Origin: Bigelowiella natans CCMP2755
Taxonomy: Eukaryota > Protista > Cercozoa
DNA length: 64,000 nucleotides
Direction: 5' to 3'
NCBI GenBank assembly: GCA_000320545.1
Contig: ADNK01002828.1
Coordinates: forward strand, 30,323 to 94,322
Part shown: one piece after another, positions 1-64,000 of the stretch
How positions within the stretch are numbered: position 1 is the stretch's first letter
Layout of the letters: every line of letters starts with the position of its first letter
Made by a program: the position numbers and the translations under genes
The notes under the pieces: generated by a model
Databases searched by the model: none
Told to the model about the DNA's origin: nothing
Seen by the model: the letters and a program-made list of their open reading frames with translations, nothing else

Positions 1-122
1 ATCGATATGGGAGAGACATAGCACAGTCCCCGGCACCTAGTACCAAAATGCGAAAAATAACAAACTAAGCAGGGAGAACGACATTCTGCTGTCCTATATT
101 CTTGTAAGTGTGTGCGTGTGTG

Positions 123-156
<34 letters not shown>

Positions 157-300
157 GCGTAGAGTTTGAAATATATAACAATAATGCCAAGCTGCTGCAG
201 CGACGTATGGTATTGAGGTCTTCAACGCAACTAGTTTATAGAGTTAGATGATAACGCATATCCAACAATGTATAATAAGTACCAAGATGAGGACAAGTAG
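1..300 (+). CDS. Possible 3' exons of a gene entering the window (unknown product)
   Basis: GTAAGT donor at about 104 followed by a (GT)n intron. The next segment reads FEIYNNNAKLLQR...LDDNAYPTMYNKYQDEDK*. No recognisable domain and the splice phases are ambiguous. Confidence 0.25.
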
Positions 301-950
301 AATGATATTCTTTGGATGCATTGCTCCGGCGACTGCTCTATTGAAAAACGCTTTCTTATTCGACGATCGGGGTCCTGAGTTACCACTCTCGCTACTAGGC
401 TCAGTACTTTGGGGAGGCCGTTCTTTACCTGTGCAACAACATAATCATTCATACATTTATATGCTGCATGACGACTAGAAAGTTGGGAGTAGTAGTGTCA
501 GAACTATGGATCGATAAGAATTAACCTGCTCTCTCTCGCACCCCCAATTCTGTATCGCAGCGCATAGGCGCCTTATTAGGTTCGGAGAGAGCGTGTGTCC
601 TTGGTCCTGGCAGCCATGACCATCATCATCATCATCATCGTTGCGGAATCAACGACGACGAAGTGTCGGGAGGAGGAGATGTGATCTCATGTTATATTTT
701 ATTTATTTATTCATTTATTTGGTCAAATAGAATGGCATTTAATGGTTGCGACAACATATACATTTATTAGATCAAATACAATGGCGTTTTCTGATTGCGA
801 CAACAGTCTGATGGTGAATTAAAAACATTCTCTCACTCGTCATGGAAGCTGCAGCTGCTTACCCCTTCCGAGCACCCCCACCACAAACACTAAACCACCT
901 GCCATTTCTTCGGTAGTAGATGTTTAGAGATTTTTACGAACAGCTCATTA

Positions 951-1369
951 ATGATCATCCCTCTCAGAAGACGGTCCCCTGCTCTAACGTTACCGGCAAT
1001 AGCTGCTGCATCGCTAATCGTATTTATGACGTTCGCCACGGTTCTTGGTATGAAGTTAGTTCTCTGTTGTCAATAAAGATTTTTGGTGACGACTGTCAAT
1101 TCCATTTCATTTAAGATCATGATTTTATCCTTCGAGCTGGCGAATCGCCTGAGAATGATTTCACTCTTAGGAGGAATAAGCAGATGTGTTCCCTCTAAAA
1201 ATATACTTCAAGGTTCTCTTGGTAGAGGTATGTGTCTACCAAAATTTTATAAATACGGAAGTTACATGAAAATATACTAGTAACTAGCTTGCTGCTACTA
1301 CTACTTCTACTACTACTACTACCACTCCCACCAATAATACCACAACTCCTCCTACTACTTACTACTACT

Positions 1370-1404
<35 letters not shown>

Positions 1405-2138
1405 CACAACGCTAGGTGTTAGTGCTGGGCCCAGCAGAAGCAGAAACAGCCCCGCCTCTACCACAATCACCACTACCACCAGATTTTGTTCTGGAAATTT
1501 TGGTTGGTCCTCTTTCCTACCCGTGGTTCCAAAACATGATAATGATGATGTTCCAAGACATAGAAGAAATGTTAAAGGTAGTGCAAACCATCTTCATGAT
1601 GATGATGGTGATGATGATGATGATGGTAATGGTGAAATAGTAAGCACAAAAAACACACATAAACATACGTGTTGCTTGTAATGACCTAGGATTCGGAAGG
1701 CGCAAGATGTCTAAAATGCTTGACGAAATGAACTCTTTGAAGCGAGGTGAAGTGTGTTTCACCGCCACTTGGATATAATATGATGATGATGATGATGATG
1801 ATGATGAGATGATGATGAGGGGGGAGATTGATCATTGACCCAGGAACGAACGAATCAACGAATGGCGACAACTAACACAAATTATTGCACGTACGCAATA
1901 GCCATCACCCATCGTTCTGCCATGTTATTAATTTGGCACAATTATTACAAAACTACTCTGAATATGTATTTGCTACATTTACAGAAAAAGTGCGATCGAT
2001 GGGTACTGGTCCTTCTTCCACAACAGCCTCAATACAGTGGAAAGGGTAATATCAATGCGTAAGTATGAAGCTGTTATCTATTAGTCACGATGTTTCACAA
2101 GATTGTACTAATCGAAGAAGAAGATGCAAAAGAATGTG

Positions 2139-2179
<41 letters not shown>

Positions 2180-2335
2180 ATCATCTATGTGACTGCGTGC
2201 ATGTGGTGTGTGATGTTGAAGGCCGTTAAACGTGATCAAGTACCCTGACCCTCGTCTAAGAACAGAAAATGAGAAGATCACAGAGTTTGGCAAACCTCTG
2301 CAAGAACTTGCAGATGAGATGTTTGATGTATGATC

Positions 2336-2369
<34 letters not shown>

Positions 2370-3992
2370 AATGCTATAGTCGATATTAAACTGCAATGCA
2401 TGAAGGAAGACGTTTTCTCAGCAGCTTCATCAGTGTAAATGTCAATGTTGAAAGTTGTGTAGGATAGTTGTGTGGTAGTAGCAGCTCTTGCTGATGAAGG
2501 CTATCAATTGTATTAATAAATAAAATAAATGATGTTCAACAAAGGTAATGTACGATGACGATGGATGTGGATTAGCAGCCCCACAGGTAGGGTGTGTGTG
2601 TGTGTGTGCGCGCTTATGCGTTTATTTGAATAATTAGTTAATATCGTGCTACTATGATTATTGACAATATTGCAGGTTGGCATCAACTATAGACTGATGG
2701 TCTTCAATCCCCAGGTGGAGAATAGAATACAATCAGAATAATATAGAATATGCGTGATAGTAGTAGTAGTAGTAGTAGTAGTAGTAGAGTGATGATCTTG
2801 TGATGATGATGATCATCATCATCATGATCATGTTCTTATGCTTTTAGGGAGATAGGCGAAAAAAGGACACAGAAATGGTTCTTGCCAACCCGGAAATAAT
2901 ATCATCTGGTGGTAGTAGTAGTAGTAGTAATTGTCTAGCTGCTTTAACAAATAAACTATGATGGGGCTATATATCACGACGACGACGACGATAGCATGAT
3001 GATGATGATGATGATGACACTTATTCGAAAGTAGTAGGATATAGTAATCTTGATTATGAAACTCGTCATCACCGTTATTGTCATTTTTTACCATCGTATC
3101 ATCAACTACCACATGCTGCTAATTGTATTCTCAATTGACCTGTCTTCTGATCTAAAGGGGAGGAAAAAGATTGGTTCAGAGAAGGCTGTCTCAGCTTTCC
3201 TGGCATTAGAGGACAAGTGGAAAGGCCTACGAAAGTACGTATATTAGTACTATCAACATCATAGTCAGTGAGTGAGTGAGTGAGTTGTTTTTTGTCCTCC
3301 TCCTCCTCCTTTGTATTGTAACATCTGTGACTAGTATGTACCAATCACTCTTGCTGCTGCTGCTGGTTCTTTTTGCTGCTGGTGGTTACTACAAATGACG
3401 TAGGTATTAATCCGAGCACAAGATGTCAAAGGAGAAGATATAGAATTTGAGGTGCTGCTACTAGTAGTTGTAGTAGTAGTAGTAGTCGTAGTAGTAGTAG
3501 GTGCTCGACTTTTATAGATCGCATTCATATCTAAATTTATTAAAAAACATAGTGCAACCATCATTAACGGTGCTGCTCTGGTTCTTTTGCTGAATCGGTA
3601 ACTAGTTGGAAGGCTTCACAGCTCGCGTATTTCAGCATGAATACGATCACTTATCCGGGACTTTGTTTCATGATAGGATGCCTGATAAGGTAGTAGTAGT
3701 AGTAGTACAAGTAGGATGATAATTCCAATATTTCAATGCATGGAATGTGTACACAAATCTGATGCATGTTTTTTGCAATGAAACCATTATAGTGTTAGAC
3801 AACTGTACCCAAACTTTGAATGTAATCACCGGCGTTAATATTTGCGTATTTTGCTCTTAGGAAGTTGCTGAGATTCATGCCAAATTAGTGACTCTCGAGG
3901 ACAACTTTGTGGAAGCGAATCCAATACTCGCTGACGATATCAAACGTGTCGGGCCAAAACCTGAAACTAAGAAGGTTTTTGGTATATTCTAG
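951..3992 (+). CDS. def: Peptide deformylase, plastid type (PDF1B-like), multi-exon, with probable signal + transit peptide
   Basis: GT-AG exons splice to IQWKGPLNVIKYPDPRLRTENEKITEFGKPLQELADEMFDVMYDDDGCGLAAPQVGINYRLMVFNPQGDRRKKDTEMVLANPEIISSGEEKDWFREGCLSFPGIRGQVERPTKVLIRAQDVKGEDIEFELEGFTARVFQHEYDHLSGTLFHDRMPDKEVAEIHAKLV...KKVFGIF*. All three PDF motifs are present: GxGLAAPQ (about 2565-2589), EGCLS (3181-3195) and HEYDH (3636-3650). The 5' exons and the start at 951 are less certain. Confidence 0.95.
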
Positions 3993-4944
3993 AAATGTTA
4001 TATCTAGACGACGGCATGCGTGCGTTGTCATATTAAATCAATATACGGAGCTATACTATCGAAAAATGTGTGTTGCTGCCGTGTGAAAACCACCAACCGA
4101 CAATTTACTAGATTAAGGTAGCATACAGCAGAGAATGTGAAGTCGTCCTACCTTCATCATTGCGTTGTTATATATGATAGTGATTGCTGCAATATCGTTG
4201 GCCAACCTCGCAACAGCAACGTTTGTACAATAGTACAGCATGCATTGCATGTCGTATGCTACGTACACATTGGAACCGTACGTTCGCATATGCTGCTGGT
4301 GCTAGCATATAAACGCGCCGCAGCTAATAGCTAGGGCGGGCGCTCACGAGCTTAGCCATTCGCGCGGTAGGTGGCATGCATAGTGCGGCTTTGTCAATTA
4401 TTATAGGCGGTAGCGTAGTATAAATTAGTGTTGATAGCGTACGTAGGCAGCTACCCAACAAAGGCTGCATCAGCACCACATGTAACAACTCCATCTTTGC
4501 ATATGCTGCCGGCTTGTGTTTCTGACATATTGTATCACAGCGCAGTGTCGATCTAGCGATGGTAATTTGCTCCACATTATTGTGAAGACTACTGCGGTTC
4601 AAGCACACCTTCATGACACTGCCATGTTGCATGCATGGTCTACACGATAATGCGTTACAATGTACTACACATGATGGAAAACCATTAATTGTGGTTCTTA
4701 TTTACAATGACGATGTTCCCAAAAAAGAACTCTTTAAACCACCGCCCCATTGGCTGCTCTATCAATCAACTCTTATCACATTGAATACTGCATTTAACGA
4801 CAGAGATTCGACAACAAAAATTGGAAGCCGCGACGAAATGAAAGAGGTATTACTTAATTACTAGGTCTGATCCACATGTGTCGTTCGCTGTTCCTAGATC
4901 ATAATCACAATTTCACACTACTACTACTACTACCACTACTACTA

Positions 4945-5351
4945 CTATGCTGGCTGGTGCTGTAGCTTTGTTCTACTATTACGTTGCAAGCCAGCTTTTA
5001 ATCTTTGTGCCCACAAAGGATGTGGTACATGTGCTGGATAAGATTCTTGAGAATAAGTATCATTATTCTCATGATCATCAGTAGTAGTAGTAGTAGTAGT
5101 AGTAGTATTGTAATGTATTCTTCCTGCAGAAGGCTTGTAGTGGCATGCTTTTCCGATGACGAGGTTTCTCAGAGAAGAAGCAGAAGAAGAAGAACGACCT
5201 CCGTATGCTTCTTCTGTGTGTTAATTATTGTGATGGCCAGTACAACGATTTAATGCGTCATCATTAAACATTAATATAATATGTATAAATAAATATATAT
5301 ATATATATATATATATATTTAATCAACCGGTCGCGCCGAGGTTTACTTAAA

Positions 5352-5387
<36 letters not shown>

Positions 5388-5418
5388 TAGAATGAATTTT
5401 GGCACCTGAAGACGCACG

Positions 5419-5491
<73 letters not shown>

Positions 5492-5814
5492 GGACAGATG
5501 CATGCATATATGCATTGAAAAATGATAACTAATATATTTGTGTTTCAGGGCGTTGTCTTTTCCTTCTTCGTCATCAAAAATACTGAACAATTACTACTAC
5601 TATTGCTGCTGTCGCCTACCCGCAGGTTGAGGAATTTGATTCATAATTGATTTCAGGCGTTGGAGTTCTTCGTTGGATTTTCGAGCTTTCAGTCCCGAGA
5701 GTAGTGCTGAAAGAAACAGTCAGCATCACACCATCACCATCATCATCATCATCATCATCATCACTACTACCCTTTAGTTGTGCGGTGCCGTTGCCCTGCA
5801 TTAAGACGGTCTGA

Positions 5815-5859
<45 letters not shown>

Positions 5860-6436
5860 AAATATTTATATACATTGTATCTGTGTTATCAAACCAGCAT
5901 GATGACATTTCTGGTTATATTATTATGATGGATGCTGGTGACGAAGAGGCCTCATAATGGCGTTTTTCAGCACCAACAACTAAATGGTTGACTAATTGGC
6001 TAAATACAAGTAGTAGCCTAACTACTACTACAACAACATCTACTACTGATTAATACAAACACTATTAGTATTACCTGCAAGTCTTTCCTCATTTGCTTGT
6101 TCTCCTTCCTTATCAGTAACATTTCTCTCTCAAATTCACCTATCTATAGTCAGGAAAAACACTGAGCAGTAGTATGTGCATCCTCCACCTCCTCCTCCTC
6201 GTAGTCATCATCATCATCATAATCAGCAGCAGCAGCATCGCAGGTAAGGTAAGGTAAGGTAAGGCAATCACTTAGGAGGAAAAAAACATCTCATTAGAAG
6301 AAGTACGTAGTAGCGCTTCATACTACGACAAACAAAATAAATACTAGTAGTGTAGAGTAGTAGTAGAGCAGTCATTTGTTGTCAGAAGTGGAAAGATGAT
6401 GATGATGATGAAGATGATGATGATGACAACATTTCT

Positions 6437-6469
<33 letters not shown>

Positions 6470-6586
6470 GAGCAACATGATGATTAATATAATTATTCCC
6501 AACCCACGGTCCTTTGACAACAGACAACACTTCCTCCTCCCCCTCCCTCTCCTCATAAGTATGAAATACTATCTTACACACATAAG

Positions 6587-6617
<31 letters not shown>

Positions 6618-6948
6618 CTGTGATTTGAGCGTTCTACATGCGTTCTTGGCGTCTTTTAATTGTTCTTCCTTCCCTTGAATTGTGCTAATAAGATAATTCT
6701 GTGGTTGGCCAACCTGTGAAAATTATAGAAATGGTGATGATGGTGATGATGATGCAAAGTTTCGGATCCAAAGCGCATCGTATTAACCCACCACTCACTC
6801 ACTCACTCACTCACTCACTCACTCACCAGATGGAGTTCCTTGCGCATATTTTGATTCTCCTCCTTTAACAACCACGTAACACCATTGTCATCATCATCAT
6901 CATCATCATCATCATTATCGATAACACACACACACACACAAGCGCGCG

Positions 6949-7031
<83 letters not shown>

Positions 7032-8902
7032 ATCTCCTGATTGATTATGCATCGATTGATGAAAGGAGTGAAGGTAATTTTTATGGGGTACGTACGTGCG
7101 AAAGAAACTTTCGAAACCATGATGCATAAAGGCAGCAATAGTTTCCATTACGATGTTGTTGTTGTTGGATGATGGTGATGGTGATTGTGATTATGATGCA
7201 TACGATGTGTATTCGGGTAGTGATGTTGAAAGCTACAAGAGCAACTAGTATACAGATATGATTCTTATTATTAAACACACTCATTCATATACTACTTTAT
7301 GCAACAAGAAAGACAAAGACAACGGAGGTTGGCATAATGGTGGCGGTGGTGATGATGATGATGATGATAATGATAACCTCCTTTTCCCTTATTCTTATAT
7401 TCAAATTCTTGCATTCTTCTTTGAGCACATGCACCTGCATACACGTTGTGGTGGCGGTGGTGGTGAGAAGTAAGAGGAGAAGTTCTGTGACAAATCAAAT
7501 AATATGTAGAGCAGCACATGCAGCAATTTCTACACATAGCCAGTACATGAGATAACAATACATAATAGTAGATAATATTGGATAATAAATTATACATGAT
7601 CACTTGACATCATAATGAGTTGACCTCCTTTTGCTTCTCCAATAGCTTCTGAGCTAGCTTTAGTGCCTAATTTGTTGTTCGTTATAATATAAGCTGATTG
7701 ATCAGTAATGATCGTGATGATGATGCTCACAATTCCCAACGACGAATATATCACTTATAGCAGCAGCAGTGAGTAGGAGGCAAATGTGGAAGAGTAGAAA
7801 GTTTTTTGGTACTGTGTCAGCCGTAGTCATCATACTATCAGTAAATGATAATGATAATGGCATTAATAATAGTAATAAATGGAGAAAAAGAAGACAGATG
7901 TTGGTATGAAATAGGTAGCCGGATAGTATCGGTACTACTACTACTACTACTACTACTACTACCACTACTTCTATTCCTCTCTTTCTCCTAGTTGTTTGTA
8001 CGTAGGTAGGTAGGTAGGTAGATAGGTCGGGATATAAAAATGGTTTGGTTGGTCTTCTATATTCACTCCTTCAAAGTAGTATGTATGCATGCATATCTGT
8101 GCGTATTTATTTGTTTGTTTGTGTGTAAGTATGTGTGTGTGTGTGTGTGTGTGTGTTACCTGCTTCATTCTTCTTTGCGCAGTAGTAGGAATAGCCCCCA
8201 ACGATTGAATCACCTGTTCTTCTGTTCCCGCTGTTTTTCTCTCCTCCTTCTCCTCAACTCCAGCATACATTTCTTTGTCTCTTTTTGTTTTGCTATGATA
8301 GTTCAGGCTTCTAAGTGCCGTTGCTTCTTCTCCTGCTGTCAAGATTGCAATGTCTATTTCACTCTCTAATTGTTCATATCCCTTGATTTTATTGCCAAGC
8401 TTATCGTTCTCGGCATTCAGCATTGCCTCTCTTTTTGCAGATTCAGCTTTGAGAGTGTAGAACTCCGTCTTGAGCAAGTCGTTCTTGTTACTTTGCATTT
8501 CGCATTGCATGGATAGTTTCCGCATAGAGGCCACAGTCTCCTCGTGACTAGGTATAATACAACATCATCAACAACAAGAAAATGACATCAAGTCAAACAA
8601 TGCTGTTGCAGTAAATGTTGTTGTATCATTTTTGTTGGACATCCATCGTGAGCTTTTAAGGTAGTCTCTTAGTCTCTTGATAATCACAGCAGCATGAGTA
8701 AGTATTGCTAGTAGTAATAGTAGTAGTAGTAGTGGTATTATTGCCTAATCCCGAGTCTTTCCAGCTCGAATTGTTTTAACTTAAGCTAGATAGTGGCAGT
8801 AGTTAGAGGTGGTGGAAGTAGCAGCGGTGGGAGTAGCAGTAGTGGTAGCAGGAGGAGGAGGAAGTGTGAGAGATCTCAGTTAGTAGTGATGATGACGACG
8901 AC

Positions 8903-8938
<36 letters not shown>

Positions 8939-9133
8939 AAGTAATTAGAAGAAAGGTAAAACTTCCAGCGTTAATAATAATTTAAAATATTAGCCTTAAT
9001 CATCATCACCATTATCACTATCATCTATAGTTTAAAAAAAAAATGTTGGCATCCAAAAAGGGGAAAAGTTATATGTTTACGTCAATACTTTCGAAAATGA
9101 CTCAAAACTGTGAATGATGACTCATGATCGAGT

Positions 9134-9173
<40 letters not shown>

Positions 9174-9570
9174 ATCATGTGCACACCCTGCACTGATAAT
9201 TAATCTTCAATTAACAAATCTTACTCAAACTACTTCTAATAATAACATAGTACCGCAGCTCTAAGTTCTTGCTCTCTCTGCGCATTTTCCACAGTGAGCT
9301 TGGCATGTGTATCCCTCACTGATTGCAAGTCTTTCGACGTTGTTTCAAGTCGTGTGCGTACACGATCTAGCTCCACGGTTTGGTGGTCTCTACGAATCAA
9401 GGAAGGGAAACAAGAAAGTACCAAACAACATCATATTCGTCATTATGAGAGGAGGTAGATTCTAAGTCCATTTTAACAAGTTTGACCTTGAATCATACAT
9501 GGCGGCACATATCATAGTATTTAGTTGCTGCTATCGATTTACGACGATTGCTGCTTATAGTAATGATGAC

Positions 9571-9604
<34 letters not shown>

Positions 9605-11904
9605 ATAATCAGTATCATTACTTCGAAATCATAACGGTAGTATCATTAAGTATTGAAGCCATTACTTACTATCACACCTTCTCGTTACCCCCCCTATTAA
9701 CACTACTATACAGCCTAACTCATCTTTACCATCTGCCATAAATATAGAATTATTACCTTTCCTCCCTCAAATTTTTTATTTCTCTTTCAAAAAGTTCTTT
9801 ATGGCTTGTGCGCAGTTGGTGCATCTCAGCTTCTGCTTTCTCCTCTATTCGCTTCAGTTCCGTGGCCAATTTTACCTATTATTAAACTGTTATTATACGT
9901 ATGATGATATAATGATCGTCGCACTTTGGTAGCAACAATGGCAGAACTTGTATGTAGTCATGCAATTAATCTACAGTAAAGTGCAACTATGTTATTGATG
10001 AGAATCATGTCGATGAAATGGTTAATTGACCATCGCTGCGGCGATATGGTCATGATCATCATCACGATCAGCACCATCACCATCACCATCATCATCATAT
10101 GCTATCAAATTAAGGCACTGTAGAAAATATTTAAGGAATTAATGAAACGCACAATCTTTATCACTATCAGATATTCATCAGTGCCAGCAGCAAGCCACAA
10201 CAGCAATAAGTAGCTGTCTTACTGTCAAATATAGCGCTACTATTTACTCCATCCATCCACATAATTATCATTACATACCATCTGTACATGGATTGGTGGG
10301 CAACATCGCTACTAAGGTCACTAATTACCCCATTTCATATTTATAATATGCATTCATGCTTCGCTAATAATTATTATAAATAACAATAATAATTTGGCCG
10401 CTACTGTACCTCAAATGAAGTCTTATGATCATCTCGCACTTGCGCTAGCTTTTCCATCATCTCCTCCCTCTGCTTCATAACATCTGACACCTAGGAGAGG
10501 AAGGGAGATAGGAACGAATGAGGCAATCCAACATAATTCAACATGGTGTTAATTAGCAGCTCCACCCACTCTATCCACCCATCAATATATTTTTTTGTTG
10601 GGCACCACCTTTTCTCGTAATCTATTTCGTTCAGAACGGAGATCTTGGATGTTGCCTCTGATGACATCGAGCTCTTTGGCTAGGTACATTTTGTCTTGTC
10701 GCAAAAGTTCAACCTGCTGCTCTAGCTCATTGGATCTATGCTTGCTCTCTGTTGCCTCCTCCTTAGATGACTTTTCGCTGACGCCAAGTATCAGATTCTC
10801 TTCCTCTAACTTCTTGCGTTTTGCCTCGAGATCATCTGCTTTCTCCCGAATCTTGTCGAAAATAGCCAACTTCCCCTTGGAGTCCGTGACAAATGCATGC
10901 ATAGTTTCAAGTCGAGATTCGAGCTCCGAAATCGTCTATTGTTATTGTTGAAGTGAAAACGAGGATGATGAGGAAAAGGTACAAAACATAAGCAACTAAG
11001 ATTCGGCAAGAATAATGAACATCTCGCTACCTAGAACTATGGTAGTCATCAAAAAGCAGTCACCGTTAACATGTTGAAAAACAACAGCGAAAAAACCTGT
11101 TCTGCTTGACGGCTTGCTGTTTTGGAATCCCGCTGTATTTCTGCCCTTGCACGTTGAAGAGTGTCGCACTCTCGGGCAAAGCTGTCTCTTTCAGCCTCCA
11201 CTTTTGTAAGCCTCTCTCTCAAGGAGTCTGCTTCTGCCGTCAGTGTCTCGTTTGTAGAATTTAGTTTCTGTACAAGCTCGTAGACCTTACGGTAGTAGTA
11301 GTTAAGCAGCAAGTAGCAGAACAAACTTCAGATCTAGTGAGTGATGTCGAATATACAAAGGCAACACGCATGTTGTTAATCTTCGTCACTGGCTATCAAT
11401 TCTGAAAATAATTCAACCTTTACTGAGACATGCTCCCTGACAGATCTCCTCTCTTTATCGATGCCTTTAAACTTAATGTAAAGCGACTCACTCACCAATA
11501 TATTATTTAGAGATTTCTTTATATGAGTTGTCGTGAGAGGATCCTTGCTTTCCATTAGCGCTTTTACTCGTACTTTGTTGACCTGAGCCTGCAATACTTC
11601 CAGCTCTTCCCTGTGAACTTTTTCCTTTTTTTCCAAACGCAAGTGCATCTCCCTTTCAAGTCTTGCTGCCGTCTCGGAGGCGATTTTGCTTAATTGAAGC
11701 TGATGTTGGGCTTTTAGTTCGGTAATTTGGCGTTGATATGCAAGGTGCGGAATTTTCTGCTCACTGCTTTGATGTGAATCGATAGCTTGTGGAGAAAGCG
11801 ATCGTAGATGAGCAACTCTTCTGCAGAATTTTTTAGAATTACTGAACACTTCTGTCGATTTCTAAACATATCTCTGTCCTCTATTTCTTTAGTCATTACC
11901 ATCT

Positions 11905-11942
<38 letters not shown>

Positions 11943-12444
11943 TTCACAGTCGTTTACATATGCTGCCTTGATTAATGGCGTATCGTCTATGAAAATATAA
12001 TCACAAAATTCCAAGCGATCGTCACCTTGCCCCTGCTGTTTGCTTCGAACTAGCAGCAAGTTTGCTGTCAATTTTTGACTCCCCTGACCGATCAGTAACT
12101 TTCAGAGCCAGATCTGTTTTCAATTTTCCATTGTGTCCGTCAATTAGAACTTCGGTCAGTCTCTCTGCGATGTCCTCTGCGTCCCCGCTGGTGTCGGAGA
12201 GAGTGACAGCAAGGGCTTCTTCAAGACCAATGGAGGTGGAGTTTCCGTCAGAAGCTGAGTCCAGATCCAGTCCTTCATCCGTACTTTTACTTGAGTCAAG
12301 CAAGTCAGCTTCGGAGGTGATGGAAGAGAGATTGAGTCGATCAGCAAGGTCAATCAGATAGCGGCTATCTGTCGACATATTTGCAGGGGGGAGGGCGGGA
12401 GGTGGTTTGCTTTTTAAAGTGCAACGGTCAGTTTTAAATGGCAT
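4945..12444 (-). CDS. PIBF1: PIBF1/CEP90-like centriolar coiled-coil protein, multi-exon
   Basis: Long coiled-coil exons at 11376-11849, 11049-11324, 10582-10902, 9236-9424 and 8160-8534. The motif ...IKGYEQLESEIDIAILTAG...SLGAIPTTAQRRMKQ|ALKLAQKLLEK matches the PIBF1 signature as I recall it (YEKLEKELD...[20 protein letters not shown]). VELLRQDKMYL resembles LLQKDKEYL. The terminal exons are approximate. Confidence 0.8.
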
Positions 12445-12559
12445 CCATTTCTATTCTGCGACATGAACTGTCGTAAAAATTAAGCCAAAAAAGATGAGTA
12501 CGAACCTCCCTCACCAAATCCTGACGATGTCGCTGTCAAAATCAGAGTGTCACTGGGTG

Positions 12560-14700
12560 CTACTTTGGACGACCCGATCGTAGACCATCGTGTCGACATT
12601 GCCTTCAGAAGGTTCATTGTTGGAGTGCATGCATTGCGTCGCCGCCACATTGAAGCTAGTTGCATTGCTTCACAAATGCTGGATCGCCAATTCACAAATC
12701 CTGCTGGTTTCACCAGTTAGCCCTCATTGAAGTCAGTTCGAGGCACTGCGTTTCGCACATTGCGGGTGTCTTGTCACGTTTTGAAAACGTGGGAAATCAT
12801 CACGTTTGTCTTTGTTTGTCTCGCATTGCCCATCTAGCCGTTGGTGTCAGGGTTGGGGTCAGGGTTGGGGTTGGAGCAGCAAACTTCTTTGCAACGTTTT
12901 GGAAATGCAGTTTCACAGTTTTTCATCATTGTCTCGTTTTGCACCCAAAATCGATTGACCATTTTCACTTGGTTCAGCGCATTTGCGATTCAACGCGCGC
13001 GTTTGACAACACAGCACGCAGCAACGCAACGCAGAGCAGCATTGATTGATTCACTTGCAATTTTTGCAAGACGGGCGTTTTTTTGTGACGAGCAGGATGG
13101 CAGTCGGTGCAGCACTTCCACCCGCACAAGTGCATCTGTCGGGAGAGAACAACAACATTGCGATGCAAGAGAAAGTGCACCTTCACACAACAATTGAATC
13201 AAAGTGCAATTGTGTCATCATCATTGCATCTTTTGCCCTGCTTGCGACGACGACCAACGATTGAGTCCACGTGTTGTTTGATGACAAACTCGAGAATCGA
13301 TTCAAAGGGCTAGAGGGGACAACCTAGCAACGTTCCTCGCTGAATCCACGTTTCACTCCCCCTTTCGTGTTCGATTTTGCGATGTGCAGATCGCTGAACG
13401 TGCCAACGGATCCACCAAACACGTGTGAATTTCTGGTGTGATGCACCTTCCCAATCTCCACCACCACGTTTTTTGCATCGTCTTCTTCGCCTCCTTCGCC
13501 CACCTCCTCGTCTGTCGTTTTCAACACCATTTCCACGTCCTGTGTGGCAACAGCGTCTGTTTGTGTTGGTGTTTGTGTTTGTGTTTGTGCACACGCACAT
13601 TCACACACAAGACACACACACACCCACACCTAGCTAGCTAGCCAGCTAGACACCCACACACACCCACACACAGTTCTGGAATTGAGGAATGATGGCCCCA
13701 CTCTGCCACCTTTTTGAACCACTCTGGCACTTGCGATTTGATAATTTTGGGCGCGTGACGCCAGGTTTCATGCAGGTTGGTGTTCACAACCTCCATTGCT
13801 TTCTGCAGCATGTTGCTGCACTGCTGGTGCAGTTTTTGAGGCAGGCCCCTTCCAGTCATCGAATGCCACCTGCTGGCCTGCCTTCTCCCCTTCTTTTTGT
13901 CTTTGTCTTCCCATCCTCCCATTTTTTCCCTTTCCTGTGCACGATGATGATGATGATGGACACAGCAACATGGTGTGTGATGAACATTGTGCATTGCTGT
14001 GTCCATCATTGTGCAACATGCAAGCATGCATCACATCATGCGAAGCGAACGATCGAAGCCAATGAACTAGTGAATGCCAATCACCACAAAAGGAGCGAAC
14101 CACACACACAGCAACCAACCTAGCTAGCTAGCAACCCCTGTGACCCCATCCCCCCTCATGCTAGCATGGCACGTTAGAAGCACACATTGTGGCTAGCACA
14201 GACATCTAGACGATGCACAGCGGCGTGCGCATGAAGTGCGCGAAAATTCGCTTGTCCTTTTTGGACAATGTTTTTATCGATTTGACTTCCGTTACATGAT
14301 GGCACATTTTGGGCAAAAATGAACGTGCATGAATGCTCCGGAATGTTTCGGGAACATTCTAGCATTGCTGCCGCATCAACGTATGACGGTAGGACTCTCG
14401 AACCGGGAAGCTTGGGATGGCATTGCGCACATCACGCATGCATGCGCACCACTGTAGACCAGCTGCTGCATGAAACAGCACACAAACAAGCTCTGCTTGC
14501 TAGCTAGCTTGGTGTGAGAGCTTGTTGAGCTTGTGACATTCCAAAACAAGTGACAATCTGTGATCTTGTGATGTTTGTCACAGCATGCAACAATGCACAG
14601 TCTAGACAGTAAACGACAGTAAACGTTGCACAGTTGCACAGTGCATCACATCGACGATGAAATCCGGCACATTAATCGAAATTGTAGTGGGTATCTCAAG
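12560..14700. mobile_element. TpA-depleted degenerate repeat island A (unclassified element remnant)
   Basis: 5 TpA in 12601-13620, all in TAG context. Shares a block with 34419-34515 in opposite orientation, including a 25-bp exact match (12735-12759 vs 34454-34478). No intact transposase is recognisable. Confidence 0.6.
12847..12876 (+). repeat. Mutated interstitial telomeric repeat (TCAGGG TTGGGG TCAGGG TTGGGG TTGGAG)
   Basis: Five hexamers in register. Each equals TTAGGG with TA changed to CA or TG (the last has one extra change). Confidence 0.75.
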
Positions 14701-14795
14701 GTTGATCATGAAATAGGTTGTGCAATTTTGGCAAAATTTTGCGACAAATGGCTTCCAATCGTTAGCTGCACTTTGTAACTAGACACTGAGTGGAG

Positions 14796-15227
14796 TTATT
14801 TACACCAGTGATCTGATTTTTTTTTAGTTCGTTGCTCCAAGAGGTCACTAGCTGAACCTTTTGTAATATATCTCCCACCTACATACATGAACTCCTTTGC
14901 AGAGGGGACACTTGAATTGGCCATCATTTTCTTTAAATTGTCTTCCCCGATGGACTTAAATAACAAGGCTTGAGCTCTATCTTCTGTAAGTGGCTGGGCC
15001 GTTTCCTTTTTCTCTTTTTTCAATTTTTTCTTCCTCTTTTTTGCTCGTTTATCCTTTTTATCGAAGCCTCCCTATGTGAATGCAACTTTTGAGGGTAATT
15101 CTGGGCGTAATAGAAATTCTTCAACCTTCAGTTTCAGCATTCCCTTTCTAGTTTTCTTCATAACCTCCGATAATCCCTCTCTTTTCTTGGACCTCTTTTT
15201 TGGCTTCCCTTCATTCTTGGTGCTCAT
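14796..15227 (-). pseudogene. Lys-rich ORF of about 143 codons interrupted by one in-frame TAG
   Basis: ATG at 15227 gives MSTKNEGKPKKRSKK...PSKVAFT*GGFDKKDKRAKKRKKKLKKEKKETAQPLTEDRAQALLFKSIGEDNLKK...SDHWCK*. The TAG is at 15074-15072 and the frame stays open on both sides of it. Confidence 0.45.
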
Positions 15228-17033
15228 AACGATCTATCAAATGTAAACTGAAATTTTGGTGTGCTTTCATGATTAATGGCCATCGCCATAAATTAATGAA
15301 AGGAATGCATAGTAGCTTGTCTACGATGGAACCATTTAATTAGTTGGTGAAGGAGAGTCGACAATCAGAGAGTAAGATACACGGATATATGGATTTACAT
15401 TAGGTCATAGGTCGCATATTTTTATCATTAACAGCGCTTAGACTACCCTGAAGAGCACAGCTCTCTTTTTCTTCTCTCTCCCTCCTCGCTTCCTCTTTCC
15501 ACGAAGGGTTTGAGAATTGACTCAATCTTCTGAGATAAAATATTCGTATTGATTCTTAGTCAGATAACATGTCGCCACCTTTAAATGGAATGGATTCACA
15601 AATATATTCAATCACACCCTCTAAGACAATCAATTTATTGAGTCGTACTTAAGAAACTAATCCCAAAACTGGTAACGCACTCTGCCCAACGCACTTTTCT
15701 CATCTGTTCTATTTTTCCAGTACATTTTTTTGGAAGTTTGTAGTTGAAAGATTTTCAAGACGACTTCTCCTGGCATAAGGCACAAATAACAAGTCGTATC
15801 TATGGTAGGTACAAACCAAAGGAAAAGGGCCTGTGAGCCCCCTCTCACTATGATGGTTTTCCATATGATACGACAAGGGATTCAAGTTGACGCAAAGTAA
15901 AAATCAGAAACATTCACAGGACGGAGAGGACGGACGACAGCGAGCAATTTAATTTTACGGCATGTGAAATGTGGTCTGTACATTTGGAACGACATGATGT
16001 TAATGAAGGTTAGGATGCAATTTCAAGGCGAATTTTTGCAGAGAATGCATGACCATTGTGTTGTGAGTCTTAAAAGACCTTGCGATCCCCTACCCTCATC
16101 AGCTTGCTCGTAGAACATCAACATTCACCGCGGGTTGCCAACTGCTTTTAAAATATACTTATTTAAAATTTTCTCATGATTGTAGAAATAAAGTTGTGAG
16201 AATGAATGGGAAAACTACTCTTGATTACTGATACTTGCGCCCGGTGTATGAACGAAGAGAAAGTTCCGAAATTTTTTAACTGTTTTCATTGGATACTCAG
16301 AACCTTTTGAGGAGGAGCTGTGTTATCTCTCTACGCAGTATGTCTTCCAATAGTGGAGAAGAAAAGGCTGAAACTGAAAATGATGCAGAATCAATCAGTA
16401 TTGAGGCAATACTTGCTGCAAAGAAAAACTACTTCTCCATCGAAAATGATGCGGATGCCGAAACCACAGGCGTTGGTGGTCAAATGAAAACCCAAGAGTA
16501 CAATACTCTGGTTTGTGTTATATCCCATACATAATAGTAATTTTATTACATAATACACACGTGTCTTACATTCTTAGCACTCAACACATACTAATTTGGT
16601 TACACATGTAAAATGTTTTGTAAAATCATCATCAGATTGTTCCGAACTTGGAGCCAAAGTATCCTTCACGATCAAGCTCTGTAAGAAAAATGAATCTTAT
16701 GTATGTCTGTATGCATCAGCAACTATCATCACTCACATCGGTGGAGAAAATAACGTGCGCTGATTGATCTTGTTGGGTAGTAGATTGTCATCATTGCAAA
16801 GAGAGTCTACTACTTCCCCGACGTATAGGCGTCGTCACTGTAGTAGTAGTAGTAGTAGTAGTAGTAGTGTGAAAAGTATCGAAAGAGTCGAACGACGGTG
16901 TGAGGACCTTGTGCCTTTGATGCGAAATTCCCCACTACAAACATTATCATAATATACTATATAGTGATATTTGTTTTATTAGCTAGAAAATTACCTGCTG
17001 TCACCAATTTTTATTTGGTTCTCTTTCGATTAG

Positions 17034-17275
17034 ATTTTTTCTTCGTCTTCGTTTCTGGGATCCTCGCGATTTTTTGTGCTTATGATTCTCTTCGTGTGCA
17101 ACACGGTACTACTAAGAAAAATGAAAGAGGATTTACATGAGAATGCTATGTATATTATATATATATATATATATATATATGTTAATATATCTACATATTT
17201 CCCTATTGATTCTACGGCTACTTGCGGTCGGGTAGATATGTTAGGACATCCATCAACACCCATTCTATTATTTCC

Positions 17276-17310
<35 letters not shown>

Positions 17311-18423
17311 GTTGCTGCTGCTGCTGCTGCTGCTACTAATTTGTTGTTTCAACGATGATCAGGCGATGTACCTTGCTCGAATAAATCTGTCAGTAGCTAT
17401 TGTGTACATGTACACCGATGACCAGGTTAGTTACTCACTCACAACTGGTACATTCTCGTTAGTTTGATAATAGGTAGGCGATTGGATAATGGAGGACATA
17501 TGCATCGTCATCATCAGCAGCAGCAGCAACAGCAGCACCTAGTGTCATTATGACGGTGTTCGCACAACAAATATATAGTAGTAGAGAGTAATATATGGTG
17601 AAGAACGATTCTGAAGTAACAATTTCGATATCATTGTCATCTCACAAAGGCATAATTGCCGCCGACAGCCTCCTGTATAAAAGCAGCATCGTTGTTTAGT
17701 CGTTTCCCGTAGTAGTGTTGATGGATGCATTTGTTGCCAACTTATAATAATGAACAGGAATTTGAGAAATCGGTAGCTCTATCCGCATTTTACTGGGGTG
17801 GGTAAACTCACCAGCAGCAGCAGCCTACATTTTACCGCGTAGTCATAGTACTCTCCTCCTCGTTGATGGGGAAAAGAAGCAGAAGAAGAAGAAGAAGAAG
17901 AAGAAGAAGAAGAACAACAACAACAACAACAACAACACGATGGAGACTGCCAATATCCGCAGCAAGCTATTTAGTATCATCCTCCGGTTAATGAAGTGAT
18001 GATCTACTCTCCCAATGTGTAGTGAGTAGTCCCTTACATTTTTTACACTAATCACACCATGTATGACTATTCTGCGGCTTAAAAGTACACTTGCACTTTT
18101 AGGGTATGCAAGCTCTCAGATATTGGCTGGGTATCTAGCTGCAAGATATGGAGGGAAGAAAATCCTTCTCTTGTCCTTCTTAGGTGCTGCTAATTCGTGT
18201 GTCACTTCATTCTCATCGCTATTGTTGCCATCATGCCGTTACTATTTATTATCTTGAATATCATTTTGTTCTTAAATAGTTTTCACTTGTTCTTAAAGTC
18301 TCTTATTATTATTACTATCGCGATCTATATTTACCAGGTACTGGAATAGGAACATGCTTGATCCCTATCCACGAGTCGTTGTGGAGCATGGTCATCTTTA
18401 GAGCAATCATTGGCATTTGTCAG

Positions 18424-18456
<33 letters not shown>

Positions 18457-20016
18457 ACAACACACCATGAAGAAGAATGAATGAATGATGAAGGCCGGTG
18501 GGGAGGGGAGGAAAGGAAGAAGAGAGATTGATGGATGACTAGAAGAACATAGCAGCGGCCTGGTGGTGGTACTACCACTTGAGAAGGGTGAGATGATGAT
18601 GATGATGATGATGGTGCATCGAAGATAGACGAAGAAGGGGAAGCAGCAGTAACAGCTGCAACATCCTAATATAAACGATAACGTGCTACTTCGATCATCG
18701 TAGTATCATATATTATTGTTATTGTTATTATTATTATTATTTATTATTATTAAATGGTAGGGTGCAAGCTATCCTTCCCAAATGGCTCTGTTATCCGGTT
18801 GGATCCCCTGGTAATAAATAACAACGATATTCCTTATCTTGCTAATACTACTAAATAAAGTGGTGCTACCGACCTATCCTATCCTATCAGGTTTGAACGA
18901 TCACGAGCATTGTCGATTATTTCTGCAGGGGAATCATTAGGTAGTACAATACTAGTAGTTATAGTAGTAGTAGTAGTAGTAGTAGTGTCGTCATCGTCGC
19001 TCAAAGAATGAATAAAAATAATAAGGTGATAATCAAATCTTGAAATACCAGATATAGTAGCAGCAGAAACAACAAGAGAAGATCGTTCATTCAAAGAGAG
19101 TTGTTGTAATTTTAGATTATTGTTGCTGGTATTTTTATTAAAGGCACGATAATTACTTTATTTGGAGGTCCATATATCGTAAATATGTGCAACTGCTGGT
19201 CTGGGCTATTCTACGCTACAGGAATAGCCAATTTGGTATGTTTTCGTATTGATGATAGATGGATGATGATGATAATGATACATCCTATGGTGACAACTGC
19301 GATGACGATGGTGGTTACTGGTGGTAGGTGGAGATGTTCATCAATCAATCAATCTATCTATCTATCTACCTATCTATCATCGGAGTATTATTATTATTTC
19401 ACCATCCAATATCTTTTCATTCGTCTCTCATATATTATCCATTGACTACTCGCTCTCTCAGGTCGTTTTTGTAATAATATCTCTCATGCTATTCGAGACA
19501 CCTGAGGAAATGAAAGAATGGTTAGGACATACTACTAATATCAATGATGATGATGATGATGATGAAGATGATGGATTAGGGTTAGGGTTAGGGTTAGGGT
19601 TAGGTATCTATTGATACTCCCATTACTACCACAAATTCGCTGCTGCTGCTTCTACTACTACTACACGTTTTCTATGAAAACAACAAGGGAATAATAATAC
19701 CTAACTTAAGCACTGTTTCTACTACTACTACTTCTACTACCACTACTACTACTACTGCGGACAAAATCACGCATCACATCACATCACAACACATTTTAAT
19801 GCTGCTTTTACTGCTGCTTGTGGATGATGAAGTGTTGTACTCTTCAGTTAAATCCGGTTTATTTGTGTTAACGCAGCAGCAGCAGCATATATTATTCTTT
19901 CTCTATACCACCTGCTGTTGAATTGTCATCTAGATACAAATTGGTTTTCTCCGTCTATTTTTTGCACCAACTAGTCCCTCAACACCTCTTATCTCGATTC
20001 TTCTTTTCCCTATTTT

Positions 20017-20047
<31 letters not shown>

Positions 20048-20735
20048 TAATAATAAAGGGGTTGGCTGAGTAGTGCCGAGATGAGATTCTTAAACTCTGA
20101 TTCTGCTCGTCCAAGAAGAAGAAGAACAAGATCTAGAAGCTTACTTGACAATGGTGACAGTCAATATCGTGATCATGACACGGTAGTAGTATATGGTCAA
20201 CCATAATAATGATAATAATCATTACGATGATAATGATGACGATGATGATGATAATAATGATAATGATACATCGGCAATCTCCATATGGTTTTGTGCTCAT
20301 TATCATACACATACCCCCCTCCCCCCCATTTTCTGGGAATTATTCGTTTTCTACTTCTTTATTGTTGTTGTTGCTGTTGTTATTTTTTCATCAGATTCCT
20401 TACGGCAAGTTTTTGCGGTCTATACCGTATCTATCTACGGTGGCAATTCATTTTTGTAGTGACTGGGGCTACTTGTTAATACTGTGTTACCTTCCTTCGT
20501 ATTGGCGAAATGTCTACCAAGTTAGCGACTCACAGATGGCTTTTTTCTCGGTAGTAGTAGTAGTAGTAGTAGTAGTAGCAGTAGCTAAACAGTAGGTAGT
20601 TAGTAAGGAGCACCAAAATGACGACGACGACAACGACGACGACTGATACAATATGTGTTTTTATTATTCTCCTAGGTACTACCATGCATTGGAATTCCAA
20701 TCGTTTCTATATTTGGGGCTACTTTTGCTGATTGG

Positions 20736-20776
<41 letters not shown>

Positions 20777-20811
20777 AATATTCGTGCTTACTACACCCAC
20801 TATCACTTTCC

Positions 20812-20847
<36 letters not shown>

Positions 20848-20930
20848 TTATATACTCATACTCAGGCTATTATCTCAAAAAGTGTCGCTCCTTCAGGTTT
20901 ATCATCACCCAAAGTGCTCTCTTTGAGGGG

Positions 20931-20975
<45 letters not shown>

Positions 20976-22079
20976 CTTTCATCGTCATGACAGAAAATCT
21001 TTAAATATATTGTTGGTCTATTCTTGTTCTACTACATGCTCTAATAATAACAACTAACACTTCTTCTTCTTAAGGTTCGTAAGAGCATGTCAGTACTAGG
21101 GTTGGGCCTACCAGCTCTATGCTTTCACCTCTTATCTTACTGTACGATCAGAATACAATATCAATCCTAATACGTCGACTAATCTAATCTAACCGAAACA
21201 CACTTTATCATTCATGAAAACCACCACCACCACTAATACTACGAACAGACACTAGTAATTACACTAACATCACAGCAGCAGCAGCAGCAGCAGCAGCAGA
21301 TGGGTAGAAGAATGTTGGCACATGTTGAATTCGTTGATCGACTAATCGATAAAGGAGATTATTGTGTTGTGCTATTTAAGCAGCAAGCAATTGTTGATGT
21401 TGTTCTGTATTTTGTCTTCTCTCTCATCTGCTCCTATCCGTTCTTACCTTAATATAACGAATCATATCATCATCATCATCATATGCTGTATATGCACACA
21501 CACACACACACAGGTAAACCTTGTCGCGCATCATGTCCTACGTTTTGGTTTGCTGTCTTCACGATGATTGCTGGAGTATCCTTTAGAGGGTGGCTTGTTA
21601 TAATAATAATAATAACACAAACACACGTGTTTGAGAACTGAACAGCAGCAGCAGCAACAACAACAACAGTAACACAAACAAAGAAACTACATAAACACAC
21701 ACACACACACTTACACAGATTTCAGACTGGAGGTTGGGCGTCGAATTATCTCGACATAGGGCCTAAGTACGTATCACACTTGTTCTCAATCGCAAATAGC
21801 GTAGGAGCTGTTTCCGGTATTTTAGCTCCTTTGGTCACTGGAGCTATTATTTCTGATGGGGTAGGTTGTACCTTCCTTTTACTATTACTACTACGAATAA
21901 CTAGTACGAATAACTAATACTCTATCTACGTGTGTGGTGTGATGAATTTTCCATATTCTACCAGCCTCTATTATTCCAGCATAAACAAAAAGAAGAAGAA
22001 GAAGAAAGAGTTTTTGCAAAGATTTTGGTGCTGGCTGCTCTACTACTTGTTGCCTCAAACCTTATCTTTCAGACATATA

Positions 22080-22111
<32 letters not shown>

Positions 22112-22298
22112 ATCGACTCTAAATTACTTCATGGATACTACTAATGCAATGCTGTTTCACACTATCTATCTGTGATAAATGTCATTATTATTTAAGGTCG
22201 GTAACTGGGGTGTAGTCTTCAATATGGTTGCAGTTATGTACGTTCTTGGAGGCGTTGTATTCTACATTTTTGGCAAAGCTCATGTTCTTTTTGATTGA
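17034..22298 (+). CDS. MFS anion:cation symporter (SLC17/PHT4/sialin-like), multi-exon; true start lies upstream of 17034
   Basis: Spliced exons read RFFVLMILFVCNT|AMYLARINLSVAIVYM, EFEKSVALSAFYWG|YASSQILAGYLAARYGGKK, FRAIIGICQ|GASYPSQMALLSGWIP, FERSRALSIISAGESLG, HFCSDWGYLLILCYLPSY, GGWASNYLDIGPKYVSHLFSIANSVGAVSGILAPLVTG and WGVVFNMVAVMYVLGGVVFYIFGKAHVLFD*. Confidence 0.9.
19576..19604 (+). repeat. Intact interstitial (TTAGGG)4+ repeat inside a transporter intron
   Basis: Read directly: TTAGGG x4 plus TTAGG. Confidence 0.9.
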
Positions 22299-22429
22299 GG
22301 TGCTTGATGATAGATGATAATGACGATGATGAGCAAAAGAGAAGCATAATACTCAACACGTGTATTTTTAATTTAATGTAATTTTGCAAAAAACAGCATT
22401 ATTCTCAACTTTTTACTAATCTATTATTA

Positions 22430-23900
22430 GAATGAGTGAGAGAGGTAGATAGCATAGGCAAGCAGGTGCCAGGCCAAGGACATATGTATAAATGTAGTAA
22501 TTGTCATCATCATTGTGACGTGAAAAGCTTCACATATACTTTGAGCATGACCTTTTTGAGGTTGGGCATCATGTTGCAGTAGGAATCATGAGTGTGCATC
22601 ATCTCACTTTGCATGCAAAGATGTAGTTGTTGTAAATAACGTCGATAAATCCATCTGGAACTTCAGAAGTTCAAAATAAGTATAATTTATTTCATCCTTG
22701 GAAGTGCTATACAGGCCTCCTTGCGTGCTATTTCCATGCTCTACAAAAATGTTAGACCATCATGCATGACTTATAAACGGCTGATACGTGTAGATATTGG
22801 GCATGCCATTGTACCAAGAATATTATTCTTGCAAACACAAAATTGAAAATAATAGACATAAATCATATCATGCATATGCATTATATTGCATTGTCTATAA
22901 CAAATATATCTCCTATAGTCGTTGATGTTGCCACGTGCAATAATGCACGCTCTGTGAAGAAACAAATGAGCTTTGTTGAAAGGCTTTGTCTGGGACACAT
23001 TTATGATAGCTAGATAGACACATAGTGACGTGATGTACATCATTCATGTATCATATTACATTGTCTATGATGAAGATAACAACAATGCACCTGACCACCT
23101 AGATGATCATTCCTGTTCGTTGTGGTTCGCTGTGCACGAACTGTGGCTAGTACTGCGAAGTGTCGTAGTGCATTCATGCATGCATTGCCGCCATCTTGTA
23201 ATCTAGCCATGCTAGCATGTCTGAGAGGAAGTCTAGAAGTCCGTTCATGCCACATGGCACGCGTCTACACATGCTATGCTAGCATGGCTGACTATATGAC
23301 AATCTCTCTACTGTCGTCTAGCTAGCATGTACGTCTAGACGTACGTACTAGCAACCATGCTAGCGCAGCAACGGCACTACCGCACCTCAGCAAAGCCGAT
23401 ACCAACGGCACAGCTCGGTCGCAATTGCTCTGTCAGTTGTTCCCTAGTTGCGTGTCATCATGTCTGTCTGTGCATTGTCCTTGATGCCTAGCGCATGCGT
23501 GTGCAGGATGACACATCTAGACATGCTAGCATGTGATGTCGACATCAGCACGCAACCATCGTCTAGATTGTGTCCAAGTTTACGGACAGTTGCTACATGC
23601 ACTGCGCTTTACATGGCCATCTGTACGTAGATGTAGCCATGCACACAATAATAGACATAGTAATAGCATATATAATAATACATATGATATTACGTGTCTA
23701 TAATCACAGCTAGACAGCACTACTGCGAGCGCATCTATTCATCGACAACGACGCAGCAATCGCGTAATCGTGGCCAAACACAACATTCATAGAATACTAG
23801 ACGACACCATCATCCACATGAACTGTGCACAACAGCGCTCAATGAGCTTTTACTTGCAACAATTATATAGTATATACGTTGTGTCTTTTGTTAAATACTA
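22430..23900. other. Intergenic block rich in CATG/CTAG/GTAC/TGCA, microsatellite-free; probable partly mutated repeat remnant
   Basis: The composition differs from the neighbouring introns. In 23221-23640 nearly all remaining TpA are flanked by C or G (CTA, TAG, GTAC). No credible ORF. Confidence 0.35.
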
Positions 23901-24026
23901 AACTAGGAGAGTTTGGAATGCTGGTATTTAAATAAAATGTACATTGACAGACAGATCTGCTACATGTTCTATCCCAGCAGTGTTTTAAGTTTTTTACAAA
24001 TTATTATTCAGTGATAAAGCGACTTG

Positions 24027-24225
24027 TTATTGAAGCGCACAACAGCTACCGATTCGTAACGCCTCCGCTGAAGTTATAGTTGTTGAATAATGTATTAAAT
24101 GGGGAATTATCAGCAGCAGCAAATCACAACTAACTCTAAAAAACATACTGTCGATATGATTTCTATGCTTCAGAGCTTTTGATTCATCCACTTTAACCTG
24201 AGAAGTACGTGCCCAGGGATAGACA

Positions 24226-24283
<58 letters not shown>

Positions 24284-24795
24284 CATAACATGCTTGAGAC
24301 CACCTACTATTGGCAACAACACAGATTACAACTACTACTACCACTACTACTACTACTACAAACTTGTTGGTTGTTAGTATTGTTATTACCATGTAGCTAT
24401 GTGAGTCGTGCAAGTAATCGCATATTATCATGGCAATCCCAAAAGGATTTTCATGCCTAATTCAATGTTGATTCATGTTATTCAAACAAGTGATGGTGAT
24501 GATGATGATATGTTGGGAGCTGTTGTTTTCTTAATTTCCATCAATACTTACCCGAAAACTCGAAGCTCGTTCAAACGTCCCAGGTAGATTGAAATAGGTG
24601 GTCTGAATCATACATAGATGTATGCAACATCATCATCATCATCATAGATAACATCGTCATCAAACAACAAAAACTGTGAATCATATTTTGAGCAACAACA
24701 AAATGTCATAGCAAAGATAGCGAATACAAACAACAACGCATCTTCTCACGACAATGGTAGTAACGTTATTATGATCATCATGATCATTTTCCAAA

Positions 24796-24831
<36 letters not shown>

Positions 24832-25153
24832 ACGAGAGATCTAAAACTTGATTCCCGGAGATACCACACGAATACGCGTAGGTACTGTACGCCTACACAC
24901 AGCAGCATAGCAGCACAAGTGATGATGATGATGATGATGATAGATCATCACCGAATCGATTGGACAATAACCAACCAAGACATACTTTAGATAGCCATAT
25001 ATGAAGAGATGTAGTATCTTGAGATAATACAACAACAACAACAACAAAGACGCTACTACTAATTGATGCATAGGGTACCTTCTCAAACTTTTCGTGTTCT
25101 TTCCAATCTCGATATCTCCCAGCCATGTACCGCATTCCTATGTGCCTGAGCCC

Positions 25154-25194
<41 letters not shown>

Positions 25195-25501
25195 AAGAAT
25201 AAAGAGAGGAAAAACACATTATATGATGATGGATAGATCAACAACACTTCTAAAAAGAAACAGATACACCACAACGAACAACTCCCTACAGATATAATTA
25301 GAGAATAATTACAAAACTGCACAACAAAATAATGAGCAGCGGTAGGAAAAGTAGTACTTCGACATAGCCGCCTGGTAATGAGGACCCATTATTATTGTTA
25401 TTATCATTATTATCATTATTAGTTATTTTAGTATTATTATCGTCTATCAACGTCATTTTCCATTAAGACTTCGTGAGGAGAGTACTTCAGACGAGGTAAT
25501 A

Positions 25502-25540
<39 letters not shown>

Positions 25541-25542
25541 GT

Positions 25543-25577
<35 letters not shown>

Positions 25578-26163
25578 TTACTACTACGTGCTGCTATTTT
25601 GTTATTCGTACTATCTCCTCCTCCTCCTCCTTACTACTACTATTACGTGCTGCTATTTTGTTATTCGTACTATCTCCTCCTCCTCCTCCTCCTCCTCCTC
25701 CTTACTACTACTGTTACTGCTACTACTACTACTACTACTACTACAACTTCTCGCACCACTACTTAGATTCGAGCTCTCATGAAATACTAATCACCATCTA
25801 CTACCTGTGGGGGAAGGGCCTTCTTTTCTTCTTCTTCTTCTTCATCTTGTTGTTGTTGTTGATGATCGTCTACCACTATTCTTCTTCTTGTTCTTTTTCT
25901 TCTTCTTCTTCCTGGGTCCAAGAAAGAAACGATGAGGCAAGACATATTATCTTTGGATCCACGGTACAAACTATAGTCGATCAGCCTGAAGATCATATCA
26001 TGATGATGAGCATGGAAGAGGAAGAAAGGAGGAATAGAGCCAGAGTCAAGGGATAAGGAGTAGAAGGAGGAGGAGGGGGAGGGGGAGGAGGAGGAGGAGG
26101 AGGGTGTAAATGACTAATATACAACGTTTTATTCGTTCGACCTGGAGATGATGGTACACAGCG

Positions 26164-26229
<66 letters not shown>

Positions 26230-26544
26230 AGAGAACCTGGCAGCGATTAAGTCTGGCTTTCCTGGTCCCAAAGTACTTCGACTTTCATCGTGCACGAAGG
26301 CACCAACCTGATAATAATTGAAAATATGATGATGATGCAGGAAGAACAATCAATAATAATAAAGACCACAGCCGTGCTGCTTACGTTACTACATATCTGC
26401 TGGTGGTGATGGTGGGTATGTGCTGTCCTTCTAAGGGGAAGAGAGTATATAATTCATTTACAATATATCATGGTTTTCACATGTACATGAAGAACATAAC
26501 AATAACGTAGTAAAACATCCCGAGCACTACCAGATGAATCAATA

Positions 26545-26582
<38 letters not shown>

Positions 26583-27993
26583 TACATTTTTGTGGTGTTT
26601 TCACGTATGTGTTACGAGCATATTGTAAATTATATATTGTCTCCTCTTCCGAAGTACATTTATATTATATATTATAATAGAATATTTATAATATGTATAT
26701 TGTTTATGGCGTGCCTGTGTTTTCAAACTAAGACTAACATGCAAAATCTACAATCAATCGCCCCACCCTGCGCCCTTCCCCAAACATAAAGAATGAATTA
26801 TGTAGAACCTGCTGTGGAGTGAGACGTTCAAACACCCCATCGCAAGCCAGTACCAAGAAGTCCTATGATCATGATGATGATGATGATCATGATCATGATC
26901 ATGATGATGATGATGATGATATAGTAGTAGTAGTAGTACCCCATGCTTGGCAAGAAATGATGAGACTTCTGGGGTTGCAACCACTGATTGCTCTGTGAGA
27001 CGCTTCTCCTTCTAAATTGTGGTGTTAAAGGTTGATAGATAATTATTAGTTTGATTATGCTAATAGGTACAAACAAACATAACACATCATGCTTGCTAGA
27101 ATGCTGCTGCCGCTGCTGTTATTATTATTGTTGTTGTTGCACGTTTTTCTTATGTCTTAGATCTCCAAAGGCCCGTGAGACAGCAAGATCACCTATTATT
27201 ATCATCATCATATTATCATTATTATGACTTTCATTTGTATGTTGATTCTAGGTGAGAAAGATGGTCTGTTGGTATCATGATGATGATTCTAGGTGAGAGA
27301 GATGGTCTGTTAATATCATGATGATGATGATGATGATAATGATAACGACATAATTTACCATTTACTCTATCCTTGAATACGTAGCCACCAGCCTGAATAC
27401 AAAACAATATACAAAGAAGAAGATCATAGTCCTCCTCCTCCTCCTCCTTTAATATTTCTCTCTATCATTATTTCCTTGCTGAACCCCTTCTCTTATCAGA
27501 ATCATAGGAAAAATACTAACTAACACGGCTAGGAGTGGTCGTCGTAAGAATATTGATATATTTATTACTCTACTACATACCTTGACGATTCTTAGCTGCT
27601 CTATATCACGGGTAGGTTTATGATCGATAGTTAACTCTTGGCATTCTCCGCTATTGTGAAATGTGAATATGGTGATAAATTGTGGTTTTTCTCAATCATC
27701 ATATTATTACCAACATTGACCCAATGTTATAATGAGTAGCGATTCTAGTTGTAGCAAGCACTAGCACCAACCTTGATCTTACTAAAAGAGCCTTCGAGTC
27801 TCCTACATTAGCTATTGTAATCCGAAACGAGGGGCTGTTACTGTCGTCATCGTCGTCATCGTGTTCTTCTTCTTCTTCTCTCTGCATACATATATTTGAT
27901 CATTCAAAAATCAATTAGAATATGTCGTAGGTTAAACTCTTAAAAATGCTATTACGCAGTGATCATCAGTTCTGCTCTTTTTATATAATTGTA

Positions 27994-28039
<46 letters not shown>

Positions 28040-29545
28040 TAATATAAATATATTATCCATCCCCTCTCACCAACCCCTCCAACTACCCATAATATAATTA
28101 TTACCTCAGGATTCTTGTTATTGTTGTTGTTGTTCTTCTTCTTCTTCTTGACATGTGTTGTAGTAGTAGTAGTTCCGGATACGTTTGCTGCGTTGGGAGA
28201 TTTTGGCGACCAAGACTGGGAACCCCTTTTATGCTGCTGCTGCTGCTGCATGCTTCCATCCTTACCACTCGAATAATAATCACTACTAGTATTCCCTACA
28301 CCTGCACTCGCTGTGGAGTGATGCTGCCCCCCCGTAAAACCAACCTAAATTCGATGACGATGACGACAATATCAACGGGAAGAAAGAGCAGTCATACGCT
28401 TGGTGCACCAACTGCTATTCAAAAGACTACTGATTATGGAGAATACTGCTACTGCTACTACTACTGACAATGGTTTTTATTTTCTGAGTACCTGAGAGTG
28501 ATCTATGATAGCCACTACTGCTGTCGATCCAGACTCACTGTTGGTGGTAACAATAATGTATGTGTGTTGTATTGGTATCACCAATTAAGAAGAACGTGAA
28601 CATCATTTCTTATTTTTTGTAACAAGGTAATTGTTGCAGGACCTACTACTACTACTGCTGATACTACCACTACCTCTGAAACGATGATTTTGGATCTACA
28701 AATCGTGCATCAAGCCGTTCCAATGCCTTGGTTAGGGCTTTGGGGTCGTGCGGATCCTGTAATGTCGTCGTGAAGTTGTGAGTGAGGTTGATTGGCGGCC
28801 ATCAAGGGGGAGGAGGACGAGAAAGTACTTGACGACAGAATAACGAAGAATGAAGTGTCACTGAAACCTTCAATTCTGCAATTGCTGTTCCCATTTGTTT
28901 ACGCAGGAATGCAGAGCAGTGAGATCCATTATGGCCATCATAGACTCCAAATAAAGATGTCTGAGTATATGGTAGTATTTAATGTTGTTCGACGACTGCT
29001 ACATATTATTATCTCTCAAATCACATATCATCATTGCACTTAAGGTAGAACTTGGTGGAGTAGTAGTAGCTTTAATAATCGATATTAATATGTAGTGTCG
29101 TACCCCTGGAAGATCCGGGCAGAGGTCAAGTCTTATATGAATCTGACATCAGCATTATCATCTCTCCAATTAGAATGTAATGATATGTGCCAAATTGGTG
29201 TGCATAAGGCACCTCGTCCTCCATGCTTAAGCGCCATCCTTGCATCTCGGCACTTCCTACGCATAGAGAGCCTACACGAAGCATTTCATCCAAAATAGTG
29301 TATCAGATTAATGGAGAAGCTTGATGGGAATGAGTAGCATTTCATCCAAAATAGTGTATCAGATTAATGGAGAAGCTTGATTAGAAGTAGTAGTTGTTCA
29401 ATGCTCAAATCGTAAGTCGGCACAAATTACTCGACGACGATTACAAAAGACGAGGACACTGTCACCCTATCTAAGCTCAACCGTTGTAAGTTGCAGTTCG
29501 CGCCAAGCTTTTGCTCATCAGAGGATATGGTAAACCCGCCCCCAT
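24027..29545 (-). CDS. PP2C/PPM-family protein phosphatase, multi-exon
   Basis: Exons in order: MGAGLPYPLMSK, CVGSAEMQGWRLSMEDE, LFGVYDGHNGSHCS, ESGSTAVVAII, IANVGDSKALL, LTIDHKPTRDIEQLRIVK|AGGYVFKDRVNG|DLAVSRAFGD, VVATPEV, DFLVLACDGVFE, SLYRGSKDNMSCLIV. All conserved PP2C motifs are present. The 3' end is approximate. Confidence 0.93.
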
Positions 29546-30390
29546 TATTTTTCACTTCAGGTAGGCAATTAAAGGGGCGGGAGGAATCGTATCAGAAGGC
29601 CGGTAGCTGGAGTGATCCTTAAGAAATGCGATTGGCACTCTATTTAAGTACTACGACAAACCATTTATTGGATCAAATCTAGAAAATAAGAACAAATGCC
29701 TAAATTTAGTTAAAATAGCCACCCGAAGTCAAAATTTATACCAAATGTCCTTCTTTTTAGATGTTGTCATTATATAAGGCTAGTATACAATGGCATTTTT
29801 ATTCGACGTCAATGATATTAGAAGACATTACGTTTGAATTGGCAGTGTTCCGTTATATAACCCATTTTGCATTTATTATTCATTCGATTGGGGGGGGAGC
29901 TACTACTCGTACAAGCTTCTCACTCTGAAAGCAGAATTCCTCTGCTTCTAGCACCGAAAAAGTCATCCCTTGCTAAATTTTATCCACGGGAAGAATTTCG
30001 TGATTTGGTTGAGCAGATAGATAGAGAACTGACTTCTTAAATTGTCTTCGTTATCAGACTGCCGATCGACGTGCGAATTTAGTTCCTTCACACTGATTTT
30101 AGGCATAAATAGATTCAATACAAGATCTTTCCGTAAACAAAAAAGGAAACAAACGAAATCTCTTTGGCACACTGAGCAAGTAAAATTCCTAACTTTCTCA
30201 ACAGGAGTTCACCTTTTCAGCTAATTTGTTGCATTTCAGGTTGCCCTAATCATTCGTTATCATTTAAATTTCCAGTGGAAAAAAAATGGAAAATTTTGAC
30301 ACTGTAAGAAGATTATTGTCTTGATGATGTACTTGTATCTGTTGTAGATATAGCTAATACAATTACTATTATTTTGTTTTCCCCCTACAG

Positions 30391-31105
30391 AATATTTCCA
30401 AGGCCCTGCTGAGTGAACTTGAGGAGATTAAATCAAAAATCCTTAGAGCGGCCAAAAGGGTGATTTCCTTTCATTCGCTGCCGATTTATGTTGTGATCAT
30501 TCGTGTGCTATGATGGCACAGGATTCGGCGTTGGGACAGCAAATCTCAACAGAAGATTGGCGAAGAATGAAGCAGGTGTGTGCAATTCGTCTTACAGAGA
30601 CCGTCTTTTTGAGAATCCATTTGATCATCGACTTGAATTTAGATTAACGAAAAATTGGAGCATCTTGGATCGAGAGGGGGCTCGAGAGGCACATTAGCCA
30701 GGGACCGAAAACAGGTCATAAAGTCATTGAATATTTTCAACAATTTTAGTTTTCAAACTTTGTGAAATTCGTCAGAAATCCCCATTATCAAGTGCTGGAG
30801 AATATTTGATGACTGGCGATATGGCACGAAAAACGACACCAAAACCTGTCTCCAGCGGAGAGCGCACCCGTGAGCAAGAGATACTTAAACATCAGAGCGT
30901 TGGGGAGGTCCTCCTTGAAGAGATAGTGTTTCAAGTTTGAGGGTTTTCTTACAATGATCAGGAACGATCTTTGACTATGTTGTATCGTTGGTGTGTATAA
31001 ATCGTAGCTCGAAAAACTTGCAAGAAGAGCACGGCCAGTGCCGACAATTGATTACCGTCCAGATGGGGAGTATCGAGCTGGAAGCACTCTAGATGTATGT
31101 GTGGA

Positions 31106-31142
<37 letters not shown>

Positions 31143-31184
31143 GTTGAGTAAATATGTTGAGTAATGTTGGGTAATTATATAAAT

Positions 31185-31238
<54 letters not shown>

Positions 31239-32310
31239 GCGAGAAACAACTTTATGCTTAATTATCAACTTTGTTTACCATGGGTCAGGGCGTCCATCCT
31301 ATCATGCAATATACTATGATCCAGGACACCCCTAATGGTCTGACATATATAACAACAACTTATGTTTTCTTTGTATACCCGCAACCGAGGAGGGGGGGGA
31401 GAGCGGAAAACGCCATTGATTATGATTGTTACTTACAGTGGAAAAGAAGCTGTCCAGCATTGCAAGCTTCGTGCATAATGTCTCTGCCCCAACTCACCCA
31501 CATCTCGTGAAAGGTGGTGTACCATAATTTGGTTTTATGATTATCACCGCCATCGTATGTTACCATCATTGAAGTCTACATCTATATTTCTCTCATGTAT
31601 GCATGATTAATTATCAAGGCCGGGGAAGGATGAGATTAATGAGACCAAATCGAAATCCCATATTGGATGAACCACCAAAAAGACCTATAGGAAAGATGGT
31701 ACTTCTTTCTACCATAAAGCAAACTGATATCCATAAAAATAATGCTACTTTCATTTGCAACTAAGTTCTAATATTATCCAGGTACGTGATATTCGACGTC
31801 GAAACCCAATACTAGATGGCGAGGAGCTCAATACTAAATTCACGAAAAAGATGATGGAGGTTAGTAAAGTTGAAGCACTGCAAGTTCATTTCTAATTATT
31901 TTTCTGTATTTAGCCCAAAATTGTCCCACTTGAAGATAGAGAATTTAAACACGTGTTCACGAGGAAAATGGTAATTTGTCAAAATCAGTCCGTCAGCACA
32001 TTATCATCTGCTCCCTATAACCAATCTCCAAGAGAGGTTCTTCCATGGATAACTTTGTTATATGATTGTTGTACATCCTAGGTTCCAAATCCATTCGCTC
32101 CGAAGAGAAATCCTATTATGGATTTTCAGCAAGGGCCTCCACCGGTAGTAGCTAGCAATTGCGACGTGGTAGAGTACGGTGGGAGATGTGATAAAAATTG
32201 ATTATTATACGTTGTTTTCTCAACAGGAGCAGAGAAGGGAAAGAAAGAAAATAGATATGTGGTTTGATAAGAAGAAACCAAAGAACCTACCCATAGGGAT
32301 GCTCGGATAG
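30391..32310 (+). CDS. Unknown protein with three RNPI motifs and short introns; possibly disrupted
   Basis: Clean GT-AG exons: NISKALLSELEEIKSKILRAAKR, DSALGQQISTEDWRRMKQ, LEKLARRARPVPTIDYRPDG, RPNRNPILDEPP, VRDIRRRNPILDGEELNTKFTKKMME, PKIVPLEDREFKHVFTRKM, VPNPFAPKRNPIMDFQQGPP. One exon has a TAG at 30695-30697 and some phases do not join. Confidence 0.5.
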
Positions 32311-32559
32311 ATTGTAATTTATCATGCCGCATTAGACGATGCGGTAACAAACGTCCGCAACATCTCGAAAGCAATCGAGGATGCTAATAAAAGGACGTAA
32401 AGTGTACACCATCAAAATATGCAAAATGCATTGCTATGTATCATACATACACAAAACAAGTTTCTTTCGAATTATTACGTTATCTCTGTTGTCCATGCAT
32501 GCTGCAGCCAATAGACAACAAGGCTTCTATATTTCTCATGCACTACTTTGTGTATCGCA

Positions 32560-34560
32560 TCGAAAACCAGAACAAGGTCTCTGATGTATACACGCACGCA
32601 CACACATCGCACTCACACATACACACTCGTGTTGTGTTTGTGTGTGTGTGTGTGTGTTGCATCACACATGCGCATCTAGGCATAGCATGTCGCACGTCGA
32701 TCGGTGTCTTTCGATGGTGCGTGCAACATGCGCCCAGCACGTATGTGTTTTGTTTTCGATTCGTTGCTCCTGCTACCCGCCCTCCATCTAGCCGCAACAC
32801 CCTTACTTCGCCTTCATTCGTTGTGACACGCCCTCATACAAGCTGTGTTTTCTTTTCAGCATTGGCAGCGACATCACGCACATGCGTCTACACACGCAGC
32901 GACACACAATGGACGTGCTTGGTGATGTGACACACATTGCACACAACGTGTGCCGATGAAATGAAGAGTGCATTCACCTGGACACGCGACGTGCATTCAT
33001 CTGCACACCTTTGCAGCGCGTGCGTGCTCGCTCTAGCGCCATCCATCGTTTTTCTACGAGCGTAGTGCATCATGGCATGTGTCATTTTATTTGTTCACAC
33101 GTGCATGCATGCGCTGTCGTCACGCGGTGCTAGCGCTAGAGCGGTGACCATGTCTGGCGGAGGTGGGCATGCGCTGATCACTGCTAGATCAGATCACCAG
33201 CTAGATCAAGACGTGCAGACATGTTCCAGAAAATGTGAATGCGCCATGCCGCCAATCAAGCAATGCACGTGTGTCTGCTGCATGCGTGCCAGCGTGGATC
33301 ACAGCAGGAGCGAGGGTTCATTCCTTGATTCCATCTGCTCGCACAATTGACGATGGTTGTAGTGCCATGATGATGTGTCTATTATCATGGCACACTTGAT
33401 CATGATCGAGTCTGCTCGCTGCGAGGCCACGCTCTGGCGCCGTGCTTGTCACAGCGCTGAAGCGCTAGACTAGCAGAGCGTGTCGCCGCAACTGGGCAAA
33501 TGTAATTCGTCACACAATGGACACAGCACATGCTGTGTTGCACACATCACAGGTGCGTGTGTCTGTGGTCACAGCTGTGCATGACAATGGACGTGCACAG
33601 TGCGAGATGATGCGCATTTGTTTGTCGTCGTGACATCGCAACAACTGATTCCTTGTTGGTCTTCTAGCTGGGAGTCCACAACCATTCTTGTTTCACGAAG
33701 AAGACGGTGATGTGTGCGATTGTGGTTCGAGAAAATCAAAACCTGAATGGTGGCGTAGACCGAACTCCGAGGTCATCTCACACCAAAACAGCTGATGTCA
33801 CGAATGCCGACGCAAATTGGCCAGAGTTTTGCCTGCTGAGAAATGACAAATCATTGGAACTCACTTGCAATGCTCACGATTGGTCATCGAGACATTCTCA
33901 GCGCATTTCAAGAGATGAAGTCAAATTGACGCTTGATTCGTGATTTTCTGCAGGGTGAATGACAATGACACCAACCATTGCAACCCATTGCTCTCTGAGG
34001 CCTTTTCCACCCGAAGTTTTTGATTGCATCATCACTTCATCCCCTCTCGTCGCTTTGACGTGGGGCTACCCGTGCATCATCCGCAGAATCCACCACGCGT
34101 GATGAGCATTGGCAGTCATGGCAGCAGCTTTCGTCGTTTGCACATTGCGAAGTTGCGAAGCTGCACGTCGTGCACGATGTGCAGGATTTCCAACGCCGAT
34201 CGAGTCGCACGCACAATCAGAAACCGAGGAACAGTCACCTGTCGCCCCACATGCTTTGAAGTCGCAGGGACAGTCCCCGTTTACGCAGGTGCTTGGGGAA
34301 CAACAAAAGCACCACACAACACGTGCGCACGTCCATTGCAAGGAGGAGGGTTCTGGACACTCACACAAGAATGTTGATCATCACCTCAATGAACAATGAA
34401 CAATGAACAATGATGATGAACTACATTTCCAAAACGTCACAAGACATTTGCATTGTGCGAAACGCAGTGCCTCGAACTAGCTTCAGTGAGGACTGTGACC
34501 AGTGAACTCGCAGGTTCGCATCATTGGTTCTGCTCTGGAGCTTCAAACAACAATGAAGAA
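32560..34560. mobile_element. TpA-depleted degenerate repeat island B (same family as island A)
   Basis: 16 TpA in 33121-34560, 13 of them in CTA/TAG context. Its 3' end is homologous to island A. Confidence 0.6.
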
Positions 34561-34767
34561 TGAAATCCCTTTGAAATGAAGCCATTTTTGTTATGCGTCT
34601 ACTCAGATATCCTTTAATCAGATAGAAATCCGCTTCTGTGTGCTTGCAGGGTCAGAATTTTTGTTACGAAACACCTTGGCACATGGATTGCAAAGCCCGA
34701 GATGTTCCAGATATTTTTGGATAGTCTCCACTGTCGAATCCCGGCATTCGGACATAACAGGGTAAAA

Positions 34768-34950
34768 CACGTAGATTAGATCTATTAGATCTACACAAAA
34801 AAAGAAATAGATCTAGATCTAGATCTAACCACGAATAAAGCTAAAAATCTTTCATCGCAGGAGTGCAACCAAAGAAATTTGTGGAACATCTTGAATCTTG
34901 AATCTTTTCAACCTTGAATGATCTAACAATAGATCTAAATTCATGGACGA
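34768..34950. promoter_or_regulatory. (TAGATC)n/AGATCT motif cluster upstream of duplicated gene copy 1
   Basis: tagattagatctattagatcta, tagatctagatctagatcta and tagatcta. The same motif cluster precedes copy 2. Function is inferred only. Confidence 0.3.
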
Positions 34951-35136
34951 CATTGTTCTGCGATCTCATCACTCAGTTTTGTTGCAGCTTTCTTCGGAGC
35001 CGCATTTGCAAAATATGTGGTAAAAAAAGGCTTGCATTTTGTTCAGAATGAGTATCGGCTCCCTTCGTTTGAGAAAGAAATCCACTTCTGTTTGTTGTTG
35101 CACAGTTACGCCAGTGTCCACAGGCAGTTCGTTAAC

Positions 35137-35554
35137 ATGTCCTGCACCAACTCCACGCTCAACAAACTCAATGCACTGATAAAATGCAACAAGAAAGAAG
35201 CAAAGGTAGTAGACGGTTGAGTGCAGAATATTCCTATACCTTAAGTTTTGCGCTTCAATGTTTTGTTAGACCCTCATCGTGGTGCATGGTCCATACATGA
35301 ACTGAGGGCGTTGGAACCACAACATCTTACGAGTTCATGAGTTGATCATGAATCTTACCGATGCTGGATTTCATGTCCAGCTTAAGCATGATATGAAGGA
35401 AACTACTTGGGAAGACCACGGAGATGTTTCTGTTGAAGACATCAAGGGCAGAACTCTCGCCTATGGAAAGCAAGTCGTCCACAACAAAAACTTTTCGAAG
35501 TCTAAGAAGGCATTTGATGATTTAGCTAAGACTGCAATTTCCAAAGTTGAATAA
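35137..35554 (+). CDS. Candidate selenoprotein, UPF0728/C10orf53-like, 117 aa, copy 1 (exons 35137-35205, 35270-35554; TGA 35303-35305)
   Basis: Spliced: MSCTNSTLNKLNALIKCNKKEAK|TLIVVHGPYMN(TGA)GRWNHNILRVHELIMNLTDAGFHVQLKHDMKETTWEDHGDVSVEDIKGRTLAYGKQVVHNKNFSKSKKAFDDLAKTAISKVE*. The pattern GPY..G..H..R...L...L...G..V.L resembles UPF0728 (recalled, not searched). Confidence 0.6.
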
Positions 35555-35610
35555 CTAAAAGTTGAAAAAGTAATTTTTGAAGAGCATAATGACAGTGTTT
35601 GAAACATCAC

Positions 35611-35680
35611 TTCCGCTCCAGCTAACCGTTGAAGGATGCATCCAAAAGCTTTCAGAGTGCAAATGCATCCAGAGGAACTT
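35611..35680 (+). promoter_or_regulatory. Candidate SECIS-like hairpin, copy 1
   Basis: TGAA-ggatgcat-cc-AAAA-...-atgcatcc-AGAG, with 11 nt from TGA to AA and 26 nt from AA to GA. The base before TGA is T rather than A/G and helix I is weak. Confidence 0.3.
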
Positions 35681-36529
35681 GAATCAACAACATGGAACAT
35701 TGGTGATACTTTTCCTTTGAGAACAAGGAGAATCATTCCTTTAAGAACAAGGAGGACTATCAACCACGTGTGTTGTAGCTAAGCAGTGGCGGGCATCATG
35801 CACCGCATTTACTAGTTCAACTGGGAATGGACGTGAAACATGTCAACAATTTGTCAATTTGGATTGTCTTTCTCATGTGCATTTGGTGCACACGCAGGCA
35901 ACCTGTCATTGTTATCATGCAGCTTGTTTCATTGATTTTTTGGGTTTTGTTCTGATGCAAAATGATGGACATGGCGATGTGATGTGCACAAAATATGCAA
36001 TGTGCGCACGCTAGCATGTCCATGATCCCAATGAAATGTGTGCAATGTACACTCGCCTACGCACACATCTAGACATGTAAAAACTTTGGCACCGCATAAG
36101 CGTTCTGCCACGCGCAATGATGAATCTAATTCTACCAAACTCACAGATAAAATGAAAAGACTGTGTGTGTTTCATGCAGCTTGCATGATCTGATCTAGCG
36201 ATGAAGATGTGGTCAGTCCATTTTTTACATCAGCCATACCAATTTTCGCGATGGAAGTACGTGTACTTAGGCAGTTATGCAACCCTTATAGAACAATCTA
36301 TGGCGTTTCATCATTATTAACAAATGTTGCAACAATGCAATATGGGCACATACGATGTAATGACTGGCAGTCGTTTGCAGCAATGCCATTGTACGGTCTA
36401 GCTGTAGCTAGCGTGACAATTAGATCAACAACATTTTCATGCACAGAAACATGAGCAAACATCAGTCATCATATGTCTAATGTGCTTTACGACTCGCAAA
36501 ATGTTACATTATAGCCCATCTACGTCTCA

Positions 36530-36812
36530 TTACAGCTTTGACTTCGATTTTTCTTCTTCAGCAGCCTCGCTCAGTTCTTTCGAACGCTTTGCTGCCGCCT
36601 AGAAGATGGCGACGGTTTTAGTGGATATAATGAGAAGGGGACATCAAACCTTTACATTACATCAAGGGGAAAAAAACAATCTTGCAATCTTTACCTCGAC
36701 AGCATTCATCACGCATCCTCTGAACCCAACCCTTTACAATAGAAGTAATTCCAACATTGTAAGTGGAATTCGGGCTATGCCAAATGTCAGTATGATGAAA
36801 AAGTTAAAGATA

Positions 36813-36850
<38 letters not shown>

Positions 36851-37712
36851 GAAATGGAGTGGAACGCAGTTGTCATTAATATTTGATTTCAAGTTTATAA
36901 AAACTACTCTTGATTAACTTCGTGCAATATTGAGTTTCGCTATCACCTTTCCAAAGCATGTATTCCAGCAATTGTTGTGCCCCCTGGAGATGCTACCTAT
37001 CCGTAATAATTAGTCGTAACACATCACTTATTACGAACACGTACGAGTGCAAAGTCCTGACGTCGTTTGTACTGAGTGTACTACCTTGTCTTTAAGCAAC
37101 CCAGGATGTTCTCCTATCAACGAATATTTAAAAGAAGAAGATTAGTATGACGATCAGGGATTATAATATTCGCTTTTTAGTATATCTCAGTAGTGTGAAT
37201 GCGCACGTATAGGTGAGTGAGTAAGTGTACATTGAATTTACCTGTCTCGAGCACCATTTTTGCAGCTCCAAAGACTGTTTGTGCCGCCTGACAATACACA
37301 ATTTGACATCGAAATGTTTTATGAGACAATAATTTATGGGTAAACAGCAGCTACTGTTCAGCTGCAGTCTCTGCACTGATTGGAAGAGCATCAGTTTCAG
37401 CAGCAGCAGTTTAAGATGATAGTATTCATTGGCGAAGAAGAAGAAGAAGAAGAAGAAGAAGAAGAAGAAGAAGAAGAAAAAGAAGCATGTATGCTTTGTT
37501 AACACACATACTATTTTGTTTTATCTTTTTATGTTTTCTTCACCACTCAAAATCCACCACCACAAACATCACCATACTATTATTATCAGTGGGAAAAAAG
37601 ACGCATAACTATACCAAATTTAAAGCAACAGATCTAGGAAGACCCATGCGTACACCGCCGTCTGCCATCGCCTTAAAGCAACAATACAAATATCAAAAAT
37701 ACACACGTACAT

Positions 37713-37774
<62 letters not shown>

Positions 37775-38957
37775 TATTAAAATATTTTTATCGTTGACAG
37801 AATACAATGCTTTCGAATTCAAATTAAAGTCTAAGTGAAGCCATCTACCAATCGTTGAAGCTTTTAACAACATATCAATGATACAATGGCAAATCGATTT
37901 CAGTCCTCCCACATCATTGAAAAGATGATTGTCGCATTCTACGACATCGTTATCATTAAATGTAGCTATTTGATTAATACCATAGCCTAATTACCACCGT
38001 TGTTGTCATCATTGTCATCATCATCATTATTATCATCATCATCATGAATCCTCAATTCAACTGTGAAATATAAATGAATTCATCCAGCACCCAAGCTTAA
38101 CACTACTGCTGTTTTAACATTACCTCAATCATAATGTACACGTATGCAGGACCACTGCCGCTCAGACCAGTCACTGCATCCTATTGTATTAGTTCCAGCA
38201 CCAGTACCAGCAGCATCATGTCTTCGTCATTGTTGTTGTGGTTGTCGTTGTTGTTTTAGTAATTGCTGGGTAATAATGGTGCACGTAATTTATGCAACTA
38301 AATTTTCATTAATAATCAAAACCCAGCACTATAATAATATACTATATTTAGCTATGTGAAAACTCGTGCAGGGATGTGAAGATGCAAAAGTCATAAATAA
38401 GTCTCGCAAAAAATCATGACCAATCAATTTTAGTGCAATCCATCACCCGCCAATACTTCTACCACTACCAAGAGATTTTCTTTAACATTAAAAGTTTTTC
38501 CACACGCACTAAGAATGTTTTCAACATCTTTGCCTATTCGTTATGAAGTGGAACAATACTTATGGACGTAGGAGTATTTATTGAAGAAATAATTATCATC
38601 ATTCACCTCACCATTATCATCATAAAATGGTTACAGTTAAATATGTTCACCATCTTCCACAGAAGCACATCTGCCCAAAGCGTATGCAGAAGCTGTTGCC
38701 CCTACTAGACTGGAACGAAGAGTAACCAAGGAGGAGGATTCATAAACAGAAAAATAAGGTGATGGAATTAGGATGTGAGTGACTACTTTTTTTACCCCTC
38801 TCCTTGCTTCAATCTTTCTCTCCCCCTCCCCCCCTTCGCCCTCAAGCCCGCCCCGTAACCCTATGTACCATGGAGTATTTGGCATCACTCGCACAATTCG
38901 AGTCCCGACTGGTAGATACCTCTGTATTTATAGATTAGATAACATATCAAGGCAAAT

Positions 38958-38994
<37 letters not shown>

Positions 38995-39047
38995 TATTGA
39001 TATATTGATATATCATCGAACAACAAATATACTCAAGTACATGTAAG

Positions 39048-39094
<47 letters not shown>

Positions 39095-40132
39095 ATGTTC
39101 TATATCACGAATTAATGGCTCTGTTGATTTTGTCGCTATGATGCAAGTGGCTGGTAGATGTGAAACTGTTGGTATGGCAACAATATCTGTACCTCCATGC
39201 TGCTAATTGAGACCCCAGCAGCAATGGATATAACTAATGTTTCTTTCCCTATGTGACTGGCGATATCCTTCAGAACGTACTAAATGCCGTTGTTTGAAGG
39301 GAGGAAACATATCAATCTCAGTAGAAACAAACACCCTAATACCATGCCATTATCACTTAGATATCAGAGTAGAAAACACTTTAGTATAAAATCTTTTCGT
39401 TGATCATATCAAGTAGTACACCAGAAGGACCACCCACCCACTCACCGGCACGATTCCAGGCTTAACGGCGATGATAACCAGTCGACATTGTCTAGCAACC
39501 TTACTATTACTGTTATTAAAGAAACATTTTCACCAAAATTGGGATTGTTTCTCATAAGATCAGCTTAATACATTCTCTATGAATTTTCTTTCATTATAAA
39601 CTAATGAATATTGATCGCAAGGGCATACATTCAGCATGAATTTTCTTTCATTATAAACTAAGGAATATTGATCGCAAGGGCAGTAATACTAGAAGTAGGG
39701 TAGTAGTGGTGGTATCTATTTTAAGATTACTCATCTGTTACTGGGCACCCAACAAGCTCGCTGAACTTATCCGTCTGGTCCTTAGACTGTTGGCGAGGAG
39801 AAGGAGGGTATATCATGAGAACTGTAATCCTTTTATTCTACATGTTACTTCCAAGCGAAAAATATGGTTACACCACATTACCTTATCACTTGCTAACACC
39901 TCTTCAGGAGCAAACAGTTTGGCCTCAACAACTCCCTTGGCCAGAGCCGAGGCCATCTGCCCAGCACCTACAGTAGCAATAGTTTCGTAATACCATCATA
40001 TTAAAAGAAGCAGACTATTCCCAGCTACTACTGTCTCCACTCCCCCCAACCCACCCTCCCCCCTCTCTCTCTCTGCCACATGCACTCTTAGATCGATCTT
40101 ATAGCCATACCTATGAATCCGATCTTGCTCAT
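36530..40132 (-). CDS. proC: Pyrroline-5-carboxylate reductase, multi-exon, C-terminal SKL
   Basis: Exons: MSKIGFI|GAGQMASALAKGVVEAK, AMADGGVRMGLPRSVALNL|AAQTVFGAAKMVLETG, VASPGGTTIAGIHALER|VGFRGCVMNAVE|AAAKRSKELSEAAEEEKSKSKL*. Confidence 0.95.
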
Positions 40133-40339
40133 TCTAAGCGTCCAGTGTATGGTTTGATTAGTAGAGAATGGGGGGGGTCGCGTCGATCTTTCGAGCGGTT
40201 GATTGTTGATTGTTGTTGTTGTTGTTGTTGTTGATTGTTGTTGATTGTTGTTGTTGTTGTTGTTGTTGTTGCTGTTGTCATGATTTTAGGCCGAACATTT
40301 TCGGTAAAAATTATTTTCGAGTCAAGAAATTTACGATAT

Positions 40340-40810
40340 TCGTTCATGAATTTCTGGATGACATTATTCTGCGATCTCCTCACATCCGTTGGCTCCAAAA
40401 ACATCAGCAGACCGCAGAATCTGCCATTGATTTTTCCTAATGTCATCCAGAAACATTACAATTTGATGGCAGATATCTGACAAATCTAGATCTAAATCCA
40501 GGCTAACTTTTAGATAGATCTACAGGCCTGTAGTCTACCCAGATTTTGGAATAATTTTTTCCTGCCGAAAGCAAAAAACCGGGACAGATTTTCCAATCCC
40601 GGGATTACAGATGCGACACAAAATGAAAAAGCGAATACATGTACATGTAAATCTAGATCTAGATCTAGATCTATCTGATAAATCTAAATCTGCCAACCAC
40701 AAAACGTTACCTGCAAAGCGAACAGAATACGTCAGATCTACCCAAAAATCTGACAAATCTGACCAATCAATATCTGACCAATTTGATAAATCTGACGGCA
40801 GATTTCGGGA
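40340..40810. promoter_or_regulatory. Palindrome- and AGATCT-dense region between divergent proC and duplicated gene copy 2
   Basis: A 15-bp inverted repeat (40351-40365 / 40439-40453), the 14-bp palindromes CTACAGGCCTGTAG (40520-40533) and TACATGTACATGTA (about 40637-40650), (TAGATC)3, and repeated ATCTGA(C). Confidence 0.35.
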
Positions 40811-41006
40811 AGGTGTCATCACTCTGATTGCTATCTCATCACTCAGTTTTGTTGCAGCTTTCTTCGGAGTCGCATTTGCAAAATATGTGGTAAAAAAAGG
40901 CTTGCATTTTGTTCAGAATGAGTATCGGCTCCCTTCGTTTGAGAAAGAAATCCACTTCTGTTTGTTGTTGCACAGTTACGCCAGTGTCCACAGGCAGTTC
41001 GTTAAC

Positions 41007-41423
41007 ATGTCCTGCACCAACTCCACGCTCAACAAACTCAATGCACTGATAAAATGCAACAAGAAAGAAGCAAAGGTAGAGACGGTTGAGTGCAGAATAT
41101 TCCTATACCTTAAGTTTTGCGCTTCAATGTTTTGTTAGACCCTCATCGTGGTGCATGGTCCATACATGAACTGAGGGCGTTGGAACCACAACATCTTACG
41201 AGTTCATGAGTTGATCATGAATCTTACCGATGCTGGATTTCATGTCCAGCTTAAGCATGATATGAAGGAAACTACTTGGGAAGACCACGGAGATGTTTCT
41301 GTTGAAGACATCAAGGGCAGAACTCTCGCCTATGGAAAGCAAGTCGTCCACAACAAAAACTTTTCGAAGTCTAAGAAGGCATTTGATGATTTAGCTAAGA
41401 CTGCAATTTCCAAAGTTGAATAA
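41007..41423 (+). CDS. Candidate selenoprotein, UPF0728/C10orf53-like, copy 2 (exons 41007-41075, 41139-41423; TGA 41172-41174)
   Basis: The coding sequence appears identical to copy 1, including the in-frame TGA. Confidence 0.6.
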
Positions 41424-41479
41424 CTAAAAGTTGAAAAAGTAATTTTTGAAGAGCATAATGACAGTGTTTGAAACATCAC

Positions 41480-41549
41480 TTCCGCTCCAGCTAACCGTTG
41501 AAGGATGCATCCAAAAGCTTTCAGAGTGCAAATGCATCCAGAGGAACTT
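41480..41549 (+). promoter_or_regulatory. Candidate SECIS-like hairpin, copy 2
   Basis: Identical to 35611-35680. Confidence 0.3.
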
Positions 41550-42283
41550 GAATCAACAACATGGAACATTGGTGATACTTTTCCTTTGAGAACAAGGAGA
41601 ATCATTCCTTTAAGAACAAGGAGGACTATCAACCACGTGTGTTGTAGCTAAGCAGTGGCGGGCATCATGCACCGCATTTACTAGTTCAACTGGGAATGGA
41701 CGTGAAACATGTTAACAATTTGTCAATTTGGATTGTCTTTCTCATGTGCGTTGCGTGCGCACACGCAGTTAGACAGGTGTTTTGTCATTGCTAGATCATC
41801 ATTAGCCAGCTTGTTGTTTGCCCTGTGATGCACAACTGCAATCTAGCAATGTGCGATGTGCTCACAGACGCACACATGTAGACACTGCACGTAGCGTGCT
41901 GCCGCAGGCAACGCAATGGACACCACCTGTGTGGCAGTCAGCATCGTACACAGTTGTAATGCAAACTCATATCTACTGCTGCATGTGTCTGTGACTGGCC
42001 AGCGCGCGGCGTGCGCGTTTCATCAAAAAGATTACATCATGTACTTGACCTTCTGGGTCCCTTGCCATCCTACGTACTGCATGCTGATATTTGGATGTCT
42101 GCATGTTATCGGTTTGCACTGTGTGCATAAGGTAGACAAAGTGTGTAATTGCATGCTATTTATCACATATTACACATACGCATGTCTATTGCACATCATT
42201 TGAATGCTTTATTTGCTACCGCCTGTGATGAGTAGGAACAAGCTCACAAAATGACACAGTACTACGCAAAACGTCATACCAAA

Positions 42284-44635
42284 TTACATGCATCGACAAC
42301 AGTTCATATTTAGTCCTCTTCGCACAACATCATTTGACGATTGGACGACATCTGGCTCACAATCTTCAAACTGCTTTGAGTGCAATTTACATGCATGAGT
42401 TAAAAATTGTTCTGCTGATAACGTTGCATGCAGGAGTTTTTTTTCTTGAGTGTGACCATTTCGATCCTCGTGTAACGAACGATAACCATTGCTATCTCTG
42501 GAGTAAAGAGTTGCATATGTGTATGTGCCAGCGGCAGTTACACACTTGTCCTCATAGTCAATGAATGATGCAAAGGAAGGATAACCTACAGGATAATCTC
42601 CACGATTAGCTAATGCATATATGTGTGCATATGTTCCCACCCTTTGTTGAAGTATTGCTGAAATCTTTCTCATTTTTCGCTTGAGCAAAAACCATGAAGT
42701 TCCCAGGAGACTCGGGCATTTCTTCCACACAGGCAATATCGATGTTTTTCATCTTTATGATGCAATTCAGAAGTGCCACTGGGGAGATTCTAAGAACACA
42801 AATACACAAAAATATTAGGTTTGTTAGCATCAACTCACATGTAGTAGGCATCAGAGCAACATGGTGACACTACTTATTTCATTGAATTTTCAATATTTAA
42901 TAGCACACCAATAAACAGAGCTCAGCAGCACCCCATATTTCCTTACACACCTCTGTGCCTTAACAGGGACGTGAAAAAGAAGAGCAACTCCCTTTGGTTT
43001 CAGGATAGTTAATACCATCTCAACGACTGCTATTGGATCCACCGTGTGATACAAGGTGTGCCGCGACCAGATGACGTCGAACATTATATCTGTAGCTTTG
43101 CTAAGAGCAGGAAGTAGCGATGTGCAACTTCCTCCAATCATGTTCTTTGCATCTGAGCCAAATTCACATTCATGGCGATGATTTGGGCTTTATTAGAAAG
43201 CTTACCTAATTTAGATGAACACTTATCCCTTGTTTTATTCCTACTTCCATTATGTAACTCCTCCAATAAGTTGTCGATGTTAGCAACAACGTATGAAGCG
43301 TCTGGAATCGCACTAGCACCAGGTGCTACTGATGGTGATGGTAATGGAGACATTGTCTGTCCCACTGCCGATGGTGTAGCAGTTACAGTGGCTTCGGTTG
43401 CAACTGATGCTTCAGATCGTCGGTAGTCAAGAGCACTAATGCCTATCATTCCATCCATAGGAACCCCGAACCTTTGGTTAAGACTTCGAAGAAGCTCTCC
43501 ACTTCCTGTTCCGAGGTCAAGGAGTTGAAATCTATCATAATCTTTCGTACTATCCTCAGATTTAAATTGAGGTTGCTGCTCCGATTGTCTCGATTGCTGG
43601 TGTTGTTGATTCTGGCGGTTCTGCCTGATAGCATCACGATGTCTATTACGCAGTACATTCATTATAATTGAATGCTTTACATGTTACAGAGCAAGTTTAC
43701 ATACCTCCTTTGGGTGATCAGATTTTCGAAAATTTTATCTAAGAAAATAAACTTTCCCTCCCTATTGACTATTATTCGGTTGCGCCTAAAAATTATGATA
43801 TTAGGCTGTACATGAGAAATATAAATCGAGGGAGCTGGGTGAGATAGAAGAAAGAAAACAAAGTTTCAGCGGAAAAATTGCAAGGAAGAAAGGACAGGGA
43901 AAGTGAAATAGAGAGAGGGTAAAGTCCGACGATGAATCGGTGTCCTATTTACGCGAACGAGTTGTGTAGTGAAAATTTAGGTAGCAGAGAATTACATCAG
44001 GGGGAAGGACTTAAACAATCGAATATTACTTGCATCTAATCAAACCTTGAATTGGTCATTGGAAACACACTTTCTCCCATGTTGACCCACTGCCTTCGAG
44101 ATGGGTTGTTCTGTAGGGCATTGAACTTTGATTGAATCGCCTTTCGGACATCCTCTGGCCTTGTGGTGTAAAGCAAGTTTACTGATGTTGTCGCTGCTAA
44201 TCCTGAATTCATGCCTATGGACATCTGGTTTTTGTTCCAGCTGCCTCTGGAAGGAGACTTTCCCTCCTCCACCCTACCCTGTGCTTCCTGATTTTATTAC
44301 CATATCCGTAGAAAGGGGTAGGTACTGTACGTAGATCTATCGAAACAAGAACAATTACAACACCTCACAGCAACAACTCCTGACAGCAACAACTCCTGAC
44401 AACAGCAAGACAACAACAACTCCTGACAACAGCAACAACTCCTGACAACAGCAACAACAACAACAACAACAACAAGTCTGAATTCGATCATTTCTCTTTT
44501 CTTGATCATCATTGCTTCTCCTTCCCCTCCCTGATCGGTCACATCATCATCATCCTGGTCAATAGTCATCACCATCACACAGAACCACGTCGTCTTCCTC
44601 ATTGATATCGACACGGATATAGCTACTACATGCAC
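42284..44635 (-). CDS. Class I SAM-dependent methyltransferase, multi-exon
   Basis: Motif I FQLLDLGTGSGELLRSL, post-I IGISA, and MFDVIWSRHTLYHTVDPIAVVEMVLTILKPKGVALFHVP, typical of Methyltransf_11/25-like folds. The 5' exons are uncertain and the substrate is unknown. Confidence 0.75.
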
Positions 44636-44769
44636 TGATCGATAGATCGGTCGTCGTCGTCGTCTTCGGCATCTTCGTCATCGTCGTTATCCTAAGTACA
44701 ATCACGTCATCTCCGTACTGTCAACAGGTAGCAGCTCATTTGAACACAGCAGCTTCCACCATCTGACGA

Positions 44770-46348
44770 GTGTTAAGTGATCTCTGTCTTCGATATATGG
44801 AGGAGAACAAGCGCGGTGATGTTTTGAATATCTTCGATGACAGGAGAGGAAACAAGACCGAATCGTCTTCAATTTCCGACAGCAGCAGCAGCAAAGATTA
44901 TTCCAAAATAGAGAGAACAAAAAGCACCTGGCAACCGGAAATGGAGTCGCTACAACAGTCTCGTCATGGTGATGGCGTGCTTCTCGAGAGTCAACTGCTT
45001 GTCACTGCCCCAATGGCTTCCATGGGCACATTTCAAGCACATCAGCAGCAGGATATTAGAGGAATCTATTTGTCTCCAGCTGGTATACTTAACAGAAATA
45101 AGGGCAGTCGAGTAGAAGGCGTGGCAATTTCGATGTGGATATATCCCCTTGTTGAAGTAATAACTCAAACCACGCTTGACTGTTGAGAAGAATATAAATA
45201 TACATCTTAGCATTTAAAAATTGGCAACACTTTTAATGAATGTGTCCTGTGGAAATTGTGTTATCTAAAATCCAACTCATAAATACAGCCTTATGTTCTT
45301 TTTATCTTAACTTGATAACGCTTAGATCGATTCTACCGAAAACCAAAAAGTGACTATTTTTGAATGGGGGGGCAACGCTAAAACATCAGCATCAAGTACC
45401 AATCATAAGATAGGGGCGGGGAGAAATAAAAGAGGAAGAATTGCCTCAATTGAGTTGGCAGTTGACATGGATTCTAGTGTAATTGAATTCAAGGTAATGG
45501 TTGCAAATTTTGTGAAGATATAAGTTGATAACTATAAATTATGATAATGGCAGTGATACTACTACATTGTCGATCATACATACTACATCTGTACTGCTGC
45601 TGCTGCTGATGTTACATACTACAATGACGTATACCTCCATACTATACTACAGGTTAAGGAAGGACGGCACACGGATGTAGATGTTAGTAGTCCCTGTTCG
45701 TCGTTCTCATCACTTTCTTCTTCTTCTTCTAAAATCTCTATTGTGTCGGAGTCTAAGGTTCGGTTTGGAGAATGGAATTCTGTGGTTATAACCGTAGATT
45801 TAAGGTGATGATATTTCTTTGCAGCATCATTATGAATCGAAAAACGTTGATTCGACACTATTTTCTTTCCCACTTGAAATATTACTGCTGCACTAAAAAC
45901 ATCACACTAATTAGGCATATTACTTTATTTCTCAATGAGAAAGCAGAAGGGGTATTTAGACTATCTTTATATGTGTGATTATATGAAGAAGAACCGCAAT
46001 ACAAATAGTTATTATTCTTTAAAGAGAGCATGTATGATATTAATGATGTTCATCTCTTATTTCCATAGAGAAGTAATTTGCTCGGATATCATTATATGTC
46101 TACTACCCTTGTTACTAATGAATAAATAGTTTATGTTTATGATATTCAAGTTATTAACAGTGATGATAATGAAGTATTATTGAATAGATTCATTGCTGTA
46201 GAGCTAGTTAATAGTAAATAAGTGGTGTTATACATTAAAGCAAACTATTACCAGAAAGTTGGTGAGTCGCCCTTCTGTCATTGATTGTCGTCATTATTTT
46301 ACTACGTATATCCCTTCTGTCATTGATTGTCGTCATTATTTTACTACA

Positions 46349-46392
<44 letters not shown>

Positions 46393-47030
46393 GGGTGCAT
46401 TCTTCCCTGGATTTGCAGCAGCATCTTCTATGATGCAACTTGTTCTTCCCAACACCGCTATGTGTTTGGGGAAAGACACGAGATTTCGAGGATTTTTTAC
46501 CCTCGTAGGACTTCATGTACAATGGAATAAAGAAAGCAATTCTACCCAGAATGACGATGATGATGATAGGGGAAGGGTTGTACAAACTGGATCACTAAAA
46601 TCACGGGGGAAATCACCACCACCACCACCACCACCAGAAACGATAAAAAACAATTCCAAGGTAATGCCGCTGCCATTCGTTGTAGCAGTCACAAATGCTG
46701 CTAATAATTCAAGTGATGGTTGCTTCAATCTCCAACATGCCCCTCCTCGTAGATTCGTAATGATAAGAATACAGCTGTAGTAATCAATTGTCCTTATCTC
46801 CCTAACGTGTAGGAACATGAACTTATCAACCGGAGGAGGCGACTAGAGAGGAATGCTATGTCTTTAGGTGATAATTGGTCACATTAGTTAAATTAGTAGT
46901 TGTGCTATTTGTTGTAGCAGCAGTAGTAGTAGTAGTAGTAGTAGTAGTTGAGGAGGTGGAAGAGGAGGAAGTACAGTAGAATAAGAGGAGAGACGTAGTA
47001 GTATGATAAGGGAGGAGAACCATATACATC

Positions 47031-47063
<33 letters not shown>

Positions 47064-47222
47064 ATGATGCTGACGTCGATGCACTACTACTATTTCTACT
47101 TCTTATTCTTCCTTCTTCTTTTCTTGCTGCAGGGCTTGCAATGGCAGATACTCTTGGTAGGTGCTTTATCCACGTAGAAGAACGAAAAAGCACACGATAA
47201 ATGCTGCTGTGTACCATCCATT

Positions 47223-47267
<45 letters not shown>

Positions 47268-47600
47268 CTCTCCATCTCTGTGCTTCTTAACAGTAGGCCT
47301 ACAATTTAGCCGCTCAACTAATTATTGTCATCCTTTTTCCTTCTTCCTCATTATTTTCCTTTTACTTCTTTCTTTCATTCCCCTCCTCCTCCTCCTCCTT
47401 CTCCAGGATTAGCCTACGGTGAAGCTGAAGGGCTACTGGATCTCCATAAACATGATGATGATGATGTTCTCTACACTAGTACCAATATACCTGTCAACCC
47501 TTGTATTCTTTATCTTTTTCGAAACACGTTATCATTTATATTAGCTATGTCTTCTTTATGGAGGTTACATTTGTTACACTCGACTTCCTTGTTAGTCTTG
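44770..47600 (+). CDS. Possible LamG/concanavalin-A-like domain protein, multi-exon
   Basis: Exons with VAISMWIYPL, VRFGEWNSVVITVD and MCLGKDTRFRGF resemble LamG strand motifs, and there are + strand donors and acceptors. The structure is incomplete. Confidence 0.35.
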
Positions 47601-47650
47601 CTGCCATTATTCTCTCACGCCCCATCACCATCACCATCGACATCATCATC

Positions 47651-47692
<42 letters not shown>

Positions 47693-47784
47693 TTATAGTG
47701 TTTTCTATCATTAAAATGACCATCGCCAGCAGCATCTACACCATCATTCTGTTAACGCCTATAATTATCATCATTATCATCATT

Positions 47785-47822
<38 letters not shown>

Positions 47823-47832
47823 GAATAGCATC

Positions 47833-47865
<33 letters not shown>

Positions 47866-48210
47866 GAATAGCATCAATTTGCAGATTATCACAACGTACC
47901 AACGCCAACAAAATCAGCTGCTGGATGATGCAAATAACATCAGCGTCTTGAGTAGTAGTAGTAGTAATACTACAACAGGGTAGTAAGCACAACTAATACA
48001 CAAGTGCGAATTAGAAGTAGTAGTAGTAGTAAAAGAAGAAGAAGAAGAAGAAGTAGAAGTAGTAGCAGAAAAGCTACAAATCCTAATATTCTTGCCTCAA
48101 TTTCTAACAATGTCTATAATGATATATTTTGTGTGACGATTGAGTTGGTGCTGATGGAAAAGGTGGTGTTCTTGTCATGGATATCTTGATATTGAATTAC
48201 TACTTTGGTG

Positions 48211-48460
48211 ATGATAATATGTGGTAGCAGCAGCAGCAAGGATAATTCACTTGTTCTAGTGGCAAAGGCATCTCTCAATGCTACTACTACTACAACAACA
48301 GGGCGACGGCGTGAAGATGATGATCATGATGAAAAGAGAGCAGTTATTCCGCCACTATTTCCTCCCCCAAGAACTCCCCAAGTTTATTCAAAGTTTTGTT
48401 CTCCTTTACACCGTAAGAAGCAGAGGAATATTTGAAATATATATACTTTTCATGCTACTT

Positions 48461-48496
<36 letters not shown>

Positions 48497-49431
48497 CATC
48501 AGCACCAACTCGTCAGTATCTTTTTCGGTTAATTCTAGCAATCTTGATCATTAGGAATATCCCAACTGATGCATTGGACACCTACCAACGTACTACTGCT
48601 ACTATCTACTACTACTACTAGACGTATTATCATCATTATCATCCTCATCATCATCATCATAGTATTGCAAACAAGAGTTAATCGATAGTACTACTACTCC
48701 TTATTATTATCATTCTTATCGTATTAACGGTCTTGTTCTTTTCTGTCATCATATTATTGAGTTCGTGGAGTAGAAGTGTGTGCGTGTATGTTGTGTGTGT
48801 ATACTACTACTACTAATAATAATAATAATAATAATAATACGTGTCATCACCAGCAATAGGCAGAGCAACGTATACAAGTGCTACTTACTGCGCATATACA
48901 TATCTATCATCTTTAGAACGGAAATCCCCTCTTAAAGAGCTGCGTGAAACTACCCTATCGGCAATGGGAACTACCAAATAGGACACGAATCCTTCATTGC
49001 CACGACATGATGGGCGGGTAGTAGTAGTAGTAGTACATGTGGGTGATGACAGTTGTATATTCGATGACAGCGATGAATATCTATCTTGTTGTTGTTGTTC
49101 TTCTTCTTCTTCTTCTTCTTGAGTAGGTACACACATGATGCAACTGCTCAAGTAGATGCTGCTACTCAAGACACGCAGACGTTATTCAGTGCCAAAACGA
49201 CAACTACTTCTTATGGCTACAATTTTACACATTGGGGGTAGGTAAACACATCCATGCAGCAGCATTAAATTACTGCTGGTAGGACAAAGAGAGAATCATC
49301 ATTTGTAGGTAGTAAAGACAAGCTACATATGAATAGAATGTAGATGAGAAATCAGAGATAAACAAATTATTCTGCTGCTACTTATACCTTCAAATATATA
49401 ATAATAACTACAACAATACTATGTGCTATTG

Positions 49432-49465
<34 letters not shown>

Positions 49466-50153
49466 AAAAGGTACATCGATATATTCTGTTATTTTTCACA
49501 CGCATTTGTGAGTATACCCCCCAAAGGATGGATAGAAGCAGGTGTGTTGATAATGTATAAACGATGATGGTGATGATAAGCAATAGAAGGAAGTGTGATG
49601 ATGATGGGGATCATGATTATGAGGAGAAGGGGGGGAAGGAAGAAATACCTGCTAATAATGACAGCGTCATCGTATCTATACCCCCCCTCCCCTCCCAAAA
49701 CCCAACACAAATAGGCCATAGGAACGGTGTGAAAGTCATTGGTACTGCTTATGAAGATAACAATAACGACATCACAATATTGATAACATCGTCCATAATT
49801 GAAGTAGTTGTTGCTGTTGTTCGCACAATGCTAATATTATGATTTCATGATGATATTAACACTAAATAGTACTCCGCGTCCTCTTCTTCATCCTCTTAGG
49901 ATCTGAATTACCAAACATACAAACAAGAGCACGCTTAATAATATCACATTTGATAATATTATTAGGAACAATAATAACAGAATGGGAAGAAGGAAAGAAG
50001 GTTATAATAATAATGTGAATAGTACTGACAAATTGATATACCATTAGCCATTGCTTGGTATGATCAAAATATGCAGCACACCGCTTGTTTGCTAGCGAAA
50101 CTACAAAGTCAACAATCTCATATTGTTAAAACACACACACTCACACTCACACA

Positions 50154-50194
<41 letters not shown>

Positions 50195-52620
50195 TCATAG
50201 GTATTGTGCCTTTCCCCCCTACCCCCTCCCCCTTATCACTACCATCACCGTTATCATCATCATCGTTATCATCATCAGATAAATACCACATTGCTTGAAC
50301 GGCCAAGATTCTTTGCTCAAAAGCTTGTTGATATCTGTGTCTATTACGGATTTGATGGTAAAAGTAGAGAAGAGAGCAATCAGTAGCAATAATACAACCA
50401 ATACACGATGATGGCCATGATGATAATGATAATGATGATGATGATGTTATGCCTGATAGTTCTGGCACTATATTTGTTTATTTTGTGATTGATCTGTGGT
50501 AATTTGTGTAACATGTGCTGCATCCCAAACAAAAAATTTAATATATGTATATATATTAATATATACATATATAACTTTTTTTAATATCGTTGAGAGAATA
50601 ATAATGTAAAAACCAAATGCTTGATATATGTAAAGTATACATTGAATGCACAGTATAATGAATAATACTAATCATAATTACGTAATCATGCTTATTTTCT
50701 GGTAGTACTCAACAACACAAACATCTTATGCCCTATTCACTAAAATCTTACAATCAAATTATAATCCTTCTCATTCTCCTCATCCGTCATTATCTTAATT
50801 ATCTACTCGTTAGGTTATTTAGTAAATATAGAGGCAGATGTTGGATGTCAAGCGGGCAACACCTCAAAAAGTATATTACCAATGCTAGTATTTAATCACC
50901 ATTACTCACTTTCTTCATTGAGCAGTAAGTAGCATCATTGACCAGCATCATCATCTTGCTCTCTCTCTCACCATTATAACAACTTGTAGTAGTATTTTGA
51001 TACTTACCTAATATGTTTGTTATTAATTTCCCTTACTTGATATACTATTATATTACTTATAATAAAAATAATAATAATGACAAACATTCATTTTGTTTGC
51101 AGAAATGGTGAATTTTGTTGTTGAGCTAAAAAATGCTTTGCACAAATCCTTGGGGCATTCTCTGGTTATTATTATAATTATTATCATAATTATTACTATG
51201 TTATCATCCTGTACAACTAGATTAATTCTAAGAAGAAGTAAATCGTATGATAAAATTCACCATGATGACATATTCCACTTCTGCTTCATTCAAAGGAGAG
51301 GAGAGGGAGGAGGAGGAGGAGGAGGGGGAGGACTAAATTTACCATGATCTACAAAAGCTTTTGTTTGTTTGTTCTCTTTCTCCTCTTGATTATTATGATT
51401 ATTCTGACTATTATCAGGTGATATGGTATGATAGCATTGACCCAAGAGATGGAAAAGTACTCTGCTACTAATACAGTCATTAAGAAGAAGAAGAAGAAGA
51501 TTGGAATGCTGCTGATATATTCATTATCATCATTTAAGCACCTACCGACTGCCATAACATCACCGCCCACCGTTGTTCTCTAGTGTTCTTTTTCTTTATT
51601 GTCTATAATTGCGTACGTTGATGATGATAATGATGATGATGATGACGATGACACACAAATACTACTGTGAAACAAAAGGTTCGGTATCAAAATGTGCTTA
51701 ACGAAGTCAACAAGCCCTTCTTCGATGCATGTGATGGTTATAACCTCACATAATTCTAAAAATAGTATAGAAGTAGTAATAATAATAACGATAATAAATT
51801 ATAATAAATAATATGACCAAATAAGAATTACGACAAGGGAAAATTGGAAATGAGTATTATAAAGTGTTTCATCATATCCCTACATAAAAATAAGCAATTG
51901 GCAGCTGATTATTTGTGAAAGTGTTAGTTATTATATAATATCTTTAGGAATATTGACGAATTACTTCTGGAAAAAGGGAGATCCTCATAAATCAAACCAA
52001 GTGGCAAATGAACGTCGATTTGATGTTTACTCAGGTGGTTATCGACGATATACAAATGCTATTCCTTCAGTAGTAGTAGCAGCAGCAAGTAAATGGTTGA
52101 TGATGACGTGTGGTGTTGGTGGTGTAAATCATTTACATTGATGATGGGGTTATACGTATTATTATTATTGTTATTATTATAATTATTTAATGTCATTATT
52201 CATACGCCTACATTTCTTTTCTCTCATCATCATCATTATCATTATCATCATCATCATCATCATCATCATCTTTACACCACAAAGGAATCGATGTTTTTGG
52301 AAGAGGGTCGTTTGGGGGAGGAAAGTACGTCTTTGTAGTCGTAAAATGATAGCATTATGAATAAATGAGATAGTAATGTGTAGTAAAATGATAGTATTAT
52401 GAATAGATGAGATAGCAACGTGTAGTAATAGCAGTAGTTGTAGTTGTAGTAGTAGTAGTAGGAGGAGGAGGGGTAGGAGGAGGAGGAGGAGGAGGAGGAG
52501 TCTTAGTATCTTAGGTAGTAGTACCAGTTATCTCCTCAGAAAGGCGAAACACGGAAACATTTCACATAAATCATAATTGTGCAGTGATAATGGAGAGAAT
52601 ATTACTTGATGCATGAACAA

Positions 52621-52655
<35 letters not shown>

Positions 52656-52901
52656 CGTCGTCATAATCATTCTCCAATCAATCTGTTGATCAATTTTATA
52701 ATGATAATAAATTATTATTATTATAATTATAATTATAATAATATACAGGTTTAATAGTCACATAGCACTTGAAGAGGTAAAGAGAGGCGGTACCTCAGTG
52801 TGTCTATTTGCACCGGGTTGGACCTATGAAGTTTTCTCTGCAAAACAGGTAATATATATATATATATATATATATATAATACATATAACAATTTTTTTCT
52901 T

Positions 52902-52933
<32 letters not shown>

Positions 52934-53053
52934 CCACAACTACTACCTCTGCTATTGTTAATAATTGATCTAAGGGGGTTCAAGCTTTTAGGAGGGCGGA
53001 GAGAAAATTCTGGGTTGGACGGAGCTCCCCCCCCCCCCCCCCCCTTAATATTT

Positions 53054-53085
<32 letters not shown>

Positions 53086-54395
53086 TAATAGGAGATAAAT
53101 GTTACTTAGTAGTGTGCTATATGTATGAAATATCTGTATTTAGATCACTTTTGATATTGCTATGAGCAGCACCTAATTATCCCATTTTCCGCCATCGTCA
53201 TTATATATTTGAGACTTTCTACGACGGTGATGATTGTTATATTTATTATAATTATTATTATATTATTTATTATAAATTAATCAAGTCTCCCTTTGTGTGT
53301 GTACGTCTCTTTTCTCGAAGGAAGGAGTTGACTTCTCAGAGAATCTATTCCCAGAATTCTCGATGAAAGATCTGCAAATGATGATCTCACTACCGGATGA
53401 TGATGCTAAGATGACAAACACGAAGAGAAAGAGTCAAAAAAATAGTATTAGTTGTAGCACTTCAAAGGTAGTAGTAGTAGCAGCAGTATAATTACATGAT
53501 TTCTTCGTTGATTTAGTACAAATAGTAGTAACATCTCGTGGTTAGACATGACAACTACCTAGAGAGGTGCTAGTTACAACTACAACAACAACAACACGCA
53601 GGAAGGAGAGGAAAGATGGCGCGTTACCAAGAAAGGAGGGCAAGGATTTTCCATTTCAAGAGATAATCAAGGTGCTGCTGCCTTTGGTTTTGTTAGCCAA
53701 GTAGAAGGCAATAAAGGAGGGGGAGGAGGAGCAGGAGAATGGTGATGATTATCATTGAATGTGTAAGTTTGAGTTGTCTTTTTTATCCACGAAATATGTG
53801 AGAGGTTGATCGACAAGACAATAGTAGCGGTCCTCCTCTCCTCACCCCTTTCACCTTTTCTATAAAATATGAGGAGGATGATATCTCATCGTGTCTACTA
53901 CGTAATTGCAGGAGGTGATATTCTTAATATTGTTTGCATCATTGTTTGCATTATTCGTCTTCTTGCTGCTGCAGGAAAGATTTGGTGGATCTGCTCGCAT
54001 CAATGGTGAGTTACTACTCATTTATAATATTAGCGAGAAGAAGAAGAAGAAGAAGAAGAAGAAGAAGAAGAAGGAGGAGGAGGAGGAGGCTTTGAGGCAT
54101 AATAGTAATGCAGTAATACTAGCCTCGAAACAGCCGTCGGCATATCATTCATTTCTTAACTAATTGTAATCCTCACCATCATTATCTTCTAGTGAGTAAA
54201 CAAATTGCGACTTCTAATAGTAGCAGTTGTTGTAGTTATTGTTGTGTTCAGAATAACCGTGATATATCTGCAGTAGTAGCGCAACTTATTTTTGTCATTT
54301 GTTGTACACTGGTTGCTGCTGATACTTCCCAATCTTCTGTATCAACCGCAACGTATTAGTGGTAGTTGTAGTGCAATGTTGTTTGGTACTAAATC

Positions 54396-54428
<33 letters not shown>

Positions 54429-54591
54429 GTGATAATGGTGACGATCATACAATCATATTTCAGGTCTGAACGGCAAATAACTGTACCTATATGGAATACT
54501 ACGACGATGAAGAAGGGTTGTTCTTATCCTCACAAAACTGCCCCTCCAGTGATGTTGAAGGTTATCGTGGAAGTTGAAGTAAAGGGAAAAG

Positions 54592-54630
<39 letters not shown>

Positions 54631-54858
54631 ATAGCAGCAGCAAACACTAGTTGTAGTATTCTCGTCGTGGTAGTAGTAGTATGCTAATGATAGCTACTTC
54701 AGGTCCTAATTTTTCCGATTTATACCGTGTAAAATGGGACTTGCTCGATGCCAAGGTAGCAATAGTAGCAGTACTAGTAGTAGTATAGTATGATAGTATT
54801 AGAACGAATCACTAACAGGTCATATGAATAATAGCAGATTGTTTTTATGCTAAGGTTA

Positions 54859-54898
<40 letters not shown>

Positions 54899-55377
54899 GA
54901 CATGCAATAGTACGGCTCGATAGTAGGTAACATGTGACACCATCTGTGTTTAAAAACATCTGAAAATTGCCACGTCATTTCTGTTGTGCAAGGATGATGA
55001 CCATGATGATGGTTTTGATAATGATTCTTAGAAATCAATGATATCTTCATTTGATTCTGGCGAGATTATCCTTAACAAAGACTCTAAGATCATCCGGCAT
55101 GTGTTTCATCACCAACACTACTTTTGTTGTAAAAGTAATTACGACGAAGAAGATTCCAAAGGTTGATAATATTACTAAAGTATACTACCGGCCATATAAG
55201 ATTTCCCTTTTCATTAATCGTAGTACATGTGGGGCAATACACAACAGACAGCAGGAAAATCGTAGATAACAGTCCTAATATTATTATCCCTCCTATGTTG
55301 TTACTACTTACTACTATAGATGACAAATCTACGGTGATTGGGTACCCTGCCTTTATTCGGTGGACAGATTCAGGTTG

Positions 55378-55418
<41 letters not shown>

Positions 55419-57593
55419 GAGAATGAGAGAGGAGGGGGAGGGGGGAAGACAATTAGCAGCATTTATGAAACAACAACTTAATCAAAGGCAAAGACGCTGA
55501 AAGATGGGCAGGAAATTATGGCGCTTGTATTGGAAGGTCATTGCTGCTATGTACGTACTACTTCTTCTGTTGTGATGATTGATTGATTCATTGATTCATT
55601 GATTGATGATAACCGCATTATTTCCCACCACCATTTGCAATTAAGTATATCGATACAACAGACACCATCATTCGCAACAAAACACTGATACAACAAACGC
55701 CACCATTCACAACTAAGTATATCGATACAACGAACACAATCATTCACAACAAAGTATATCGATACAACAAACACCATCATTCTTCTTTCTGGCTTTCTCT
55801 CTCTTTTTCCTCTAGATGTACCATCACAGTTCTTCTGGAAGGAAATGCTCTGCAATGTCCAAGCGTACAAGACTTCAAAAATGTTGTTTATTACAAATAT
55901 TCTGAACCAAGTGATGATGATGCGTCGATTGCAGCAGCCCATATAATATCTTGAGACCGAATGAATCCTTCCATCGTTATCATCATCAGCAGCAGCATCC
56001 TCATCATCATCACTATCATTAGCATCATCATGTTTCGCCTAAACATACAAACACACACACATACATGCTTACTGACCATGTACTACTGCTAAGGAGCTGC
56101 TACTTATTCTTCTTGTTTTTATCTTTCCTCTTCTTCTTCTTCCTTCTTGCTCTATAATCTAGGGGTTTCGTCATGGATGGCAAAGGACAAATATGGTTGA
56201 TTATTTATGTTTTGCATCAATAATAAACGCATAGTAGTAGTAAGTAGTGGTAGTTGTTGTCGTTGTAGAAGCTGCAGAGTGTAGATTTATGATTCTATTT
56301 TCTACTGATAATATCATTCGAGTAATAATTGATGGAGTTTATTCGTTCTCCTCATCTTCCTCCTCCTCCTCACAAATCTGCTGTTGTATGTCTTGTCCTA
56401 CCTCCTGTCACTCTTTTCTCCACCAGCGCCCTTTTACATGTTCATTCTCATCTGGAATGGGGTACTAAGAAGAGTAGTAGCAGCAGCAGCAGCAGTAGTA
56501 GTTAGTAGTATTGTTATACTAAAAGTAGCAATATTAAGAAAGGAAGAAGAAGCAGAACGACAGTAATAGCACTCTAAATAAATAAATTTACTTTTGCTAT
56601 GAATTATGCTCTGCTACATGTTATTTGTATCATCGTATCTGTATGTTATGAGAAATAATACGACATCATACTCTGTATGTGGCGGGTCTTCTTTCTCCTT
56701 GATCTTCATTTTCCAGAAAGGAGCTCTATTCCCACGGGCAGTTGGTACTATTCAATTTATACGTTGTTCTTCTCATTGCAAAGTTGACATTAATCTGTCG
56801 TATTAATTGCATTGGAGTTTCTATTAGGGAGTATCAGTAGTGCATTATCAGCAGAATACTACTTTTACCCATACTTCATTTTTCCTACTCTTACTAATAT
56901 CACTGCTACAACACTAGATGCGGAAAAAGTATAAATATATAAAATTATTCATGCAAGGTGGTTGTTGTTATTGTTGTTGTGGTTGTGGTTGTTGTTGTCT
57001 TAAAGATTGGAACTGTTCCTTCATCATCAGCCGACATCTTTGACATGTCCTTCCAAGACATACGCTACCCAAATTAGTGAGTGTCAACACTTAGTCCTTT
57101 TTTCCAACAAAGCACCATTCCTCTCTAGATCCTAAATGAAAGTGATGATCTTGATGTATTCTACTACTACAACAATAACTACTACTACTACTACAAATAC
57201 TACTTGGTTGTTCTATCTTTTATTGTTCTTTGGTCAGTTGGTCAGGTTGTTATTCCTCTGTTATGTCGGCTTGTCAAGATACTAGGGGAGGGGCTCTTCT
57301 GCTTCCTAAACAAATAGCAAAGGACCTTGGCAATATTATCCAAGCAGCAGTATCATTTAGAGCGCCATTTGATGACTCACCACGGAAGGCTTCTTTTTCT
57401 TCTTCTTCATCAACAACATCATTGAAGAAGAAGAATTTAGTTGTACCTTCCTTCCTCAAAACTGAAATCACAAACAACAAAGGCAGCATTTATGATGGGT
57501 AGTACTTCATCTGCTTTTATGGCTGGTGTAATAATTAAAAGAAAAACATCAGAAGCTAGTTCTCACCGTTACTTTTGGCTGCTGCCAGATATA

Positions 57594-57630
<37 letters not shown>

Positions 57631-58153
57631 AAGATTAAGAAACAACATTGCTATTTATGAGAGAGAAAAATTAGTAGCGCGTTTAAGATTTCCTCCTCCT
57701 CCTCCTCCTTCTCCCCCAAATATAGTGTTTATTTTGAGTTAGCAGTAGTAATAGATGGCCCCCCCATCATTTTATACCTGTAGGTACTCATCCCTTTCCT
57801 TAGCATTGGTTAATGTCACCAAATCGTTCTCTACTTCGTGGATGATGTTGAAGAGAATGAAAGGGGCAAAGACGTACATAGAGGAGGAGGTTGAAACAGC
57901 ATCAAATGGTGACAAAGAGAAGATTCGAGTGATGCAATCAAATAAGTTTGATTCCAAGAATAAAGACGACGTAATTGATAGCAGCAGCCGATTTAGTAAA
58001 CTTCACGACTGTGATAAGAAGAAGGGGAAGAGGGGTGGGAAGAAGGATATCAGAGATAGTAGAAGCAACATGATCATAGGAGGAGGAGGAGGAGGAGGAG
58101 CTGCTGTATCCCATCCTCATATTCGTGGGTTATTCCACTTCGGTGACACACAT

Positions 58154-58188
<35 letters not shown>

Positions 58189-59606
58189 TTTGAAAAAACA
58201 ACAACAACGAAGGAATGGAAGGTAGAAGAAACAGAAGAATCCCTTCTTCTTCTTCCTATGTCGGAATATTACGCACAATAAATCACGGAGGGGAAGTAGT
58301 GGTTGAAGCAGTATTGGTAGTGGGGTGATGCTATTCTTTTCTGAAACCACCTCCTTTTGTATTGTCAACTTCTGCAGCACTCACCATCATTTCTATCAGC
58401 ATTCGCTACTCATATTATCAAACAAACTCCTTTTGCATGAATATCATCTACTACACTCATAATCATTCCCATCACCATTCACTACTCTCGTATTATTATC
58501 TTTGCTGCTGCTCTACTACTACTAATACCACATATAATATCAGAAGAGTCTCTACAGAAGAAGGCAATCTATCATTTCTTGAGGTGGATGTTATTCGCTG
58601 CTGCTTTGTACATCGTCATAGTAGGAGTAGTAGTAGGAGTAGTGGTAATGGTGGTAGCATGAGTAGTATGCGTGCTAGTGATGGTAGCAAGCAGGAGTAG
58701 TGTGCACTGCTGTTGGCCTACTCGTTCTCGTTCTTGGTCATCAAAGTGATGGCTGCTATGATATTCTGCTGGTGGTGGTGATGCTGTTTGAGAATAGCAG
58801 TAGTAGTAGTAGTAGGTGTAGTGTTTTGGATCATCATGATTATAGCAAATTCTACTACTACTCGAATATCAAAGAAAAAACAGATGAATAATCATCAGCA
58901 GCATCAGGACAACTCCAACATAATCATTATCATCTGAAAGAGAGCATTCTATTGATTTAATAATTTGCTTGTTGTCTTCCGTCCCCTCCTCCTCATCCTC
59001 TATATACTACTCGTTGTTCCAATGTGTCTTTTATTCGCTTAATAGACACTTGCCTATGAGTTAAATGATTTGCTTTTTACCCCGAATTCTTCGTCTGAGA
59101 TCCCAGCAAACAATGATGCTACAACCAATGAGTATGAAGAGGAGGAGGAGGAGGAGGAGGAGGATTCGGTACTCTTGGAGGGTGACATCGATTATCATTG
59201 TGAAATTGATGATTCTCGTGAAGAAGATGGGAAAATAGGATATGACGACGTGAGGAGCAGGTCACCACTAATCAAAATGAAATGTCATCTAGGAGACTTT
59301 CACCACATTCCTGCACCATTCATCTCCCCTTTCCATACCCTCCAAAATCTCTTGTGTAATGTATGCATGTGTACATTTGTATATGTATTTTACTACGACT
59401 GTAAGTAATGCTTCTACATGTTAATCATACTGATGTTGTTATTGTTGTTGTTGTTGTTGTTGTTGTGGTGATTCGATTATCTCTATACTAGCCCCAACTA
59501 CGCTCCCAAAAATCATCAAAAACACCTAAAGCAACAAGAAGAGGAAGAAGAAGAATCACAACTACTTCTTCGCCAAAATTTTAAGAAGCAGGGGGGTCTA
59601 CAAAAC

Positions 59607-59641
<35 letters not shown>

Positions 59642-62252
59642 CACTCCCAATTACGATGACAAAGAAACTAAGATAAAGAAGTCCCACAACATGTACAAAT
59701 ATGGAAATCAAGACGATGAAAAAGGAGGAGGCAGCGGCAACTATTTGAATGATACAAATAAGGATCATGCCTTTGATAGCATCTTCAACAATGATGATGA
59801 CGATGATGATAATGATGATGAAAGCGATAAAGATGAAAAGAGAAAAGGACAAGATCCTGTGACGGTGCAAGTTTGTTTGAAACCTTCCCCGTCGCTAGAT
59901 GTTTCCTTTCTCGTTGCATATACTCCTAATTGTGACCATCACCACCATCATCATCGTCATCGTCGCCACCACCACCACCACCACTCAGAAGGAAAAAATG
60001 AAGATTCAAGGGGTAGCACCATTAACAGTGATGATACTAACGGTAATAAAGCAAGGAATCGTTCTTCTCCTCTCCAATCTGACGAAGATAAGGAGCAACG
60101 TGATACTAAGCAACAGCAGAAAAGAGGGGGGGGCGATGAGCTAGAAACACATCCATCGATAATAATGCCAAGGAGGCCATCAACAGAAATGATGAATAAA
60201 AACCAACAATCAAATAGCAGCAATCTTGCTTACGTTCGGTTATTGTGCAAGGAAAGGAAAAGGTAAGAATAATAACTGTGCAGTGGCGTGAGAACTAGAT
60301 CCTTGCTGATGGCCTTTCTGTCGGTCTCTATATTGTTGCTCAGGGCTACTGCTGCTGCTGCTGCTCCTTCTAAGAGAGGAGGGCAGGTGGTGTGTGCTGC
60401 CAACCACTACTATTACACGGAAATCAGAGGAGAACAAGTTATTATGAAGAGGAATGATAAGTCTCGAAGACATAGTGATGATGGTGATGACGATGATGAT
60501 GATAATTTGGTCAACGGCAAGAGAAAAGAGAAGGAGCTCAATGCTGACAATGGATTAGAGGATAATGAAGAAAGGATTTGTTCCCCTGATACATCATGGC
60601 AGCAAGTACATATAAACTTTGACTAAATATCACCCAAAATAATATGTGATTATTGGTGAAGAAAAAGCACACAACATGCTAAATCACTGTTGTCAAATAT
60701 GAGCGGGATGAAAAATATTTAATATCATTTCACAGGAGGTTAATATTTACACAGTATTGATTATTTATCGTAAGCATTGATTATCCTCATGAATAGCCAT
60801 CTTCATCTTTTTCTTCTTGTTCTTATTCTTCGTCAGTGGAAATTTGAATTGCCTCCTCACATTCGAAAGCGCGAAATCCTCTACATTTGTTTATGGGTGG
60901 AAGAGGAAAATTATTGGGCGGGTGATGAGCACAAGGAGAAGCAAATTCTGAGCAAAGATGGGTATAAATGACATGTCTAATGTGATGATGGAGACCTTGT
61001 TTTCTACTACCAACAACAACCTGATGGCTGCTACTTACTACTAAAAAAGACAACTCGACGCAACGATATCCTTCTCTGTGTTGGCAACAACCAAATCGTT
61101 TCAATAAATCAACAATTATTATATCCGACAAACAACATGAGATGTTACATATTTCAGTATACCTAATTTCTACTTAATTACGTGTTTTACTCAATCCTTC
61201 GACTTAATTATCAATGATTAGCAAAGCTCCTCTTCCTCCTCTCCCTCCTCCATTACCCAAACAGCCTAAAGGTGTTGCCAAACATGCTTGTATGATTGCT
61301 ATTTTTGGAGTTTCGAATGTAGTTTTTGGTTGCTATATTTGTATTTCTTCTGTGCTATAAATTCTTATTGCGGCTACCTCTTGATTCGTCCAATACAAAT
61401 ATATGGCATCACACATGATCTTCTGAAGGGAAAAATAAGGAAATGAGCAGTAAGGAAACATTGATCATTACTCAAGAACAAAACTCGTCGTCCGTAAGAA
61501 AGACAGTGGTCATAAGCGAGAACAAGAGGAAGAACAACCACATCAATAGCAAAACTCCGTCAGCAACCACAGCTTTTCTAGGAGCATTTGGGTGATCAAC
61601 TGATTGTCAGATTACTTATATGCGTATATGTATATTATATGAAAATTTGTTGCGATTATGCGGCGTACTAGTGTTTTATGATGTGCACAAAGAAGTATTG
61701 ACTGAGATCGTAGTCAATGATTCTTCGATCATTTTTACGTTATCATTCATCATACGATTGTTCTATCTGAAACCATTATTCTCTGCGTCGTGTAATTGTA
61801 TTGGAATTTTTCAAGCTGACGTCCTCTTGTGTAACTCCACAAGTTTAATTCTTCTTTTCGTGTGTTGTTGTTGTTGTTGTTGTTTTAGATTATGGACAAG
61901 AAGTCGTCCTTTGAAGCTGATGCCAGTAATGACGTTGAATATCGAGTTCCATAGCGAGTGATTATTGTACTCGCACTTAGTATTTTGAATCATTTCTGCA
62001 TTCATTATTATCTTTGTACACATAATAAATAATACCCTGACTGGTACTATTGTTGCTGCTGTTAACTCAACTGACTTTCCTTGCCTTGTCAGGTATCGAA
62101 CCTGAATGCAACTATGAGTTGGGACATCAGCAACTTTTTCATCGGTGATCATCTTTCGCAAAGGGTAATTAGCAGATAACGACAAAAGGATTCAAGCAGA
62201 GATGATGATGATGATGATGTTTCCTTCTCCGTTTTGCTGTTGTTCACAAATG

Positions 62253-62289
<37 letters not shown>

Positions 62290-62937
62290 GTGTATAACGA
62301 ACGACATATCTTATTGGAAAGTATGATTTTATTACCGCGTAAAACGTGTAACGAATGTTGAAATAGTTCAACGCTTTGTGCAAGGAGATCATTAGCAAAA
62401 ATTCAATCCGGGGATATTCTAATTATTCATTACCACATGAAACACTTATATTATCCTTTTTCTACCTTTTCTTTGCCGATAAAAATGAAACATGACAACA
62501 ACACTAAATCAACTACCACTCTACTACCTAAGGCCACTGTGGTCCTTTCATGGAACATTCCTCGTTCACTCCGAAGGCAAGGAGGCGAAAATGTGTTCTA
62601 CGAGATATTTTATCGGTCTGTTGTATCACTACCGACAAACCCTAAAGCAGATGCAGCACAACGTTCAGGAAGAGAATATGATGATGATAATGATGGATAC
62701 GCTACTCAACCCAATGAAGTGGAAATGAAAGCAAAGAAGAAGGAAAACGAAGACGAGAACGAATTTGAAGCGCTTGAGTGGGTGCTGGCTGGAAGGACAC
62801 GAGCAACGTGCTTCCAAGTAGGGATGTTTTTTGTGCTTGAAATGATACGAGAATATATTTATCCACTTTACATGATAAGAGTTGTCAGTCGGTCGATTCT
62901 GTCACAAAATGTTGATGACATTAAAGGTAATAGTTAA
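48211..62937 (+). CDS. ENGASE: Cytosolic endo-beta-N-acetylglucosaminidase (GH85, ENGase), multi-exon
   Basis: Exons: [133 protein letters not shown], SIYDG, and a C-terminal beta domain (VVLSW...YEIFYR...LAGRTRATCFQV). The last exon is uncertain, and assignment of everything after about 53 kb to this gene is less secure. Confidence 0.88.
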
Positions 62938-63099
62938 GTCTACAAACAAGGCATTTACCTTCTTCTTAGGTCTCGAATGTTGTTTTCATTCATGGAGAAC
63001 AAGGTAAGAATGGCGGAGGGTGAGATCAGAGGGGTATGTATGATGATGTAACAGATGGTAAAAAACAGTGTCTAGCTCATGCATGGAATTGTCGGTCAC

Positions 63100-63732
63100 T
63101 GGTAAAAATTGACAACGATGTGATTGGAACGAACATCAACATTCTAGCATTGCAAACATCTAATGAGATTGTTGTCTTCATCATTGATGTCACTGTCAGC
63201 GATTTGACTTCATTTGTGTTCCAGTTGAATTCAGGGTCGCATCAGCCAACACGTTTGCAACGCAGCCTTTGTCAGAAGCTGCCAGATGCAAAATTGCATT
63301 GTGAGATCATGTTTTTCAATCAGCACCTGTGAAATCTGCACTCAATCCATGTGCATTTTGTCATGCAGCCGTTGCAGCATCATGCCACGTGCTGTGAGTG
63401 CATGCACACCACTTGTCAGTGCAATCACCAAAGTGGGAAGTGCCAAACACAATGGACACAGTGACAAGTCATGTCGTGTCGCTCGGCGCCCAGCGTGTGA
63501 AATCTGCATGTGCAACGCATGTCCATGCACGTGTTTGTCAGCGTGCTGCAGCACCATTCGAAGACACATGGCTGGTGCACATCACGTGTCCACAAATGAC
63601 ACGATTAGACAAAAACTCTCCAAGCAGTGTGGGTGCCAACTGAAATCAAATTCAAACCACATCTTGCCCAACAACAGGCAACATCGCAACATCAAAAGTG
63701 AGCTGCCTCAAAAACTGGCCAACACTTTGGAG
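63100..63732. other. Short subtelomeric TpA-depleted tract
   Basis: 3 TpA in 63121-63720, all in CTA/TAG context. Confidence 0.7.
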
Positions 63733-64000
63733 TTAGGGTTAGGGTTAGGGTTAGGGTTAGGGTTAGGGTTAGGGTTAGGGTTAGGGTTAGGGTTAGGGTT
63801 AGGGTTAGGGTTAGGGTTAGGGTTAGGGTTAGGGTTAGGGTTAGGGTTAGGGTTAGGGTTAGGGTTAGGGTTAGGGTTAGGGTTAGGGTTAGGGTTAGGG
63901 TTAGGGTTAGGGTTAGGGTTAGGGTTAGGGTTAGGGTTAGGGTTAGGGTTAGGGTTAGGGTTAGGGTTAGGGTTAGGGTTAGGGTTAGGGTTAGGGTTGT
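63733..64000 (+). repeat. Telomere (TTAGGG)n, about 44 units, right chromosome end
   Basis: An uninterrupted TTAGGG array runs to the window end with the G-rich strand 5'->3' toward the terminus. Confidence 0.98.

Follow-up and report, generated by a model that had tools for sequence, protein, structure and literature searches.

Short TpA-depleted islands near a chromosome end of Bigelowiella natans and the probable footprint of TpA-specific hypermutation

What has emptied a stretch of intergenic DNA near a Bigelowiella natans chromosome end of the dinucleotide TpA? In the window, by which we mean the whole stretch of 64,000 nucleotides analysed here, TpA is almost absent from a region that we term island 1. 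TA is the ancestral state there, the change is confined to TpA and has both strand outcomes, and it is sharply restricted to regions between genes. In all likelihood, a regional process acting on DNA has converted TpA to TpG or CpA nearly to saturation over island 1, leaving the signature that arises de novo in B. natans mutation-accumulation lines. The preliminary description of this DNA knew of no named mechanism, a statement overtaken by a mutation-accumulation preprint in which a TpA-specific hypermutation of B. natans is described (Mettrop et al., 10.64898/2026.01.13.699255), the only paper on this signature that a full-text literature search returned. According to this work, the mutation rate of two integrated, silent virus regions exceeds that of the remaining genome about 1000-fold; of the 231 de novo changes recorded in these regions, 230 are A>G or T>C and essentially all fall on TpA, and windows that are poor in TpA but rich in CpA+TpG form 124 clusters across the genome (10.64898/2026.01.13.699255). 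Our locus is most probably one further instance of this process rather than a new system. In the course of events that we propose, T:A to C:G transitions at TpA on either strand would have run almost to saturation over island 1, with the same signature as the de novo changes in the silent virus DNA; the enzymatic step we infer, and its candidates are ranked below.

The footprint in three gene-free islands

The TpA-poor regions of the window and the chromosome end are as follows.

12601-14160, no strand: core of island 1; 14 TpA against 98.2 expected (Poisson P = 2e-26), 12 of the 14 in CTAG
14161-14700, no strand: right shoulder of island 1; partial TpA depletion, CTAG-rich (7 of 20 TpA in CTAG)
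32650-33450, no strand: left zone of island 2; partial TpA depletion, CTAG-rich
33451-34600, no strand: core of island 2; 10 TpA against 74 expected
about 63051-63740, no strand: island 3; 7 TpA against 50 expected; subtelomeric, directly adjoining the telomere
63733-63998, plus strand: terminal (TTAGGG)n telomere; about 44 units, unmutated, giving the ancestral state for the fossil array discussed below

In the first part of island 1, 12601-13620, our recount agrees to the base with the five TpA previously listed, namely four CTAG (12657, 12835, 13311 and 13325) and one TTAG (12718), where 65.9 would be expected from the segment's own base composition (Poisson P = 2.7e-22). The earlier statement that all TpA but one in 13621-14160 are CTAG holds equally, with eight CTAG and one ATAA (at 13742) making up nine TpA against 32.2 expected on the same basis. 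TG and CA, described as abundant, reach observed/expected ratios of 1.2-2.1 within the island, CpG stays at about 1, and the GC content of the core is 49.6% against 38.8% in the background. TpA recovers gradually across 14160-14700, and the neighbouring DNA, whose introns had been described as full of TA, has an observed/expected ratio near 1.

Island 1 occupies the gap that separates a minus-strand open reading frame (12022-12444), likely to be a first exon, from the following gene on that strand near 14800, and it ends about 160-220 nt upstream of a gene start; it is intergenic, subtelomeric, non-coding DNA. Ten of its open reading frames gave no Pfam match and hence no trace of a viral or transposon protein, a protein database search with an island reading frame was equally without a match, and Pfam recognised nothing in seven flanking frames. 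The frames within the island are long because the stop codons TAA and TAG have been erased. Rfam and tRNA scans of the 64-kb window yielded no family and no tRNA. What can be recognised in island 1 is a decayed repeat of about 180 nt, a fossil telomere array, microsatellites and three CA-rich/(CTAG)n motifs. Di- and trinucleotide microsatellites are very dense in introns and intergenic DNA throughout the window, where they produce long homopolymer-codon reading frames that are not genes. The genes are intron-dense; 42419-44320 on the minus strand holds a six-exon gene for a Methyltransf_23-type methyltransferase, with short exons and introns of about 50-260 nt, to which a JGI transcript (L001) maps at 98.5% identity, and one window reading frame matches an MMETSP transcript at 99%.

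A scan for TpA over all 64 kb revealed islands 2 and 3 in addition to island 1, all three of them gene-free gaps. The 1-kb windows covering them have Rho(TA) values of 0.11-0.35 and Rho(CA+TG) values of 1.52-1.81. A patch at 35814-36047, in which only CTAG, TTAT, ATAT and CTAG are left as TpA sites in 234 nt and which carries GCTAGC/TCTAGAC motifs, may be a fourth, partial island. From the terminal (TTAGGG)n array it follows that the window represents a chromosome end, TTAGGG being the canonical telomere repeat reported for B. natans (PMC13746701). The telomere repeats themselves are unmutated although the adjoining 680 nt are TpA-erased.

The composition of the pooled islands balances as expected for a conversion. 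TpA makes up 0.91% of dinucleotide steps against 8.38% in the background, a deficit of 7.46% that is nearly matched by the gain of 7.02% in TG+CA, while pyrimidine-purine steps in total are unchanged (27.1% vs 25.6%) and GC content is 48.7% vs 38.8% (+9.9 points). After random in-silico replacement of every TA in the window's ordinary sequence by TG or CA, this converted background correlated with the islands at r = 0.93 in its strand-symmetrised 3-mer spectrum, against 0.28 for the unconverted background; the corresponding values are 0.87 vs 0.30 for 4-mers and 0.80 vs 0.31 for 5-mers. CpG is 1.5-2 times more frequent in the islands than pure conversion of the background predicts. An apparent strand asymmetry of the products, with CA exceeding TG, was rejected, as it vanished on removal of (CA)n tracts: 378 CA then stand against 336 TG (p = 0.12), and the process therefore acts on both DNA strands.

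Could the same deficit have arisen by selection against TpA in intergenic stretches, exerted by TA-targeting transposons, by a nuclease or through the stiffness of promoter DNA? The confinement of the three islands to gene-free gaps and the proximity of island 1 to a gene start would suit such a scenario, but most other intergenic and intronic DNA of the window has normal TpA, and junk such as the decayed repeat and the fossil telomere array has been erased as well. Moreover, the replacements consist of the two transition products only, a mutational rather than a selective signature, which makes selection a poor explanation that we consider improbable.

Ancestral states in a dispersed repeat and in telomere units

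Direct evidence for the polarity of a TpA-converting process comes from the following sequences, where L002 and L003 denote two metagenome contigs.

12650-12826, plus strand: decayed copy of the repeat in island 1; six of seven ancestral TpA converted (four T>C, two A>G, no transversion)
34375-34560, minus strand: copy of the repeat in island 2; 88-92% identical to L002 and L003
L002:70-256, minus strand: L002 copy of the repeat; unclassified, unmutated
L003:1362-1548, plus strand: L003 copy of the repeat; unclassified, unmutated
12847-12870, plus strand: fossil interstitial telomere array, TCAGGG TTGGGG TCAGGG TTGGGG
19576-19599, plus strand: control, intact interstitial (TTAGGG)4 array of pure TTAGGG in TA-normal DNA

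The only segment common to islands 1 and 2 (12700-12816 vs 34514-34399, inverted, 76% identical) contains an invariant core of 23 nt. When metagenome contigs were searched with a degenerate version of the core, TG being written as TR and CA as YA, it was found in L002 and L003, which share an element of about 180 nt that is 95.6% identical between them and lies in unrelated, TA-normal flanks; the element is therefore an interspersed repeat. It terminates in (CATTGTT)3, has a mild predicted fold (z = -2.2) and is present in a second partial copy at the opposite end of L002; Rfam and tRNA scans of the two contigs gave no match. The label 'repeat island' that had been given to island 1 thus fits insofar as one repeat copy of 120-180 nt is present, but not beyond it, since the islands have nothing further in common.

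As reference for our alignment (A2) we took the seven TpA common to L002 and L003 in the well-aligned core. The fate of these sites in island 1 is given above; in the island 2 copy, four of the seven were lost by transition and one by transversion. Neither island copy has gained a TpA relative to L002 and L003, and at non-TpA positions the island 1 copy differs by 22% and the island 2 copy by 8%. The two island copies disagree in their derived state at three sites (CCAG/CTGG, TCAG/CTAG and TCAC/TGAC), and for each pair the sole ancestor one step away from both is the TA state found in L002 and L003. Judged from these alignments, the direction of change in the repeat reads unambiguously as TA to TG/CA, albeit in a small sample.

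The second source of polarity is the fossil telomere array, in which none of the four TTAGGG units is left, CpA having replaced TpA in two of them and TpG in the other two. Its degenerate pattern has a chance expectation of 0 (100 shuffles), with the caveat that the 12-nt unit could be a duplication following a single pair of changes. Taken together, the direct evidence for polarity comprises 14 TpA comparisons and four telomere units, a small sample in which 10 of the 11 losses at the 14 ancestral TpA, and all four telomere changes, are T>C or A>G.

The interleaving of the two products bears on a further possibility, namely ADAR-like A-to-I hyper-editing of an RNA that was subsequently reverse-transcribed and inserted. 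ADARs prefer a 5' U or T neighbour, in line with the TpA context, but favour a 3' G, which is the context least hit in the islands. The former preference has also been raised in the preprint (10.64898/2026.01.13.699255). An edited copy would carry the changes of one strand, yet TpG and CpA are interleaved here even within 24 nt, and graded borders, microsatellites, a telomere array and the lack of retroelement features all argue against a retro-copy, an origin that we deem highly improbable.

Most of the 1.6 kb of island 1 is without a known unmutated progenitor. When each island was compared with the window by self-BLAST and by a local alignment tolerant of transitions, no unmutated homologue emerged, and viral contigs scanned with the degenerate repeat core gave no match. 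Together with the CpG excess, this is what could be put forward for the view that the island is foreign or otherwise unusual DNA, natively poor in TpA, and that no mutation process in this genome is involved. However, host-type sequence is found in converted form inside the island, in the shape of telomere repeats and of a repeat with unmutated copies outside, the k-mer spectrum equals that of converted local background, and the same signature recurs in three unrelated islands; a native deficit is thus very hard to credit. The transitions of TpA to TpG or CpA on either strand that had been postulated from the composition are borne out by mass balance, in-silico conversion, telomere fossil and polarised repeat alignment, the last with TA to TG/CA changes in the island copies and outside copies that still bear their TpA.

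Survival of CTAG

Three tandem CTAG arrays lie in island 1 and its shoulder, each beside a CA-rich tract.

13630-13649, no strand: (CTAG)5 micro-array, one unit already CCAG
14120-14131, no strand: (CTAG)3 array
14500-14507, no strand: (CTAG)2 array

CTAG accounts for 18 of the 33 TpA surviving in the island cores, compared with 136 of the 4920 background TpA (odds ratio 42, P = 2e-19), while the non-CTAG contexts together are retained at about 5%. Its density is 5.3 per kb in the islands vs 2.3 per kb in the background, or 3.5 vs 2.4 per kb with tandem arrays counted once. Is CTAG then spared, as had been proposed? The enrichment among surviving TpA stands, but not the exemption, as ancestral CTAGs are converted in the alignable repeat and in the CCAG unit of the (CTAG)5 array. 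One ancestral CTAG of the repeat has ended as CCAG in one of the islands and as CTGG in the second, and a CTAG found in L003 alone (CTAC in L002) reads CTGG in island 1; in the island 2 copy, one TTAG has turned into CTAG. The conversion products CCAG and CTGG together reach 6.8 per kb in the islands vs 3.5 in the background, a twofold difference.

For comparison, the 235 de novo TpA hits in Table S2 of the preprint, strand-normalised, comprise 80 TAT, 74 TAA, 58 TAC and 23 TAG (10.64898/2026.01.13.699255). Relative to the background TAN shares of our window, which are only a proxy, TAG reaches about half of its expected use. On the reference strand, the TAG-type hits of Table S2 divide into 19 T>C in CTA and only four A>G in TAG, while the other contexts are balanced (32/26, 38/36); gene orientation or avoidance of stop codons may underlie this imbalance. 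A strict block by a 3' G was rejected in view of the 23 TAG among the published hits, the loss of half-site TAG contexts almost as complete as that of others, and the conversions of ancestral CTAG in the alignable repeat.

If a following G is given a simple additive penalty derived from the half-site contexts (retention 6.8% vs 3.5%), and if the ancestral density of CTAG equalled that of the background, about one CTAG should survive, where 18 are observed. A native richness in CTAG of the repeats from which the islands were seeded would reconcile the two figures, and the unmutated repeat of about 180 nt does contain three CTAG. CTAG would accordingly be a slow context, its rate being lowered several-fold by the following G in either strand of the palindrome, and a CTAG-rich ancestry of the seeding repeats would be a second reason for its presence among the survivors. 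Slow context and ancestry together probably account for the dominance of CTAG. In a separate block, 23000-23700, TpA is normal and CTAG reaches 20 per kb, with recurring GCTAGC, CATGCTAGCATG and TCTAGAC motifs that the shoulders of island 1 and of island 2 also contain; this block may represent the CTAG-rich sequence class in a related, unmutated form.

Enzyme candidates, known systems and targeting

Which enzyme could act in this manner? To an ADAT2/3-like deaminase that acts on adenine in DNA we would grant not quite an even chance. Such an enzyme fits the TpA rule because the natural tRNA substrate, A34, always follows U33, and A-to-I deamination by ADAT2/3 and TadA-type enzymes is equivalent to A>G; unlike our islands, with TAG as their least-used context, their natural substrates often have G at position 35. 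An ADAT2-like adenosine deaminase has been proposed by Mettrop et al., a B. natans homologue of ADAT2 exists, and DNA editing has been reported for the ADAT2 of amphioxus and trypanosomes (cited in 10.64898/2026.01.13.699255). Some other mechanism is possible, if doubtful, and oxidation or modification of the T in TpA, followed by mispairing with G, would be an unlikely route.

Among the systems known, the hypermutation of viral DNA in B. natans is closest to what we describe, being regional and consisting of T:A to C:G changes only at TpA, on both strands, with loss of TpA and gain of CpA+TpG. Our islands differ in being short, subtelomeric and devoid of a viral or transposon coding trace. 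Fungal RIP resembles them in being a regional hypermutation by transitions that approaches saturation, prefers a dinucleotide and affects non-genic or repeated DNA. However, RIP changes C to T at CpA and thereby creates TpA, whereas the islands lose TpA and rise in GC; the assertion made at the outset that RIP cannot yield this pattern was therefore correct. APOBEC3/AID and ADAR hypermutation are likewise deaminase-type, with context-dependent, clustered transitions directed against invading nucleic acids, but APOBEC and AID give C>T, and ADAR, whose substrate is RNA, alters a single strand of each molecule, unlike the changes seen here in genomic DNA on both strands.

A TA-specific A:T>G:C hypermutation of defence-like character has only recently been reported in a eukaryote. 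What our window adds is that the process also affects intergenic and subtelomeric stretches of non-viral DNA only 0.7-1.6 kb long, which lie below the published detection rule. This rule demands at least three consecutive 1-kb windows (10.64898/2026.01.13.699255), and none of the three islands is able to satisfy it in any phase. The telomere-repeat fossil and the small repeat family provide internal ancestral states for context-specific rates, and CTAG, its behaviour now quantified, acts as a slow context. All these additions, the negative result on duplication given below among them, offer a guide for enzyme assays and for a genome-wide re-analysis. CTAG, telomeres and telomere-repeat fossils are not mentioned in the preprint (10.64898/2026.01.13.699255). 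Its Table S2 does contain nine de novo TpA hits beyond the two viral regions, two of them on scaffolds that lack virus-like ORFs and several no more than a few kb from a scaffold end; for the viral regions themselves, it gives four of the T>C changes in ATG or ATT contexts (10.64898/2026.01.13.699255).

With respect to targeting, a natural control is found close to island 2, at a distance of a few hundred bases.

34959-35897, plus strand: 940-bp duplicate, 99.0% identical to 40829-41768; TpA kept, 35-36 per copy

The two copies differ at few positions, only one of them TA/CA, and as TpA is intact in both, duplication as such is not the trigger; in this respect, too, the process departs from RIP. 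The islands, for their part, share at most 120-180 nt with one another, and the intact array at 19576 implies that telomere repeats by themselves do not suffice to set the process off. Of the suggested targeting to repeats or heterochromatin, the repeat trigger is not supported, given the untouched pair, while the gene-free, telomere-linked position of the islands would fit silent chromatin. Targeting by chromatin state or silence is more likely than targeting by sequence homology. Going further, we tentatively consider that the process may be aimed by chromatin state (silent, telomere-proximal, repeat-nucleated) and not by foreignness, and that, jointly with this, CTAG may be a specifically refractory tetranucleotide, be it through the specificity of the enzyme or through a protecting base modification. 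If this were true, it would open a direct way towards identifying the enzyme, and the same system would extend to many short intergenic islands that the 3-kb rule of the preprint misses. The 940-bp duplication includes coding-looking sequence (ORF 40611-41138).
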